A stretch of DNA of 64,000 nucleotides from the NCBI GenBank assembly GCA_964436275.1, contig CAYTBZ010000001.1, forward strand, positions 33,980 through 97,979, in the 5' to 3' direction. The position numbers and the translations under genes were made by a program. The stretch comes from an uncultured Gammaproteobacteria bacterium. GTDB lineage: Bacteria > Patescibacteriota > Patescibacteriia > UBA2591 > CAYTBZ01. This document shows positions 1 to 64,000 of the stretch, in pieces (the first letter of the stretch is position 1; the number at the start of each line of letters is the position of its first letter). Under the pieces are notes generated by a model. It was not told where the DNA came from, searched no databases, and worked only from the letters and a program-made list of their open reading frames with translations.

Positions 1-547
1 TGCGTCTAATGGCTATAAGCATAGATTCCTTTGGGGTCATCTTTTGAACAAAATTGACTGACTTTTTAATGAAAGGATTTTTCTTTTTTAGTTTAAATTC
101 AATTAAATCAACTTCTTGATGAAAAATAACTAAATCTAAAATATCCGGTTGAGTAATAATAGCTGTGACTTGGTCTGCGGTAAGCGTTTCTGGTGAAATA
201 ACTTCTCTAATCCCTACACGATAAAAAATCTTATAAAATTCTTTACTTCCGCTTCGGACAATCATTCTCAGGGTTGGCTTAATCTCTTTAGCGGCTAAAC
301 AAATCATTAAATTTGTCTCTTCTTTTCCGGTCACTGCTAGTAAAACATCGGCTTTCTTTATTTCTGCCTCTTGAAGGATTTTTCTTTCCTGACCGTTTCC
401 CCAAATAACTTTAGCATTTAATTCCTCGGCTAATTTATCAGCCCTTGCCCTATCTTTCTCAATAACTACTACATCATGCTTTTCTTGAGATAATTTTTTT
501 GCTAAATTTTCTCCAATTTTTCCTCCGCCAACAATGACAATATACAT
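1..547 (-). CDS. trkA: TrkA-like K+ transport NAD-binding protein, 5' part only (C-terminus runs off window)
   Basis: Reverse-strand translation from ATG at 545-547 gives MYIVIVGGGKIGENLAKKL... (Rossmann GxGxxG, TrkA-N). No stop before position 1. Immediately upstream of the TrkH gene. Confidence 0.7.
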   Translation of the reverse strand, partial: MYIVIVGGGKIGENLAKKLSQEKHDVVVIEKDRARADKLAEELNAKVIWGNGQERKILQEAEIKKADVLLAVTGKEETNLMICLAAKEIKPTLRMIVRSGSKEFYKIFYRVGIREVISPETLTADQVTAIITQPDILDLVIFHQEVDLIEFKLKKKNPFIKKSVNFVQKMTPKESMLIAIRR

Positions 548-551
548 AATT

Positions 552-1949
552 TTAATCCTCCTTTCTTTTAAAAATAGAAATTATTAATATTATTATTGCC
601 CAAATCTCTAATCTTCCTAAAAACATATCAAAAATAATAGTTAACTTAAGAATTGGGCTTCGGTAATTAGAAATAACAGAGAGTCCGGTAGTAGCCATAG
701 CTGAGGTTGTCTGAAAGAGTGAATTTATTGGAGGATAGCCGTAAGCAATAAAAACAAGAGTAGAAAAACCAAGAATTATTAAGAACAGAAGGACAAATTT
801 TAGAACAGCATTAACCTCATTATGTCGGTAAATTGTTCCTTCAACTTTTTGGACAATGACTAAATGCGGTTGAAATATTCTTCTTATTTCTGTAATAATC
901 GCTCTTGAAACAATAATCATTCTTGAAAGTTTTAAACCTCCGGCTGTGGATCCTGAAGCACCGCCAATTAACATCAAAAAAATTAAGATTGATTTGCTAA
1001 AATTATCCCAATAACTTATTTCAGCTGTATTAAAACCAGAAGTAGTTAAAGCAGAAACTACTTGAAATATATTTTTACGGAAAGGATATAATGGCAACAG
1101 ACCGGCTATTCCTATAATTAATAAAATAAAAAATAATCTAAATTGTTGGGAACGAAAAATTTTTTTGATTTTTCCTGAAAAGAAAAGATGATGGGTGTAA
1201 AATGATGTCGCTCCTAATATCATTAAAACTACTAAAATTATCTCTAAAGAAAGAGAATGAAAACCAATAATACCAAAACTATCTGTTGTAAAACCCGCCG
1301 TAGAAATTGCTACTGCTGCGTAATTAAAAGAACGAAATAAATCTATCTTAGCGATAAAAGTTAAAGCAAGGGTGCCCAACACAAGAAAGAAAAGATAGAT
1401 TTTCCAGATGACTTTCACTGAATTTAAAATATTTGGCCGAATTTTTTGTGAAAATCCTTCTGCCCGAGCCAAAGAGGTTGAACCAACTCTAATCAGCCCG
1501 CTAATGGCTAAACTAACAATGCCTATGCCACCAATAAAAGCCATTAAACTTCTCCAGAGAATTAGTGTCTTAGGCAAAACATCCGGATTAAAAAGAGAAA
1601 AGCCCGTTGTTGTCCAAGCGCTCATTGTTTCATACCAACTATCAAGATAACTTCCCTGACCAGTTAAGAAAAACGGTAAAGCACTAATTAAAGTCACTAT
1701 TAGCCATAAAAGAGCAACTACTACAAGTGATTCAGCAAAAGTTATCTCATCGTCCAAATTCTTTTTCTTTTTTCTGACAAAAATTAAAAACAACCGACTA
1801 ATTAAAAAAATTATCCCTCCAGATACAATAAAGACAAAAAAACATTTCTCTTCGTGAAAGATAATAGAAAAAGGAATAGGAATAAGAAAAATAAAGGAAG
1901 CAAATTTTAACAGATAAGCCAAACTTTTTAATATCCTCTTCTTAGACAT
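552..1949 (-). CDS. trkH: TrkH/KtrB family K+ transporter membrane subunit
   Basis: 465 aa polytopic membrane protein with repeated TTTGF/SGFNT selectivity-like motifs and GGASGSTAGGLK. Adjacent to trkA. Confidence 0.8.
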   Translation of the reverse strand: MSKKRILKSLAYLLKFASFIFLIPIPFSIIFHEEKCFFVFIVSGGIIFLISRLFLIFVRKKKKNLDDEITFAESLVVVALLWLIVTLISALPFFLTGQGSYLDSWYETMSAWTTTGFSLFNPDVLPKTLILWRSLMAFIGGIGIVSLAISGLIRVGSTSLARAEGFSQKIRPNILNSVKVIWKIYLFFLVLGTLALTFIAKIDLFRSFNYAAVAISTAGFTTDSFGIIGFHSLSLEIILVVLMILGATSFYTHHLFFSGKIKKIFRSQQFRLFFILLIIGIAGLLPLYPFRKNIFQVVSALTTSGFNTAEISYWDNFSKSILIFLMLIGGASGSTAGGLKLSRMIIVSRAIITEIRRIFQPHLVIVQKVEGTIYRHNEVNAVLKFVLLFLIILGFSTLVFIAYGYPPINSLFQTTSAMATTGLSVISNYRSPILKLTIIFDMFLGRLEIWAIIILIISIFKRKED

Positions 1950-3063
1950 TTTCTTTCTTCTTTTCTTTCAAAGTATTTTCCAAAGAATTTATTTCTGGAA
2001 ATCTCTCTAAGAAGAATTTTCTTAATTCTTCAATTTGGGTAGAAAATAATAATCCTTCTATTGCCCATTCTCTTTCTATTCCGGCGATTTCTTTTAACAA
2101 TTTCTGACATTTTTTTAAAAATTTAAATGTTTCAGAAATTGGAAAAGTAATTTTTTTCCTATACTCATCCCCTTCTTTCTGAAGAATTTTATTCTTAGAA
2201 AGATATTCAGCAACTTGATATAATTTTGCTTCACTTAGACGAGAATAATGAGCAATTTTTTCTATCTCTTCTTGGAGAAGGACAGCGCTTAGAGAACCCT
2301 TGTCTAACAAAAAGAAAATTTTATCCATAAAAATTTTTCTTGCATTACCAAATTGGACAATTTTTTGGAAAAGTTCAATGTCTCTCTCTTTTTTGATAAC
2401 AAAAATTCTCTCAATTTCCTCTCCTTTTTGTTTTTTTTCTTGAATCTTTTTGTTGATTTGTTTCTTTTCTTGTTTTTTTAAGGAAGAAAAGAGTTTTTTA
2501 AAAGATAAAAAACTTTGATAGGTCTGCCGGATGAAAGGATTTTTTGGTTCTATTTCTAATGCCTTTTTAAACCACTTCTCCGCTTCATCAAGATTGAAAT
2601 CAGAAGTAAAAATATAACTAGCCGCTAAATCATTATAAATTAAGGAATTTTTAGGATTTATTTTCAGTGCTTTTCTAAGTAATCTGCGTCCTTCACTCAC
2701 CTTTCCTGAAAGACAACTCACCCATCCCAAATTTCTTATTATTTCATCATCATTGGGCTTTAACTTATAAGCCCTTTTTAAATATTTTAACCCTTCTTTA
2801 AATTGTAAATTCTTGGCATAAGCTACACCTAAAAGAAAATTAGCAGTCACTCTTTTAGGAGCTAATTTAGTTGCCCAAATCAGAGGAGGAATTGCCTTAG
2901 TTATTTTTCCTAAAGTTAAATAAATATTTCCTAAAATTTCATAATTCCGAACATTTTTCGGTGACTCTTTAATTTCTTTCTCAATCAGTTTAATAGCTTT
3001 CTCTTTCTTTCCCTGAAAAAACAAGTCAAGAACTTCTTTATCTTTTTTATTCAATTTCATCAT
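1942..3063 (-). CDS. TPR-repeat protein
   Basis: Multiple 34-aa TPR-like repeats (..LG..Y...G....A...LKRAYKLKPND..). 8-bp overlap with trkH. Confidence 0.6.
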   Translation of the reverse strand: MMKLNKKDKEVLDLFFQGKKEKAIKLIEKEIKESPKNVRNYEILGNIYLTLGKITKAIPPLIWATKLAPKRVTANFLLGVAYAKNLQFKEGLKYLKRAYKLKPNDDEIIRNLGWVSCLSGKVSEGRRLLRKALKINPKNSLIYNDLAASYIFTSDFNLDEAEKWFKKALEIEPKNPFIRQTYQSFLSFKKLFSSLKKQEKKQINKKIQEKKQKGEEIERIFVIKKERDIELFQKIVQFGNARKIFMDKIFFLLDKGSLSAVLLQEEIEKIAHYSRLSEAKLYQVAEYLSKNKILQKEGDEYRKKITFPISETFKFLKKCQKLLKEIAGIEREWAIEGLLFSTQIEELRKFFLERFPEINSLENTLKEKKKENV

Positions 3064-3163
3064 AATTATTCTTCTTTATTCTTTTATTTTAGAAAAAAAA
3101 TTCTTAAAGGTAAAGAGAGCTTTAGAAAAATTTTTTTAGAATACTTCTTAATGTTTCTCAAAA

Positions 3164-4099
3164 TTACCTCTCTCGATAATATATTCTATCCTTATATCTC
3201 AAATCAATATAATCAAGATTTTTATCTTTAAGTTTTTTATTAATCACAAGAGAAAGGTGGTCTAACTGCATTTTTAAAGGAATTTCTTGGTCAAAATAGA
3301 GAGAATAGTTTTGAGAAGTAATCACTTGTAAATCAGAAAAATCTGGATCGAGAATGATAAAAGAAACTGCTTTTAATCCAGAAACTGACTTCGGAAGTTC
3401 CTTGTTAATTTGTTGAATAAACTTCGCTCTTTCTTTAGATATTTGAGGAGAAAGGATTTTCTTTTTGATTTCTTTTTTCTTAAGATTTTCCTCCTTTCCT
3501 TCTTCTCCTTCTTTCTTTTTATGCTTATCTTCTTCTAAAGAGGATTTAAATAAAATAAGAGGAAGGTTGTTTTCTATTCGTTTATCAAACGATTTTATTG
3601 GTTTTCCTTCCTTATCTAAATAATAAAATTTATTCTTCATCTCTAAAACAAGAACAGGAAGCTTATCTTTAATGACAATTTTTATCTCTTTTTTTATTAA
3701 TAATCTGCTAATATCTATTTCTTCAATTGGCAGTCTTTTCTCTATTTCTTCTTTAACTAAGTTTTTAGAAAAAAATAAAAGATTGTTTTGTGGAAAAATT
3801 AAAAAGCGTCTCTTTTTTAAAATTTTACCAACTATTTCTTCTATCTCTTTGTTGGATAGATGATGATAAGCATTCTCTTTTCTAACAATATTAACTTTCT
3901 TTATCTTAAAAAAACCTGACCAAAAAATGAAATAAATGGCTGCGGCGAAAAGAAAGATGAAAAATAGAAATAGTTTTATTTTCTTTCTTTTTTTTCTTTT
4001 TTCAAGAAAGAAATTTCTTTTTATTCTCTTAGGTTTGATTGACCTAGATGATTTACGATAAGGTGGTTTTATCTTCTTTTTAAAAGTAAATTTAAACAT
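3164..4099 (-). CDS. Membrane-anchored POTRA-domain protein, FtsQ/DivIB-like
   Basis: Basic N-terminus, single TM (LFLFFIFLFAAAIYFIFW), then a POTRA-like pattern (VNIVRKENAYHHLSNKEIEEIVG...LPVLVLEMKNKFYYLDKEGKPI). Confidence 0.45.
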   Translation of the reverse strand: MFKFTFKKKIKPPYRKSSRSIKPKRIKRNFFLEKRKKRKKIKLFLFFIFLFAAAIYFIFWSGFFKIKKVNIVRKENAYHHLSNKEIEEIVGKILKKRRFLIFPQNNLLFFSKNLVKEEIEKRLPIEEIDISRLLIKKEIKIVIKDKLPVLVLEMKNKFYYLDKEGKPIKSFDKRIENNLPLILFKSSLEEDKHKKKEGEEGKEENLKKKEIKKKILSPQISKERAKFIQQINKELPKSVSGLKAVSFIILDPDFSDLQVITSQNYSLYFDQEIPLKMQLDHLSLVINKKLKDKNLDYIDLRYKDRIYYRER

Positions 4100-5231
4100 A
4101 GAATCGCGGAATTAAAGGATTGATCCGAGTAACTATTTCGTAATTGATTGTTCCTATCATTTTTGCTAAATCATCTACACTGATTTTTTTACTTTCACTT
4201 TTACCAATAATTATTGCCCTATCTCCTATTTTTAAGTTTTTAACTTTACTCACATCAACTATTATCATATTCATACAAACCCGACCAAGAACAGGACAAA
4301 ATTTATCTTTTATAATAACTTTCCCTTTACGAGAAAAACCTCGGTCATATCCTTCCCAATAACCAACGGGTAAAACAGCTATTATGGTTGGTTTCCTAGT
4401 TTTATAGGTACAACCATAACCAACAAAACTATTTGCTGGTATCCTTTTTAATTGAACAATTTTTGTGTACATTGAAAGAATAGGATGAAGAGTAAAATTA
4501 GGATATTTAGAAAGAACAATTCTTTTTGTTTTAGAAGAAGGCCATAGCCCGTAAGCAGCGATTCCTAAACGGACTAAATTAAACCGGGAATTGGGCAAGA
4601 CCAAAGAAGCGGCACTACAAGCAAAGTGTTTTAAAGGAAAACTGACATTTTTTCTTTCTAATCCTTGGATTAACTCATTAAATCTATCTAATTGGAATTG
4701 AGAGAACATTAAATTTTCTTCTGATGCGGCAAAATGCGAAAAAATTCCTTCAAAAATCAGGTTTTTATATTTTTTGACAGATTTCAGAATAAAAGAATCT
4801 GCTTTATCGACTAAAATGCCTAAACGAGACAAACCAGTATCTATTTTCAGATGGACCTTTAATTTTTGCTTTTCTCTTTTGGATAAATTATCCAAAATTT
4901 TTAATTGTTCTTCTGAATAAACGACTAAACGAATATCATTTTTAATAGCAAAATTAATCTCTTCTTTGTTTAGTTGATAATAGCTTAATACTAAAATAGG
5001 AGTTTTTATACCACCCTCCCTTAATTTTCTTGCTTCTTCTAAATTTACTACCCCTAACCAATTTATCCTAAATTTTTCGGCTAATTTAGCCATTGGCAGC
5101 ATTCCATGGCCATAAGCATTACTTTTTACTACAAGCATTATTTTAGTTCCTGACAAAACATTTTTAAATTGTTCTAAATTTTGTTTAAAGGCCTTTTTAG
5201 AAATCTCTACCCAAGTAATTGGTCTTGACAT
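4092..5231 (-). CDS. alr: Alanine racemase
   Basis: PLP-lysine motif VVKSNAYGHG near N-terminus. Length and C-terminal beta domain typical of alanine racemase. Confidence 0.85.
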   Translation of the reverse strand: MSRPITWVEISKKAFKQNLEQFKNVLSGTKIMLVVKSNAYGHGMLPMAKLAEKFRINWLGVVNLEEARKLREGGIKTPILVLSYYQLNKEEINFAIKNDIRLVVYSEEQLKILDNLSKREKQKLKVHLKIDTGLSRLGILVDKADSFILKSVKKYKNLIFEGIFSHFAASEENLMFSQFQLDRFNELIQGLERKNVSFPLKHFACSAASLVLPNSRFNLVRLGIAAYGLWPSSKTKRIVLSKYPNFTLHPILSMYTKIVQLKRIPANSFVGYGCTYKTRKPTIIAVLPVGYWEGYDRGFSRKGKVIIKDKFCPVLGRVCMNMIIVDVSKVKNLKIGDRAIIIGKSESKKISVDDLAKMIGTINYEIVTRINPLIPRFYV

Positions 5232-5307
5232 TTTATCCTTTTTATATTATTCTTGGTTTATAAAAATAAAAAAGTTCTTTATATTAAGTATTAAAAGGAG
5301 GGAAAAA

Positions 5308-5517
5308 TTGGAAACAGGAGTAAAAATTATCTTAATAATTCTCCTTCTTACTCTAAGCTTCTTCCTTTTCCATAAAGGAAGGAAATTGGAAGAAATAGCC
5401 CGCTATGTCAGAAGTTATGATAAACAACATCTCTACCATGAAAATGCTGTAATAACTGTCCTTCTCTCTTTGATCGTTTTGCTCTCAGCGTTAATCCTGA
5501 TATTCTCTCTCTTTTAA
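5308..5517 (+). CDS. Small two-TM membrane protein (hypothetical), TTG start
   Basis: Strong SD AAGGAGGG 7 nt upstream of TTG. Two hydrophobic helices. Followed by hairpin terminator. Confidence 0.4.
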   Translation: METGVKIILIILLLTLSFFLFHKGRKLEEIARYVRSYDKQHLYHENAVITVLLSLIVLLSALILIFSLF

Positions 5518-5523
5518 GTTAAA

Positions 5524-5549
5524 TAGGTCCATTATGGACCTATTTTTTT
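5524..5549 (+). terminator. Rho-independent terminator (hairpin TAGGTCCA-TTA-TGGACCTA + T7), between convergent genes
   Basis: 8-bp perfect stem, 3-nt loop, TTTTTTT run on plus strand. Overlaps serS stop on minus strand. Confidence 0.5.
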
Positions 5550-6808
5550 CTTCTTATTATCTCCATTCCATTCATATATTTTCTTAAAACCTCAGGGACA
5601 ATAATATCTCCTTCTTTGGTTTGATAATTCTCCATTATAGCAATAATTGGGCGCTGAGAAAAGGCAGTTCCATTAACTGTATGAACAAATTCGGTTTCCT
5701 TTTTACCTTTTCTTTTAAAACGAATATTCAATCTTCTTGCCTGAAAGTCGGTGCAATTACTTGTAGAATGGGTTTCTCGGTACTCATGCTGGCCTGGCAG
5801 CCAAGTTTCAATATCATATTTATCTGCGGCTGGGTCGCCTAAATCAGCCGTACACATCCTTACCACCCGATAGGGCAATTTTAGGGCTTTCATCATCTTT
5901 TCTTCTAAGGAAAGGAAGAATAAATGTTCTTGACGGGAATTTTTAGGATGAACAAAAGAAAACATTTCTGCTTTATCAAACTGATGAACACGTAAAATAC
6001 CTCGAACATCTCTACCATAACTACCTGCTTCTCTACGGAAACAAGAAGAAAAGCCAAGATAACGAAGAGGCAAATCTTCTTCTTTTAAAATTTCATTCAT
6101 ATGCATTGGGCCGATTGCTTGTTCTGCTGTTCCAATAAGATATAAATCATCTTTTTCTAAATGAAATATTTCTTCCGCTCCTCGTGTATAATAGCCCATT
6201 GCCTCCATTATTTCTTTTTTTACCATTACTGGAGGAATAACCGGAATAAAACCTTCTTCTAAAAGAGTATCTAAAGCAAAGCGAAACAAAGCAAACTCTA
6301 AAAGAACGGCTTCATTTTTTAAATAGCCAAAACGTGACCCTGAAGTTCTACTAGCGCGTTTAGTATCAATTAGATCCAATGCCTCATTTAATTCTAAATA
6401 GTCCTTAGGAGGAAAATCAAATTTAGGTATTTCTCCTTCATGACGAATAATCTCATTATCTGCCTCAGTTAGACCAACTTTTACATCATCCAAGGGTGGA
6501 TTAGGAATTTCTAAAAGTATTTTTTTAAACAAAGGTTCAATTTCAGCTAATTTATCTTTGAATTTATCAATTTCTTTAACTATCTTTTTCATCTCTTCTA
6601 TTTTTTCTTTCTTCTCTTTTGGAGTTAACTCTTTAATTTTTCGAGAAAACTGGTTTTGAAGGGCTCGACGTTTTTCAATCTCTTTAATTAATTCCCTTCT
6701 TTGCTTATCCAATTTTAAAAGAAGGTCAATATCTACTTTAACCTGTTTTTTCTCACAGGCCCTTTTAACTTTTTCTGGATTTTCCCGAATAAATTTGATG
6801 TCTAACAT
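5540..6808 (-). CDS. serS: Seryl-tRNA synthetase
   Basis: N-terminal coiled-coil arm, class II motifs, 422 aa. Confidence 0.9.
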   Translation of the reverse strand: MLDIKFIRENPEKVKRACEKKQVKVDIDLLLKLDKQRRELIKEIEKRRALQNQFSRKIKELTPKEKKEKIEEMKKIVKEIDKFKDKLAEIEPLFKKILLEIPNPPLDDVKVGLTEADNEIIRHEGEIPKFDFPPKDYLELNEALDLIDTKRASRTSGSRFGYLKNEAVLLEFALFRFALDTLLEEGFIPVIPPVMVKKEIMEAMGYYTRGAEEIFHLEKDDLYLIGTAEQAIGPMHMNEILKEEDLPLRYLGFSSCFRREAGSYGRDVRGILRVHQFDKAEMFSFVHPKNSRQEHLFFLSLEEKMMKALKLPYRVVRMCTADLGDPAADKYDIETWLPGQHEYRETHSTSNCTDFQARRLNIRFKRKGKKETEFVHTVNGTAFSQRPIIAIMENYQTKEGDIIVPEVLRKYMNGMEIIRRKK

Positions 6809-6823
6809 ATATTTTTTATATTT

Positions 6824-7378
6824 TTATAGTTCTAAATCTTGACTAATTTTTTGCATTGCTTTTAAAGAAATATCAATAAACTTTTCTAAATCTAAATTTA
6901 ATAATTCCTTGCATTGAGCGATAATATCTCTATTAGCTCCAGCGGCAAAACGTGGTTCTTTAAAACGTTTAAGAACTGACCTAACCGTTAAATCCTTTAA
7001 TCTTTTACTGGGTAGGACTAAAGTAGCCGCGACAATTAAGCCGGTCAAAGGGTCAGCACAAAAAAGGGCTTTTGCCATCCTTGTCTTTGGCTTTATTCCA
7101 TGAATCTCATTATGAGATTTTACTGCTTCAACAATCTCCTTATCTAGTCCTTTCTCAGATAAAATTTCCGCGCCAATTAAACTATGTTCTCCTGGCTTAT
7201 CTTTTGTTTGTTCATAGTCAATATCATGTAATAATCCGGTTAGACCCCATTTTTCTTCATCCTCTTGAAAATACTTGGCTAATTCTCTCATTACTGCCTC
7301 AACAGCCAAACTATGCTTAATTAAATTCTTATTTTTTATATATTTTTCTAAAAATTTTTTAGCCTCTTCTCTAGTCAT
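6824..7378 (-). CDS. HD-domain phosphohydrolase
   Basis: H...LLHDIDY HD motif. 184 aa. Confidence 0.65.
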   Translation of the reverse strand: MTREEAKKFLEKYIKNKNLIKHSLAVEAVMRELAKYFQEDEEKWGLTGLLHDIDYEQTKDKPGEHSLIGAEILSEKGLDKEIVEAVKSHNEIHGIKPKTRMAKALFCADPLTGLIVAATLVLPSKRLKDLTVRSVLKRFKEPRFAAGANRDIIAQCKELLNLDLEKFIDISLKAMQKISQDLEL

Positions 7379-7388
7379 TATTTAATCG

Positions 7389-8846
7389 TTATTTTTCCGG
7401 TCTCATTGTTGGAAACAGAATGACTTCTTTAATATTATGAGAATTAGTTAATAAGGCAACTAATCGGTCTATTCCTATTCCCTCACCAGCGGTTGGAGGA
7501 AGACCGTGCTCTAAGGCCTCTAAAAAATCTTTATCAATCCTTTGGGCTTCTTCATCGCCGTTTTCTAATAATTTCTGCTGCTCTTGAAAGCGCTGGCCCT
7601 GGTCTAAAGGATCATTTAATTCAGAAAAAGCATTGACTATTTCCATTCCAGCAATAATCAGTTGAAACCTTTCTGCATAATTAGGACGTTGAGGAATCCT
7701 TTTTGCTAAAGGCGATAAATCTACTGGATGATTGATTAAAAAAATAGGATTAATCAGCTTGGGTCTTATCAATTCTTTAAAAATATTATCAATAATTTTA
7801 CCTCGACCGGCATTCTTATCAACCTCCACGCCTAATTCTCTTGCTTTTTTAAACAAAGATGTCTGGTCTGGGTAGTTATCTAAATCTAATTGAAGTTGTT
7901 TAATCATTAACTCACGATAATCTATTTTTGGGTAAGGAGGATTTAAATTGATTTTATTTCCGTCATAATCAATAATCCCCTTTTTAATATTTAATTCTTT
8001 AATCAAAAAAGAAATTAATTCTTCAGTCAAATTCATTAAATCATTATAGTCAGCATATGCTTGATAAAATTCTATTTGCGTAAATTCAGGATTATGCGCC
8101 CGGTCAATTCCTTCATTACGGAAACAACGCGCTACTTCATAAACCCGTTCAAAACCACCAACGATTAATTTTTTCAAATAAAGTTCAGGAGCAATTCTTA
8201 AATATAAATCTATATCTAAAGCATTATGATGAGTAATAAACGGTTTTGCCGCTGCTCCTCCGGGTATGGGCTGTAAAATAGGCGTTTCTACTTCTAAAAA
8301 GTTACGCTTATCTAAAAAGTCTCGAATTAATTTTATAATCAAACTTCTTTTGCGAAAAATCTCTCTTACTTCAGGATTACTTAAAAGATCAAGATACCTT
8401 TTGCGGAAACGGGTCTCTATATCTTTTAAACCATGCCATTTCTCTGGCAGAGGACGTAAGGACTTAGCAATCAACCTAAAATCATCAACTAAAAGGGTCT
8501 TTTCCCCTCTTTTAGTCAAATATAGTTTACCTTTTACTTGTAGAAAATCAGCCAAATCAATAAGTTCAGTGAAAAAATTATATTTTTCTTCACCTAGTTG
8601 GTCCTTCTTTAAATAAATTTGAATTTTAGCACTTCCATCTTCTATATCAGCAAAACAAGAACCGCCATGAAGTCGGATACTCTTAATTCTTCCTACTAAA
8701 ATAATCTCCTTTTTCTTTTTTAATAATTGATTAAATCTCTCTAAAACTTCTTTTATAAAAAATGTTCTCTCTGCTTTTGATGGATAAGGATCAATTCCCT
8801 TTTCCTTTATTTTCTTTAGTTTTTTAATTCTATCTTCTCTTTCCAT
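7389..8846 (-). CDS. lysS: Lysyl-tRNA synthetase (class II)
   Basis: N-terminal OB anticodon-binding domain plus class II catalytic core ([19 protein letters not shown]). Confidence 0.9.
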
Positions 8847-8853
8847 AACCTTA

Positions 8854-9321
8854 TTATTTAATTTTTAGTATCTTGACTTTTATCTGACCATTCTCAGGCA
8901 AAGGAACAATAACCTCATCTCCTACTTTTTTCCCTAATAATGCCTTACCTATGGGTGATTCATTAGAAATTTTATTATTAGCCAAATCTATATCTTCAGA
9001 ACCAACTATTGTATAAGTATAAATTTGACCCTTAATTTTTAACTCTAAAGTATCTCCAATACTAACTACTTTTTTATTTTTCGGCCCTTTACCCTCCTCT
9101 ATTATAATAGCATTTCTAATTAAATCCTCCAATTCTAAAATTTCTTTCTCATTAGAAGCGTATTCTTCTTTAGCTGCTGTAAATTCAGCGTTTTCAGAAA
9201 CATCACCATAATCTTTGGCTTCGCTAATTTTCTCAGCTATTTCTTCTCTTTTTACTGTTTTTAAATACTGAAGTTTCTTCTTAAGTTCCTCAAACTTCTC
9301 TTTAGATAAATAAGTAGGCAT
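8854..9321 (-). CDS. greA: Transcription elongation factor GreA
   Basis: 155 aa, N-terminal coiled coil with conserved acidic tip region, C-terminal FKBP-like domain. Confidence 0.85.
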
Positions 9322-9359
9322 AGGTTTAAAAATTAAAATTCTAAAATATACCCTTTATT

Positions 9360-11291
9360 TTATTGTTTTTTTCTTAAAAAATAATTCTCTAAAACCTCTT
9401 TTGCCACAGGTAAAGCGGCTTGATGTCCCTCCCCTCCGTTTTCAATCAAAACAGTAATAACAATTTCTGGATTATCATAAGGAGCATAACAAGTAAACCA
9501 AGCATCTGGTTTTTTTTTACCACCTACTTGGGCTGTTCCGGTCTTTCCGGCTACCTTTACTGGTAAATTTATAAGAGCCCGGGCGCTTCCATAAAGAACT
9601 GCATCTCTCATTCCCTGCTGAACAATTTTAATGTTTTCCTTTTTTGCTAAATTACTCTTTATTATTTTTGGTTGAACTATTTCTACTTTTCCACTCTCAT
9701 TATCAATAATCTTTTTTACTAGATAAGGATGAAAAAGAGTTCCACCATTAGCAATCATTGCTGTATAACTAGCTACTTGCAAAGGGGTAACTAAAATGTC
9801 TCCTTGTCCGATAGCCAAGTGATAAGTATCACCTATATACCATTTCTCTTTTTTAACTTTCTCTTTCCAAAGAGGAGATGGAAGAAATCCTTTTGCTTCA
9901 CCAAATAAATCTATGCCTGTTTCCTTGCCTAATCCGTATTTCTTAAGATAGGCAATTATTTTCTCTATTCCTAAACCTTTAAAATTTTTATATCCTCCGC
10001 CAATGTAGTAAAAAAAGGTATTAACTGATTGAGCAATGGCTTTTCTTACATTAGTCAATCCGTGTCCTCCGATTTTCCAATCTGGGAAGAACCATTTACC
10101 AATTCTTATCCCCCCCTGACTATTTATTGTTGTTTGAGAATTGATAATTCCTTCTTCTAAAGCAGCTAAAGCAATTAAAGGTTTGATTGTTGAACCAGGA
10201 GGATATTTTCCTGAAACGGGCCGAAAAAATAATGGATGAAGAGGATTATTAATTAACTCCTCAAATTTCTCTTGAGAAAGACCTTTAATAAACAGATTAT
10301 TATCATATCCTGGAAAAGAAACAAGGGCTAATAACTGACCATTCTGGGGGTTCAAAGCAACAGCTGCCCCTGCCTTTCCTTTAACTCTTTTTATATTTTT
10401 TTCTAAAGCGTTAGCAAGATCTTTTTGTAATTGGCTATCAATATTTAAAACTAAACTTTTTCCCGGTTTCGCTTTCTTTTTATTTAGAACTTCTTTTTCC
10501 CTGCCCAAAGAATCAACCTCTATTTGTTTTTTTCCTTTCTCTCCTTTTAATAAATTTTCATAATACGCTTCTAAACCAGACCTACCTAAATAGTCGTCAA
10601 AAGAATATCCCTCCTTTCTTTTTTTTAACCACTCTTCTCTAGTTATTTTGCCTAAATATCCTAAACAATGTGAGAAGGATTGTCCTGCTAAATAATGTCT
10701 CTGACCCCTTATTTTTAATTTTACTCCCGGTAACTGGTCTTCTATTGTTTTAAACAATATTGCCTTCTCTAAGCCAATTTCTTCAGTCAAAATTACTGGT
10801 TGATAGGAATAAGGGGAATTATTTTCTAAAATTTTTTTTGCTTTATCTTTAATTGAAGAGTCAAAAAGATTAGCCAGTTTATTTAGAACTTCCTCTCTTT
10901 TATTTTCTTCTTTAGGAAAATCACCCGGCACAATAGTTAAATAAAAATCAGGGATGTTTTCTACTAACTTTTTACCTTGTCGGTCATAAATTAATCCTCG
11001 ACTTGCTTTAATCTCAATTATTCTAATTCTATTTCCCTCGGCTATCTTTTGGTATGTTTTCCCTTTAACTATTTGAAGAAAAAATAGCCTTATAAACAAT
11101 AAAGAGGTCAACAAGAAAATAAAGAAGAAAACTCTTTTAATAGATGAATAATCAATAACTTTTTTTAAAGGTTTCTCTTGCTTATCTATTAACCATTCAT
11201 CTCCTTCGTGTTTTTTAAAAGAATATCTTTTTATCAAGGCCTTTTTCTTGTTAAAAAATTTATTTTCTGGAAACAAGGAAGGATTTCTCAT
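9360..11291 (-). CDS. mrdA: Penicillin-binding protein 2 (elongasome transpeptidase)
   Basis: N-terminal TM, PBP dimerisation domain, transpeptidase motifs STIKP / SxN / KTGT. Directly downstream of mreBCD. Confidence 0.8.
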   Translation of the reverse strand: MRNPSLFPENKFFNKKKALIKRYSFKKHEGDEWLIDKQEKPLKKVIDYSSIKRVFFFIFLLTSLLFIRLFFLQIVKGKTYQKIAEGNRIRIIEIKASRGLIYDRQGKKLVENIPDFYLTIVPGDFPKEENKREEVLNKLANLFDSSIKDKAKKILENNSPYSYQPVILTEEIGLEKAILFKTIEDQLPGVKLKIRGQRHYLAGQSFSHCLGYLGKITREEWLKKRKEGYSFDDYLGRSGLEAYYENLLKGEKGKKQIEVDSLGREKEVLNKKKAKPGKSLVLNIDSQLQKDLANALEKNIKRVKGKAGAAVALNPQNGQLLALVSFPGYDNNLFIKGLSQEKFEELINNPLHPLFFRPVSGKYPPGSTIKPLIALAALEEGIINSQTTINSQGGIRIGKWFFPDWKIGGHGLTNVRKAIAQSVNTFFYYIGGGYKNFKGLGIEKIIAYLKKYGLGKETGIDLFGEAKGFLPSPLWKEKVKKEKWYIGDTYHLAIGQGDILVTPLQVASYTAMIANGGTLFHPYLVKKIIDNESGKVEIVQPKIIKSNLAKKENIKIVQQGMRDAVLYGSARALINLPVKVAGKTGTAQVGGKKKPDAWFTCYAPYDNPEIVITVLIENGGEGHQAALPVAKEVLENYFLRKKQ

Positions 11292-11294
11292 AAG

Positions 11295-11798
11295 TTATTT
11301 CCTTTTTTCTAAAAGAGTAAAAAGAAAAGTAATAATAACTATTACTGCTGTATTTAAAATAAGGGTATTTAATAATGAAGTAAAGAATATTTTATTCAAA
11401 ACAACAGGTATTTGAATGATACCTAATTTATAAAATAAAAAACTTAAAAAAGTAAAAGATAATTGATAAATCAAAAGGGATAAAAAGGAAAAAATAGTTA
11501 AAGAAACTAAAGAATAACGAGGAAAAAACTTCTTGAAAAGATAGTGGGCAAAATAACTTACAAATAAGAAAAGAACGATATAAGTGCCGAAAGGATAAAA
11601 AGAATAAAAAGATAAAATAAATCCACCAAAGAGACTCCAGAAGAAACTTAAACGATAATCAAACAAAACAAAGAAAATAATAAAACATAAAATCAAGTTT
11701 AAAGAAGAAAGAAAGGAAAAATTTCTTAAAACAACTAATTGAAAAATTCCTAAAATAAAAATTATTAAAATATGAAATAAAATTTTATTTATCCTCAT
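11295..11798 (-). CDS. mreD: Rod shape-determining protein MreD (membrane)
   Basis: 167 aa polytopic membrane protein following mreC with overlap. Confidence 0.5.
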   Translation of the reverse strand: MRINKILFHILIIFILGIFQLVVLRNFSFLSSLNLILCFIIFFVLFDYRLSFFWSLFGGFILSFYSFYPFGTYIVLFLFVSYFAHYLFKKFFPRYSLVSLTIFSFLSLLIYQLSFTFLSFLFYKLGIIQIPVVLNKIFFTSLLNTLILNTAVIVIITFLFTLLEKRK

Positions 11799-12633
11799 TT
11801 TTTGGCTTAAGAACAGCTACCAAGTTTATCTCTTTAAACGGAATTAATGGTCTAGCCAAAACATCCTGAAATAGTTCTCCGGATTTGATCTCTACATCTT
11901 CTATTTCACCAATAATTAAACCTTTGGGAATATATCTTTCCTTTCCTGAAGTGACAACAATGTCCCCTCTTTTCACCTCTTTATCTACTGGAATTAAACT
12001 TAAAGATAAATAAAATCCATGAACCCCCTGAACCAGACAATCAACATTTTCTTTTTCATTAAGAACAGTGCCAGCAAAAACACTTTGGTAATCAGTAATC
12101 AAACGAACAAAAGAAGAATAAGGATTAACTTTGATTACTTTTCCTATTAAAAAACCTTGGGGCTCTTTTTCATCATTTTGGAGAATAGATTTAGAAAAAA
12201 CAACAGGATAACCAGGTTTTATCCCATCTTTTTCTCCTAAATCAATAATTAATCCAATTTGAGCACTAGGAGCCTCCTTAATTTGACCGATAACATTAGC
12301 TAAAACAAAATTATACCTTTGTTTAAGGAAAAAATTAAGCGCTTCTCTTAAACTTTTATTCTCTTCTCGATAAATTTTCAATTGACTGTTTTCAATTAAT
12401 AAGTCATTGACTTTCTCTCTTAGTCCTTTATTCTCTTTTAATAATTCATCTTTAGACCTAAAGAAACTCCTTAAATTATCAATTTTATGAGATAAAAAAG
12501 AAAATTTTTGGAGTAAAGGATTAGTTATTCTTTTTTGAATACCTTTAGAAAAAGACAGCAATTCAAAAAGTATAAAGAGAATAAAAAAAACGAGAATAAT
12601 CCAAAGTAAAAGACTAATTTTTTTCCTTTTCAT
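11785..12633 (-). CDS. mreC: Rod shape-determining protein MreC
   Basis: N-terminal TM, coiled coil, C-terminal beta-rich domain. Position between mreB and mreD. Confidence 0.65.
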   Translation of the reverse strand: MKRKKISLLLWIILVFFILFILFELLSFSKGIQKRITNPLLQKFSFLSHKIDNLRSFFRSKDELLKENKGLREKVNDLLIENSQLKIYREENKSLREALNFFLKQRYNFVLANVIGQIKEAPSAQIGLIIDLGEKDGIKPGYPVVFSKSILQNDEKEPQGFLIGKVIKVNPYSSFVRLITDYQSVFAGTVLNEKENVDCLVQGVHGFYLSLSLIPVDKEVKRGDIVVTSGKERYIPKGLIIGEIEDVEIKSGELFQDVLARPLIPFKEINLVAVLKPKNEDK

Positions 12634-12655
12634 AAGAAGTATTACAAGGAAATTA

Positions 12656-13711
12656 TCATTTAATCTTTGCTTCTTCTTCCTCAGGATAAACGGCTAACTC
12701 CTTAAGCTGTTCAAAGTTTTCTAAAATAAAACCAACTCCCCTAATAACTGCTGTTTGAGGGTCTTCAAGAATATGAACAGGAATTTTAATTTCTTTGGAG
12801 ATTAATTTATCAATATTTTTCAACAAAGCACCCCCACCACAAAGAACAATTCCTTTTTGATAAATTTCAGCGACCAATTCTGGAGGAGTCATTTCTAAAA
12901 TATCCTTGATATTATTCAAAATTATTTTTAAGGACTTTTGAATTGCTTCTCTTATCTGAGAATCATTAACTATTATTTCTTTAGGAAGTCCGGAAATTGC
13001 ATCTCTTCCCCTAACTTTTGTCTCTAAGGCCTCTTTAAGAGGGAAAGCCGAACCAATTCTCTTTTTCAATTCCTCAGCTGATTTCTCTCCTAAAAGAAGG
13101 TTCCATTCACTTTGCGCATATTGAATAATATTTTTGTTCAACTCTTCCCCAGCCACGGGAAAAGATTTTCCAATTACAATCCCCCCTAAAGAAATAACAG
13201 CAATTTGTGTGATTCCGCCTCCGATGTCAACAATCATTGAACCAGTCGCCTCTTGAACTGGCAACTTTGCACCTACAGCCGCAGCTAAGGGACTCTCCAC
13301 TAAAAGTACTTCACCTGCTCCTGCTTGTTTTGCTGCATCTTCTACAGCCTTCTTCTCAACGCCAGTAATATCTAAAGGAATTGAAGAAAGTATTCGTGGC
13401 CGACTAAAAAAGCCAAATTTCTCTTGAGATATCTTATCAATAAAAAAGCCCAACATTTTTTCAACTGCTTCAAAATCAGATATAATTCCTTGAGAAAGTG
13501 GACGGGTGGCTAGAATATGGGCTGGTGTCTTACCTACCATTTTCAAAGCATCTTCGCCCATAGCCAAAATTGAATCTGTTCGGGTATTAATAGCGATGAC
13601 CGAAGGCTCATTTATAACTATTCCTTTGCCCTTGACACAGACCAAGGTATTACTTGTTCCCATATCTATTCCTATATCTTTAGAAAATTTTCCTAAAAAA
13701 TTTTTAAACAT
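12656..13711 (-). CDS. mreB: Actin-like rod-shape protein MreB
   Basis: IGIDMGTSNTLV... actin/Hsp70 fold phosphate-1 motif, 351 aa. Confidence 0.9.
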   Translation of the reverse strand: MFKNFLGKFSKDIGIDMGTSNTLVCVKGKGIVINEPSVIAINTRTDSILAMGEDALKMVGKTPAHILATRPLSQGIISDFEAVEKMLGFFIDKISQEKFGFFSRPRILSSIPLDITGVEKKAVEDAAKQAGAGEVLLVESPLAAAVGAKLPVQEATGSMIVDIGGGITQIAVISLGGIVIGKSFPVAGEELNKNIIQYAQSEWNLLLGEKSAEELKKRIGSAFPLKEALETKVRGRDAISGLPKEIIVNDSQIREAIQKSLKIILNNIKDILEMTPPELVAEIYQKGIVLCGGGALLKNIDKLISKEIKIPVHILEDPQTAVIRGVGFILENFEQLKELAVYPEEEEAKIK

Positions 13712-14999
13712 TTTTTATTTTTATATAATTAAATAATTCTCTAAAATTAACTAATTTTACCTCTTTTTTATTTCTTTTTTTAATTTCTATTTTATTACCT
13801 GTTTTTTCACTAATCACTAAACGCCAAGGAATTCCTAATAGGTCAGCATCTTTAAGTTTTACTCCTCCTGACTCTTTACGTTGGTCATATAGTACTTCAA
13901 AATTCCTCTCTTGTAAAGATTGGTATATTTTCCTTGCTCTCTTCTCATCTTTAGCTAAATTAATTAAATGAATTTGGAATGGAGCTATTTCTTCTGGCCA
14001 GATAATTCCATCTTTATCATGATAAACTTCAACTACCGCTCCCATAATTCTTGAAGGTCCAATACCATAACATCCCATAAAAACTGGTTTATTTCTTCCA
14101 GTTTTATCAACATAAGTAAAATTAAAAGCTTGAGAGAATTTTGTTCCTAATTTGAAGATATTCCCTACTTCAATTGCTTGTTTTTTTACCAAATTTTTAC
14201 TGCCGCACTGTGGACACTTTTTCCCCTCTTTTTCTGCTAGTTCTTGATTAAGTCCAATTTTACATTTTTCACAAAGATAAATAGTATCCTCTCCAGTAGA
14301 AGCAATAGTTTGAAATTCATGGGAATATTCAGAAAACACCCCACCAGAAGCATAAGTTAAATAAGTAAAAGCACTCAATTTCAAACGGCGGAAAATTTTA
14401 AAATAAGCTTTCTTCACCTTTTCATAATATCTGTCTAAATCTTCTTTAGAGGTATGAAAAGAATATAAATCTTTCATACTGAATTCTCTTCCTCGTAAGA
14501 GCCCTGATTTTGCTCTTGGTTCGTTACGAAATTTATCTTGAATCTGAAAAACATAAACCGGTAAATCTCTATAAGATTGAACAAAATTTTTAACCAAAGG
14601 AGTAATTACTTCTTCATGGGTGGCTCCTAAAACATATTCTTTATCTCCTAAACCCTTAAATTTAAACAATGCCTTAAAATTATTATACCGTCCAGTTTTT
14701 ATCCACCAGTTTTTAGGAGTTAAAGCTGGCATTAAAATTTCCTGTCCTCCAATTGCTTCCATCTCTTGACGGATTATCTCTTTTATTTTATTTAAAACTC
14801 GTAAACCAAGAGGTAAATAAGCATAAACCCCAGCCATCACCTTAAAAATAAATCCGCCTTTTATTAAAAGCTGGGAATTTATACTCACTTCTTCTTTAGG
14901 AACTTCTTTGATTGTTTTAGTAAATAATTCTGATTGTAGCATAATAAATTTAGTAAGAGAGACCTTTCTTATACTATTCAAAATAGAAAAATTGGTCAA
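13704..14999 (-). CDS. proS: Prolyl-tRNA synthetase, short form without INS editing domain, with Cys4 insertion
   Basis: Class II core and C-terminal anticodon-binding domain. CEKC...CPQCGS zinc-ribbon-like insertion. 431 aa. Confidence 0.8.
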   Translation of the reverse strand: MTNFSILNSIRKVSLTKFIMLQSELFTKTIKEVPKEEVSINSQLLIKGGFIFKVMAGVYAYLPLGLRVLNKIKEIIRQEMEAIGGQEILMPALTPKNWWIKTGRYNNFKALFKFKGLGDKEYVLGATHEEVITPLVKNFVQSYRDLPVYVFQIQDKFRNEPRAKSGLLRGREFSMKDLYSFHTSKEDLDRYYEKVKKAYFKIFRRLKLSAFTYLTYASGGVFSEYSHEFQTIASTGEDTIYLCEKCKIGLNQELAEKEGKKCPQCGSKNLVKKQAIEVGNIFKLGTKFSQAFNFTYVDKTGRNKPVFMGCYGIGPSRIMGAVVEVYHDKDGIIWPEEIAPFQIHLINLAKDEKRARKIYQSLQERNFEVLYDQRKESGGVKLKDADLLGIPWRLVISEKTGNKIEIKKRNKKEVKLVNFRELFNYIKIKNV

Positions 15000-15310
15000 T
15001 ATTCCAAAGTTTTTAAAACACTTCTTATTCTTTCTGCCTCTTGCTTAACTAAAGGAGTATCATATTCTCCACTATGAGCCCGACTACCTGAGTAAACAGT
15101 CCTTTTTTGGTCTAAATGAAGAGATAGAACAAAACCTTCTTGGTTATTAAGTTTTTTAATAAATAGATGGAAACGTGGATAAGCGCTTCTTCCTATTCTT
15201 CTAATTCCACTTACTAAATTATCTTTTTGTCCTCCTCGCCACTGGTAGCCAAGACGTCTAATTAAATCATAGAGATTTTTTTTAATCTGTTTTTTCCAAT
15301 AAATCTTCAT
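14996..15310 (-). CDS. Small basic hypothetical protein (start more likely MKIYWKK at 15308-15310)
   Basis: ORF between rseP and proS. The longer ORF-track start would overlap rseP. Weak GSRAHSGEYDTP nucleotidyltransferase-like motif. Confidence 0.35.
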   Translation of the reverse strand: MKIYWKKQIKKNLYDLIRRLGYQWRGGQKDNLVSGIRRIGRSAYPRFHLFIKKLNNQEGFVLSLHLDQKRTVYSGSRAHSGEYDTPLVKQEAERIRSVLKTLEY

Positions 15311-15311
15311 T

Positions 15312-16517
15312 TTACCAACCAATCGTCCTTTTAAATACCCCAATAATTTTCCCTCCATACCTAGCAAGGTCGAAATAAGTTACTATTAAAACAATAATCA
15401 TTAAGGCAATAAAGCCAAAAGTATGAATAGCGTTCTCTATTTCAATTTTTATCTTTCTACCCCTGATTTTTTCAATCAAAAGAAAAACTAATCTTCCTCC
15501 ATCTAAGGCAGGTATAGGCAAAATATTAATAATACCCAAATTTAAAGAAAGAAGGGCAGTAAATTGTAAAAGATAAATGAATCCTAAGTGAACTACTTGA
15601 TTAGTCAAAACAGCTATACCGATTGGTCCAGTTACTCCTCCTTTTATGCCTTTTCCTAAAATAAGACCCTTAACCATCAAAAAGATAAACCATATAAATT
15701 TACCAATTAAAATAATAGTCGTTTTTATCCCCTTCCAAATGGCTAAATACCAGGGATAACTAATAGTGCCTACTTTAACTAAACCTACACCAATAAGGGC
15801 TTTGCTTCCTTCTAATTCCTCTGTTTGAAAAGATATATTTTTAAATTCAGTTAGGGGGCGAGGAATTACTTTTTTCTCTAAAATTTTATCAAATCTTTTA
15901 ATTTTTAAATTAAGGGGTTGGTTGACTGATTGATTTACCTTTTCTTTAAAATCCTCTATTTTATAAACTTTTTCCCCATTGACCTCTAAAATCTCGTCAC
16001 CTATTTTAAGTCCTGCTTTTTCTGCTGGTGAATCTTTAAGAAGAGAAATTATCTCTATCCTTTCATCTTTTATTTTAAAATTCTTATTGCTTTTATCAAT
16101 CACCTGAGGTGATCCCAGAGAAAAAACAATAGATAATAAAATCATACAAAGAACAAAATTCATTAAGACGCCACCTGAAATTATTAGTCCCCTTTCCCAA
16201 ATCTTTTTATGAGCAAAACTATCTTCATCCTCTGCTTTTTCACCGGCTTCACCTTTTATTTTTACAAAACCACCTATAGGCAACCAATTTAAAGAATAAA
16301 TAGTATCTTCCGACTTAATTTCTTCTGTTTTTTGATTCCCGAAAAATAATTTTCTTCGGCCATTAACTTTTTTCAACCCGAGTATCCGCGGCGGATAGCC
16401 AAAACCGAATTCTTCTACTTTGACTCCTCTTCTTTTAGCAAAAATAAAATGGCCAAATTCGTGAACAAAAATTGATACGCCTAAAATTAAAATAAAAACG
16501 ATAATGGTAATCAACAT
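15312..16517 (-). CDS. rseP: Site-2 protease RseP (M50 family) with PDZ domain
   Basis: HEFGHFIFAKRRG HExxH motif in TM1, PDZ in the middle, C-terminal LDGG motif. Confidence 0.8.
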   Translation of the reverse strand: MLITIIVFILILGVSIFVHEFGHFIFAKRRGVKVEEFGFGYPPRILGLKKVNGRRKLFFGNQKTEEIKSEDTIYSLNWLPIGGFVKIKGEAGEKAEDEDSFAHKKIWERGLIISGGVLMNFVLCMILLSIVFSLGSPQVIDKSNKNFKIKDERIEIISLLKDSPAEKAGLKIGDEILEVNGEKVYKIEDFKEKVNQSVNQPLNLKIKRFDKILEKKVIPRPLTEFKNISFQTEELEGSKALIGVGLVKVGTISYPWYLAIWKGIKTTIILIGKFIWFIFLMVKGLILGKGIKGGVTGPIGIAVLTNQVVHLGFIYLLQFTALLSLNLGIINILPIPALDGGRLVFLLIEKIRGRKIKIEIENAIHTFGFIALMIIVLIVTYFDLARYGGKIIGVFKRTIGW

Positions 16518-16521
16518 AAAT

Positions 16522-18309
16522 TTATTCTAAAATTGCTTTTATTCTTCTTACTCCAGCAGAAGATGACTGCTCTTTAATAATTTTAAACTTGCCTAAAACA
16601 CCTGTCCTTTTCACATGAGGACCAGCGCAAATTTCCTTAGAGAAATCTCCTATTGAATAGACCTTTACTTTTTCTCCATATTTATTCTCAAATAGTCCAA
16701 TAGCACCTTCCTTTTTTGCCTCCTCCAAACTCATCTCTTGACAAATAACTGGTAAATCTTTTTCTATTTGTTGATTGACTAAATCTTCTACCTTCTTTAT
16801 CTCTTCAGGGGTTAATTTACGCGGGAAAGAAAAATCAAAACGCAATCTTTCTGGGGTAATATTACTACCCATCTGTCTAACCTTATCTCCTAAAACTATT
16901 CTTAATGCTTGATGAAGTAAATGAGTGGCAGTATGATATTTTTTAGAAATCTCTGAGTGGTCAATCAAACCTCCTTTAAATCTTTTCTTTGCTCCTGCCC
17001 GTGAAATTTCTCTATGCTTTTCCATAAGTTTATTAAAATCTTCAATTGCTTTTGGGTCAACCTTTATTTTTTCTTCCTTAGCAATTTCTAATGACATTTC
17101 CAGCGGGAAACCATAAGTAGAAAAAAGAGAATATAAAATATCACCGTTCAATTTTGAATTAATACTGACTAACTTATTAAACATTTTTAATCCTTTTTCT
17201 AAAGTGCGGTTAAATTTTTCTTCTTCTCTAATCAACTGTTCCTGAATAAAATCTCTATTCTCTTTTAATTCTGGGTAGATATCCTGCATTTGGTTAATAA
17301 CTATTTCGCTGATTTTGAAAGTAAAGGAAGGTTCTTTAATGTCAATCATTCGACCATATCTAATCGCTCGACGGATAAGTCGACGCACAACATAACCCTG
17401 GTCCAAATTTGAAGGGGTAATTCCTCTCTTATCGCCTAAAATAAAAGTTGCGGCTCTTAAATGGTCAGCGATAATTCTCATCGCCTTTTTAATTTTCTCA
17501 TTATCATTGTATTTTTTAGAAGAAAGTTTTTCAATTTTCTGAATAATTGGCCAAAGAGAGTCAATATAATAAACATCAGGGAAACCATTTAAAACAGCAA
17601 CAACTCTTTCTAATCCCATTCCTGTATCAACATTTTTTTGTTTCAATTCGCTAATCTGTCCATTTTTATCTTTATAATAAAACATAAAGACATTATTCCA
17701 AATTTCTACCCACTTTTCTGGCTCATTTTTTGGATTACTTTGGAAAGAAGGCAAATTTTTATTAGAATAATAGAACATTTCTGTGTCCGGACCACACGGT
17801 CCAATCTCTCCTACCGGACCCCACCAATTATCTTCTTCTCCCATAAAAACTATTCTATTCTCAGGAATGCCTAATTTTTTCCAAAAGAGAAATGACTCCT
17901 CATCTCTTGGCAAATTTCCCTTACCTTCAAAAAGAGTGATGGCTAACTTATCTTTTGATAAATTAAGCCAACGAGGATGAGTTAAAAACTCAAAACTCCA
18001 CTCAATAGCTTCTTTTTTCCCATAATCTCCTAATGACCAGTTACCCAACATTTCAAAAAAAGTTAAATGCCAAGCGTCTCCTACCTTTTCAATATCACTT
18101 GTTCTAATACATTTTTGACAATTGGCTAATCTTCTACCCTGAGGATGTTTTTCTCCTAAAAGAAAAGGAATAAGTGGATGCATTCCCGCTGTAGTGAATA
18201 AAACTGTGGGGTCATTTTCAGGAATTAAAGAAGCAGAAGGGATAATTTGATGCCCCTTCTCTTTAAAAAAATCTAAAAATTTTTTTCGTAGTTCTTGGGA
18301 AGTTATCAT
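16522..18309 (-). CDS. alaS: Alanyl-tRNA synthetase, minimal form lacking C-Ala domain
   Basis: N-terminal AlaRS catalytic core (FTTAGMHPLIPF, WHLTFFEMLGNWS) and editing-domain motifs (HTATHLLHQAL, CAGPHV). 595 aa. Confidence 0.8.
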   Translation of the reverse strand: MITSQELRKKFLDFFKEKGHQIIPSASLIPENDPTVLFTTAGMHPLIPFLLGEKHPQGRRLANCQKCIRTSDIEKVGDAWHLTFFEMLGNWSLGDYGKKEAIEWSFEFLTHPRWLNLSKDKLAITLFEGKGNLPRDEESFLFWKKLGIPENRIVFMGEEDNWWGPVGEIGPCGPDTEMFYYSNKNLPSFQSNPKNEPEKWVEIWNNVFMFYYKDKNGQISELKQKNVDTGMGLERVVAVLNGFPDVYYIDSLWPIIQKIEKLSSKKYNDNEKIKKAMRIIADHLRAATFILGDKRGITPSNLDQGYVVRRLIRRAIRYGRMIDIKEPSFTFKISEIVINQMQDIYPELKENRDFIQEQLIREEEKFNRTLEKGLKMFNKLVSINSKLNGDILYSLFSTYGFPLEMSLEIAKEEKIKVDPKAIEDFNKLMEKHREISRAGAKKRFKGGLIDHSEISKKYHTATHLLHQALRIVLGDKVRQMGSNITPERLRFDFSFPRKLTPEEIKKVEDLVNQQIEKDLPVICQEMSLEEAKKEGAIGLFENKYGEKVKVYSIGDFSKEICAGPHVKRTGVLGKFKIIKEQSSSAGVRRIKAILE

Positions 18310-18310
18310 T

Positions 18311-19891
18311 TTAATGGAAGGAAACGGGCTTTTTATTTTTTATTTCCTCTAAACTTATAGGTTTTTCTTCAGGAGCAGTTGCCTTTTTTTCTCGGAGATG
18401 TTTTTTTATCACTGCGTCTTCATTGATAAGTCCTTTTCTCACCTTTTTTAAACATTCTTTGCAATAGACAGGTCTAACACCATCTGGTTTAAAAGAAACC
18501 TTTGTCTTCTTACCACAAGCCCAGCATTCAGCTTCATATTTTTTAACCTCTTTTTTCTCCTCTTCTGAAGAAATGTTTTTCTTTTCCTCCTTTCTTTCTT
18601 CTTCAATAACCCCACTCCAACGAGCAATTTTGTCTTCAATAACTTCTCTTTTTACCGCATATCTCTCTCGAGAAACTTTAATAATAGAATCACGATAAGA
18701 TTTTTGAGGTAAAGGACGAGGAGGAAGAGTTACTGCGCTAAACGGGTCACCAGCAATTCCGTCAACCATTAACTTTAAATAAATATGAAACTTAGGAAGG
18801 TTCACCATATCATTTGCTGTAAAAGTTGGAGCAAATTCCTTTTCTAAAAATTCTGCATCAGCAGCGCCTACTCGAAAAACAATTATTGTACCAACATTGC
18901 CGAAAACAGCGTCTCTAACAACTTCATCCATTTGAGAAATATATTGATGAGCCATAGTAATGGATAAACGATATTTTCTTGCTTCTGATAAGATATTAGC
19001 AAATGACTCTGTAGCAAAATTTTGAAACTCATCAACATAAAGATAAAAATCTCTTCTCTCCTCTTCTGGAGTATCAATTCTACTCATCGCCGCTAACTGA
19101 ATTTTAGTAATCATCATTGCGCCTAATAGATGACTAGCGTCTTCACCAATCGCTCCTTTAGATAAATTCATAATAAGGATCTTTCCTTCATCCATTACTG
19201 TACGTAAATCGATTTTTGATTTAGTTTGACCAACAATATTTCTAATCAACGGGCTTGATAAAAACTGTCCAACTTTATTTTGAATAGGAGCAACTGCTTC
19301 TGTGGCAAAACGATCAGGATAACGGGCGAATTCTTCTGTCCAGAATGACTTAACTACTGGATCTTTTATCTTGGAAACCACCTTTTTTCGATAGGTTTTA
19401 TCTACTAACATTCTCATAATTCCTAAAAGGGTGCTCCCCGGATATTCAAGAAGGGCTAAAATAGCGTTTCTTAGAACATATTCTAATCTTGGACCCCAAG
19501 AATCAGCCCAGATTTTTTTAAAAACGCCAATCAAACCAGAAGCAACAAGATGACGAAAAGCAGGATCTACCTTTTCCATAACATTAAAAGAAATAGGATA
19601 CTCAATATCAGCAGGATTAAAATAAATAACATCATTAACTCGATGAGAAGGAACAAAATCTAAAACTTTTTCTGCATATTCACCATGAGGGTCAATCACT
19701 GCTAAACCATTACCCGCTTCAATATCTGAAATAGTCATATTTTCTAAAAGAACTGTTTTACCCATTCCTGTCTTACCAACAATATAGATATGACGACGAC
19801 GATCATCTTTTTTAATACCAAAAATACGCCGTTGACCACGGAAATTTGTCTCAGCAAAAAAAGTTATTTCATTTTCTTGATTGTTAGTCAT
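18311..19891 (-). CDS. TrwB/TraD/VirD4-like (T4CP-type) P-loop ATPase with C-terminal Cys4 zinc ribbon
   Basis: Walker A IYIVGKTGMGKT, then VIDPHGEY (DPxGE motif of coupling proteins), Walker-B-like LYVDEFQNF. C-terminal CWACGKK-x15-CKEC. Confidence 0.55.
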   Translation of the reverse strand: MTNNQENEITFFAETNFRGQRRIFGIKKDDRRRHIYIVGKTGMGKTVLLENMTISDIEAGNGLAVIDPHGEYAEKVLDFVPSHRVNDVIYFNPADIEYPISFNVMEKVDPAFRHLVASGLIGVFKKIWADSWGPRLEYVLRNAILALLEYPGSTLLGIMRMLVDKTYRKKVVSKIKDPVVKSFWTEEFARYPDRFATEAVAPIQNKVGQFLSSPLIRNIVGQTKSKIDLRTVMDEGKILIMNLSKGAIGEDASHLLGAMMITKIQLAAMSRIDTPEEERRDFYLYVDEFQNFATESFANILSEARKYRLSITMAHQYISQMDEVVRDAVFGNVGTIIVFRVGAADAEFLEKEFAPTFTANDMVNLPKFHIYLKLMVDGIAGDPFSAVTLPPRPLPQKSYRDSIIKVSRERYAVKREVIEDKIARWSGVIEEERKEEKKNISSEEEKKEVKKYEAECWACGKKTKVSFKPDGVRPVYCKECLKKVRKGLINEDAVIKKHLREKKATAPEEKPISLEEIKNKKPVSFH

Positions 19892-19900
19892 AAGAATTTA

Positions 19901-21367
19901 TTAAGCAACAGGTAAATTAGGCGGCGGTTCTCCTCCTTTTTTATTCTCTTTTATTTCCGCCTCATTTTTTACTTTATTATTTTTTACTTTATTATTCTCC
20001 TTCTCCTCTTTATGATTTTTCTCCTTTGGCTCATAATTAGCAATGCGGATAACCGGCTGCCTTACTTCTTCAATAGTAGGCAGAATAACCGGGGCTTCTG
20101 CCTTTTTCACTTCTACCTTTTTAAGTAAAGGTACCTTTACCGTTTTTAAAGGAAAATGATAAATGGTGGCTAATTCTTCAGTATTAAGAATAAAATGACT
20201 GGCTACTGTATAATTGCTTCTTCGCCGATATTGATTAAGAATTTCTGTTTGTTTTTTTGCTAAAATTTTCTGGCCACGAAATCGAGGAGCAGATGTTTTT
20301 GCTTTAGAATGTGGTTTAAATCCGTTCATATCTAAAGTATTAAACTGTTGAATCGCACCTAAAACTGAGGCAACTCCTCGTGCAGCAGAGAAAACATCCT
20401 TTCTGGCTAAATAAATAACTCTAAATTTAGACTTAAAACCTAGTTTGGAAATTTTATTTTGAATTGCTTCAACTATCTTTCTTTCACCAGGAGAAAGAAA
20501 TTGCATTTGGGAAATTAAAGAACTTGACTCTTTTTTGGTTGGCGGAAATGGCCCAAAAATATGATTATGCAAAGATTCCATTAATTCAATAGGTAAATCA
20601 AAAATGCGGTCAAAAATACTTGGTTTTGATTTACTCTTTTTGCCAATCAATTTCTTTACTAATTCCTCTCCCTTCTTTTTCCATTCAGAACCAGTAGGTG
20701 TGATTAAAAGTTGCAACCAGATTTGTTCTCCTTCTCCTATCTTACTAAGCGCTTCCAATAAAGCAGCCATTGGATCTTTAAAACTTTCCTTATCTAAAGG
20801 GTCTTGAAATTGAGAATAAGTTCTAATAGGATAAGGATCTTTATTATAAAGAACTAACTCTGCTCCCCATAGATTATACTCTTCTGAAGGAAATTTTTCC
20901 GGTCCGGCATCAGTATAATCTTCTACCTCAGTAATTTCTGCTTCAGGATATTGGGCATAAATAGCTGATTCAACTAAATCACGAAGATTTCTTGGAGTTC
21001 TAATTAAAAATTGCACATATCCTTCAATACTTATCAATTCTAAACTAAAAGGAATAGGAAGAAATCCTTTGATGTTTCTCTCTATCCAGTCATAACTTTT
21101 TCTTGCCCCGGCTAATTGAGCAAACATCTGTTCTGCTGCTTTTGGACCTTGTTCATTGTCTCTTGGAACATCAATAGCAAGTAGGCAATAATCAATACTT
21201 GCTAAATATTTCTGTCTTTTATTACTTAGAATAATATTCCAAATTATTCCTAAAAGATAAAAAATAAAAATAACCCAGCCACCATGTTTAAAAATGCTCC
21301 ACATTATTACCCAAGGCGGCTGACCGCCCCATTCACTTAAAAAAGTCAAATCAATAGTTAAAGACAT
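19901..21367 (-). CDS. Membrane-anchored hypothetical protein partnered with the ATPase
   Basis: Two N-terminal TM helices, large soluble domain, K/E/N-rich low-complexity tail. 10-nt gap to downstream ATPase. Confidence 0.5.
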   Translation of the reverse strand: MSLTIDLTFLSEWGGQPPWVIMWSIFKHGGWVIFIFYLLGIIWNIILSNKRQKYLASIDYCLLAIDVPRDNEQGPKAAEQMFAQLAGARKSYDWIERNIKGFLPIPFSLELISIEGYVQFLIRTPRNLRDLVESAIYAQYPEAEITEVEDYTDAGPEKFPSEEYNLWGAELVLYNKDPYPIRTYSQFQDPLDKESFKDPMAALLEALSKIGEGEQIWLQLLITPTGSEWKKKGEELVKKLIGKKSKSKPSIFDRIFDLPIELMESLHNHIFGPFPPTKKESSSLISQMQFLSPGERKIVEAIQNKISKLGFKSKFRVIYLARKDVFSAARGVASVLGAIQQFNTLDMNGFKPHSKAKTSAPRFRGQKILAKKQTEILNQYRRRSNYTVASHFILNTEELATIYHFPLKTVKVPLLKKVEVKKAEAPVILPTIEEVRQPVIRIANYEPKEKNHKEEKENNKVKNNKVKNEAEIKENKKGGEPPPNLPVA

Positions 21368-21383
21368 AATATCTTAAAAACTT

Positions 21384-22490
21384 TTATATCTTTTTTAACC
21401 GATATTTTCCTCCGGGCAATTTCTCAAACTTTTCTTTATTACCCAAAGCGACTAAAATTGTTTGTTTTTTAACTAAGCGTTGCTTTAAAACTTCATTTAT
21501 AATCTCTTCTTTAGGCAACGGTTTTTGGGCTCGTTTTAATATCTTTTCAATCAATTCGCTTACTGTTCCCGGTTCTATACCCCATTCAGCCAGTGCATAA
21601 ATACCTCGGCCGACCAGAACATATCTTATATCAGCGGTTAGATTATTCCTTACGGTTGCTTCGTGTGCTGATTGAAGAGAATAATGTTTATTAATCAACT
21701 GTACTATCTCTGTAAAATGAAGGGGTCTTTTTTCCTTTTTAAGGACATAATAAATTTTATCGCTAATTTTTCTTAACTGAACTAATCCCCAAAAACTAAA
21801 CCCCCACTCATTAAAAAGATTTTTACCCATTCTATTAGTCAGATGCAATAACGACAAAATAAATAAATCAGTAAGTTTTTTCTTATTATTTAAATAAAAT
21901 CCCGTCTGTTTGAATTTTTTGATTAGGTCACTTTCAGAAATCGGTTCTCCTTCTTTCTCTACAATTCTTACCAATTCTCTAATAGCCTTTCTGACAAAAG
22001 TTAAAGAAGCGTCTTTAAATCTCCATCCCCTTTCAAACTCTTTATCTTTTTGGAACTCTTCAATAGAGTCGTTTAAAAATTTATTTATAATGAAAATAAA
22101 AAAGTTTTTAGCCAATTTTGCTTCTCTTTCATCTTTAATTCCGAATTTTTCTAAAAGTTTATTCAAAAAAAACTCTCTTTCGGCAATACCACCTAATTTT
22201 TTCAATAAAGAAAAGATAATCTCTTTTATCTCTACCAATTCCTTAGTAAAAAGAGAGTTTTTTTGTATCTTTTTTATAGCACCTGATTCTATTTGTCTAA
22301 CCCTTTCTCGACTAATTTGATAATAATTTCCTATCTCCTGCAAACTCATTTTTGGTTTTTCTTTTTTTATTAGATCATCAGAAAGCCCATAATGAAGAAT
22401 TAAAACATCTTTTTCTCGAGATGAAAGAGAATCAAGTAAACTTAAAAAATCTTTTTTAATTTTAGAAAAAGAAATTACTTTTTTCTTCAT
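21384..22490 (-). CDS. Sigma-70 region-4-like HTH protein with C-terminal HARE-HTH domain
   Basis: N-terminal LQEIGNYYQISRERVRQIESGAIKKI (region 4.2-like). C-terminal HFTEIVQLI...TVRNNLTADIRYVLVGRGIYALAEWG (HARE-HTH as in RNAP delta). Confidence 0.55.
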   Translation of the reverse strand: MKKKVISFSKIKKDFLSLLDSLSSREKDVLILHYGLSDDLIKKEKPKMSLQEIGNYYQISRERVRQIESGAIKKIQKNSLFTKELVEIKEIIFSLLKKLGGIAEREFFLNKLLEKFGIKDEREAKLAKNFFIFIINKFLNDSIEEFQKDKEFERGWRFKDASLTFVRKAIRELVRIVEKEGEPISESDLIKKFKQTGFYLNNKKKLTDLFILSLLHLTNRMGKNLFNEWGFSFWGLVQLRKISDKIYYVLKKEKRPLHFTEIVQLINKHYSLQSAHEATVRNNLTADIRYVLVGRGIYALAEWGIEPGTVSELIEKILKRAQKPLPKEEIINEVLKQRLVKKQTILVALGNKEKFEKLPGGKYRLKKI

Positions 22491-22556
22491 TTTTATAACA
22501 ATTATCTACTAATATTGCTTTTTAAATATATCATTCTTTTTAGATTGAGTCAAGGA

Positions 22557-23123
22557 TTATTCCTTCTCTTCTTTTTTCTTTCTTCCTCTAATTAGAGAAA
22601 GAAAAATAAGAGGAGAAATAGCCCAAAAAAACTTTCCTATCCCACTAAGAAACACCTTTTGGACCAGAGGGTAAAAATAAGAATATTTGTCTAAAGACAA
22701 AAAACTTAAATTTATGCTTACTAAAAAACCAACTAAGAAAAAATTAAGGATAATAATCTTTCCTAATTTTATTCTCCGAGAGAAACTATGTAAAAATTTA
22801 TAAATTACTGAGTTAAGAATGAGTAAATTTATTAAAAGAAAAAAGACCCAAAAAATAATAACTTTAACAAAAAAGGGGTGAGTAGTAAAAGAAAATTTTA
22901 GAATTTTATGACCACTTAAGGGAAGAAAATTGATAACTGCTAAAGTTAAATAAGTGCTTAAAGTCAAAATAATTATCCGACTCTTTCCTAAAATAAGAAA
23001 AAAGAAAAGAAAAATAAAAAATAGAACAAGAATAAAAAGGTTCCAATTAGGATTAGACCAATTCACCTTGGAACCTAACTCACCAAGTTTTTGACTAAAA
23101 TTCAAAGCCAATAAACCTAACAC
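22557..23123 (-). CDS. Hypothetical polytopic membrane protein
   Basis: 188 aa, 5-6 hydrophobic helices, KKKEEKE tail. Confidence 0.4.
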   Translation of the reverse strand: MLGLLALNFSQKLGELGSKVNWSNPNWNLFILVLFFIFLFFFLILGKSRIIILTLSTYLTLAVINFLPLSGHKILKFSFTTHPFFVKVIIFWVFFLLINLLILNSVIYKFLHSFSRRIKLGKIIILNFFLVGFLVSINLSFLSLDKYSYFYPLVQKVFLSGIGKFFWAISPLIFLSLIRGRKKKEEKE

Positions 23124-23139
23124 TTTGATAAATTTATTT

Positions 23140-24243
23140 TTATAATCCTTCGCTTCTTAATTTCTCTAAAAGTTTTTTCTGTTCTTTGGTTAATTTGCGT
23201 GGAACATCAATAAAAACTTGAATATACTCATCACCACGCCCATTTCTTTTAAGATGAGGGACCCCCTTTCCTCTTAAACGAAAAACCTTTCCATTCTCTG
23301 TATAAGGGGGAATCTTTAACCAAACTTCTCCTTCTAATGTTTTCACTTTTATTTTACCACCTAAAACAGCCAAGGAAAAGGGAATTTTTTCTTTAGCATA
23401 TAAATCATCTCCCCTTCTTTCAAAATAAGGATCTTTTTCCAGAGAAATTACCAAATATAAATTTCCATTAGGGGCGCCTACTTCCCCGGCATTGCCCTTA
23501 CCGACTATTCTAACTTTTTCACCCTCATTTATTCCTGCAGGAATTTTTACTTTTAATTCAGATAACTTTCTTACTCTTCCTTTTCCTTGACATTCTCTAC
23601 ATTTTTTTTCAGGAATCTTACCGCTTCCCTGACAACGGGGACAGGTTGTTTTTATTGAAAAATGCCCAAAAAGAGAACGATGAATCTGCTCTACCTCTCC
23701 ACGACCTCCACAAATAGGACAAATTATCATTTTACTTCCCGGTTCAACCCCGGTTCCCTGACAATGGGGACACTTCTCCCAACGCCTTAATCTAATTGAC
23801 TTCTCACATCCAAAAGCCGCTTCTTTAAGTTTTAATTTTAAAGGAAAATAAATGTCTTCTCCTCTTTTTGTCTTTCTTTCTCTAGATCGCCGGCCAAAGT
23901 TAAAAAACTCATCAAAAATATCGCCTAAACCTAAATCTTCAAAATCAAAAGAAAATCCCTCCCGACCCTCGCCAGAAGTTGCTGCCCTCATAAAATCATC
24001 CCAACTAAAACCTTTGCCAAAACCACCCATTTCTTCAAAAGTGGTTCCATAAGTATCATATTTTTTTCTTTTTTCTGGATTACCTAAAACCTGATAGGCC
24101 TCGTTTATCTCTTTAAACTTCTCTGCATCTCCTCCGGCTTTATCAGGATGATACTTGTGCGCTAAACGACGAAAAGCCCTTTTTATTTCTTCTTGGGAGG
24201 CATCTCGGGGAACACCTAAAATTTTATAATAATCTTTTGCCAT
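23140..24243 (-). CDS. dnaJ: Chaperone DnaJ
   Basis: J domain with HPD, G/F region, four CxxCxGxG zinc-finger repeats, C-terminal domains. Confidence 0.9.
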
Positions 24244-24263
24244 TTATTTTTATCATTCATTAC

Positions 24264-26159
<1,896 letters not shown>

Positions 26160-26280
26160 TTATATTAATGATAAATTGTGGTTAAGAAAAACCCTAGATA
26201 AGGGGAATTAACAGGGATAAACATAAATTGTTAAATCCCCTTGTCTAGGATCACCTCTGAAAAGAGGTGACCTAATTATG

Positions 26281-26751
26281 CTATTTCTTCTTCTTTGTTT
26301 TTTTCTTTCCTTCTAATGATTTCACTTTTATAGAAATTTTCTTTCCTTTTTCCTCCGGCGCTTTAGGAATTTCAATCTTTAGCAAGCCATTCTTGCAAGT
26401 AGCCACCGCCTTATTTCCAAGAACGTGGGCTGGCAAAGAAACAGAGCGATAAAAACTACCAGAACGAATTTCTTTCCGATAATAATCCTTTTCTTCCTGC
26501 TCTACCTTCTCCTCGCTTTTTCCTTTGATTGTCAGAACATCATTATCAATGGAGATATCAATATCCTCGGGCTTAACACCTGGTAAAGATGTTTCCACCA
26601 CTACCTTGTCCTTTGTCTGATAAATATTCATTGCCGGAATAAACCCAGAAACTTTTTCTGGAAATAAAGAAGACCAATCCTCAAAAAAGCGTTCCAAATC
26701 CTTTTCCCAGTCAAATGGTCTTAAAAATGGTTCCCACTTTATAATTGCCAT
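26281..26751 (-). CDS. Small heat-shock protein (Hsp20/alpha-crystallin)
   Basis: Alpha-crystallin domain with typical strand pattern. 156 aa. Embedded in the dnaK operon. Confidence 0.8.
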   Translation of the reverse strand: MAIIKWEPFLRPFDWEKDLERFFEDWSSLFPEKVSGFIPAMNIYQTKDKVVVETSLPGVKPEDIDISIDNDVLTIKGKSEEKVEQEEKDYYRKEIRSGSFYRSVSLPAHVLGNKAVATCKNGLLKIEIPKAPEEKGKKISIKVKSLEGKKKTKKKK

Positions 26752-26768
26752 ATTTTTACCCTCCTTTA

Positions 26769-26791
26769 TCCAGCAGATATATTGCTGGATA
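26769..26791 (-). promoter_or_regulatory. Inverted repeat ATCCAGCA-N7-TGCTGGAT abutting the hsp20 SD (candidate operator or RNA structure)
   Basis: 8-bp perfect arms. Lies 3 nt upstream of the AAGGAGGG RBS of hsp20 on the coding strand. Between grpE stop and hsp20 start. Confidence 0.3.
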
Positions 26792-26824
26792 TATTAATTA
26801 TTTATTTCAAATTCGACCTTTAAT

Positions 26825-27331
26825 TTAATGATAACTAATAATCACCTTAGCCGGCTTAATTACTTTCCCTTCCATAAGATAACCTGTCTCTACTTCCTTA
26901 ATAATTGTATCCTCCTCTAAATTATCTCTTTTTTCTTTACCTACTGCTTCATGCCTTTCTGGGTTAAATTTTTCGCCAACTGTTTTTATTTCTTCAATAT
27001 GAAATTTTTTAAATAACTCATCGAGCTGGTTTTTAATATGTTTTATTCCGATAACCCAATCATTTTCTTCTAATTCCTTAGGTAAATGATTAAATGCCTT
27101 TTTAAAATTCTCTCTCAAGGGCAAAAGTTCTAAAATAAGAGATAGATTAGCAAATTTAACAAATTCGCTTTTTCTCCTCTCTTCTTCTTTTTTAAAATTT
27201 AAGTAATCCGCTTTGGCCCTTTTCCATCCATTTAAATATTCTTCAGCCTTTTTCTTATACTCATTAAGTTTCTTCTCGCACTCACTTAACTTTTTTTTCA
27301 AATTTTCTTTGTCTTTTTTTTCTTCACTCAT
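26825..27331 (-). CDS. grpE: Nucleotide exchange factor GrpE
   Basis: Coiled-coil N-terminus, C-terminal beta domain. Position between hrcA and dnaK. Confidence 0.85.
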   Translation of the reverse strand: MSEEKKDKENLKKKLSECEKKLNEYKKKAEEYLNGWKRAKADYLNFKKEEERRKSEFVKFANLSLILELLPLRENFKKAFNHLPKELEENDWVIGIKHIKNQLDELFKKFHIEEIKTVGEKFNPERHEAVGKEKRDNLEEDTIIKEVETGYLMEGKVIKPAKVIISYH

Positions 27332-27346
27332 TTTAATTTAATTATT

Positions 27347-28045
27347 TTATAATAAATTGCTTATATATTCTATTAAAGCAACATTATTATCATAATCCAT
27401 TCTCATTGGCCCGACCAGAGAAAATAAACTCTTTTCTTCTGGGAATATACGGCAGGGGGTAAAAATTATGCTGCACTCTTTACCTAAGGGATTCTCTTGA
27501 CCAATTAATATCTTTATCTTCTCTCCTTCTTCTAATCTTTGGAAAAGGAGAGAACTTTTTTCTTCTATATAATCAAGGGAAGAAAAGAGTTGACAAGGAA
27601 AATTAGAGTATTTAAATTCTGGCTTATTAGCTAAATTAGTCAAACCAGTAATATAAGCATATTCCTGATTGAAAAGAACAATAACTGCTTCTTGGGAAAT
27701 CTCAGCAACCTTTTTAGCAATTTCCTTAATTTTCTTTTCTTTTCTGTTTTTAAATTTATTTTTTATTTTCTTTAAAATCCCAAACTTATTCTCAGAAAAT
27801 TTTATTTTTTTAAGAAAATTCTTCACATAGAAATTATACCCTTTTTCTGTAGGAATACCACCAGCAGAAATGTGAGGACGATAAATATAATGGTCTTTCT
27901 CTAAAACAGCCATCTGATAGCGAACAGTTGCCGGACTTATATTTAAATGAAATTTCTTGACTAAAAGACCAGAAGAAACTGGATGAAATGTTTTGACATA
28001 TTCTGGGACAATATAAGCAAGTAGATTTTTCTTTTTATCTATCAT
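27347..28045 (-). CDS. hrcA: Heat-inducible repressor HrcA (short form)
   Basis: N-terminal winged helix (VSSGLLVKKFHLNISPATVRYQMAVLEKDHYI). First gene of the grpE-dnaK-dnaJ operon. CIRCE upstream. Confidence 0.7.
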   Translation of the reverse strand: MIDKKKNLLAYIVPEYVKTFHPVSSGLLVKKFHLNISPATVRYQMAVLEKDHYIYRPHISAGGIPTEKGYNFYVKNFLKKIKFSENKFGILKKIKNKFKNRKEKKIKEIAKKVAEISQEAVIVLFNQEYAYITGLTNLANKPEFKYSNFPCQLFSSLDYIEEKSSLLFQRLEEGEKIKILIGQENPLGKECSIIFTPCRIFPEEKSLFSLVGPMRMDYDNNVALIEYISNLL

Positions 28046-28073
28046 AATTTTAATTATAAACCTTTTAGCAAAT

Positions 28074-28100
28074 TTAGCAATCTAAGATTGTGAGTGCCAA
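28074..28100 (-). promoter_or_regulatory. CIRCE operator (TTAGCAATC-N9-GAGTGCCAA; consensus TTAGCACTC-N9-GAGTGCTAA)
   Basis: 9+9 inverted repeat with exact 9-nt spacer, one mismatch per half-site. Immediately downstream of TTGACA-18-TATAAT promoter (28105-28134) of hrcA. Confidence 0.6.
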
Positions 28101-28104
28101 TTAA

Positions 28105-28134
28105 ATTATATAGGTATTCTTATTACTTTGTCAA
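28105..28134 (-). promoter_or_regulatory. Sigma70-type promoter of hrcA operon (TTGACA-N18-TATAAT)
   Basis: Read on minus strand: TTGACAaagtaataagaatacctaTATAAT, followed by CIRCE. Confidence 0.5.
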
Positions 28135-28149
28135 TAGATTTCTAACTTC

Positions 28150-28178
28150 TTGACTTTTTTAAAAAAATGTGATACACT
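28150..28178 (+). promoter_or_regulatory. Divergent promoter for plus-strand small ORF (TTGACT-N17-TACACT)
   Basis: Seen on plus strand 25 nt upstream of AAGGAGGG RBS. Confidence 0.35.
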
Positions 28179-28202
28179 TAAACAAATTATAAGGAGGGAA
28201 AA

Positions 28203-28652
28203 ATGAAGGGATTTAAAACTTTGTTCTTTGTCATCTTTGTCGTATTAATAATTGTTAATCTCATCAGTTTTTCTGAAAAAATAAAAACAGAACAGAAACT
28301 AAAATTGTTAAAAACGGAAATTGAAATAGAAGTTGAAGAAAGGCAAATTCTAAGCGATTCCTTGTTTATTCTCAACAATTCTTTTCTTTCTCTTTCTGAC
28401 TCTTTACGGTTTGTTTCTTCTGTTCTAAAAGAAACGCAAAACTCATTAAGGATAACGAAGACAACTATTGACTCTTTATCAGAAGTAAATTTCGGACTCC
28501 TCCTCAACTTATTTGCAACAGAAAGACTTATTTCTAAACAGAAAAAGACGATATCTTTTCTTGAATCTCTTTTGGTTATTGGAATGAAAATGGATTCTGT
28601 AGAACTAAACAGGAAACTAGACAGTTTTATCAAACCTAAAACCCCAAAATAA
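28203..28652 (+). CDS. Membrane-anchored coiled-coil protein (hypothetical)
   Basis: Strong SD AAGGAGGG 7 nt before ATG, N-terminal TM, heptad-rich remainder, hairpin terminator after stop. The overlapping minus ORF is a shadow. Confidence 0.5.
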   Translation: MKGFKTLFFVIFVVLIIVNLISFSEKIKTEQKLKLLKTEIEIEVEERQILSDSLFILNNSFLSLSDSLRFVSSVLKETQNSLRITKTTIDSLSEVNFGLLLNLFATERLISKQKKTISFLESLLVIGMKMDSVELNRKLDSFIKPKTPK

Positions 28653-28657
28653 AAAAG

Positions 28658-28685
28658 GGCCCGAGTTTATCGGGTCTCTTTTATT
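28658..28685 (+). terminator. Rho-independent terminator (GGCCCGA-GTTTA-TCGGGTC + T-rich)
   Basis: Stem-loop directly after stop of 28203..28652, followed by TCTCTTTTATT. Confidence 0.4.
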
Positions 28686-28695
28686 ATATCAAACT

Positions 28696-29979
28696 TTATC
28701 TCCAACCTTTACCCTGACGAACTAATAACTCCCTTGCCTTCTCCGGATAAGCCATTAATTCTTTAACTATCTTTTCCATTCTCATACGTTGAGAGCCCTT
28801 GACTAAAATAACATCTCCGGACTGAATGATATTTTTTAAAAATTTAGCCGCATCATCACTTTGAAAAAAATGAAAAATTTTTTCTAAAGGCATCCCCTGC
28901 TTTCTTGCTCCTTCAATAATATTTTTAGCATTTTCTCCTACTGCTACTAAATAATCCGGGTCTAAAGAAGCAACCTTTTCTCCAACTTCAAAATGGGCTT
29001 TTGTAGAATAACTTCCTAATTCTAACATATCACCCAGAACAACGAATTTTCTTCCTTTTGAAGGTATCTTTTTCAACACATCCAAAGCCATTATCACGGC
29101 TAAAGGAGAAGCATTATAAGAATCATCAATGATAAGAGTCCTCTTTACTCCAGCAATTAATCTCATTCTTCCCGGTGGCGGATTATATTCTTTCAAGGAT
29201 TCAACAATTTCTATTAAATTCATTTTTAAAGACAAACCTACGCCAATAGCAGCTAAGGCTGCATAGGTCTGCTGTTTGCCTAAAACATATGGTAAAAATA
29301 CAGGAATAATTTTACCTTTATAGTTGATTTTAAAACGTACGCCAATTAACTCTTTACTCTCTAAAACCCCAAAGTCATTCTCCCAATCAAAAGCCATGAT
29401 ATCTGCTCGAGAAGAAAAACCATAAGTTAAAACCTTAGCATCTGTTTTATCTTTCATCTGATAAACCTTTTCATCATCAGCATTTAAAACAGCCTGACCT
29501 GAGGAAGGCAAACATTTAACTAAAACGCTCTTTTCTTGAGCAATATTCTCTAATGATTTAAAAAATTCCAAATGGACTGGCGCCACAGCAGTAACTACAC
29601 TAATTCTAGGAGGAGCAAAAGAAACCAAATATTCTAAATCACCTGGTCGATCAGCGGCCATTTCTAAAATCAAAATTTGCGGATAATTTTTTAGAGGAAA
29701 TAAAATTAATTTTTTTGCTTGCCATAAAATTTTTAACCAGCCAAAAAGAGATTTCCCGGCTGATTCAACACCTATTATCGTCAAGGGTAAACCAATTTCG
29801 TTATTATAATTCTTTTCGCTCTTTCTTACAGAAAATCTGTTTTTTAGAACAGAAAAAATTGCTTCTTTAGTTGACGTCTTTCCAACACTCCCAGTAATTC
29901 CAATAATCAATGGTTTATATTTTTTTACAATTAATTTTGCTAAAACTTTTAAAAATTTTTGGATAATTTTTTTCATCAT
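28696..29979 (-). CDS. murF: Mur ligase, UDP-MurNAc-tripeptide--D-Ala-D-Ala ligase-like
   Basis: IGITGSVGKTSTKE Mur-ligase P-loop, central and C-terminal Mur domains. Last gene of the dcw cluster. Confidence 0.7.
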   Translation of the reverse strand: MMKKIIQKFLKVLAKLIVKKYKPLIIGITGSVGKTSTKEAIFSVLKNRFSVRKSEKNYNNEIGLPLTIIGVESAGKSLFGWLKILWQAKKLILFPLKNYPQILILEMAADRPGDLEYLVSFAPPRISVVTAVAPVHLEFFKSLENIAQEKSVLVKCLPSSGQAVLNADDEKVYQMKDKTDAKVLTYGFSSRADIMAFDWENDFGVLESKELIGVRFKINYKGKIIPVFLPYVLGKQQTYAALAAIGVGLSLKMNLIEIVESLKEYNPPPGRMRLIAGVKRTLIIDDSYNASPLAVIMALDVLKKIPSKGRKFVVLGDMLELGSYSTKAHFEVGEKVASLDPDYLVAVGENAKNIIEGARKQGMPLEKIFHFFQSDDAAKFLKNIIQSGDVILVKGSQRMRMEKIVKELMAYPEKARELLVRQGKGWR

Positions 29980-29986
29980 TTAAAAG

Positions 29987-31831
29987 TTATCTTTCTGGAG
30001 GAATTTTTTTATAATCTAAAATAAACTTGGCTATCCTACTAAAAATCGGCGTGGCTGAATCAGCAGCAAATCTTACTGCCCGAGGGTAATCTAATTTTAC
30101 CAAAATAGTAAATTGAGGATTATCTATTGGTCCAAAGCCACAAAAAGAATGAATCGTCTTATTGGGTAAATATCCCCTTCTTTCAGGATTAGAAACTAAA
30201 GCCGTTCCTGTCTTACCAGCAAGATAATACCCCTTTACTCTGGCTTTTTTCCCATATCCATTCTCTACCACAGAAACGAGCATTGCTCCTAAGGTTGAAG
30301 CAGTTTGAGAGGAGATAACCTGAGAAAGAACCTTAGGTTTGTTTTCTTCAATAATCTTTTGCTTATTTTTATCAATAATTTTTTCGACTAAATAAGGCCT
30401 CATCATTTTGCCCTGATTAGCAATGGCAGAAAAGGCAACTATTAATTGAAGAGGGGTAACACTAATTCCCTGACCAAAAGAGGCGGTAGCTGTATAAATA
30501 TCCCCTCTTTTCTTTAAAGAACTGATATCCCCCCTTGCTTCTCCCGGTAATTCAATCCCCGTTTTTTTGCCAAAACCAAATTTTTCTACGTATTTTTTAA
30601 AAATTTTTTTCCCCGTCTTTTGCACAGCAAAGATGGCTCCAGTATTTAGAGATTCCTCTAAAACTTGGGTCATTGTCTTTTTACCGTGGGCTTTTAAATC
30701 AGCATTCTTGATTGTATACTTGCCAATCTTTACCTCTCCTTTATCTTCATAAGTAGTAGTTGGAGTTAGTTTATTAGTGTCTAAAGCGGCAGCAAAGGTA
30801 ATTGCTTTAAAGACCGAACCAGGCTCGTAAGTATAAGAGACAGCTGGATTAAGAAATAAATTAATATTCTCTACTTTATTATATTCATTAGGATCAAAGT
30901 CAGGATAATTGCAAAGAGCCAAAATGGCTCCGGTCTGGGGATTCATCACAATAACTGTTCCGCTATCAGCACCGTATTTTTTTATCCCCTTTTTTAATTC
31001 TGAACAAGCAAAAAATTGAATAGGATAATCTAAGGTAAGAATAATGTCCTTGCCATCTTCCGCTTTTCTTTTAATTTCAGTAGAAATGGGTATAAACCTT
31101 CCTAAAGCATCTCTTTCCCCAACAATTAATCCTTCTTGCCCACGAAGAATTTCATCAAAATACTCTTCTATTCCATACTGCCCCACTTTTTTATCTCCTT
31201 TATAGCCAGTAAAACCTAAGATATGGCTAAATAAATCTTTATCTGGATAATAACGCGCTGGCTCAGGAAGGAAACCAATTGCTTTTTCTTTCTCTGATGA
31301 ATTCTTTCCTTTTTTAACCTTAATATCAAGTTTTTTAATCTCTTCAACCTTTTTAGATTCAACAAAGTGTTTTATTGGTTCATAAGGATCATTCTCTTTA
31401 GATAATCGCTGTAAAAGAGTATCATAAGGGACATCTAAAAGTTCGGAAAGTTTTTTTGCTGTCTCTTCAGGATCAACAATAAGTTTGGGAACAGCATAGA
31501 CCAAATATAAATCTCGATTAGTGGCTATTAAATGAAGACCGTTAGGACTTTCTGGGTCTTGAACGAAAATCTCCCCTCTTTTTGGTTCTATCGTCTTTGT
31601 AGCCCTTCTTATTTTTAATGCTTGGAGGTGATAGGTTTTATAATTCAAGACCTGAAGCTGAAAAAGCCGACCAGCAATTAAGACCCCTAAAAGAAAAAAG
31701 AAAACCGCTAAAAAAGTAATTCTTCCGGTTTTCTTTTCTCTCTTTCTTGTCCTTTTTATTCTAAACATAATGGAAGGACAAATTATCTTTAAATCATCTC
31801 TGAGCAACAGTAGAAGGAATAGGCGAAACAA
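29987..31831 (-). CDS. ftsI: Penicillin-binding protein, FtsI-like transpeptidase
   Basis: N-terminal TM, PBP dimer domain, SVFK / SxN / KTGT motifs. Follows ftsL. Confidence 0.8.
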   Translation of the reverse strand: MFRLFLLLLLRDDLKIICPSIMFRIKRTRKREKKTGRITFLAVFFFLLGVLIAGRLFQLQVLNYKTYHLQALKIRRATKTIEPKRGEIFVQDPESPNGLHLIATNRDLYLVYAVPKLIVDPEETAKKLSELLDVPYDTLLQRLSKENDPYEPIKHFVESKKVEEIKKLDIKVKKGKNSSEKEKAIGFLPEPARYYPDKDLFSHILGFTGYKGDKKVGQYGIEEYFDEILRGQEGLIVGERDALGRFIPISTEIKRKAEDGKDIILTLDYPIQFFACSELKKGIKKYGADSGTVIVMNPQTGAILALCNYPDFDPNEYNKVENINLFLNPAVSYTYEPGSVFKAITFAAALDTNKLTPTTTYEDKGEVKIGKYTIKNADLKAHGKKTMTQVLEESLNTGAIFAVQKTGKKIFKKYVEKFGFGKKTGIELPGEARGDISSLKKRGDIYTATASFGQGISVTPLQLIVAFSAIANQGKMMRPYLVEKIIDKNKQKIIEENKPKVLSQVISSQTASTLGAMLVSVVENGYGKKARVKGYYLAGKTGTALVSNPERRGYLPNKTIHSFCGFGPIDNPQFTILVKLDYPRAVRFAADSATPIFSRIAKFILDYKKIPPER

Positions 31832-32192
31832 AATCTTTTTGGCTAATTTTAACTAAATTTAATCTTTGGGAAACTCTTTTTAAATTCTCAATTGATTGAA
31901 GTTGGGTTACTTTTAATTCTAATTCTTTATTAATATCCGCCAACTTACTAATCTGTTTATCTAATTCTTTTGACTTAAAAGTCAAAATAGTAAGATTGTT
32001 TATTGAAAAAAGATAAAAGAAGAGAGCTAATATCACAAAAATAAAGAGACAGTATTTTATCTTCTTAGCTTCACTTAAATACTTTATAAACGATTTTAAA
32101 GATCCTCTTTTCCTTCGAGCGAAAAAGTGATAATGGTAACGACGAGATAAAATGTTTGAATAAGCCATATTTTTAAAATTAATTATATTCAT
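31794..32192 (-). CDS. ftsL: FtsL-like small bitopic cell-division protein
   Basis: 132 aa, single TM then coiled coil. Position between rsmH and ftsI. Confidence 0.5.
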   Translation of the reverse strand: MNIINFKNMAYSNILSRRYHYHFFARRKRGSLKSFIKYLSEAKKIKYCLFIFVILALFFYLFSINNLTILTFKSKELDKQISKLADINKELELKVTQLQSIENLKRVSQRLNLVKISQKDFVSPIPSTVAQR

Positions 32193-33076
32193 ATTTTTTC
32201 AGCTACTCTCATTTTTGCGCTTCGAGCCCGAATATTTATTTCTATTTCTTCCTCAGAAGGACGTACTGGTTTTTTGGTAATTATTTTTAATTTATCCTGA
32301 TTGTCTAGAAAAAAATTCTTCACTATTCTATCCTCTAAAGAATGAAAAGAAATGACGATTATTCTTCCTTTTGGTTTTAAAAGTTCTACTGCCTGAGGAA
32401 TGGCTTTTTTTAAATTCTCTAATTCTTGATTAACTACAATACGTAATGCCTGAAACACCTTAGTTGCTGGATGAATTTTCCCTCTCCTCTTACCCTTCTT
32501 TTGATAGACCTTAACAATCAAATTAGCCAATTCTTTTGTGCTTTTTATTTTTTTCCTTTTTCTTTGTTGACAAATTTCTTGAGCAATTTCCCTGCTTAAT
32601 TTCTCTTCGCCATATCGCCTAAAGATGCTGGACAATTCATTTTCTGACCATTGGTTTATTATTTCTTCTGCTTTTAAGCCCTTTCCAGAAAGACGCATAT
32701 CTAACTCTGCTTCTTGAGAGAAAGAAAACCCTAACCACCCAGTTTTAATTTGGTCCAATGATAAACCCAGGTCAAATAAAATACCACTAATTGGAAGATT
32801 TGGAATTTGCTCATTGACTATTTTTTTTAAATTTACAAAATTATCTTGAACTAAAATAATTCTATCGCTAAATTCTTTTAACCTCTCCCGGCTTAGTTGA
32901 AGCGCCTTTTTATCAAGGTCAATAGCCAACAACTTTCCTTGGGGAGAAGTCCTCTTAAGAATTTCATAGGCATGTCCGCCTCCTCCTAAAGTACAATCTA
33001 TGAAATTTTCATTGCTCTTCGGTCTAAAAAATTTAATAACCTCTTTTAAAAGAACTGGCCGATGTAAAATTCCCAT
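32189..33076 (-). CDS. rsmH: 16S rRNA m4C1402 methyltransferase RsmH (MraW)
   Basis: HRPVLLKEV...FIDCTLGGGGHA SAM-binding motif. Confidence 0.9.
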   Translation of the reverse strand: MGILHRPVLLKEVIKFFRPKSNENFIDCTLGGGGHAYEILKRTSPQGKLLAIDLDKKALQLSRERLKEFSDRIILVQDNFVNLKKIVNEQIPNLPISGILFDLGLSLDQIKTGWLGFSFSQEAELDMRLSGKGLKAEEIINQWSENELSSIFRRYGEEKLSREIAQEICQQRKRKKIKSTKELANLIVKVYQKKGKRRGKIHPATKVFQALRIVVNQELENLKKAIPQAVELLKPKGRIIVISFHSLEDRIVKNFFLDNQDKLKIITKKPVRPSEEEIEINIRARSAKMRVAEKI

Positions 33077-33081
33077 ATTTT

Positions 33082-33513
33082 TTATACTCCTAACTCCCCT
33101 AATGCTTCAGCAATATCACTGCTGCTTTTTTCTGTATTTGATTTATATTTCTCCCAACTTTCTTCATCCCAAATTTCTAATCGGTTAAAAAGTCCGGCAA
33201 TCACTACTTTTTTCTTCAAACTAGCATATTTTCTTAAATAATCAGGTAGGATTATCCGACCCTGCTTATCTATTTGGACATTCATTGCTCCAGCGAGCAT
33301 CAGACGAGAAAATGCCCGAGTATTGGCCTTACTAATTGGAAGTTTAACTAATTTATCAGCCAGTTTTTTCCATTCTTCAACTGGGTATAAAAACAAACAA
33401 TTATCCAGTCCCCGAGTTACTACTGCTCCCCTGCTTAATTTCTGACGAAATTTAACTGGAATAAAGAGACGTCCTTTTTGATCAATGGTATGATGGAATT
33501 CTCCAATAAACAT
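33082..33513 (-). CDS. mraZ: Transcriptional regulator MraZ (start likely ATG at 33511-33513; ORF track extends to GTG at 33531)
   Basis: MFIGEFHHTIDQKGRLFIPVKFR... duplicated DxxxR MraZ/SpoVT-AbrB motifs. Confidence 0.85.
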   Translation of the reverse strand: MFIGEFHHTIDQKGRLFIPVKFRQKLSRGAVVTRGLDNCLFLYPVEEWKKLADKLVKLPISKANTRAFSRLMLAGAMNVQIDKQGRIILPDYLRKYASLKKKVVIAGLFNRLEIWDEESWEKYKSNTEKSSSDIAEALGELGV

Positions 33514-33523
33514 ATTAATAAAG

Positions 33524-33630
33524 TTATCCACAATTCTTTTGACTTATCCCCACATTTATCCACAATTATCCACAACTAATATAAGTATACACCATTTTCC
33601 CCCACCAAACAACTATCAAGCTGTGGATAA
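33524..33630 (-). promoter_or_regulatory. Cluster of perfect TTATCCACA 9-mers (DnaA-box identical), likely MraZ operator
   Basis: Plus-strand TTATCCACA at 33524-33532, 33556-33564, 33566-33574, inverted at 33622-33630, degenerate TTATCCCCACA at 33545-33555. On the coding strand three GTGGA/GTGGG direct repeats fall at exact 10-bp phase. Confidence 0.6.
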
Positions 33631-33713
33631 CTTTTTAGAGAAATTTAATAATAAAAAAAGACGGATTTTCACCCTCTTTTTTACTTCTAAATCCGTCCCT
33701 TTAATAAATTCTT

Positions 33714-34145
33714 TTATCTTTCATAATAAGCCAACTCTCCGTAAAAGGGAAAAACGAATTTTGGTTGTTTTTTATTTTTAATTTTTTGATATTTTTTAAA
33801 AGCAATTTTGGCTAATTCCTGAAAATCATTAAACTCTTTTTGTCTAAATCCTAAAGCAGGAATTTTTAAGACAAAAGCAAAGGCATTCGCTACAGCACAG
33901 CCAGTTTTTAGAGAAGTATAAGAACCAGGTCCTTTCACAACAAAAAGCCCGGCTAATTCTGCCGGCTTAATTTTATTTTTTTCCAATAATTCATCAATGG
34001 CAAAAAGTAATTTCTCTGAATGCTTTTTTACACCTTTTCTAAAAACTGAATGGGAAATTAAACAATCGTTCTTAGCTAATCCGATAATTATTTTATCTCG
34101 TTGGGTTGTCTGAATTATTAGAAAAACATCTTTCTTTTTCTTCAT
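33714..34145 (-). CDS. tsaB: tRNA t6A biosynthesis protein TsaB-like (short)
   Basis: IIGLAKNDCL..., VVKGPGSYTSLKTGCAVANAFA (YeaZ/TsaB signature). 143 aa. Confidence 0.6.
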   Translation of the reverse strand: MKKKKDVFLIIQTTQRDKIIIGLAKNDCLISHSVFRKGVKKHSEKLLFAIDELLEKNKIKPAELAGLFVVKGPGSYTSLKTGCAVANAFAFVLKIPALGFRQKEFNDFQELAKIAFKKYQKIKNKKQPKFVFPFYGELAYYER

Positions 34146-34756
34146 CTTATTTTTGACTTCAATTTAGAATTATTAAGGAGAATAATTTTTCTGTTTTCTA
34201 GGATATTAAAGATAAAACGGTCAGTCAGTTCTCGACGGTTAATAAACTCTCTTTGAGTCATTATCGTATAAAAAATTGGTCTTTCTAATTCTCTTTCGAA
34301 TTTTCTGATGATTCTCTTAATTTTCTTTCTGTTTATTCGACCAACAATTAAAATATCTGTCTGGGTGTTAGGAACCCCGGTAAATATTCCGGTTAAAATT
34401 ATCAAATGAACTTTCCCTGCTTTTTGAATCTTCTTAACTAAAGAGTTTCTTAATAAAAGTTGAGATTTGGTAACCAATGCTTTTAATTCCGGATAAAGAA
34501 CAAAATTTTTATTAACTTGATAATATTTCTTCTTAATCTTTCCCTTTCTTTCAATTCCTAATTCCTTTAACTCTTTATTACTTAACTCTTTCAAAAAACC
34601 AATTTTTTTTAAATTTTCTATTTCCCGACGTAAAGCATTTAAATGAATCCCTAATTGTCGAGACATTTCTCGTAAATAAAATGTTGAGTCAATTTCCGTT
34701 AAGAAAAATCTCAATAATTTTGCTCTTGTTTTGGAGCCAAATAATTTTTCTAACAT
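34142..34756 (-). CDS. Winged-HTH transcriptional regulator family protein
   Basis: N-terminal HTH (TRAKLLRFFL...LREMSRQLGIHLNALRREIENLKKIGFL). Translationally coupled to tsaB. Confidence 0.45.
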   Translation of the reverse strand: MLEKLFGSKTRAKLLRFFLTEIDSTFYLREMSRQLGIHLNALRREIENLKKIGFLKELSNKELKELGIERKGKIKKKYYQVNKNFVLYPELKALVTKSQLLLRNSLVKKIQKAGKVHLIILTGIFTGVPNTQTDILIVGRINRKKIKRIIRKFERELERPIFYTIMTQREFINRRELTDRFIFNILENRKIILLNNSKLKSKIR

Positions 34757-34831
34757 ATAGAAAATAGAGATAAAACTTGTTTTTTCCTTATCATTATTAT
34801 AATATTTAAGAAGGGAAAGGTAAAGAAAAGT

Positions 34832-37030
34832 ATGTTCAAATATAAAATACAGCTGGAAAAACTAATTGTCTCTCCCAAAGAAAAAGAAGGAAAAACCATT
34901 CCTTTTTCTTTTATTTCTGAAGAAGATAATCTTTTGGGCAGTTTGTTTATTATAGGCGAAATAAACGCTTTCCCCAAGAAAAAAGAAAAACCGCAACAAG
35001 CCCTTAATGAATTAATTAATTTTTTAATTGAATCCATAAGAAAAAATTATTTTGACCAGCCATCTTGTCCAACACCCGAAGAACCCTTAGAAAAAACATT
35101 GGAAAAAGTAAATGAAGAATGGCAAGAAAATTTAACAAAAAATTCAGAGATATTAGAAGAGATAGATTTTAAAAGAATTCTTCAAACCCTTCATCTTGTT
35201 GTTGGCGCAGTTAAAGAAAACAATATCTCTTTTTCCCGTTTGGGTATAGCCCACGCTCTTTTAATTAGAGAAAATAAAATAGTGGATATTTTTTCGTCCT
35301 CAGAAGAAAATAATAAAATAAACATTTTTAAGCCATTCTCTAATATTGTCTCAGGTAAACTCAAAAATAACGAAATTATTTTTTTCTGCTTTGATAATTT
35401 TTTGGATTATTTTTCCTTAGAAAAAATAAAAAGAATTCTCCAAGAATACCAACCGGACAAGGCAGCCTCTTATTTACAAAGTTTAATCCAGCCCATTGAG
35501 TCATCAAGAAGTTTCTCGGCTATCATTCTAAAAATAACTCCCCAAAAGAAAACTATTCCTAAAACCATTCATCTTCCTGTGCAGGCAGAAGATTCCTTAA
35601 GTCAATTAATTCTTAAACAAAAAGAAACAGAAAAATTTATTCATCCCTCACCTATTCCTTCATTCCGTTTTCCATTTAAAAAAATAGTCAATCAAATAAA
35701 ATCTCTAAAAGAGAAAAAAGAATCTAAAAAAATTAAAAAGGAAATAAAAAAAGTAAAAAGTCAACTTCTATCTTTAATAAACTCAATAAAGAGAAAAAAA
35801 ATTACCTCTTTTATTGGAGAACAAGTAATTTCTTTGAATAATAAGATAGTCAGTAGATTTCCTCGAATAAAAAAAATAAATATCAAATTGCCTCAATGGA
35901 AAATTAAGGCAAAACTAGTTAAAATCCCTCGGCACAATCGCACTTATTTTGTCGGTGCTGTCACCATTGCTATAATTCTCATTTTAGGAATTTCTATTTC
36001 CTTGCTTTACCAATCTCATCAGAAAAAAATTAGATATTATCATCAAGTAATCAATGAAATTAAAGAAAAACAAACTTTGATTAGTTCAGCCCTAATTTAC
36101 CGTAATGAAAAAAAAGCAAAAGCCCTTCTCTCAGAAGTGAACAAACTTCTCCAAGAAATACCTTCCAACAAATCTCGCTGGCAAAGTATATATGAAGAAT
36201 TATCAGAAAAGAATGAGCAGCAACTTAATCAAGTACGTCATTTAGTCAAATTGGAAAACCCCTTTCTTCTTGTAAATTTAGAAACAAAAGAAACAAACTT
36301 TCAACCGAACCACCTTCTTGTTTTTAAGGATAACCTTTATTTTTGGCAAGGATATAATCTTTATCAAATTAATTTAAGAGATAAAAAAATAAAAAAAATT
36401 GCTCACTCACCATCAGACCAAGGCAACTTAAAACTGGCTGATGTCTTTGATGAAAATTCTCTCATCTTCTTTACAGATAAGCAAAATTTTCTCAAATATG
36501 ACTTAAAAGAAAAGTCATTCTCTCCGTTAAATGTAGAAACAAAACACCATTTAGGAGAAGTCAAAGATATTGAAATCTACGCTAATCGCCTTTATCTTTT
36601 AGATAAAACTAACAATCAAATTTATAAATACCTCCAACTAAAAAATGGTCTGGGCAAAGAAACTACTTGGCTAAAAGACAAAATAAACCTTCAAGAAACA
36701 GTCAATTTAGCTATTGACAGCAATATCTGGCTAGCTAAAAGTAATGGTGAAATTGTTAAACTTTATTTAGGTAAAAAACAAAACTGGCAAGCAAAAATTG
36801 ATCCTCCTCTAAATTCAATAAATAAAATTTATACTAAATTAGATTATAACTATCTTTATATTATTGACGCTAAAAGTAAAAGGGTGATTATTCTAGATAA
36901 GAATGGTAAATTATATCAGCAGTTTGAATCAGATAAATTTGATGATTTAAAAGATATAATTGTTGATGAACCAGCAGGAAAAATTTATCTGCTAAATAAA
37001 GCAAAAATCTATTTAATCCAATTTAAATAA
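34832..37030 (+). CDS. Large hypothetical membrane protein (N-terminal cytoplasmic domain, one TM, C-terminal repeat/beta-rich domain)
   Basis: 732 aa. TM at TYFVGAVTIAIILILGISISLLY. The only large plus-strand gene. Bidirectional terminator follows. Confidence 0.55.
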   Translation: MFKYKIQLEKLIVSPKEKEGKTIPFSFISEEDNLLGSLFIIGEINAFPKKKEKPQQALNELINFLIESIRKNYFDQPSCPTPEEPLEKTLEKVNEEWQENLTKNSEILEEIDFKRILQTLHLVVGAVKENNISFSRLGIAHALLIRENKIVDIFSSSEENNKINIFKPFSNIVSGKLKNNEIIFFCFDNFLDYFSLEKIKRILQEYQPDKAASYLQSLIQPIESSRSFSAIILKITPQKKTIPKTIHLPVQAEDSLSQLILKQKETEKFIHPSPIPSFRFPFKKIVNQIKSLKEKKESKKIKKEIKKVKSQLLSLINSIKRKKITSFIGEQVISLNNKIVSRFPRIKKINIKLPQWKIKAKLVKIPRHNRTYFVGAVTIAIILILGISISLLYQSHQKKIRYYHQVINEIKEKQTLISSALIYRNEKKAKALLSEVNKLLQEIPSNKSRWQSIYEELSEKNEQQLNQVRHLVKLENPFLLVNLETKETNFQPNHLLVFKDNLYFWQGYNLYQINLRDKKIKKIAHSPSDQGNLKLADVFDENSLIFFTDKQNFLKYDLKEKSFSPLNVETKHHLGEVKDIEIYANRLYLLDKTNNQIYKYLQLKNGLGKETTWLKDKINLQETVNLAIDSNIWLAKSNGEIVKLYLGKKQNWQAKIDPPLNSINKIYTKLDYNYLYIIDAKSKRVIILDKNGKLYQQFESDKFDDLKDIIVDEPAGKIYLLNKAKIYLIQFK

Positions 37031-37077
37031 TTTATTGTCAGTCAAATTATTTTTTGGTTATAAAAATAAATAATAAA

Positions 37078-37102
37078 AGCGCTAGAAAACAGCGCTTTTA
37101 TT
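37078..37102. terminator. Bidirectional rho-independent terminator (AAAAGCGCT-AGAAAAC-AGCGCTTTT)
   Basis: 9-bp stem flanked by A-run and T-run. Lies between convergent 732-aa gene and rplL. Confidence 0.55.
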
Positions 37103-37133
37103 AAATCTAAATCACTTACTGATGTCTCTAAAA

Positions 37134-37613
37134 TTATTTCAAGGTTACTTTAGCGCCCGCACTTTCCAGTTTCTTTTTTAATTCTTCTGCTTCCTCTTTT
37201 TTAATTCCTGATTTAATTACCTGAGGAACATTATCAACTATGTCTTTACATTCCTTAAGCCCCTTTTGGGTAATTTCTCTTAAAATTTTAATCACTTCAA
37301 TTCGGTTATCTCCTGCTTCAGAAAGTTCTAAGTCAAAAGTAGATTTTTCTTCTTCTCCTGCTCCAGAAGCTCCTTGACCCGGAGAACCAGCTGGAGCAGA
37401 AGCCATAGAGACAATCGGGCTAACACCAAATTTATCTTCTAAGATTTTCACCAATTCAGCCAAATCTAAAACAGACATTTTTTCAATTTCTTCAACTATT
37501 TTCTTAAACTTCTCAGGAACTTTTACTTCCTCTTTTTCTTTTTCCTCTGTTTTTTTCTCTTCTTGTTTTTTCTCTTCTTGTTTTTTTTCTTCTTGTTTTT
37601 TTTCTTCACTCAT
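37134..37613 (-). CDS. rplL: Ribosomal protein L7/L12 with K/E-rich N-terminal extension
   Basis: Canonical NTD ([19 protein letters not shown]), hinge, CTD ([22 protein letters not shown]...[11 protein letters not shown]). Preceded by EEKKQ x3. Confidence 0.9.
37545..37608 (-). repeat. Tandem 15-bp repeats encoding (EEKKQ)n at the rplL 5' end
   Basis: ttcttgtttttt(tt)ctc units repeated about four times on plus strand. Confidence 0.7.
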
Positions 37614-37634
37614 AGTTTTATGATTAATTTTAAA

Positions 37635-38159
37635 TTATTCTTTAGCCTGTTGAATTGCTTTTAAAATATAAGTAAAACTGCGCAAAGGACTAGACAAAAC
37701 ATTTATCAAACCAAAAATAGGACCTCTAATTGAAGCAATAAGTTGGTTAATTAATTCATTCTTTGTGGGTAATTTAGCCAATGAGATTATCTCTTCTTTT
37801 TCAAGAAATTTATTCCCTAAAAATCCTCCAAAAATTTCCAATGCCTCGTGTTTTTTCCTAAACTCATAAAGAATCTTTGCCGGCAAAATTTCATCTTCAA
37901 AACCAAAAGCCAAAGCAATTCCACCTTCAAACTTTTTTAAATCAACCCCATTAATTCCTGTCTCTTCTAAAGCAATCTTCAATAATGTTTTCTTAACAAC
38001 TAAATACTCTCCTCCCTCCTTTTTTAATTTGCTTCTCAATTCATCAACTTCATTAACCTTTAAACCAAAATAATTGGCTAAAACAACACTTTTCATTGCT
38101 TTTAACTTCTCAACTAAATTTTTAACAATCTTCTCTTTTTCTTGTCTTGTTTTAGTCAT
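37635..38159 (-). CDS. rplJ: Ribosomal protein L10
   Basis: MTKTRQEKEKIVKNLVEKLKAMKSVVLANYFGLKVNEVDELR... typical L10. Followed by rplL. Confidence 0.9.
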   Translation of the reverse strand: MTKTRQEKEKIVKNLVEKLKAMKSVVLANYFGLKVNEVDELRSKLKKEGGEYLVVKKTLLKIALEETGINGVDLKKFEGGIALAFGFEDEILPAKILYEFRKKHEALEIFGGFLGNKFLEKEEIISLAKLPTKNELINQLIASIRGPIFGLINVLSSPLRSFTYILKAIQQAKE

Positions 38160-38273
38160 AAAAATAAATTAAAAATGGTCTGTATTCCCAGACCGCTAAA
38201 ATTCATCAATCTTCGGTCGCCTCGGCAGGATTTATCTGCAAAAGCAGACCTGCGGTCTTGGGCAACTAAGATA
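38160..38273 (-). ncRNA. Structured 5'UTR, L10-leader-like autoregulatory element
   Basis: GC-richer than surroundings with nested hairpins (GGUCUG..CAGACC, GCAGACCUGCGGUCU). Sits between a strong promoter and rplJ. Confidence 0.4.
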
Positions 38274-38301
38274 AGTATATCAAACAAGAAGAAAGTGTCA
38301 A
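38274..38301 (-). promoter_or_regulatory. Sigma70-type promoter of rplJL (TTGACA-N16-TATACT)
   Basis: Read on minus strand: TTGACActttcttcttgtttgaTATACT. Confidence 0.5.
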
Positions 38302-38311
38302 TAGGTTATAC

Positions 38312-39973
38312 TCAATGCACCTCCTCTTGTTTCTCTTTTAAGAAATAGCGCCAACGCTCCAAAAACTCAACAAATAAAACAAATGGGCTATCTATTAAAA
38401 TAGTAAAGAAAATACCAACAACATTATACTTTCTCCAACGAGCAGCTAACCATTTACCAAAATGAATTATCGGCAGAATAAGAGGATAAATTAAAAACGT
38501 CCATAAACCTTCTTTCGCCTTGGTCATATGAAGCTCGCGCGCTCTTTTTCTGATTAACGAACCAGTAAAGAAAATTAAAGAAGTAAAGATGACGAAAATA
38601 GCATAAGAAAGAACGGTTGGAAAATGGATAAAATATAAAAAGCCAATAATTATTGCTAAAGAAATAACAGCCCCTAAAGCATAAATAAAACCAAAGATAG
38701 TTTTAGTTATTGGACCTTTTGGAGGATAATATTCTATATCAATTGGTTTAATATTTTCTTTTTGATAAATACTATTCTCTAATTCTTCCATTACTAAATC
38801 AAAATTATTTTTTGGAGGCAATCTAATAGTAGAAACCAGAAAGAACATCAAACCTGTTGGAACAAAAATATCGCATAAGGCGGAAACTAAATTAAATTTT
38901 CCGGTAACCAACTTTGTAAAAGGAATTTCAACTAAATAAAGAGAAAAGACATTAGTTAAAAAAACAGAAAGAGTAGTATAAAAAGCAGAGCGAAAAAGTC
39001 GTTTTCTTAAAGTAGATAATCTTTTTTTATAAGCAGCAAAAATTTCTTTTCTCATCACATTTGGATCAAGAATATCATCAGGGAGTTCTTCCTCCTCGTT
39101 AAAAAAGACATCTCCTAATAGGAGAAAAGGGGTATCATATAATTCAAAAACATCGTAAAAACGATCGGCTAAAAGATGAGAAAAATAACTTTCTATTTTT
39201 CCTAAAAGACGGTGGATATTTTCAGTGATTTCTTTAATGGATTCCTCTTCCCAACTAAACCATTTTGGGTAATATCTTTTGATTAAATTATAAGTGATAA
39301 TTGGCTTATCTAATTTAAAAAGCGATTGACAGACAGCAATATAGATTAATATCTTTTTATCTCCTTCAGTTAAATTACTTATTCTCTTAGCGGTTTCACT
39401 TACTCTCACTCGCCGGCTCATTACTCCTTCCATCAATTCTATTAAGATATCGGCTTTACGATAACTTAAAGGGTCAAGTATTTCTTCAGTTTCACAAGCA
39501 GCAATTTTTAAAATATCATCCTGAAATTGCGGCTTGGTCACTCCTTCCGGTGGCTCAGGAGCATTTTCTAATATATATTTATACTTTTCCAATAATCTTT
39601 GGACTCGAGGAATAATTGATTTTTTAATAGAATCATTGGGAAAATAGCCACCCCGGATTAAATTGAGGACTGTTTCTTCTCCAACATTGCTAAAAGAATT
39701 TCTTTTTAAAAATAATGCTCTTTTTAACACACGCTCAATAGCAATCCTTCTCATTAAATGTTCCTCTTTCCAATCAACAACTTTTCTGATTTTTTCATAA
39801 AAGACAGCAACTTTACTGCTAACCTCATCAACATGGATAGTTGGGGCTAAAACTGGTTCTTTTTTTCTTTTTAGATAATCAGCCCTTTCTCTAAGAAAAT
39901 TTTCCATTTCCCGAGAAATCATCAGTGGTTTATTTACTTTATTTTTTTCTTTATTAATCTTTCGCAAATACAT
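38312..39973 (-). CDS. Hypothetical protein with soluble N-terminal half and C-terminal multi-TM region
   Basis: 553 aa. Hydrophobic helices from about residue 330 onward. Confidence 0.45.
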   Translation of the reverse strand: MYLRKINKEKNKVNKPLMISREMENFLRERADYLKRKKEPVLAPTIHVDEVSSKVAVFYEKIRKVVDWKEEHLMRRIAIERVLKRALFLKRNSFSNVGEETVLNLIRGGYFPNDSIKKSIIPRVQRLLEKYKYILENAPEPPEGVTKPQFQDDILKIAACETEEILDPLSYRKADILIELMEGVMSRRVRVSETAKRISNLTEGDKKILIYIAVCQSLFKLDKPIITYNLIKRYYPKWFSWEEESIKEITENIHRLLGKIESYFSHLLADRFYDVFELYDTPFLLLGDVFFNEEEELPDDILDPNVMRKEIFAAYKKRLSTLRKRLFRSAFYTTLSVFLTNVFSLYLVEIPFTKLVTGKFNLVSALCDIFVPTGLMFFLVSTIRLPPKNNFDLVMEELENSIYQKENIKPIDIEYYPPKGPITKTIFGFIYALGAVISLAIIIGFLYFIHFPTVLSYAIFVIFTSLIFFTGSLIRKRARELHMTKAKEGLWTFLIYPLILPIIHFGKWLAARWRKYNVVGIFFTILIDSPFVLFVEFLERWRYFLKEKQEEVH

Positions 39974-39978
39974 ATCTT

Positions 39979-41010
39979 TTATTTTAAATATTTTTCTTTT
40001 GCTGAGATATGACCTGCATAATCCTTTCTAAAAATAACCTTACCCTCAGGTGTGGTTAGAAAATACCAATAATCTGTTTTTTGAGGGTAAATAGCCGCTA
40101 AAATAGAAGACATACCCGGATTACAGATTGGTCCTGGCGGTAAACCTCTATATTTATAAGTATTATAAGGAGAATCTATTTTGGTATCCCTGATAGAACT
40201 TCTTAATTTATTTTTCTTGGTAATATAATTTATAGTAGAATCAGCTTGAAGAGGCAAGTTGTTTTCTAATCTTTTATAAAAAATATCAGCAACAATTCTT
40301 CTATCATTATCTTTAGCCACTTCTTTTTCAATAATAGAAGCTAAAGTAACAATCTGATGAATGGTTCTCCCCTTCTCTTTTATTACTTCTCTTAAGTGGG
40401 GATTCATTTTCTTATCAAAATTATCTAAAAATTTTTTTATCAATGCTTCGGCTGAGGTCTGTTTATAAACACGATAAGTATCAGGAAAAAGATATCCCTC
40501 TAAACCAGTACCCTTCGGTTTATCTTTTAAAAAATCATAAGATAAAGAAAATTTATTCTCATCTATTTCCCTTTGGATTTTATCTAAAGCAGTAAAAAAA
40601 TCTTCTTCTTTTCTTATTAAACCCTGACTAACTAAATATTGAGCAATTTTTTCTTTGGTCCAGCCCTCTTTAATAGTTATCTTCTTTTCTAAAACTATCC
40701 CCTCGCCTGAAGTAAGAATATCTCCTATTTGTTTAATATTTTTTTTACCTCCTATTTTATACTCTCCAGCCAAAACTTTTTTACCACACGCCTTTTTAAA
40801 ATTTAAATAAAGGGTAAAGGTAAACTTGCTTTTTATCAAATTTTGCTCAAGAAGGTCGTCGGCAATTTCTTCAACCTTTTCACCCCTTTTTATTTCAATT
40901 CGCTTTTCTCCGTTTATTTCTACCGGAGAATAAAGATTAGTAAGAAATATCAAAAAAATACCAATAATAACAATAATGACATCTAAAATCAATTTTTTAG
41001 AAACTGACAT
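39979..41010 (-). CDS. mltG: Endolytic murein transglycosylase MltG (YceG family)
   Basis: N-terminal TM, YceG domain with GLEGYLFPDTY motif. Confidence 0.85.
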   Translation of the reverse strand: MSVSKKLILDVIIVIIGIFLIFLTNLYSPVEINGEKRIEIKRGEKVEEIADDLLEQNLIKSKFTFTLYLNFKKACGKKVLAGEYKIGGKKNIKQIGDILTSGEGIVLEKKITIKEGWTKEKIAQYLVSQGLIRKEEDFFTALDKIQREIDENKFSLSYDFLKDKPKGTGLEGYLFPDTYRVYKQTSAEALIKKFLDNFDKKMNPHLREVIKEKGRTIHQIVTLASIIEKEVAKDNDRRIVADIFYKRLENNLPLQADSTINYITKKNKLRSSIRDTKIDSPYNTYKYRGLPPGPICNPGMSSILAAIYPQKTDYWYFLTTPEGKVIFRKDYAGHISAKEKYLK

Positions 41011-41019
41011 AAAAAGATT

Positions 41020-41655
41020 TTAACTTTTGTCTTTGCTAATTAGAGGGACAAAAACAAAACCGGGATGCTTTTCCCTTTCGTATTGGTCCTCGTCAATTTT
41101 TCTGACCAGAACCATATCTTGCGTGTAGACACCGACAGGAATAACCAAACGACCGCCGATCCTTAATTGTTCTAAAAGTGGACGAGGAATTTCTGAAGCA
41201 GCAGCGGCAACATGAATCCGGTCAAAAGGAGCATACTCTTCTAACCCCTTAGAACCGTCCGCACAAATAAATTTAGCAATTCCCCTACTAACAAAGCCGT
41301 ATTTCTCAGCATTCTTTTCGCCGAATTCTTTTAATTCCTCAATGATTTCTACAGCATAAACTTTTCCTGTCTCTCCAACTATTTCTGAAAGAAGAGCCGT
41401 TGTCCAACCTGAACCTGAGCCAATATCCAAAATTATCTGCCCCTTTTTTGGCTGAAGCAACTCTAACATAAAAGCAACAGTTGAAGGTTGGGAAATGGTC
41501 TGGTTAAAACCAATAGGAAAGGGCTCATTAACCTCGGCTTTGTCTTTAGCCGCTTCAACCATAAAATCTCGCCGGTTTATCTTACGGAAAGCAGCAATAA
41601 TCTCCGGAGTTTTTAAAATCCCTTGGTCAATTAATTGGTCTACTAGTTTGCTCAT
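41020..41655 (-). CDS. pcm: Protein-L-isoaspartate O-methyltransferase
   Basis: ILDIGSGSGWTTALL SAM motif, 211 aa. Confidence 0.85.
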   Translation of the reverse strand: MSKLVDQLIDQGILKTPEIIAAFRKINRRDFMVEAAKDKAEVNEPFPIGFNQTISQPSTVAFMLELLQPKKGQIILDIGSGSGWTTALLSEIVGETGKVYAVEIIEELKEFGEKNAEKYGFVSRGIAKFICADGSKGLEEYAPFDRIHVAAAASEIPRPLLEQLRIGGRLVIPVGVYTQDMVLVRKIDEDQYEREKHPGFVFVPLISKDKS

Positions 41656-42211
41656 CGCTCTTATTTAAAACTTTTTTAGCTATAATTTGAGAAATAAAAG
41701 CACTTAAAAATCCTACCATTAAACCAGCCAAAATATCAAGAGGATAATGTAATCCACAGAAAATACGAGCTAAACTAACCAATAAAGCAATAATAAAGGC
41801 AATAATGCCTAATTTCTTGTTAAAAAAGTAAATAGAAAAAGCTAAAGCAAAAGATAAAGCAGCATGGTCAGAAGGAAAAGATTTATCTAAAGAAGATTTC
41901 TCTATTAGTTGATTTACCTGATAAGAAACAAAAGGACGGGGACGAAAATAAAACAAAGAAATAAAATAATTGATAAACATTGCTAAGCATACTGAACCAG
42001 CCCCAGTTAAAATCATTAGTTTTGCTTTAACTTTTTTTGAATGAAAGTAATAAATTATCAAAATCGCCAAAGGTAAAATAAGAATCAAAAGTTGAGCGCA
42101 AAATATGCCTATTTTATCTAAAAAGCCATACTTCCCGGCTAAATTGTTTATAATTTTAAACAAAAGATAATCTAAGTCCATTCTTTTATTTATTTCTGAC
42201 AATTTGGGCAA
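41627..42211 (-). CDS. PAP2-family phosphatase (membrane)
   Basis: KSFPSDHAALSF and later H...D PAP2 motifs in polytopic membrane protein. Confidence 0.7.
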   Translation of the reverse strand: MPKLSEINKRMDLDYLLFKIINNLAGKYGFLDKIGIFCAQLLILILPLAILIIYYFHSKKVKAKLMILTGAGSVCLAMFINYFISLFYFRPRPFVSYQVNQLIEKSSLDKSFPSDHAALSFALAFSIYFFNKKLGIIAFIIALLVSLARIFCGLHYPLDILAGLMVGFLSAFISQIIAKKVLNKSDEQTSRPIN

Positions 42212-43011
42212 AAATAAGTCCCTCTTCCAGCTAAAACTATTTTTTTAATTTTTGCTCCACAACGATAACATTTCTCCCCCTCCCGACGATAAACCTTTAA
42301 AAAAGGAAGATATTTACCCTCTTCTCCATAAATATCTAAATAATCATCAACTGAACTTCCTTTCTTATCAATAGCCGCCCGCAAAATTTTAATCAAACAA
42401 TTATATAAATTTTTACTTTCTTGATTGGTTAAACTTCCAGCCAAACGATAGGGTAAAATTTTGGCACAAAAACAAGATTCTTGAGAATAAACATTGCCAA
42501 TTCCAGCAATAACTGACTGGTCCATCAACAAGGGCTTGATTTTTGACTTGGACCTTTCTTTTAAAATTTGCCTAAATTTCTCCAAAGTAAACTCTTTACT
42601 TAAAGGTTCTAAGCCAAACCCCATTTTCTGCCAAAAAGAAGTCAATTCTTGACTATCGAAAAGTTTAACATAGCCAAATTTCCGAACATCATTGAAATAA
42701 AGCAAACTTTTATCACTAAAATAAATTATTAAAGATGTATACTTTTCTTTTGTTTTTTGCTTTCGAAAAATTAATTGACCAGAAAGTTTTAGGTGAATAA
42801 CTAAATTTAAATTATTACTAAGTTTCAATAGTAGAACTTTAGCGCGACGCTTAATTTCCTCAATCTTTTTTCCCTTTATTCTTTTTCTAAATTCTTCAGG
42901 AGGTAAATTAATCGCTTTTGGATAAAGAATCTCTACATCAACAATTGTCTTACTAATGATTTCCTTGTTTAATTCTCTTTTAATTGTTTCCACTTCCGGT
43001 AGTTCGGGCAT
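42190..43011 (-). CDS. mutM: Formamidopyrimidine-DNA glycosylase (Fpg/Nei family)
   Basis: N-terminal MPELPEVE, H2TH, C-terminal zinc finger CYRCG...CPNCQ. Confidence 0.85.
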   Translation of the reverse strand: MPELPEVETIKRELNKEIISKTIVDVEILYPKAINLPPEEFRKRIKGKKIEEIKRRAKVLLLKLSNNLNLVIHLKLSGQLIFRKQKTKEKYTSLIIYFSDKSLLYFNDVRKFGYVKLFDSQELTSFWQKMGFGLEPLSKEFTLEKFRQILKERSKSKIKPLLMDQSVIAGIGNVYSQESCFCAKILPYRLAGSLTNQESKNLYNCLIKILRAAIDKKGSSVDDYLDIYGEEGKYLPFLKVYRREGEKCYRCGAKIKKIVLAGRGTYFCPNCQK

Positions 43012-43071
43012 ATATTAAAAAGTTAGAATCTTATTCTCTTTTTAATATTTATAAATAAAAATAGGTAGTTT

Positions 43072-43482
43072 TTAATTCAAGTGCTTTCTCAAAACCCTAA
43101 CCACTCGCTCAATAATCTCTTCAGGATCACATTCAGATTTAACTAAATAATCATCTACACCTAATTGAAATGCTTTTCTTTTGTCTTCTCCATGGGTAAG
43201 GTTGGTCATTATAATAATTGGAATATCTTTTGTTTTTTCGTTGTTTCTAATGATTTCTAAAAATTCAAAGCCATCCATCCTAGGTAAAATTAAATCCAGA
43301 AGAATCAAATCTGGTTTCTTCTTTTTAATCTTTTCTAATGCTTCTTTACCGTAAACTGCTGTTTCTACACTAGAAATCCCTGCCTCCTGAAGTTCATCTT
43401 TAAGAAATTTTACTAACATTTCATCGTCCTCAATTACTAAAACCTTTGCTTTTTTGATTTTTTCTTCTAATTCTTGCGCCAT
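43072..43482 (-). CDS. Stand-alone response-regulator receiver domain (CheY-like)
   Basis: DD...D...K receiver residues. 136 aa, no output domain. Downstream of histidine kinase. Confidence 0.85.
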   Translation of the reverse strand: MAQELEEKIKKAKVLVIEDDEMLVKFLKDELQEAGISSVETAVYGKEALEKIKKKKPDLILLDLILPRMDGFEFLEIIRNNEKTKDIPIIIMTNLTHGEDKRKAFQLGVDDYLVKSECDPEEIIERVVRVLRKHLN

Positions 43483-43491
43483 ATTTTTAAG

Positions 43492-45666
43492 TTAATTATC
43501 CTTAACTGGTAAAGTAAAATAAAAAGTTGAACCCTTACCTTTCCCTGGGGACTCAGCCCAGATTTTTCCGCCTTGCACCTCAATCAATCTTTTACAAATA
43601 TAAAGGCCTAAACCAGAGCCCCAAGGATTAACTTTATTATTTCTTAGACGAGAAAATTTCATAAATAATTTCTTCTTCTCTTCTGGACTAAAACCAATAC
43701 CTGTGTCTTTGACATAGACAAGAACCTCTTTTTTCTTTTCATCATACTTAAAGCCAACTGTTGCCCCTCCTTTTTCAATATATTTAATTGCATTGTCAAC
43801 AATATTTCTTAAAACTTCCCTTGTTTTCTCATAATCAAAATAAAATTCAGGAACTTCCTTTTTAGGTTTTTCAACCTTTAAATAAATACCCATTTTTTCA
43901 GCCAAAACTTTTAATTCGGATACCACATCATTGACTAACTCTTCTATATTCCCCTTCTCTTTCCGCACAGTAATTTTACCTGCTTCAATATGGGCAACAT
44001 CTAAAAAACTACCGATTAATTTTATTTGCCTTAAAGTCGCTTGATAGATATCATTAGCCACTTCTAATTGTTTTTTGTTTAATTTTCCATAATCGCCCCT
44101 TAAAAGTGCTTTAGCGTACCAACGTAAGATAGTCATTGGGGTTCTTAACTGATGCGAGACGATTCTTAAAAATTCTGACTTTGCCTGGTCTAATCTTTTT
44201 AATTCAGCATTAGCCGCTCTTAAATCTTTGGTTGCCTGGGCTACTTTTATTTTTAATTCTTCAGCAAAACGTTGTGTTTTTCTGAAGAGAAGGGCATTCT
44301 CAATAGAAATAGACGCCTGAAGAGCCAAGTTTTCCAAAAGACGAATATCTTGAACAGTAAAAGCATCACCAGATGCTTTTTCTCCTAAAAGAATCATCCC
44401 ATAAATTTCCCCTTTACTTACCAAAGGTAAAACCATGCTAATTTTTGACTTTGATAATATCTTTTTTAATTTTTCTTTCTCTTCTGGTGATAAAAGAATG
44501 ATTTCAATTTCCTGTAAAAGAATTGTCTGCTTTAACTTTTTTAAAAAGTAAAAAAGGGATTCTTTAAATGGAGAAATTACTAAACTGTCAGGTTTTTTCT
44601 TTAAAACTATTAAGTTTTCCTCACCCGGTTCTTTAACAATAACGCCAAACCTCTCAATATGTAGAGTTTCGTTAATTGTCTTATAAATTAAATTGACAAT
44701 ATCATCTAAATAAAATATCTTCGGCAGGGCTTGGGTTAATTCTTCAATCTTTCGACGGGTATCATATAAACTGGCAAAAAGATATTTATTGGCTAATTTT
44801 TCAAAAAATGATTTTATGGGAAAGAACACACTTATTGAAAGCAAAATTGCTACTGAATCAACTAAAAGCAAAAGCCCGGTTATCTTTTCACCCAAATATC
44901 GACTTACTAGCCAGACCAGTAAAACTCCCAATCCTCCAGCAACACCAAGCGAAAGCCCATAAACCGTTCCTCTTCTAACAACCACTCGAATATCAAAAAG
45001 CCGATAACGAGTAATGGCGTAGGCTAAGATGGTAACAAAAAACAATCCCGATAAAAAAGGAAAAGGAAGAATAGGGATTTCATAAGCAGGTAAATATCCT
45101 AAAGGGCCTATTAAAATTAGAATAAAGAAAGCCAAAAAGATATAATAAGATTGATTTTTCTTTATTGGCCCTGCTGATTTTTTATAATATCTGTATAAGT
45201 TAATAATAAATAGAATGAGATAGATAGAAAAGTAAATTAAAAATACATGATGAAACAATCTAGCCTTAGTATGTACCCCCCACTTATATCTGAATAATCC
45301 GCTTACAAAATAGTCAGTTCTACTAAGTATCAAAAAAAAGATAGACAATAAATATCCTAAAACTACACAAGATCTTTGTAGTTTCTCTCTGATTTTCTGA
45401 GTAAAAACTACTCCAAAGTGATAAAATAATGCGGGGATAAAAACAACGCTTCCGTAAATAAAACGGTCCCAAAAAATCGCGGATTCTCCAGCTGTGCTTC
45501 TAAACATTTTAAATGTGCCAAATAACCAATTACCTACCGCAATTGTTATGAAAAAGAAAATTAAATTGAGGGTCGTAACCTTCTTTCTGAAAAATACAAT
45601 AATACCAAGTGCAAAGACAAAAAGAGCACTTATTAAAGGAATAAGAGAGATTAAATATGTATTCAT
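43492..45666 (-). CDS. Sensor histidine kinase with N-terminal multi-TM sensor region, GAF-like domain, HisKA and HATPase_c
   Basis: H-box RIVSHQLRTPMTIL, and N, G1 (DTGIG), G2 (GSGLGL) boxes. 724 aa. Confidence 0.85.
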   Translation of the reverse strand: MNTYLISLIPLISALFVFALGIIVFFRKKVTTLNLIFFFITIAVGNWLFGTFKMFRSTAGESAIFWDRFIYGSVVFIPALFYHFGVVFTQKIREKLQRSCVVLGYLLSIFFLILSRTDYFVSGLFRYKWGVHTKARLFHHVFLIYFSIYLILFIINLYRYYKKSAGPIKKNQSYYIFLAFFILILIGPLGYLPAYEIPILPFPFLSGLFFVTILAYAITRYRLFDIRVVVRRGTVYGLSLGVAGGLGVLLVWLVSRYLGEKITGLLLLVDSVAILLSISVFFPIKSFFEKLANKYLFASLYDTRRKIEELTQALPKIFYLDDIVNLIYKTINETLHIERFGVIVKEPGEENLIVLKKKPDSLVISPFKESLFYFLKKLKQTILLQEIEIILLSPEEKEKLKKILSKSKISMVLPLVSKGEIYGMILLGEKASGDAFTVQDIRLLENLALQASISIENALLFRKTQRFAEELKIKVAQATKDLRAANAELKRLDQAKSEFLRIVSHQLRTPMTILRWYAKALLRGDYGKLNKKQLEVANDIYQATLRQIKLIGSFLDVAHIEAGKITVRKEKGNIEELVNDVVSELKVLAEKMGIYLKVEKPKKEVPEFYFDYEKTREVLRNIVDNAIKYIEKGGATVGFKYDEKKKEVLVYVKDTGIGFSPEEKKKLFMKFSRLRNNKVNPWGSGLGLYICKRLIEVQGGKIWAESPGKGKGSTFYFTLPVKDN

Positions 45667-45720
45667 AGAAATAAAATAATAACAATTTGTTTACATTATC
45701 TAGTATATCAATAGTAAACA

Positions 45721-45753
45721 AAAAATAAAAGAGGGGATTAATCAATCCCCTCT
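45721..45753 (-). terminator. Rho-independent terminator of the oxidoreductase gene (AGAGGGGATTGATTAATCCCCTCT + TTTATTTTTT on minus strand)
   Basis: 10-bp GC-containing stem followed by T-run when read on minus strand. Confidence 0.6.
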
Positions 45754-45762
45754 GCCTATGTT

Positions 45763-46809
45763 CTATCTTTTCGTTATAGTAACTTTTTTGAAAAAGTCCA
45801 TATCAACTAACTTTCCAAAAGAGGTAAAAGGAGCATGAAGAAAACCATATTTCCTTCCTAGAACAAGAATCCTTTCCATATAAGAAATATCTATTTCTCC
45901 GATATGATCAGAATGATCATTTTCTAAACACTGAATTATTGCTTCCGCCCAACAAGAAAACGTTGTCCCTGACCGGACACCAGGTACTCTTACTCCTAAT
46001 TCTATATTGGGGATATTTACCATGGCTCCGTCAATTTTAAGTAAATTCGGTCTAATCTGACGAATTATTTCATAGCTAGCTTTTGAAAGATTAGGAGGCA
46101 CAGAAACTTCATAGACCACTACTCGTTTATCTTTGTTAATATAATCTGCTTTTATAAGTGAATCGGGGTGACTTGTTGCTGTTACAATAATATCTGCTGG
46201 ATATATATCGCTTAAAGAAACAGAGGCTTTTATTTTCGCTGCTCGAGGATAAGGTAAATTACTTATAAATCTCTGGAGTCGTGTTGGATTGTGCCCTATT
46301 AAAATTAAAGACACGTCTCTCTTACATAAAGACAAGGTCAGGGCTTTACCTATCAACCCATATGCTCCGACAATAGCTATGGTAAACTCTTCTAAAGAGG
46401 TGCCCATAGCTTCTGCAATTAAATCTAAACCCTCCAGGGAAACTCCGGCCGCATAACTATCTCCGTGGGTGATAGCAGCAGTAACGCCTTCTTGAATAAC
46501 AAGCCAACGTCCTTTATCAGTAATAGAAGAAGTTAATGAGGTTAAAGCAACAAACTCTACCCCTAAATAATTTTGGGCCCAGATTACAGCATCCAAAATA
46601 TCTTTTCTGACTTTCCTTATATTACCCGGTGACATCATATCTTTTCCGGTCACACCTAGTGTAATCACATAACCCTTAGCTCTATCAAAAATATTAAATT
46701 CACCCCATACTTTATATGCGGGAAGATTTCTTTTACTTTCGCACTCCGGAAATACGGCTGGTATATCTGATTTGTCTCTTAAATTTGTAATTATAGCTAC
46801 CTTTCTCAC
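45763..46809 (-). CDS. NAD(P)-binding Rossmann-fold oxidoreductase, shikimate-DH/glutamyl-tRNA-reductase-like C-terminal half, novel N-terminal half (GTG start)
   Basis: IAIVGAYGLIGKAL dinucleotide motif, ADIIVTATSHPDSLI...VVVYEVSVPPN resembling AroE/HemA NAD domains. Confidence 0.45.
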   Translation of the reverse strand: MRKVAIITNLRDKSDIPAVFPECESKRNLPAYKVWGEFNIFDRAKGYVITLGVTGKDMMSPGNIRKVRKDILDAVIWAQNYLGVEFVALTSLTSSITDKGRWLVIQEGVTAAITHGDSYAAGVSLEGLDLIAEAMGTSLEEFTIAIVGAYGLIGKALTLSLCKRDVSLILIGHNPTRLQRFISNLPYPRAAKIKASVSLSDIYPADIIVTATSHPDSLIKADYINKDKRVVVYEVSVPPNLSKASYEIIRQIRPNLLKIDGAMVNIPNIELGVRVPGVRSGTTFSCWAEAIIQCLENDHSDHIGEIDISYMERILVLGRKYGFLHAPFTSFGKLVDMDFFKKVTITKR

Positions 46810-46930
46810 CTTTTCCTCCTTTTCTTATTTTCTCTTTCCTTAACTTAAAAAACTTAAAAAATAAAATACGCCCTCCTTTCTTTTTCCTCCTAACTTTCAA
46901 AGAACAAAATTGTAAGGTTTCTTTTCTTTT

Positions 46931-46960
46931 AAAAATAGCATAATTTTTGTGTTTTGTCAA
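46931..46960 (-). promoter_or_regulatory. Promoter TTGACA-N17-TATTTT with long leader for oxidoreductase gene; paralogous to 48169-48197
   Basis: Minus-strand reading TTGACAaaacacaaaaattatgcTATTTT. Shared downstream TTTGTTCTTTGAA motif. Confidence 0.4.
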
Positions 46961-47009
46961 TTTCCTGTACTAGAAGGGTACATAGGTAACACTTTTAGGT
47001 ATTAGGATT

Positions 47010-47067
47010 GATGGGTCGCACCCGTCAAGCTTGATGGGTGCGACCCATCAAAACAGTGCGACCCATC
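47010..47067. repeat. REP doublet (near-palindrome GATGGGTCGCACCCGTCAAGCTTGATGGGTGCGACCCATC) plus extra GTGCGACCCATC copy
   Basis: Near-identical to the 40-bp palindrome at 48797-48836. Confidence 0.7.
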
Positions 47068-47145
47068 AAAACATGTAAACCTTTAAATAATAAAGAAAAA
47101 CTTTATAATCTTGTTCATCTAAGAAAATTTTTCTCTTCTCTAAAT
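47068..47145 (-). pseudogene. Fragment of RAYT/IS200-like transposase gene (codons ~23-45, frameshifted)
   Basis: Reverse strand translates to LEKRKIFLDEQDYKVFLYYLKVYMF*, about 95% identical in DNA to 48855-48922. 11-nt deletion relative to the intact copy. Confidence 0.55.
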
Positions 47146-47146
47146 G

Positions 47147-47190
47147 ATGGGTCGCACCCATCAAAAAAGACCGGGAAAATCCCGGTCTAA
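47147..47190 (-). terminator. REP unit GGTCGCACCCATC + intrinsic terminator hairpin GACCGGGAAAATCCCGGTC (TTTTTTG on minus strand)
   Basis: Lies 38 nt downstream of stop of 47228..48109. 42-nt identical to 49102-49143. Confidence 0.6.
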
Positions 47191-47227
47191 AAAGAACTTA
47201 TTTCAGCCTCTCAACTTTGAGAAATTT

Positions 47228-48109
47228 TTATTCCTCCTCTATTCCACTGTCAAACTCAATTTTATACTTACTCATTTGGCTCAAGTCGTAATCAGTATAA
47301 ATATAACCTTCAAATGTCTTCGTCTGACCATTACTGAAATTAGAAATAATAATAAGTTCAGATTCAAGAAGATTATCATCCTCATCATAGACACTGATTC
47401 TGAAATGCGCTAAAAGATAATCCTTACCAGAGTTATTAGTCATTTCACCTATTACTTTAATATACCCTACTCCAGAGTCCTTAAAATGCACATTTTTATA
47501 AAAAAATCCTCCGGCTATACCCGTAGCTTCTTCCTCTGTGATCCCTCTTTTAAATCCTTTTGTCTTCTTCTGGATATCCCGAAACGTCTCTTCAGTTTTA
47601 TTAATCGTCTTCTTAAACTCTTCCCATCTATCCTTATCAAGTACTATGGTAACCTTTTGGGCATCTATTTTATTAACACTAACTATAGTTATGTAAGGAC
47701 CTTTGACTCCGACCTTCTTCTCAAATTCCTTTTCAAACCAAATACCAATAACCAAAAAAACATTTTCTCCTCTTATTCTATCTTCTACCGAACCAATGAT
47801 AAGAACTGAATCAGCGAGTTCCTGATAGTTCTCTTGAGTTTCCTGAAACGACTTATCTGTCTTACTAACTATCGTCTTAAGCTCTTCCCAACTATCCTTA
47901 TCCAAAAGTACAACAACTTTCTGGGAGTCAATATTATCAACATTAACTATACTTATAAAAGGACCAATCTTTTGTGCAAGGCCAGCAACCATACCTAAAT
48001 AATTCTCCTTTAGAACCATATCTTTCACTACTCCAGTAACGATAAGAGAATCAGGTTCAGCAATTAATGAGATAAATAAAAAGAGGAGAACTAATAAAAC
48101 CTTCTTCAC
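47228..48109 (-). CDS. Secreted hypothetical protein with two tandem ~90-aa repeat domains (GTG start)
   Basis: Signal-peptide-like MKKVLLVLLFLFISLIA, SD AAGGAGG. Internal DNA tandem duplication (about 47560-47700 vs 47830-47960). Confidence 0.55.
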   Translation of the reverse strand: MKKVLLVLLFLFISLIAEPDSLIVTGVVKDMVLKENYLGMVAGLAQKIGPFISIVNVDNIDSQKVVVLLDKDSWEELKTIVSKTDKSFQETQENYQELADSVLIIGSVEDRIRGENVFLVIGIWFEKEFEKKVGVKGPYITIVSVNKIDAQKVTIVLDKDRWEEFKKTINKTEETFRDIQKKTKGFKRGITEEEATGIAGGFFYKNVHFKDSGVGYIKVIGEMTNNSGKDYLLAHFRISVYDEDDNLLESELIIISNFSNGQTKTFEGYIYTDYDLSQMSKYKIEFDSGIEEE

Positions 48110-48168
48110 TTTTTACCTCCTTTGTTTTTATTGTTTTTCATCCTTTTCAAAGAACAAATTTTTCCTTA

Positions 48169-48197
48169 AAACTAGCACATCTTAAGTATCTTGTCAA
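48169..48197 (-). promoter_or_regulatory. Promoter TTGACA-N17-TAGTTT for 47228..48109, abutting REP flank
   Basis: Minus-strand reading TTGACAagatacttaagatgtgcTAGTTT, then TTTGTTCTTTGAA motif at 48146-48158. Confidence 0.4.
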
Positions 48198-48201
48198 ATT
48201 C

Positions 48202-48275
48202 TTCGTCAGGGTTTCGTCAGGGTCGCACCCTAAAAAACCAGGTCGCACCCTAAAAAACCGCGCCCTAAAACACCT
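48202..48275. repeat. Flanking repeat array: (C/T)TTCGTCAGGG x2 then 20-bp units CAGGTCGCACCCTAAAAAAC x2 plus degenerate third
   Basis: Direct tandem repeats immediately downstream of the RAYT gene. Confidence 0.7.
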
Positions 48276-48281
48276 TAAAAG

Positions 48282-48989
48282 TCATTCTAAAGTCATTTCT
48301 TTTAAAATCTCTTTAGAATCAATAATATAGTTCTCAACAAACTCTTGATAAGAAGCAAAAGCTTTTATGTCTTTATCTCCGGTTGTTTTAAAATATTGGA
48401 GAATTTCTTCTGGATGAACCCAGGAAGTTTTTCGTTCGCCTATATAATCTGGATAACTTGAATAAGAATACTCAATTAGTTTCTTGGGATCTGATCCTTT
48501 TATTAACTCCAATGGGTTACAGTGGATATATCGGGAAAGATGAAGAAGATAACTTTCTTTATCAATCAAAACTGCTTTATAACGCCCTTGGAAAAGAGAA
48601 CTAACCCTTTCATATTTTTCATTAAAATATCTAACATAAGCATTTGCCAACCGTTTCATAAATTCTCTCATTGCTCTTTCATCAATCTGTTTTAACATAA
48701 AATGAAAATGGTTTGGCATTAAACAATACGCTAAAAGTTTAACCCTTTTATAAAGATCATAATCATTACCCAGTCGAAGTATATTAAATGGTATTTGATG
48801 GGTCGCACCCGTCAAGCTTGACGGGTGCGACCCATCAAAACATGGCTCACTAAGATAAACCTTTAAATAATAAAGAAAAACTTTATAATCCTGTTCGTCT
48901 AGGAAAATTTTTCTCTTCTCTACTCCACGATTATAAACGTGATAAATTCCTCCGCTTACATATTTTTTGACTGTATTTTTAGAAGGCAT
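48282..48989 (-). CDS. REP-associated tyrosine transposase (RAYT, IS200/IS605-like HUH Y1 family)
   Basis: YHVYNRG...IFLDEQDY..FL N-terminal motif, HUH motif LMPNHFHFML, catalytic Y region (GRYKAV). 235 aa. Confidence 0.75.
   Translation of the reverse strand: MPSKNTVKKYVSGGIYHVYNRGVEKRKIFLDEQDYKVFLYYLKVYLSEPCFDGSHPSSLTGATHQIPFNILRLGNDYDLYKRVKLLAYCLMPNHFHFMLKQIDERAMREFMKRLANAYVRYFNEKYERVSSLFQGRYKAVLIDKESYLLHLSRYIHCNPLELIKGSDPKKLIEYSYSSYPDYIGERKTSWVHPEEILQYFKTTGDKDIKAFASYQEFVENYIIDSKEILKEMTLE
48797..48836. repeat. Perfect 40-bp palindrome (REP inverted doublet) inside the RAYT ORF, encoding DGSHPSSLTGATH
   Basis: GATGGGTCGCACCCGTCAAG|CTTGACGGGTGCGACCCATC, exact reverse-complement halves around AAGCTT. 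Confidence 0.8.
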
Positions 48990-49048
48990 AAATAAATAAA
49001 AACAATAAAATAAAAATAGTTTACTTTATTATACCACAAAAAGTGTGC

Positions 49049-49143
49049 TTTCGTCAGGGTTTCGTCAGGGTGCGACCTAAAACCAGGTCGCACTAAAACC
49101 AGGTCGCACCCATCAAAAAAGACCGGGAAAATCCCGGTCTAAA
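49049..49143. repeat. Flanking repeat array: TTTCGTCAGGG x2, GGGTGCGACC (inverted), GGTCGCAC, GGTCGCACCCATC, then terminator hairpin GACCGGGAAAATCCCGGTC
   Basis: Upstream of RAYT. Doubles as terminator of the AMP-binding gene (stop at 49153). Confidence 0.7.
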
Positions 49144-49152
49144 GGGGCCTAT

Positions 49153-50706
49153 TTAGCCCATTATTGTTTTCTTCATTATTTTTACTATGCTTTTCCTCCC
49201 TCCTTTTGAATATAAATTTAATATCTCTATTCTAGAAGGAACCTCTTCTGGTTTAAGCAAAGAGCGGCAGTAATTTATCAGATCCTTCTCGGTTAGTTCA
49301 GATTCCCTCCTCAAAATAACCAAAGCAATAACCTCTTCTTCAATCTGCTTCTTCTTTGTCCTCTTACCCACTACTATTGCCTGCTTCACTCCTGGATGCG
49401 ATTCCAAAACCATCTCTACCTCTTGCGGAGAAACCTCACCACCAAAAGAAGAATAAATAAGTTCATTCCTTATCTGGTCAGTAATAATTATACTTCCCCC
49501 GTTCTTTTTACCTGCTAAACCGCTTCGCCAAAATCCATTTTCCCTTTCTGCTTCTGTTCGCACTTTATCTCTCCAATATCCTCTAAACACTTGAGGTCCG
49601 GCAACCAAAAATTCTCCCATTTTTACTCTTACTTCCATGCCCTCTACTTCTGAAAAAGCGCCTCCGCTCAGACCTATAAACATAGGAAAGGCCTCTGGAA
49701 AGCCAAGAATACGGATAATTTCTACTTCTCCGGCTAATTTCTCATAGAGATTCTTCTCCAGGAATGGATTAAAACTCTGCTCCAACACGCCGATGAACCG
49801 CAGGAAAGACAGATCTGGTCTTTGGAAATCCTTTATTAATTCATTAAGAAGCCCTGGCGTTGTCCAAAGAAAAGAGTGATTTTTCCAGCGAACCAGTCCT
49901 CTCTTCAATTCATCCGAATAAAGTTTGGGGAAAACTACTGAGGAACATCCGGCTGTCAAGGAGAAAAGTAAACTAACCAACCCAGGATATTCAAAAGGAG
50001 CAAAAACGAATGCCCTTTCTTCAGGAGAAGAAAAAATCTCTGGCCGATGCTGAAGGAACCATTTACCCAATTGATAAATTGCTGCCGTGACATTGCTATG
50101 ACTTATCCCTACTAGTTCTTTACCTCTTGTTTTATAAATTATCACTGCGGCATCTTCTTCTGGAACAATATTTACTGGCGAGAAATCAGGGCTATTCTCT
50201 GCTACTAGAAGAGGAAAATGGAAAGAAGAGGAAGATTTGAATGGTCCAGGAGAGAGATGAACATTCACAATGTGCTCTAAAGAACTTCTCCTGCTCTTTC
50301 TTAGAAAGTCAAAGTCATCAACCTTATCATCTGAACAAATAGCTACTTTTGCCTGAGATTTAGAAACTACTTCTTTAATCTTCCAGGTTCTCTCACGAGG
50401 ACCAAGTAAAATAGCCACCGCACCTATCCTATTCAATGCCAAAAAAGAGATAACAAACTGGAAGCAATTAGGCAAACAGATAATCACCCGGTCACCCTTT
50501 TTCACCCCAATCTTTTGCAAAGCATTGGCAAAGCGCTGACTCTTTTCCTGTAATTCTTGATAACTCATTTTCTTTCTATCTACTCCAGAAATAAGGGCTG
50601 GCTTTTCCGGATTATACTTAACCATATCATCGAAAACAGCATAAGGAGGGATAAAATGAAGATAAATCTCATCAAATAATCTGTGTACATCTCTCGCCTC
50701 GGCCAT
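49153..50706 (-). CDS. AMP-dependent synthetase/ligase (acyl-CoA synthetase / adenylation-domain family)
   Basis: AMP-binding superfamily layout. 517 aa. Confidence 0.75.
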   Translation of the reverse strand: MAEARDVHRLFDEIYLHFIPPYAVFDDMVKYNPEKPALISGVDRKKMSYQELQEKSQRFANALQKIGVKKGDRVIICLPNCFQFVISFLALNRIGAVAILLGPRERTWKIKEVVSKSQAKVAICSDDKVDDFDFLRKSRRSSLEHIVNVHLSPGPFKSSSSFHFPLLVAENSPDFSPVNIVPEEDAAVIIYKTRGKELVGISHSNVTAAIYQLGKWFLQHRPEIFSSPEERAFVFAPFEYPGLVSLLFSLTAGCSSVVFPKLYSDELKRGLVRWKNHSFLWTTPGLLNELIKDFQRPDLSFLRFIGVLEQSFNPFLEKNLYEKLAGEVEIIRILGFPEAFPMFIGLSGGAFSEVEGMEVRVKMGEFLVAGPQVFRGYWRDKVRTEAERENGFWRSGLAGKKNGGSIIITDQIRNELIYSSFGGEVSPQEVEMVLESHPGVKQAIVVGKRTKKKQIEEEVIALVILRRESELTEKDLINYCRSLLKPEEVPSRIEILNLYSKGGRKSIVKIMKKTIMG

Positions 50707-50771
50707 TTCAGACCTCCTTTCTTGTTTTTTTCAGGTTTTCAAGGTGCTTTTTCTGCTTTTCTATTAAAAAA

Positions 50772-50800
50772 ATTGTAAAAAGAAATTCCCTTGTTGTCAA
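50772..50800 (-). promoter_or_regulatory. Promoter TTGACA-N17-TACAAT for AMP-binding gene, overlapped by hairpin CCCTTGTTGTCAAGGG and inverted TTGTCAA/TTGACAA
   Basis: Minus-strand reading TTGACAacaagggaatttcttttTACAAT. Confidence 0.45.
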
Positions 50801-50832
50801 GGGTAGAGAATTTGACAATGAAGTGTAACCCT

Positions 50833-51981
50833 TCAAATCCCAGATAAAACTTCTAAAGTTTTTCGAGCGGTTTGTTGCCAATCAAACTTTCTCGCCTGAA
50901 TCAACCCCTCTTCACTCAACTTTTCTCTTAACTCTTTTTCTAACAATAACTTTTTCATTGCCTCTTTTAAAGAAATTAAATTATCTGGGTCAACTAAAAT
51001 TCCGGCTGAGTTAACTAACTCTGGCAAAGAAGAGGAAAAACTTGTAATTACTGGACAGCCGCAACCCATTGCTTCTAAAACAGGAAAGCCAAAACCTTCA
51101 TAAAAAGAAGGGTAAACAAATAAGGTGGCTAAGTGATAAAAAGCGAATTTATCTTTCTCTGGAAGATATCCAATAAAACGAATATTATTTTTATGCTTAA
51201 CTTTTTTTATGGCCTTCTGGACTGTTCTCCAAAGCCAACCCGGAGAACCAGCAATAAGTAACTGTCTTAAAGAATTATCATCCCCTCTTTCCCCTATCTC
51301 TTCAATCAATTTATCAAAAGCCAAGATAAGTCCAGAAATATTTTTCCGCGGCTCCAACCTTCCTAAACAAAAAATAAATTCTTTAGGTAGGTTGTATTTT
51401 ATTTTGACTCTATTTATTGTATCCTCATCAATCTTGTCTTTAAACAAACCAGAATGAATAACAACAATCTTATCCCTTTTTAAACCATATAAATTAACTA
51501 AATCGTCTGCTGTACTTTGGGAAACACTAATAATTTTATCAAATTCTTGGGTCAACTTTTTTAGATTAACCAGTTTGTGCCAAAGACAACGCTTAAAGGT
51601 AAAAAATTCAGGAAATTGCTCAAAAGTTAAATCATGAACTGTAATTACTTTATAGCAATCTGAGGAAAGAGAAATAAAATGCTGATTAGGAAGAAAAAAA
51701 ACATCTACCCCGCCTTTGATTAACTTATCAACTTTGGGTAGATGAAAAAATTTTTGAGATAAATTAAAAAATTTATTTGGCCAACGAAAACCAATAAATT
51801 TAACTTGAGGATAATCCCATTTAGGTAAATTTTCAGTAACCGATTTCAGAGAATTATAAAACAAAAAATACTCATTTTTTTGGTCAATCTTAAAAAGATT
51901 ATCCAAAAGATGAAAAGTATATTCCCCTACTCCAAAGTAAGGTTTTTCCATTAAAGGCCGAATATCAATCCCGATTTTCAT
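50833..51981 (-). CDS. Glycosyltransferase family 4 (GT-B)
   Basis: EGFGFPVLEAMGCGCPVITS motif. 382 aa. Confidence 0.8.
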   Translation of the reverse strand: MKIGIDIRPLMEKPYFGVGEYTFHLLDNLFKIDQKNEYFLFYNSLKSVTENLPKWDYPQVKFIGFRWPNKFFNLSQKFFHLPKVDKLIKGGVDVFFLPNQHFISLSSDCYKVITVHDLTFEQFPEFFTFKRCLWHKLVNLKKLTQEFDKIISVSQSTADDLVNLYGLKRDKIVVIHSGLFKDKIDEDTINRVKIKYNLPKEFIFCLGRLEPRKNISGLILAFDKLIEEIGERGDDNSLRQLLIAGSPGWLWRTVQKAIKKVKHKNNIRFIGYLPEKDKFAFYHLATLFVYPSFYEGFGFPVLEAMGCGCPVITSFSSSLPELVNSAGILVDPDNLISLKEAMKKLLLEKELREKLSEEGLIQARKFDWQQTARKTLEVLSGI

Positions 51982-51999
51982 TGATTATTCAAAAATTTT

Positions 52000-52461
52000 T
52001 TATAATTTGTAATAAAGAGGGGTATCTTCTTTTCCTTTATTCTTTTCTTTTGGAGAAATCATCGTTTCTAAACGTTTCTTTTTCTCTCTTAAAGTTTCAA
52101 TCTCATTCATAATTTCTTGAAGCGGCGGGGTTAAATTCTCCCAATCAATGTCCTTTCCTTGAGCAATAATTTTAAATTTACCCTCAAGAACTTCAATTGC
52201 TGCTTCTAATTTCTTTACAAAGTGCTTTTGCTCTTCAGGAAGAAAATTTTTAACATCCTCAATCGGCGTTTCTATTAATTCTTTAACTGTCTGATACTCT
52301 GGCCAACTTTCTACCATCGCCTTTTCTATCTCTTCCTCCTTCTTGCTGGACTCGCCTAAAAACTGGTCTAATTCCTTGTTAGATTCTTTTTGCATTTTTT
52401 GTTTATTAATTGTTAAAATATATCTAATTATTTTGATGTTCTTGCAAACTTTTAACAACAA
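52000..52461 (-). CDS. Hypothetical coiled-coil protein (true start probably MQKESNKE at 52393-52395)
   Basis: Long ORF start overlaps upstream gene by 38 nt. Internal ATG gives non-overlapping 131-aa product. Confidence 0.35.
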   Translation of the reverse strand: MLLKVCKNIKIIRYILTINKQKMQKESNKELDQFLGESSKKEEEIEKAMVESWPEYQTVKELIETPIEDVKNFLPEEQKHFVKKLEAAIEVLEGKFKIIAQGKDIDWENLTPPLQEIMNEIETLREKKKRLETMISPKEKNKGKEDTPLYYKL

Positions 52462-53560
52462 ACTCTCTTATTTCTTTTTTAAATCGCTCAGGATTAAATT
52501 TTTGAGCATGTTCTTTAATTTCATAAGGATTAAAATCTTTGCTATTAAACTTGATTACTTCATTGGCTAAATCCTCCCAAGTTTGTTCTTCAAAAAACAG
52601 ACCTGTTTTTCCTTCAATTATTGTTTCTAAAGCCCCACCGCTTTTATAGGCAATAACTGGCCGACCAGAAGCCATTGCTTCCACAGCGGTAATTCCAAAA
52701 TCTTCTTCTTGAGGATAAATCAATGCCTGACAATGACTTAGATATTTTACTTTTTCTTCTTCACTTACCGCTCCTAAAAACTCTATATTCTCTTTAGCCA
52801 TTTTCCTTAATTTTTTTTCTTCTTCACCCTTGCCAATAATTTTTAGAGGAATCCTTAAGCGATTAAATGCTTTAATGGCTAAATCTACTTTTTTATAAGG
52901 TCGTAAGCGGGCAATAATTAAAAAATAATTTCTAATATCTGAACTGATTTTATATTTATCTGTCTCTACCGGCGGATAAATAACCTTACTAGAACGATGA
53001 TAATACTTTTTTATTCTTTGAGCAACAAAGTAGGAATTAGCAATAAATTTATCCACCCTTTGAGCAGCTTGATAGTCCCAAGAACGCAAACGGTTAAGAA
53101 TAATAAGAAGAATTTTTTTAAGAAGCCGGCTATAATTTAAATTTTGCACATAAGAATGGGTATCACTCCAAAGATAACGCGTAGGAGTATGGCAATAACA
53201 AATATGAAGAGCCGAAGGTTTAGGAATCACTCCCTTAGCAAAAGCTGAAGCGTCAGAGATAATTAAATCATAATCCGTCAAATCTAACCCTTCTATTGCT
53301 GCAGGCATTAAAGGTAAATAAAATTTAAAAAATTTATGAGAGAAAGGTAATTTTTTAATAAACGATTCTTTTATTTCAAAATTTTTAAACAATCCTCTTG
53401 TCTTTTGGGGATAATATAACAAAGTATAAATCGGCGCTTTAGGCCAAATTTCTTTAAAAACCAAAAGAACTTTTTCTGCGCCGCCAATTTGATTAAGATG
53501 ATCATGAACTAAAGCAACTTTCATATTTTTAAACCGCTCCCTTTCTTGATAAGACAACAA
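52424..53560 (-). CDS. Glycosyltransferase family 4 (GT-B)
   Basis: EEDFGITAVEAMASGRPVIAYKSGG motif. 378 aa. Confidence 0.8.
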   Translation of the reverse strand: MLSYQERERFKNMKVALVHDHLNQIGGAEKVLLVFKEIWPKAPIYTLLYYPQKTRGLFKNFEIKESFIKKLPFSHKFFKFYLPLMPAAIEGLDLTDYDLIISDASAFAKGVIPKPSALHICYCHTPTRYLWSDTHSYVQNLNYSRLLKKILLIILNRLRSWDYQAAQRVDKFIANSYFVAQRIKKYYHRSSKVIYPPVETDKYKISSDIRNYFLIIARLRPYKKVDLAIKAFNRLRIPLKIIGKGEEEKKLRKMAKENIEFLGAVSEEEKVKYLSHCQALIYPQEEDFGITAVEAMASGRPVIAYKSGGALETIIEGKTGLFFEEQTWEDLANEVIKFNSKDFNPYEIKEHAQKFNPERFKKEIREFVVKSLQEHQNN

Positions 53561-54920
53561 AAGGGGTCTTTAAAATTATTTGTAAATCAAGTTGTGGAGA
53601 CCAATTCTCTATATAATAACTATCTAACTTTGCCTCGTCTTCAAAACTTAACTCAGCCCTGCCGGAAACCTGAGCCATACCAGTTATCCCCGGCTTAATA
53701 GATAAAAGCTTTTTATATCCCCTTTCATAAAGAGCAACTTCTTCTGGCTCATGAGGACGAGGACCAACTAAACTCATCTCACCTTTTAAAACATTCCAAA
53801 GTTGGGGTATTTCATCAATACTCGTTTTTCTAATAAATCTTCCTACTCGGGTAATTCGCGGGTCATTTTTTATTTTAAATAAAGGACCTTTCCTCTCATT
53901 GTATTTCATTAACTCTTTTTTAAGTAATTCAGCATTTTTAACCATTGAACGGAATTTATAAAGTTTAAATATCTTTCCTTTCTCCCCTACTCTTTTTAAG
54001 GCAACAATAGCCGGTCCCTCTGAATCAAGTTTAATAATAAGAGGCATAATCAAAAATAATGGCGAAAAAAGGACTAACCCAATCAGAGAACCAATAATAT
54101 CAACAACTCTTTTAAAAATTCTTCCCCATCCATCAAGTGGCGTTCTCCTTATTTCCACAATAGGTACGCCGGAAAGCGTATCTGTCTTTATATTACTGGC
54201 TTTAGCATCAAAAAGATCGGCTGCATAACGAAAAACCAAATGATGCTCATTACAAAAATCTAAAATAATTAAATTTTTCTTTCTTTCAATATTCGGATCA
54301 GCTGAGATAACCTCGTCAATCTCCTTATTATGCTTTTGAAAAATTTTTTCTAAAAGACCAGCATTAATTTCTTCTAAATTTTTTATTCGCTCAACGACGC
54401 GATAGCCAAAAGCAAGATTTTTAGACAAAAACCTATCTATTTCTTCAGCGATATTATTATTGCCAATTAAAATAATCCGATGAATCCCTATTCCCTTCTT
54501 AAATAAAGAACGCCTAATTAGACGGACAATTAGGCGGCCAAAACTGACGAAAATAATGGTTAATACCCAACCAGCTAAGACAATAAAACGAGAAGAAAAA
54601 AGTTCTCTCTTCAAAAAAACAGCAATAATAATGAGCATTATTCCTGTAGAACAGGCGAGAAAAATTTTAGAAAACTCCTCTGTCCATTTCCGACGAGGTT
54701 TAATAGAGTAAAGACCGGCTAAGGCAAAAATTATTAACCAAATTATTCCAATAACTACCAAATTGAATAAAAATTGTTTTAGAGGTATTTCATAAATAAC
54801 CGGCCTTAACTCAACTAAAGTCCTAAATCTTAAAAAATAAGCAATTAAACCAGAAAGGACAATCATTAAAAAATCAACAGGGACGAGAATGAAAGAAAAT
54901 AATAAATCTGATTTCCTCAT
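53529..54920 (-). CDS. Undecaprenyl-phosphate sugar phosphotransferase (WbaP/'bacterial sugar transferase' family)
   Basis: N-terminal TMs, C-terminal [14 protein letters not shown]...[12 protein letters not shown] catalytic domain. Confidence 0.85.
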
Positions 54921-54936
54921 AAAAATTATTAAAGAT

Positions 54937-55300
54937 GGTTAAGCAGACCTATAAGCCGAGTTCTGTACTCCAAAAAGGAGCGACGGCTATTTATCTGGAC
55001 CGGTTATTACTAACCGGCTCTAACGACCTACCAAAATTTGGTCTTTCACCCGGGTAAGGATTTAGCCGTTTCACCTCGGTTTTTTGACCTCTTTTATAAC
55101 CGAGCTCAGCCTGATTAATAAGAAGAGGTCCAGGCTGCCCTTAGATTACTCCTTGGGCGTCTCTGTTCGCACCTCTATCCCGCTAAAAGCGGGACGACGG
55201 GTGTTACCCGCTACCCTTTTTCTCTTCTTAAAGAAGAGAGAGTGCTCGGACTTTCCTCTCTGTCTGATTAAGACAGAGCAGCCGTCCGGTCTGCTTAACC
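54937..55300 (-). ncRNA. rnpB: RNase P RNA (bacterial type A)
   Basis: Minus strand reads 5'-GGUUAAGCAGACC...GAGAGGAAAGUCCGAGCACUCUC (P4 5' strand)...ACAGAACUCGGCUUAUAGGUCUGCUUAACC-3' (P4 3' strand, P1 closing). GC-rich island. The overlapping plus ORF is spurious. Confidence 0.8.
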
Positions 55301-55332
55301 TTACTATTTTATATCAGAAAATCGGCAAAAAG

Positions 55333-55746
55333 TCAACTTTTAAAATGAGCGTTGATTGCCTGATTAACTAATTTATCGGCTATTTTATTCTTATTTCGGG
55401 GTAAATAATGGAATTTAATTTTTTTAAAACCCAAAGAGAGATTCCAAACCTTGATAAACAAAGAACCGAGTTGATGGTCTTTTATTTTATATTTCCGATT
55501 TAATTGATTAACTATTAACTGACTATCTAAAAAACAATCAACCTCTTCAGCACCTAATTTTTTGGCTAACTCTAATGCTAAAATCAATGCTTTATACTCT
55601 GCCTGATTATTCGTCGCTTTACCTAAATATTTTTTGGCTGTTTTAATTAAATTCTCTTTCTCATCAAAAATAGCCACTCCGACACCAGCCGGGCCAGGAT
55701 TACCCCGCGCCCCTCCATCAGTATATATCTTCAACTTTTTAGCCAT
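55333..55746 (-). CDS. rnhA: Ribonuclease HI
   Basis: IYTDGGARGNPGPAGVG..., QAEYKALILALE, acidic DEDD residues. 137 aa. Confidence 0.85.
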   Translation of the reverse strand: MAKKLKIYTDGGARGNPGPAGVGVAIFDEKENLIKTAKKYLGKATNNQAEYKALILALELAKKLGAEEVDCFLDSQLIVNQLNRKYKIKDHQLGSLFIKVWNLSLGFKKIKFHYLPRNKNKIADKLVNQAINAHFKS

Positions 55747-55749
55747 AAA

Positions 55750-57471
55750 TTATTGATTAATTTTTAAGTCAATTATTTTCAATTGCAATTCTTGAGAGCC
55801 ATTCCATTGATTAACTGAAAGTTCAAAAACTACATCAATTCTATCGCCTATTTTTAATTTTTCTGCCCAATTCTCACTCAAATTAAAACCTATCATTTTT
55901 TTAGTTATAAATTCATCATCACGAACAAAAATTCTTAAATGATGACCATTACTACCAACCCTCTCTAAACCAATTACTTCTACATTTTCAACCAGAAATC
56001 TCGGGCGATTATTATCTTGACCAAAAGGTTCAAATTTCTCTAAATCCTCGTAAAATTGCCAAGTAATTTCTCTCAAAGAGACCTGACTTTCAATAAACAA
56101 TTCGCCTTCAAAATCTACTCCTTTTAATTTCTCTTCAATTAATTCCTCTAAATCTTTTTGAAAACTCTCAAGTAATTTTTTATCTTTTAAGGTAAAACCA
56201 CAGGCACGGGAATGTCCTCCATAATTAAGAAAATAATCATCTAATTCTTTGAGAACCTCCATAATATCTAACTCCTTAATGCTTCTTCCTGAAGCAACCA
56301 TCGTTCTTTCCTTTTCTGTTAAAACAATGCTCGGACGATACCATTTATCTGTTAAACGGCCAGCAATTAAGCCAATAATGCCAACTGGCCAATCTTTCCC
56401 CCAAATTAAAATTGACTTTTTTTGAAAATCTTCTTTTTCTAATTTTTGATTAATCTCATTGACTATTTTTTCAATCAATTTTTGCCTTTGCTGGTTTATC
56501 TGATTCAATTCCAAGGCAATTTTTTCTGCCTCTTCTAAGGACTCAGTGGTTAATAATTTGAAAGAAACATTAGCGTGATCCATTCGGCCAGCAGCGTTTA
56601 AACGAGGAGCAATTTGAAAAGCAATATTATCCGTACTTAGATTGTTTTTAGATAGACCGGCTTTTTCTATAAGAGCATTTAAACCTATTCGCGGTGTCTT
56701 ATTGAGAACAATCAAACCATATTTTACTAAAGTCCGATTTTCTCCTAAAAGAGGCATTAGGTCGGCTACTGTGCCAACAGCAACTAAATCTAAAAGCCAT
56801 TTTTCCCAACCGCTTTTAATTACTTCTTCTCCTAAAAATTCTTTTTGTTTTGCTATCAATGCCTGAATTAGTTTATAAGAAACACCTACCCCGGCTAAAA
56901 ATTTAAAAGGATAATGTTCTCGCGATAATTTGGGGTTTATTAAAGCATAAGCCCTTTTTGGCAATTGATTTGGCTCATTGTGGTGGTCAGTAATAATAAT
57001 CTCAATCCCTGATTTACTGGCTAAATCAACTTCAGATGAATTGCTAATTCCGCAATCAACAGTAATAATTAAATCTATTTTTTGTTGAACAAAATTTTTA
57101 ATCGCTTCTTTGTTTAATCCATAGCCCTCTCTTTCTCTATCAGGCAAATAAACATCTACCTTTACTCCTAATTTTCTAAAAAATTCAAATAAAATAACAG
57201 CGGCAGAAATACCGTCAGCATCATAATCACCATAGATAAGTATCCTTTCCTTTTTCTTGATGGCTAGAAAAATTCTCTTAACCGCCCTTTCCATATCTAC
57301 AAAAAGAAAGGGGTCGTAAAGGTCTTGAGAATAATCAGGAAGTAAGAATGCATCAATTTCTTCCTGAGTTCTTAATCCCCGATTATAAAGAAGTTGAAGA
57401 ATAATCGGGTTAATTTCTGGAAATTGACTTTTGAAATCAGGAGATATTTTTTTAGCAATTTTCCACTTCAT
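55750..57471 (-). CDS. recJ: Single-stranded-DNA-specific exonuclease RecJ
   Basis: DHH motifs (IYGDYDADGISAAVIL, ITDHH), DHHA1, C-terminal OB-like domain. 573 aa. Confidence 0.85.
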   Translation of the reverse strand: MKWKIAKKISPDFKSQFPEINPIILQLLYNRGLRTQEEIDAFLLPDYSQDLYDPFLFVDMERAVKRIFLAIKKKERILIYGDYDADGISAAVILFEFFRKLGVKVDVYLPDREREGYGLNKEAIKNFVQQKIDLIITVDCGISNSSEVDLASKSGIEIIITDHHNEPNQLPKRAYALINPKLSREHYPFKFLAGVGVSYKLIQALIAKQKEFLGEEVIKSGWEKWLLDLVAVGTVADLMPLLGENRTLVKYGLIVLNKTPRIGLNALIEKAGLSKNNLSTDNIAFQIAPRLNAAGRMDHANVSFKLLTTESLEEAEKIALELNQINQQRQKLIEKIVNEINQKLEKEDFQKKSILIWGKDWPVGIIGLIAGRLTDKWYRPSIVLTEKERTMVASGRSIKELDIMEVLKELDDYFLNYGGHSRACGFTLKDKKLLESFQKDLEELIEEKLKGVDFEGELFIESQVSLREITWQFYEDLEKFEPFGQDNNRPRFLVENVEVIGLERVGSNGHHLRIFVRDDEFITKKMIGFNLSENWAEKLKIGDRIDVVFELSVNQWNGSQELQLKIIDLKINQ

Positions 57472-58523
57472 TCTTTCCTCTCTAATAAAAACTTTTTAAC
57501 CTCACGAGCAATTTGTAATTCTTCATTTGGGGGAATAGAGAAAATTTTTACCCCTTTAAGAAGAGAAAAATCTTGACAAATTTTCTCTCTTGTTTCCGGT
57601 TTGCCCGCTCCAATCTCTCCAGTGAAAACTAAAGCATCGCAACCGTTAAGAACAGCATAATAAGCACCAATATATTTCTTTATTCGGTAGATAAAAATTT
57701 CTAAAGCAAGCTTTGCTCTTTGATTACCAAAAGTAACCTCTCTTAAAAGTTCTAAAAAATTATTGCAGCCAGAAATTCCCTTAATCCCTGACTGAAAGTT
57801 TAACAGGTCTTCTACTTCTTTTAGTCCTGAACCAAGGGGGAGAAGTTCAAAAATTTTCAGAATAACGCCAGGATCTAAATCGCCCGGCCGAGTCATCATC
57901 ATCAAACCCTCCAAGGGAGTAAAACCCATACTTGTATCTATGGGTTGACCATTCTTAATGGCTGTAATACTCGCCCCTCCTCCTAAATGACAAGTAATTA
58001 GTTTTAATCGTTTAATATCTTTTTTTAATTTTTTCGCCGCTTCCTCAGCAGCGTATTGATGAGAAATACCATGAAAACCAAATTTTTGAATTCCATACTT
58101 TTGATAATACTCATAGGGTAAAGGATAAACCAACACTCTTTGTGGAAGGTCCTTAAAAAAGGCAGTATCAAAAACAGCAATGTTAGGAACATTGGGAAGA
58201 AACTCTAAACAGGCCTTGATTGCTTCTAAACTGAAAGGATTATGAAGGGGGGCCAACTCATTATAATTCGCTAATTTTCTAATAATATCCTCATTGATTA
58301 AAGTTGTTTCTCGGAAGTCCTTTCCTCCGTGCACCACTCGATGACCAATGACTGTTATATTGACTATTTCTTCTATCTCTCGTAAGGCGTTTTTAATAGC
58401 CTGACGATGGTTATCAATAGAAGAAAATTTATTTTCTTGAATGAGTTTCAAACTTTCAAAATCAAAAACTTTATATTTTAAGGAAGTGCTACCTGAATTG
58501 ATAACTAAAATCCTTTTGCTCAT
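57468..58523 (-). CDS. ackA: Acetate kinase (short form)
   Basis: ILVINSGSTSLKYKV, HRVVHGG, HLGGGASITAI...DTSMGFTPLEGLMMMTRPGDLDP. Confidence 0.8.
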   Translation of the reverse strand: MSKRILVINSGSTSLKYKVFDFESLKLIQENKFSSIDNHRQAIKNALREIEEIVNITVIGHRVVHGGKDFRETTLINEDIIRKLANYNELAPLHNPFSLEAIKACLEFLPNVPNIAVFDTAFFKDLPQRVLVYPLPYEYYQKYGIQKFGFHGISHQYAAEEAAKKLKKDIKRLKLITCHLGGGASITAIKNGQPIDTSMGFTPLEGLMMMTRPGDLDPGVILKIFELLPLGSGLKEVEDLLNFQSGIKGISGCNNFLELLREVTFGNQRAKLALEIFIYRIKKYIGAYYAVLNGCDALVFTGEIGAGKPETREKICQDFSLLKGVKIFSIPPNEELQIAREVKKFLLERKE

Positions 58524-59671
58524 ATTAAAAGATAAATAATTTGATAAATAATTCCTAAGGAAAAAATAAAGTATAAAAGATAGAGAAAAAAGTGAGGAAG
58601 TTTTAATTCATACTCAGGCCGACGGTTACCCAATTGCTTCGCCCGCTGATAAGTCATTAGTAAAAGTATGCCCTGAAAACCGCTTAAAATCGCTCCTGAG
58701 ATTCCCAAAACCTGGACAAAACTACGTAAACCAAGAAGAAAAATTATCAAAGGAAGAGAACAGGTTAAAAAAGAGGCAATAAAAGGAGAAAGATGATAAT
58801 CTCGCTGATAAACCCCTTTTAAAACATAAGATAGCGCCAAAAAAGAAGTAGCCATTGTTAAAATACCTAAAATTCCGGCTAAATAGACAATTTTTCTTCC
58901 TAAAACCGGAGAAAGTCCACTTACAACTTGCTCGCTAGTAGCAGGACCATTTACGCCAACAACAGCAAAGGAAAAAACTAAATAAATAATTACTGGAATC
59001 ACCATTCCTAAAATTATTGCTTTCTTTAAAGAAGAAAGCTGTTTTCCTTTTTCTAATACCTCTTTCATTGCTGGTATAGCTGAAGCGCCACCTAAAGCAA
59101 AAAGCATTACTCCAAAGGGAAGAAATAAATAATGAAAGCTAATATAAGTTAAATTACTTAATCTAATTTCCGGCAAACTAATCCCAAAAATAAAGAAGAT
59201 TACAAAGACCAGTAATCCAACCATAAATAATTCTAAAGGAGCAATAATGTCCAATCCATAAAAAACAGCCGAACTTGCGACTAACCAAAAAATTAAAGAA
59301 TAAATAAGAGGAGTTCCACCTAAAAATGGGTGTAAAATAGCAAAAAGAAAATTGCCCACGCCTATGGTATAAGCCAATAAACCGCCGTAAATGCCTAAAA
59401 TTAAAGAAAGGGTAATAAAAAATTTTCCCTTATTACCTAAATATCTTCCCACATACCCACTCATTTGATAATTACCTTTGGTGCGGAGAACCACCTCGCC
59501 ATAGCCTAGGGTTACTATTAAAACGGCTGCTGCTAAGATAATAAGATAAACCATACCCGGAATAAAACCGATTTTTGCTACTACATAAGGCAGACCAAAA
59601 ACACCAGCGCCAACGACTGTTCCCACCAGAATAGATACGGATTTGTAAAAATTTCCTTCCTTATTTTTCAT
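58520..59671 (-). CDS. Amino-acid-transporter-like polytopic membrane protein
   Basis: 11-12 TM helices, N-terminal GTVVGAGVFGLP motif typical of amino-acid permease families. Confidence 0.5.
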   Translation of the reverse strand: MKNKEGNFYKSVSILVGTVVGAGVFGLPYVVAKIGFIPGMVYLIILAAAVLIVTLGYGEVVLRTKGNYQMSGYVGRYLGNKGKFFITLSLILGIYGGLLAYTIGVGNFLFAILHPFLGGTPLIYSLIFWLVASSAVFYGLDIIAPLELFMVGLLVFVIFFIFGISLPEIRLSNLTYISFHYLFLPFGVMLFALGGASAIPAMKEVLEKGKQLSSLKKAIILGMVIPVIIYLVFSFAVVGVNGPATSEQVVSGLSPVLGRKIVYLAGILGILTMATSFLALSYVLKGVYQRDYHLSPFIASFLTCSLPLIIFLLGLRSFVQVLGISGAILSGFQGILLLMTYQRAKQLGNRRPEYELKLPHFFLYLLYFIFSLGIIYQIIYLLI

Positions 59672-59882
59672 TAACTTTCTTTTCTTTTACTCCTTTCTTC
59701 TTAGAAAAATAAAAAATGTAAATAATTTCTAAAATTGCCAAGGTATTAAGAATGAGCAAGGCAATAAACCAATTCAGCTGTTTATTACGAGCGGCTCGCC
59801 ATAAGGCAATTCCTTTCCAAGGAAGAACCCAAATAACTATTAAGAGAAGAAGCCATTGGGGCAGAGAAAAAATCTGATTCAT
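59661..59882 (-). CDS. Small two-TM hypothetical protein
   Basis: 73 aa, overlaps permease start by 11 nt. Confidence 0.35.
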   Translation of the reverse strand: MNQIFSLPQWLLLLIVIWVLPWKGIALWRAARNKQLNWFIALLILNTLAILEIIYIFYFSKKKGVKEKKVNEK

Positions 59883-59903
59883 AAGTTTTTAATTAATTTT
59901 TTA

Positions 59904-60926
59904 TTATTCTCCTGATGGCTTATCTAATTCTAATGGTTTAATATTCTCTTCTTCCTTTCGGCCAGAAATTTTTAATATATCTTTATCAATTTTAGCAAAT
60001 TCTTTATAAGCAAGATTGTAGGTATTAACTACTGTAGAAAGATGAGAACCTAATTTTCTTAAATATTCATCATAAACTTTAATATGTTTACCTAACATCT
60101 CTACCCTTTTTCTGATTTCCCGGGCGCTTTCTTCAATTTTCAACGCGCGAAACCCTTGAAGCACGGTCTGAAGATAAGCAAAAAATGTTGTTGGTGAAAC
60201 AATAATAACCCTTTTCTCTCGAAAAGCATACTCTAAGAGATCGCGTGTATTTGCTTTAACTGCTCCAACCTTATTAACCAATAAATCATAATAGATTGCT
60301 TCACTAGGAATAAACATAAAAGCAAAATCTGTAGTTTTTTCTTGGGGGCGGATATATTTACTTGTCTCGTCAATTCTGTTTTTCAGGTCTTGCTTGAATT
60401 GTCTTTCTAACTCTTTACGCTTGCTTTCATCTCTTTCTTCTAGAAGTCGGTTATAGTTTTCTAAAGAAAATTTTGAATCAACAGGAATCAATCCTGCTTT
60501 AGTAATAATAACTGCATCTACTATTTCTCCATCCTTAAATTTATATTGCATTTGATAATATTCTGGCGGTAAAACATTTTTAAGAACGGTCTCTAAAAAA
60601 TACTCACCTAAAACTCCTCTTTGTTTAGGATTTTTAAGAACATCCTCTAAATTTTGAAGTTGCTTGGCAAAACTAATCACCTGTTTGTTAGTATCATCTA
60701 AACGGGCTAACTTTTCACTGACATTTTCTATTATCTTAAAACTTTCAGAAATTTGCTTTTGGATATTTCCTTGATGGATAGCCAAAAGTTGGCGGATTTC
60801 TTTCAACTGGTCTTGAAGCATAGATACTTCACTACTTGTCTTTTCTTTTCTTCTCTTCAATAGTAAAAAAATTATTATCAACCCAATGATAACTAAGAAT
60901 AAAATAATAATAAATTCTTTTCCCAT
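59904..60926 (-). CDS. rmuC: DNA recombination protein RmuC family
   Basis: N-terminal TM, long coiled coil, C-terminal domain with VDAVIITKAGLIPVDSKFSLENY. Confidence 0.7.
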   Translation of the reverse strand: MGKEFIIILFLVIIGLIIIFLLLKRRKEKTSSEVSMLQDQLKEIRQLLAIHQGNIQKQISESFKIIENVSEKLARLDDTNKQVISFAKQLQNLEDVLKNPKQRGVLGEYFLETVLKNVLPPEYYQMQYKFKDGEIVDAVIITKAGLIPVDSKFSLENYNRLLEERDESKRKELERQFKQDLKNRIDETSKYIRPQEKTTDFAFMFIPSEAIYYDLLVNKVGAVKANTRDLLEYAFREKRVIIVSPTTFFAYLQTVLQGFRALKIEESAREIRKRVEMLGKHIKVYDEYLRKLGSHLSTVVNTYNLAYKEFAKIDKDILKISGRKEEENIKPLELDKPSGE

Positions 60927-60952
60927 ATAATTTAATTAAATATTCAGATATT

Positions 60953-62245
60953 TTACTCTTTTATTTTATCTAAGACAACCTTTATCTTTTTTGTTTCGCC
61001 TCTTCTTGAAATAGTTAGTTCTAAAGTACTCCCTGGTTCATATTGCCAAATTAACTCAGAAAGATTATTGCCTTGACTCAAGTTGTCTTGATTAACCTTT
61101 AAAATCACATCACCGCTACGCAAGCCGCTTTTTTGAGCCGGGCTATTCTTTTTAGGACTTCCATAAACTAAAGCGCCTTCTTTTAAGTCCTTAAATCTTT
61201 TATCAGCAATACCAAAACATTTGGCTAAATCAAGATAATTTACTCCTAAACTTGGTCGTTGAAGATACGTTCTGTCAGGTAACTTATCTCCTTTTTTCAA
61301 GACCTGAGTAATTAAATTTCTTAAATAAAAAGTAGGCACAATCAAATTTTCTTTTGTCTTTAAGCCAACAAGAGCGCTGGATAAATTTACTAAGGGAGTT
61401 GCTTGAGGAAAATTATTCAAGTTATTATCACTAAGTTTCAAAAAATCAGAAAACTTCTCTATTGACTTAATTCTACTCCTCTCATCTTTGTAAGGAAAAT
61501 AATTCATCTGACTAATCTCGGTTCTTTTCATTTCTGTTGAAGAAAGAAGTAAAACTTCCTGTCCAATTTTTATTTCTTCTTTTTGGGCTAATTTTACCAC
61601 TGGTAAATCTTTTGCTTTGATTTTCAAGAAAATAATATCAGTCAATGGATCAAAGATAATTTTTTTAATAGGATAAACATTCCCTTCGCTGTCAATTGCT
61701 ACATATTCGGCTTTTTCATCTTCTAAATTGATAACCTCTTTAAGAGAAATAAGCCAACCGTCACTGGTTAAAATAAGTCCTTCGCCTAAAATTTCATCAG
61801 GCTGATAAATTTGCTTCAAAATATCTTTATTCTCTTCTTTTTTCTTTTGATAGATAGTAACAATCTGGGGCCGAACTTCTTTTACCACTTCACTAACTCT
61901 AACATCAGGAGTAACAGTGACATTTTTAATCGTCTCTACAGTCATTTCTCGCTTAGGCAAATACTGGTCTAAATTGATTTCCCCCTTGAAAGGAAGGACA
62001 ACTCTTCGGCTAACTAAAATTAAAAAACCGCCAATTAAACCAGAAATAATTCCTAATATAATAGCTAAAACTATGACAATTAAAATAATTTTTTTACTCA
62101 TTGAAGGCGGTTTTTGAAAAGTAACATTTTCCCTCTTTTGGTAAATTCGTTTTATAACCTCTCCGCTTTTTAAACCTCGCTGGATAAAATCTTTTGACAA
62201 ATTTTCTCCCTTTTTAATGTTTTGCTTTATTTTTTTCTGCTTCAT
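60953..62245 (-). CDS. HtrA-like trypsin-fold + PDZ protein, probably lacking catalytic His
   Basis: N-terminal TM, DegP-like segment GEGLILTSDGWLIS (no His), TDIIFLKI (Asp retained), C-terminal PDZ (GSPKKNSPAQKSGLRSGDVILKVN). Confidence 0.5.
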   Translation of the reverse strand: MKQKKIKQNIKKGENLSKDFIQRGLKSGEVIKRIYQKRENVTFQKPPSMSKKIILIVIVLAIILGIISGLIGGFLILVSRRVVLPFKGEINLDQYLPKREMTVETIKNVTVTPDVRVSEVVKEVRPQIVTIYQKKKEENKDILKQIYQPDEILGEGLILTSDGWLISLKEVINLEDEKAEYVAIDSEGNVYPIKKIIFDPLTDIIFLKIKAKDLPVVKLAQKEEIKIGQEVLLLSSTEMKRTEISQMNYFPYKDERSRIKSIEKFSDFLKLSDNNLNNFPQATPLVNLSSALVGLKTKENLIVPTFYLRNLITQVLKKGDKLPDRTYLQRPSLGVNYLDLAKCFGIADKRFKDLKEGALVYGSPKKNSPAQKSGLRSGDVILKVNQDNLSQGNNLSELIWQYEPGSTLELTISRRGETKKIKVVLDKIKE

Positions 62246-62271
62246 AGTTTAATAATTTAATTTTTTTATAT

Positions 62272-63039
62272 TTAACCCCAGTGCATGGTCAAAATTATAA
62301 CTAAAAGAATAAAGAAAATAATCAAAAAATGACTTCTTATAATTTTACTATTTAATTTACCCAAAAGAAAGAAATAACTAATATCTATGAGTAAATAGTA
62401 AAAAATAGTCAAGAATAAAGCATTAACATAAAAACTGGTCGGCAAAAAATAAATAGCAAGGAAAAGTTCGGCTAAAACTAAAGTAATAACTAAAATAAAT
62501 AAAACATTTTTTGGGGTCAAAAAACCATAAATCCAAAATATTTGATAAACGATAGCGCTGATAATAATGATAATAGCAAGTTCTATTAGCCAAAAAGTAA
62601 GATAAGGGAAAATAGCCAAACTATAAAAAGAAGAGAAAAAAAGAAAGACACTTAATAAATTAAAAAAGAAAATAATATTAACTAGAGAAGTAGGTAAAGA
62701 CGCTTCTCCTTTTATTAAATATAAAGATAGATTCTTCAAAAGGAAATAAAGAAGGCAAGAAGCAAAAAGAATATAAATCTGAACTAAAAAAAGATGTTGA
62801 GGCGTTAAGACAACAAAGAAAAAAAGCAAAGCAAGGATAAAGAAAAAAGGACAGATAGCCAAAGAAAGAAATTTTTTATCAATTTTTCTTTGAGAGAAAA
62901 ACCAAAGAAAGAAAAAGAGAGACAAAAATAAAAGAGGAACAAGCCAATAAATCAAAAACGGATAAAACTTAATCAGTTCTAAAATAATTAAAAAGATAAG
63001 GGTAACTAATAATGGAAGATATTTTTTAAGAAAAGACAT
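62272..63039 (-). CDS. Hypothetical polytopic membrane protein
   Basis: 255 aa, about 8 TM helices. Confidence 0.4.
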   Translation of the reverse strand: MSFLKKYLPLLVTLIFLIILELIKFYPFLIYWLVPLLFLSLFFFLWFFSQRKIDKKFLSLAICPFFFILALLFFFVVLTPQHLFLVQIYILFASCLLYFLLKNLSLYLIKGEASLPTSLVNIIFFFNLLSVFLFFSSFYSLAIFPYLTFWLIELAIIIIISAIVYQIFWIYGFLTPKNVLFILVITLVLAELFLAIYFLPTSFYVNALFLTIFYYLLIDISYFFLLGKLNSKIIRSHFLIIFFILLVIILTMHWG

Positions 63040-63043
63040 AAAA

Positions 63044-63397
63044 TTAAGATTCTTCTAAAAAATCTGGCTTTATTTCTTCCCATTCTCCCTTTTCCTCTTG
63101 CCAACGATATGCTTTAAATGTTTTTATCATCTCTTCCTGAGAATAAATATAAACTATATTCTTCTCTGCCCCTATTCTTCTTGAAGACAAAACTTTTTTG
63201 TCAATGATTGCCGGTTTGGTTGTCCTTTCCAGTTTAAATTTTCCCTGCGGAGTTTTAAATTCAACTATTTCCACCACCCCTTCAACTGGCTTTCCCTTTT
63301 CGTCCTCTCCGACAACTATCTTCTCTTCCCGCAAATCTAAAAAGCCAAACCTTTCTTCAATAAGACCTTTAATGTCTTCCCATCTTTTATCTGTCAT
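63044..63397 (-). CDS. Hypothetical acidic protein
   Basis: 117 aa, coupled (ATGA overlap) to queH. Confidence 0.4.
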   Translation of the reverse strand: MTDKRWEDIKGLIEERFGFLDLREEKIVVGEDEKGKPVEGVVEIVEFKTPQGKFKLERTTKPAIIDKKVLSSRRIGAEKNIVYIYSQEEMIKTFKAYRWQEEKGEWEEIKPDFLEES

Positions 63398-63936
63398 ATT
63401 TTTAAATTATTATTTTCACGACGGCTAAAAATACAGCCGCAATAATTTTGACGATAGAATCCCCACTTTTTACTTAAAATAACACTTTTCTTAAAACCCT
63501 CTTTTTTCTTAAAATCTGCTTCGTAGAATATTATACCATACTTTTGAGCAACTTGACGACCAATTTGATTAATAACAGAAGCATTCTTTTGAGGACCAAC
63601 AGTTAAACTCGTAGCCAAATAAGAACAATTTAATTTTTTAGCCAATTGTGCTGACTTTTCTAATCTTATTCTAAAACAAATAGAACAACGCTCGCCTCCT
63701 TCTGGTTCTTCTTCCAATCCTTTTATTTGTTTAAACCACTCTTCTACTTCATATTCTCCGATAATTAGAGGTAAATTCATTCCTTGAGCTAATTTTTTTA
63801 CATCCTTTAATCTTCTTTTATATTCCTCTTCTGGATGAATATTGGGATTATAAAAATAAAGAATTAATCTGAATTTTTCTTTAAGCAAATTGGCTACATA
63901 AACCCCACAAGAAGCGCAACAAAGGTGAAGAAGCAT
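63394..63936 (-). CDS. queH: Epoxyqueuosine reductase QueH (DUF208)
   Basis: MLLHLCCASCG N-terminal Cys cluster, YFYNPNIHPEEEY, later C..C and CGC motifs. 180 aa. Confidence 0.7.
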   Translation of the reverse strand: MLLHLCCASCGVYVANLLKEKFRLILYFYNPNIHPEEEYKRRLKDVKKLAQGMNLPLIIGEYEVEEWFKQIKGLEEEPEGGERCSICFRIRLEKSAQLAKKLNCSYLATSLTVGPQKNASVINQIGRQVAQKYGIIFYEADFKKKEGFKKSVILSKKWGFYRQNYCGCIFSRRENNNLKI

Positions 63937-64000
63937 CTTTGGCTTTTTAGATTCAGAAGATGTTTTTAGAAAAATAAGAATACCAGCAGAAATTCCTAAA

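Follow-up and report, generated by a model that had tools for sequence, protein, structure and literature searches.

A 42-nt terminator-REP repeat at two gene ends, best explained by one local duplication of a transposase block

How does an identical stretch of 42 nucleotides come to lie behind two unrelated genes, and does it belong to a repeat family that spreads ready-made transcription terminators? The question arises from the 64,000-nt stretch of DNA analysed here (hereafter the window), for which a first-pass annotation had reported an identical 42-nt module present twice, each copy soon after a minus-strand stop codon. Both of these statements hold. The 42-mer GGTCGCACCCATCAAAAAAGACCGGGAAAATCCCGGTCTAAA has two exact matches, copy A and copy B (Table 1), both as read on the plus strand; shuffled sequences give a chance expectation of 0 matches, and no third match was found in the 64-kb window with up to 3 mismatches permitted. 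The position originally given for copy B was exact, while that for copy A (47147-47190) has to be moved about 3 nt rightward. Copy A lies 36 nt from the stop codon of a gene for a secreted-type protein, which we call gene X, and copy B lies 9 nt from the stop codon of an AMP-binding, acyl-CoA ligase-like gene (AMP-ligase). In our assessment, the repeat is probably the result of an intrinsic terminator and the adjoining half of a REP hairpin having been copied once, in a local duplication of a transposase block. What is shown is the exact repeat, the hairpin with its U-tract, the collinearity of the blocks, the transposase remnants, the clustering of the REPs and the recurrence of this arrangement in several strains. 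A striking perfect repeat behind two genes can stem from one local duplication around a REP-associated transposase, and need not point to a repeat family that spreads regulatory signals.

Table 1. Positions of the main features of the locus in the window.
Feature	Position	Strand	Description
42-mer copy A	47150-47191	-	predicted terminator hairpin 47168-47188, U-tract 47163-47168 (minus), 3' half of REP hairpin
42-mer copy B	49102-49143	-	predicted terminator hairpin 49120-49140, U-tract 49115-49120, REP half-unit running into REP array
Transposase remnant	47076-47142	-	67 nt aligned with 48856-48922 (codons 24-45); 3 differences, all synonymous
Y1 (HUH) IS200-like transposase, RAYT-like	48282-48989	-	235 aa; PF01797, E=7.6e-10, above cut-off
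Gene X, secreted-type	47228-48109	-	293 aa; hydrophobic signal-peptide-like N-terminus, internal 88-aa (264-nt) repeat, C-terminal FxLYD domain
AMP-binding (acyl-CoA ligase-like) gene	49153-50706	-	Pfam PF00501, PF13193
348-aa gene	45763-46809		
REP doublet	48794-48839		perfect 23+23-nt REPIN-like palindrome inside the transposase ORF, in frame; -41 kcal/mol
REP doublet and half-REP	47008-47075		palindrome 47008-47055, 98% identical to 48795-48842; extra half-REP 47056-47075; part of the decayed transposase copy
Upstream REP array	about 49050-49118		5' of the transposase; units TTCGTCAGGGT and AGGTCGCAC/GTGCGACCT
Downstream REP array	48200-48275		between the transposase and the gene X promoter

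Read on the minus strand, both copies consist of AGACCGGGATTTTCCCGGTCT followed by TTTTTGATGG. The hairpin GACCGGGATTTTCCCGGTC has a stem of 9 bp, 6 of them GC, and a 3-nt loop, and is followed by TTTTTT. Folded on its own it reaches -15.0 kcal/mol, and the region of copy A folds well below its shuffled controls (z = -4.6). The two copies are the top two terminator-like sites across 45-52 kb, and the hairpin taken alone likewise occurs only twice in the window. With a GC-rich stem-loop, a U-tract and a co-oriented stop codon just upstream, the sequence has the features of an intrinsic terminator, so that the canonical-looking terminator proposed earlier for the transcribed strand stands as a prediction. 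The plus strand has no T-run, which makes the hairpin unidirectional and able to serve minus-strand transcripts only; the neighbouring genes of both copies are all on the minus strand. Promoter-like sites lie downstream of each hairpin, at 46960-46932 for copy A and at 49057-49028 for copy B, the latter being the transposase gene's own, with copy B upstream of it. We infer from this arrangement that transcription terminates at both hairpins. Each would probably end the transcript of its upstream gene (AMP-ligase or gene X) and probably insulate the downstream unit (the transposase gene or the 348-aa gene) from read-through.

Strong intrinsic terminators are rare in the window, and the 42-mer hairpins are among the best of them; the other strong terminator-like sites are few, and every one is different in sequence. 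Over the whole window, terminator-like sites are barely commoner than shuffles predict (7 against 12.0, 18 against 12.4 and 23 against 13.3). Across positions 1-64000, nearly all genes are minus-strand genes that follow one another in long series. Scanned against Rfam, 46500-49400 returned only sub-threshold chance matches.

The REP component that had been noticed alongside the terminator is equally recognisable. One half of a REP-type hairpin, TGATGGGT-CGC-ACCCATCA, makes up the 5' part of the 42-mer, and the full hairpin, TGATGGGTCGCACCCATCA, is complete in copy A at 47145-47163. The 42-mer would accordingly be read as the junction of two separate elements, a minus-strand terminator and half of a REP hairpin. 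The REP elements themselves are tightly clustered. The core GGTCGCACCC occurs nine times in the window against 0.26 expected, and an 8-nt core 11 times; every core, in the form GGTCGCACCC or GGTCGCAC, lies within 47014-49111, and the other ~62 kb of the window contain none. A TTCGTCAGGGT motif at 28711 was rejected as a REP unit, being a chance match in coding sequence. A further 9.4 kb of the genome, reached via the protein at the left edge of the window, contains neither the REP core nor the terminator hairpin. In the ~73 kb of genome sequence covered (the window plus these 9.4 kb, ~7% of a ~1-Mb genome), all 11 REP cores therefore lie no more than 2.1 kb from the transposase gene, and the 0 copies in the ~71 kb outside the locus would still leave room for a few tens at most in each ~1 Mb. 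The terminator hairpin adjoins two of the 11 cores. The remaining nine are without it, the other REP copies of the locus being those at 47008-47075, 48200-48275, 48794-48839 and 49050-49101.

Outside this genome, a search for the 19-nt REP hairpin across 185,579 species genomes gave four single matches in unrelated high-GC MAGs, which is about chance level. A metagenome scan found the hairpin in several low-GC contigs. It stands isolated in six of these (L010, L015, L018, L019, L021 and L022), with no transposase within 2-11 kb. An identical 19-20-nt TGATGGGTCGCACCCATCA flanks a transposase that is 54-55% identical at the protein level in L016 and L017 (positions 1656-1715 and 2435-2453 of L016), and the conservation of this REP sequence across divergent hosts is unusually strong.

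The two copies of the 42-mer are part of a longer similarity. The segments 47008-47191 and 48794-49143 align collinearly, interrupted only by a 179-nt gap (48923-49101) and small indels, and the order in both blocks is REP doublet (98% identical), 67-nt stretch (96%) and 42-mer. Missing from block A is 48923-49101, with the transposase start, the promoter and the REP array. In copy B the 67-nt stretch belongs to coding sequence, in copy A it is intergenic, and a tblastn search with the transposase matches 47173-46904 (E=3e-11), with EKRKIFLDEQDYKVFLYYLKVY identical. All 3 differences in 63 nt are synonymous, in a stretch that offers 10.7 synonymous and 52.3 non-synonymous sites (Fisher p=0.004), which indicates that the second transposase copy was once a gene under selection. 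In assembly L030, the copy A region contains an extra 36 nt resembling nt 321-356 of the transposase (RAYT) gene (28/36 identical, translating to QFMKRLTNAYV), with a score reached by 0 of 2000 shuffles. These remnants identify copy A as what is left of a second transposase gene, which had the same terminator and REP in front of it. Since the decayed copy has the doublet at the same position, the REP insertion is older than the duplication.

The edges of the block are informative as to how it may have been copied. In a shuffle test the sequences upstream of the two hairpins show no significant similarity, and the homology stops sharply at the hairpin foot, which also fits a discrete mobile unit starting with the hairpin. 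An apparent upstream similarity that included the AMP-ligase stop codon was dropped after this test. Downstream, the block homology runs on into the promoter/leader of the next gene. A simple tandem duplication was rejected because the right-hand flanks, gene X and the AMP-ligase gene, are unrelated, and an assembly artefact because the arrangement is spanned by four independent assemblies. The 42-mer has 0 differences in 42 nt against 3 in 10.7 adjacent synonymous sites (Fisher p=0.007), suggesting that its perfect identity needs constraint or gene conversion beyond simple duplication. No relatives of the AMP-ligase were found beyond its own 90% cluster at E<=1e-30; hence no outgroup without the duplication was found, and the order of events is one that we infer.

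The intact gene between the two copies encodes a transposase whose residues H94 and H96 (HUH motif H94-F-H96) and Y154 are invariant in an alignment of 13 sequences. Its best NCBIfam match is REP_Tyr_transpos (NF047646), at 42.3 bits and below the cut-off of 80, which makes the protein RAYT-like and places it outside the curated enterobacterial/pseudomonad clade. REP arrays flank the gene on both sides, and the internal REP doublet accounts for about 16 residues (FDGSHPSSLTGATHQ) of a loop that varies in length across the family. This family is large, with >7,700 matches, most of 220-230 aa and several named from Patescibacteria. The homologues L016, L036, L046 and L048 are also flanked by REP-type hairpins, which in L036, L046 and L048, from three other lineages, are GGT-NNN-ACC hairpins of their own. 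A close homologue occupies the same fixed locus in all 10 places examined, as is typical of a single-copy RAYT-like gene. IS200/IS605 elements are recognised by several near-identical complete copies; here we find one intact gene and one adjacent decayed remnant, with no other transposase copies elsewhere in 73 kb. Two strains carry a nonsense allele of the gene, GGA to TGA at codon 165 (L031, 1867-2574; L032, 4053-4760; equivalent to window position 48497). This stop truncates the protein after the catalytic Tyr region and suggests relaxed selection on the transposase in the population.

Comparison of strains shows which parts of the locus are stable. The window sequence is matched exactly in ENA assembly ERZ27248139, and assemblies from other samples (L027, NCBI GCA_053996735.1; L030; L031), 96-99% identical, have both copies at the corresponding positions. 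All 5 strains that cover copy B have it unchanged, including L033, whose AMP-ligase region shows 94.6% identity with the window. In copy A, the T-run ranges from 6 to 8 nt among strains, and the spacer before the hairpin has two alleles. Copy A of L031 has one stem substitution, C to T, that still allows G-U pairing in the minus-strand RNA and is the only stem change in the strains, and that of L027 has one REP-loop change, G to A. In L030, copy A combines A-type with B-type bases as a mosaic, with the B-type at two of the three differing synonymous sites, which favours some gene conversion. The 16-nt unit of the upstream REP array differs in copy number among strains.

Larger differences involve the modules between genes. 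A 1.47-kb segment with a gene for a 394-aa beta-helix/Por_Secre_tail-like protein is carried by L027 (6720-8191), L030 and L031 but lacking in the window; the breakpoint is at 48270/48271, in the downstream REP array. The insertion is flanked by repeated REP-array and promoter modules and carries its own terminator. In L032 we find a hybrid (recombinant) intergenic module. Recombination between the repeated intergenic modules is thus ongoing in the population.

Under the explanation that we favour, the duplicated unit would have comprised the terminator, the REP(s), the transposase gene with its internal doublet, the REP array and the promoter/leader, copied once within the locus, and the two blocks would now stand on either side of gene X. 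The upstream block, with copy B, would have retained the intact transposase gene, and the downstream block, with copy A, would have been reduced by deletions to the terminator, a REP, codons 24-45 and the REP doublet. Homologous recombination between repeated intergenic modules is the origin that we consider most plausible, for example by way of a Campbell-type circle bearing the block and gene X. Integration of such a circle, with one block and gene X, would yield the exact layout, as would unequal recombination between modules. In a weak sense, then, one gene did gain a terminator, brought along by the duplicated transposase/REP block.

The broader claim of the first-pass annotation was that the repeat family disseminates terminators, and it is not supported. 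As an explanation, a dispersed family of REPs, with the terminator built into the unit that the transposase copies to many 3' ends genome-wide, appears most unlikely. In its favour, REP doublets of P. fluorescens with flanking A/T runs have been proposed as co-opted terminators (PMC3337134), the sequence inspected amounts to only ~7% of a ~1-Mb genome, and REPs often directly follow terminator U-tracts, at copies A and B, behind the L027 394-aa gene, and in L016 and L018. These terminators, however, differ from site to site: the REP array of the L027 394-aa gene comes directly after a different terminator of that gene's own, and the REPs of L016 and L018 come after terminator-like hairpins of unrelated sequence. 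This indicates that REPs land beside terminators and are not carriers of them. In the same vein, REPs of other genomes have unrelated hairpins or none, nine of the 11 cores of the present locus lack the hairpin, and the count stays at two copies in the window at up to 3 mismatches, with none in the extra 9.4 kb. Both copies, moreover, sit inside a longer duplication that includes fragments of coding sequence. In the ~73 kb covered, there are thus only two copies and they lie in a segmental duplication, an outcome that the annotation itself had named as counting against its reading; the terminator and the REP are real, but their dissemination by a repeat family is not supported.

A different possibility is that the terminator hairpin is the left-end component of a mobile Y1-transposase unit, two insertions of which each gave an upstream gene a terminator. 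We regard this as unlikely. The same hairpin does stand at the same position, abutting the first REP, before both the intact and the decayed transposase, and the sharp end of homology at its foot is what such a unit would leave, yet the block reaches into the promoter/leader of the next gene, which recombination of whole intergenic blocks fits better than transposition does, and the right end has no second copy of the hairpin. A terminator of this kind has been reported at the left end of IS200 (PMC4513863), where it is bidirectional and not, as here, unidirectional. Homologues give a divided picture, in that a second terminator-like hairpin stands before the L016 gene, whose upstream neighbour already has one, but that hairpin does not have the sequence found here, and no terminator-like hairpin was found upstream of the L036, L046 and L048 transposases. 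There are no more copies in 73 kb, and the homologues behave as single-copy genes at fixed loci. Gene conversion enters in a further variant, in which the duplication is older and the perfect identity of the terminators comes from recent conversion between the blocks and not from constraint. The 0 differences in 42 nt against 3 in ~10.7 adjacent synonymous sites, the copy-B-type bases at two of three sites in L030 copy A, which form the expected mosaic, and the recombinant intergenic modules of L032 all agree with it. Against this, copy A of sister strains has diverged from copy B (T-run of 7-8, stem C to T, REP loop G to A), so that homogenisation is not continuous. We consider this variant very unlikely, and it refines the single local duplication of terminator and REP half without being a true alternative to it.

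How the locus compares with known systems can be stated more simply. REP/RAYT systems, REP doublets as proposed terminators and the IS200 terminator are already established, and the locus is an ordinary one of REP/RAYT type. RAYT groups and their flanking repeats have been described (PMC5581495). As in the REP/REPIN-RAYT systems of E. coli (TnpA_REP with REP/BIME) and P. fluorescens (REPINs), an IS200-related Y1 HUH transposase lies between GC-rich imperfect hairpins and inverted doublets, the type of hairpin co-varies with the transposase lineage (GGT-NNN-ACC cores in the homologues), and the REPs are extragenic, at gene 3' ends. Unlike those systems, the protein family here has ~225-235 aa with a long C-terminal extension and scores 42 against the 80 bits of the NCBIfam RAYT equivalog, the REPs are confined within 73 kb to the transposase locus and not dispersed, and there is an in-frame REP doublet in the transposase gene together with a decayed second gene copy. 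The GI REPINs of P. fluorescens, with flanking A/T runs and a proposed co-option as terminators (PMC3337134), resemble the locus in having a REP hairpin beside A/T runs at gene ends and a proposed link between REPs and termination. There, however, the REP hairpin itself is the proposed terminator and has many copies, whereas here a separate, non-REP hairpin occurs twice.

The left end of IS200, with its reported Rho-independent terminator (PMC4513863), is similar in that a terminator hairpin lies immediately 5' of a Y1 transposase gene, where it would block read-through from a neighbour. It differs in being a bidirectional hairpin in a defined, multi-copy insertion sequence; the hairpin of this locus is unidirectional and absent from other family members (L036, L046 and L048), and the mobility of any unit is putative. 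Segmental duplication with pseudogene decay offers the likeness of collinear blocks, ~90-100% identical and 1.8-1.95 kb apart, one of them with gene fragments only, although the block edges here fall at functional intergenic signals (terminator foot and promoter/leader) and recombination-prone REP arrays lie inside. The importance of the locus is limited. It adds an example of REP/RAYT type from an uncultured bacterium, probably of a Patescibacteria-like lineage that has been little sampled. With a REP doublet in frame within the transposase gene, a decayed second gene copy and a nearby gene that strains have gained or lost, it could serve to study REP-associated genome plasticity on a small scale. 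The placement of the host as Patescibacteria-like is tentative and draws on the DnaK of the window, which shares 74-76% identity with proteins from Parcubacteria/Patescibacteria.

Gene X, the 348-aa gene and the 394-aa gene of the sister strains share a promoter/leader of ~75 nt, TTGACAA...TGCTA.TTTTA...TTTGTTCTTTGAAA, located at 46895-46960 and 48145-48197 in the window and at 6800-6900 in L027. The 14-mer TTTCAAAGAACAAA has exact matches in the window at the two leader sites only. The shared sequence might be a regulatory leader or merely part of the duplicated block. It is conceivable, although quite unlikely, that the intergenic blocks (terminator, REP array and promoter/leader) act as plug-in sockets for cassettes of secreted-protein genes. 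If so, recombination or the action of the transposase on the REPs would swap the gene X and 394-aa gene cassettes, and incoming genes would automatically gain a promoter and a terminator, which would amount to an integron-like cassette site founded on a REP/RAYT system, in a Patescibacteria-like host with a small genome.

A homologue of the transposase, P0030 (L036-L045), 57% identical, keeps a fixed position ahead of YjbQ-PAP2-NYN genes in 10 assemblies. Its upstream neighbour, in called or visible length, ranges between contigs from 393 aa to >1239 aa, several of the calls being truncated by contig or locus ends, and the number of GTACCAG repeat units flanking P0030 varies among contigs.

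Follow-up and report, generated by a model that had tools for sequence, protein, structure and literature searches.

An in-frame palindrome of two REP-like hairpin units in a Y1/HUH transposase-like gene: a probable tolerated insertion of the enzyme's own presumed substrate

Insertion of REPs within the tnpA_REP genes themselves has been called unique to TnpA_Y1 subclass 2.4 (Quentin, Siguier, Chandler and Fichant 2018, PMC6006769), the members of which carry the signature NH[IFV]H, WQ and YIxNNP, with a median HuH-Y distance of 88 aa and an insertion located between HuH and Y (PMC6006769). For subclass 2.1, characterized by NH[YF]H, FQ, Y[IV]HLNP, an SS tail motif and a length of about 238 aa, no REP-like sequences were found near the genes (PMC6006769). 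Intragenic REPs have been reported in many genes, in more than half of the cases as dimers or groups of repeats that code for 20-30 aa (Di Nocera et al. 2013, PMC3733652), and Bertels et al. (2017; PMC5581495) contains nothing on internal hairpins for RAYT group 1.

The window analysed here, i.e., the whole stretch of 64,000 nucleotides, contains a transposase-like gene that carries within its reading frame a perfect palindrome composed of the same type of hairpin unit that is clustered on both of its flanks. With a probability of roughly 0.7, this palindrome represents a tolerated in-frame insertion of the enzyme's own presumed substrate, a hairpin doublet, in a permissive loop. The features of the locus are the following:

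48282..48989, minus strand: Y1/HUH single-strand-DNA transposase-like gene of 235 aa (open reading frame, Pfam, motifs, structural model)
48794..48839, no strand: palindrome of two inverted REP-like units (sequence, arm complementarity, folding)
49045..49119, no strand: upstream cluster of hairpin units, with cores at 49069-49077, 49086-49094 and 49102-49118 (repeat families D2, D4 and D8)
48202..48274, no strand: downstream cluster of hairpin units, with cores at 48221-48229 and 48241-48249 (repeat families D4, D7 and D8)
49028..49057, minus strand: promoter-like site (CTGACG, 18 nt, TG-TATAAT), the -35 hexamer of which lies inside the repeat cluster
49120..49140, minus strand: intrinsic-terminator hairpin found by a terminator scan, abutting the upstream repeat and part of the repeated unit
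47008..47075, no strand: second palindrome copy and an 18-nt duplicated partial unit (repeat families D5 and D2)
47076..47142, minus strand: transposase gene fragment, approximately codons 24-46, 96% identical to 48856-48922 (repeat family D3, alignment A3)
47145..47191, no strand: hairpin unit and terminator with the same sequence as 49102-49143, joined directly to codon 24 of the fragment

The 235-aa protein matched the Pfam family Y1_Tnp (PF01797) over residues 81-156 with 39.4 bits, above the cut-off of 23, and possesses the motifs NHFH (93-96) and YIHCNP (154-159), in which H94, H96, Y154 and N158 were invariant among the 37 sequences of alignment A1. Its AlphaFold (AF2) model (pLDDT 86, pTM 0.85) has the predicted TnpA fold of the Y1/HUH superfamily, and the best Foldseek match was 4ER8 (E 7.9e-7), E. 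coli TnpA_REP with its REP hairpin, followed by ISDra2 and IS608 TnpA; this fold search told more than the sequence search of the PDB, which gave weak ISDra2 matches only. The gene had been called a RAYT ORF in the original prediction, and a RAYT-like Y1/HUH protein is indeed encoded; however, it is not a canonical RAYT, since it scored 42.3 bits against a cut-off of 80 with the NCBIfam profile REP_Tyr_transpos (NF047646). As in a RAYT/REPtron, hairpin repeats lie on both flanks of the gene, at 49045-49119 and 48202-48274. Their unit, (TT)GATGGGT-CGC-ACCC(G/A)TC(AA), lacks the canonical REP foot GT[AG]G, with neither GTAG nor GTGG present. By comparison with the published motif signatures only, and not with the authors' profiles, the protein corresponds to TnpA_Y1 subclass 2.1 (NHFH, LFQG, YIH(C/L)NP, YSYSSY, 235 aa), and it departs from subclass 2.4 in having FQG instead of WQ, YIHCNP, a HuH-Y distance of 60 aa and an insertion before HuH. 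The absence of nearby REP-like sequences reported for subclass 2.1 does not apply, as hairpins flank the gene both in the window and in most homologs. The IS200/IS605 TnpA proteins (subclass 1.1) are likewise a poor fit, given the Y---NP motif, the length of 235 aa, and the presence of one intact copy and one remnant in the window.

The palindrome comprises 46 bp (48794-48839) in two arms of 23 nt (48794-48816 and 48817-48839) that are 100% complementary and have no spacer between them. A 40-mer had been predicted at 48797-48836; it is present exactly as written, with three more palindromic bases at either end. When the window was shuffled 20 times, perfect arms reached at most 8-12 nt, and a 20-mer of the arm, with up to three mismatches allowed, had five matches in the window against 0 expected. 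The palindrome is richer in GC (26 of 46 bases) than the window background (30-34% GC), and it consists of two inverted copies of the hairpin unit GATGGGT-CGC-ACCCRTC. As DNA, a single arm folds to a small hairpin (GATGGGT-CGC-ACCCGTC, its partner being the inverted copy), with predicted energies of -4.2 and -6.3 kcal/mol for the two arms singly; the whole single-stranded 46-mer reaches -27.4 kcal/mol, the two units, joined without a spacer, forming one hairpin. Folding of the corresponding RNA in context gave -41.7 kcal/mol (z = -8.9). Read on the minus strand, the palindrome is translated in frame as FDGSHPSSLTGATHQ(I), residues 50-65 of the 235-aa protein, and it is situated, as had been proposed, inside the ORF 48282-48989 between the motifs YHVYNRG (16-22) and NHFH (93-96).

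Other roles for the palindrome were considered. A function as terminator was rejected, as a T-run is absent after the palindrome on both strands and the terminator scan was negative there. An internal promoter at 48815-48788 on the minus strand was also discarded, its TTGACG-16-TACCAT matching at only 9/12 positions and being without an obvious downstream start; the TTGACG hexamer of this weak promoter-like match (48788-48815, minus strand) comes from the centre of the palindrome. An Rfam scan of the whole window found nothing at the palindrome, and the only match was the bacterial class A RNase P RNA (54936-55297, minus strand, 125 bits). An unrelated perfect palindrome with a 12-bp stem, AAATAGGTCCATTATGGACCTATTT, is found at 5521-5545.

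Both flanking clusters share their repeats, each holding two copies of TTCGTCAGGGT. The core GGTCGCACC, with one mismatch allowed, occurs 13 times in the 64 kb against 1 expected, and 11 of these 13 cores are located in the upstream cluster, the downstream cluster, the palindrome or a remnant at 47008-47191; two more cores were found in the sister locus L164, one between two called genes and the other immediately beyond the 293-aa gene. Exact copies of the unit away from the gene and the remnant were not detected in the 64-kb window, which is part of a genome, and both palindrome copies present there adjoin or lie within sequence of the transposase gene, with no solo copies in the same 64 kb. 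When viral contigs were scanned for the 17-nt unit, four single matches were returned, which by a rough estimate is probably no more than chance.

Upstream, the order on the gene strand is terminator (49140-49120), repeat units and extended -10 promoter (49057-49028). The terminator hairpin, AGACCGGGATTTTCCCGGTCT, and the first repeat unit form the 42-nt repeat family D6, in which 49102-49143 is 100% identical to 47150-47191, and near-identical pairs of terminator and repeat are present in L161 (2840-2890) and L162 (625-680). This combination follows three unrelated upstream genes, encoding an AMP-binding protein, a 293-aa hypothetical protein and a Shikimate_DH-like protein, which indicates that the terminator travels with the transposase unit. 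The left end of IS200 carries a terminator, an arrangement that the upstream end of the present unit resembles.

Alignment A1 places the residues encoded by the palindrome in a stretch of variable length between YLKxYL and (I/L)Pxx...DLYK, and 19 residues separate the bracketing YL and IP/LP in the window compared with 8-10 in the nearest palindrome-free homologs, so that the segment constitutes extra length with respect to these relatives. In the model, which is otherwise confident, residues 47-67 between the helices 32-46 and 68-72 make up the sole internal stretch of low pLDDT (below 50 at residues 58-63). An interval of about 70 aa between the motifs, against about 40-45 aa in typical proteins, had been predicted: the interval is longer than in the nearest relatives, but the excess amounts to about 9-11 aa and not to about 25-30 aa, because a long interval between the motifs is common to the whole family. 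The argument from length holds against the nearest relatives only, because some subfamilies have a long helical insert at this position (site 1), and across the family, genes that have a hairpin and genes that lack one did not differ in the length of the site-1 loop (median 28 vs 30 aa, p = 0.32). These observations bear on the idea that the segment is ancestral coding sequence, palindromic by chance and without any insertion. Every member of the family has the loop, and some of the hairpin-coded peptides are conserved within subfamilies (e.g., TLKGxxFKG and HPLxxxLTGxxPV), as would be expected of an ancestral segment; however, a perfect arm of 23 nt is far beyond chance, palindrome-free relatives have the shorter loop, a close relative has a different palindrome there, and the same DNA unit lies outside the gene. 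An ancestral origin is therefore considered highly improbable.

The intact ORF with the same insert was recovered in five further assemblies (P0124-P0127 and L167), indicating that no frameshift or sequencing error is involved; the interruption of the frame that the original prediction had named as a possible objection was not seen. That the palindrome itself could be an artefact of assembly or sequencing has next to no probability, as the same intact sequence was obtained in several independent assemblies (NCBI, JGI and ENA), on contigs of up to 108 kb, and one variant has two point differences inside the palindrome. A short contig that folds back 33 nt after the palindrome could be taken as a sign of such an artefact. 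This contig, L172 (1078 bp, ENA; region 1000-1078), ends with the reverse complement of the sequence that precedes the palindrome, giving a 69-aa chimeric ORF (P0123); it could stem from a fold-back made by the assembler at the palindrome or from a molecule that was really folded back.

Comparison of close relatives showed that the insert is subject to turnover. L163 had 0 differences in the 46 nt of the palindrome against 18 in the remaining 662 nt of the gene, and L164 had two uncompensated changes in the 46 nt against five in the remaining 662 nt; the L164 changes give no sign of selection for perfect symmetry in the lineage of the window. A different doublet, GTTTGTAAGGTCGGACCT-tcaagg-AGGTCCGACCTTACAAAC, with arms of 18 nt, occupies the same codon position in L161 (P0128, approximately 80% identical), which retains the GATGGGTGCGACCATC unit in its upstream flank. 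The divergence of L161 was 20/45 in the insert compared with 103/657 in the rest of the gene, and the insert is a replacement and not the product of drift.

The repeats also coincide with the ends of damaged gene copies. The second palindrome (47008-47051) has 22-nt arms with one mismatch and belongs to the 48-nt repeat family D5, 98% identical to 48795-48842; the segment 47008..47075 forms one boundary of a decayed gene copy. This remnant (47008-47191) has the codon-24 junction seen in L165/P0121, followed by about 23 codons of the gene, and it ends just past the second palindrome copy, which bears an 18-nt internal duplication; the bases that follow resemble the junction beside the downstream repeat of L162. 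In L162, where the gene is truncated at its 5' end, the terminator and repeat are joined at the second half of the internal palindrome, and in L165 and L166 (P0121) they are joined to codon 24. Breakpoints at repeats in these three truncated copies (L162, L165/L166 and the window remnant), which are the whole of the breakpoint evidence, bear out the earlier description of the palindrome as a hazard, and the doublet site is most likely still prone to rearrangement. A search for further gene fragments ending at hairpins, in which each locus was searched with its own protein, returned only translations of the hairpins.

The neighbourhood of the copies varies. The gene order is AMP-binding, transposase, 293-aa gene, remnant, ShikDH-like and histidine kinase in the window (43492-50706), and ShikDH-like, truncated transposase, AMP-binding and histidine kinase in L162 (1-5325). 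The differing order around the copies in the window compared with L162 and L161 suggests that rearrangements may have occurred at the copies. The 293-aa ORF (47228-48109) has no Pfam match and encodes an internally duplicated domain of about 88 aa, seen in the DNA as a 137-nt direct repeat with 73% identity (47565-47701 and 47829-47965). GC skew is uniformly negative (-0.14 to -0.22) across the window (1-64000, 30-34% GC), which places the whole window on one replichore, with the sense strand of the transposase as the G-rich strand.

The window case is one instance of a family-wide habit, in which the gene's own hairpin is carried, almost always, in one of two loops. The protein search found more than 7,900 homologs. 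Among 160 related loci, mostly from Patescibacteria MAGs and yielding 153 distinct genes, a strong GC-containing internal hairpin was identified in 52 genes, and in 49 of these 52 a 9-mer was common to the internal hairpin and the gene's own 200-nt flanks, compared with 18% when non-cognate flanks were used and 3% with distant segments of the same locus. A more sensitive census covered the 142 genes with adequate flanking DNA. A hairpin repeat was present in 105 of them, in 21 at four places and in 34 upstream and downstream only; 76 of the 142 homologs have flanking hairpins on both sides of the gene, and approximately 56 (39%) contain at least one internal copy of their own flanking hairpin. 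By the numbering of the window, the internal copies concentrate at aa 50-79 (39 copies) and aa 160-174 (41), with about five elsewhere; per kb, the genes hold about 0.9 of them and the remainder of the loci 0.023. They are read in all three frames. The loop of the second site (site 2) had a median of 18 aa when occupied and 13 aa when empty (p = 7e-10). By repeat finding, L148, L049 and L087 each have four copies in register and L067 has three, and internal doublets like that of the window occur in L084, L087-L090, L100 and L118; a site-2 copy is absent in the window lineage. In a literature search, neither this family nor internal hairpins were found to have been described in Patescibacteria.

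These data also address whether the doublet came from another mobile hairpin family, or from a generic palindromic miniature element, that landed in the gene by chance. Non-cognate insertions do occur, given that the internal doublet of L161 (AAGGTCGGACCTT type) is unlike its own upstream unit, and the L011 hairpin (ACAAGGGCCCCCCTTG core) is found in frame in a membrane-protein-like ORF of 923 aa as well, 4.8 kb from the transposase (at about position 15491 when the locus is oriented so that its transposase gene is on the + strand), so such hairpins can occupy other genes. Nevertheless, the internal units of the window match its flanking units, as do nearly all internal hairpins across the family (the 49 of 52 above), and a foreign source for the doublet is accordingly regarded as very improbable.

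A tolerated insertion of the enzyme's own presumed substrate thus remains the preferred explanation, and the arms of flanking hairpin type, the variable loop of low pLDDT and the exchange of the doublet in L161 uphold the earlier suggestion of a REP-doublet insertion tolerated in a loop. The palindrome is a head-to-head pair of the short REP-like unit of the flanking clusters. By analogy with E. coli TnpA_REP and the IS200/IS605 TnpA proteins, the hairpin would presumably be bound and cut as single-stranded DNA by the encoded enzyme; binding and cleavage by this protein are suggested by the 4ER8 complex and by IS608-type enzymes. The doublet may have inserted into, or overwritten, a surface loop that follows the first long helix and precedes the HUH-bearing strand, with a net length change that was a multiple of three, so that the fold would have been kept and some ten disordered residues gained. 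The 46-nt insert is itself not a multiple of three, and the size of the original event and the sequence it replaced are not reconstructible. The insertion was presumably made by the gene's own product acting on nearby DNA. The transposase-like protein may still be active, and the internal copy may still serve as a substrate.

Purely passive tolerance is contradicted in one clade of homologs, where the internal hairpins are far too well conserved. The clade comprises 14 genes with 67-100% aa identity, in which four fixed positions are occupied by an identical 23-nt hairpin: upstream of the gene (by 31-67 nt), inside it at aa 47-50 and at aa 153-160, and downstream of it (by 0-41 nt). The hairpin exists in three variants, CCTGCAGGGCC, CCTGCAAGGCC and CCTTCAAGGCC, which differ by compensatory pairs, and the variant is nearly always uniform across all places of a gene, with the exception of L119, which is mixed. 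At the DNA level, the internal hairpins (identity 0.86-0.90) are as conserved as the HuH and Y motifs, compared with 0.5-0.6 in the surrounding loops, and one and the same hairpin DNA is read in different frames at the two internal sites, so the constraint is not on the peptide. Such over-conservation in the sequences points to either active homogenisation or selection. The 96% identical L119 and L128 show a complete compensatory swap of one hairpin, the downstream one, and in the 99% identical L148 and L152 the loop base of the aa 50 hairpin is flipped between A and T; both differences would indicate fast inversion or replacement of hairpins. The conservation and the swaps together require frequent overwriting between copies or selection on DNA or RNA, and either fits. 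In a clade searched for a conserved target or cleavage motif beside the hairpins, none was found beyond the sharply bounded 23-nt unit, and the GTAG foot was present in two genes only.

These findings also speak for another explanation, namely that the internal hairpin is a maintained cis-acting element, with the enzyme or its C-terminal domain recognising copies upstream, inside and downstream of the gene; possible uses would be limiting its own expression, providing alternative ends or keeping a protected reference copy of the cognate substrate. The fixed places with compensatory variants, the conservation at the level of catalytic motifs and the use of different frames in the 14-gene clade are what such an element would be expected to leave, as is the similar spacing of four copies in the very distant L148, L049 and L087, the hairpin sequences of which are unrelated. 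However, concerted evolution would also result from repeated overwriting without benefit, as illustrated by the L119/L128 swap and the L148/L152 flip. Moreover, the 34 of 142 genes with flanking hairpins only do without an internal copy, some clades have a decayed internal hairpin but a retained peptide, and internal copies coincide with gene-destroying deletions. In the window lineage itself, the palindrome decays (L164) or is replaced (L161) and site 2 is empty. A maintained element is thought unlikely. The broader proposal that the four hairpins (upstream, near aa 50, near aa 160 and downstream), placed around the catalytic core, form a functional layout conserved throughout this family, which is largely one of Patescibacteria, is held to be similarly doubtful. 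If it were true, internal and flanking hairpins would co-evolve since the enzyme must recognise them, possible roles would include self-limitation, alternative ends and a master copy re-seeding the outer repeats, and the doublet in the window would be a live component rather than a scar.

The present case carries a curiosity of one RAYT subclass over to another family, a very large one that abounds in Patescibacteria and had been regarded as REP-free. Its insertions return at the same two loops and vary in step with the hairpins of the flanks. The family offers a natural system for studying the co-evolution of a single-strand-DNA enzyme with its substrate, whether the enzyme overwrites the repeats, and how much palindromic DNA a coding sequence can carry. 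As the palindromes mark breakpoints of gene decay and fold-backs of contigs, they also matter for the assembly and annotation of such genomes.

Among the known systems, subclass 2.4 (RAYT group 4) is similar in that its own REP-type hairpins flank the gene and lie in frame inside it, in a variable peripheral region. It differs in the position of the insertions, which in the present family precede HuH (site 1, the case of the window) or follow the Y motif (site 2), and in its signature, as the family described here has a HuH-Y distance of 60 aa, FQ and YIH(L/C)NP, no GT[AG]G foot and mostly Patescibacteria as hosts. Subclass 2.1 (RAYT group 1, TIRYT) shares the motif signature, the serine-rich tail (YSYSSY here), the length of about 238 aa and the C-terminal extension; however, TIRYTs have terminal inverted repeats only (PMC6006769, PMC3733652 and PMC5581495), whereas hairpins here are both flanking and internal. 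The best structural match, E. coli TnpA_REP (4ER8), is also a Y1/HUH enzyme whose gene is flanked by hairpins, which it binds and cleaves as single-stranded DNA, and inverted REP pairs occur in that system (PMC3333891 and PMC3479197). Sequence identity to it is only about 15%, the REPs of E. coli are extragenic and number hundreds of copies, and a REP inside the gene is not described in PMC3333891 or PMC3479197. Intragenic REPs and the Rickettsia palindromic elements (PMC3733652) are likewise in-frame palindromic repeats, often dimers, that are tolerated in loops, but they reside in unrelated host genes, in contrast to the gene of the presumed mobilising enzyme here, where insertions recur at two fixed loops. 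In IS200/IS605, a Y1 transposase gene is bounded by subterminal hairpins, as in the present case; the protein studied here has Y---NP and not Y---Q and 235 aa instead of about 150, multiple identical copies are lacking, and hairpins inside tnpA are not described for IS200/IS605 in the literature compared. A REPIN consists of two inverted REPs that form one long hairpin and are replicated together at many extragenic sites; the doublet of the window folds as one hairpin, and within the 64 kb it was seen only in association with transposase gene sequence. The phenomenon is thus known from subclass 2.4, and what is new here is its occurrence in a family resembling subclass 2.1, at different positions and with concerted change.
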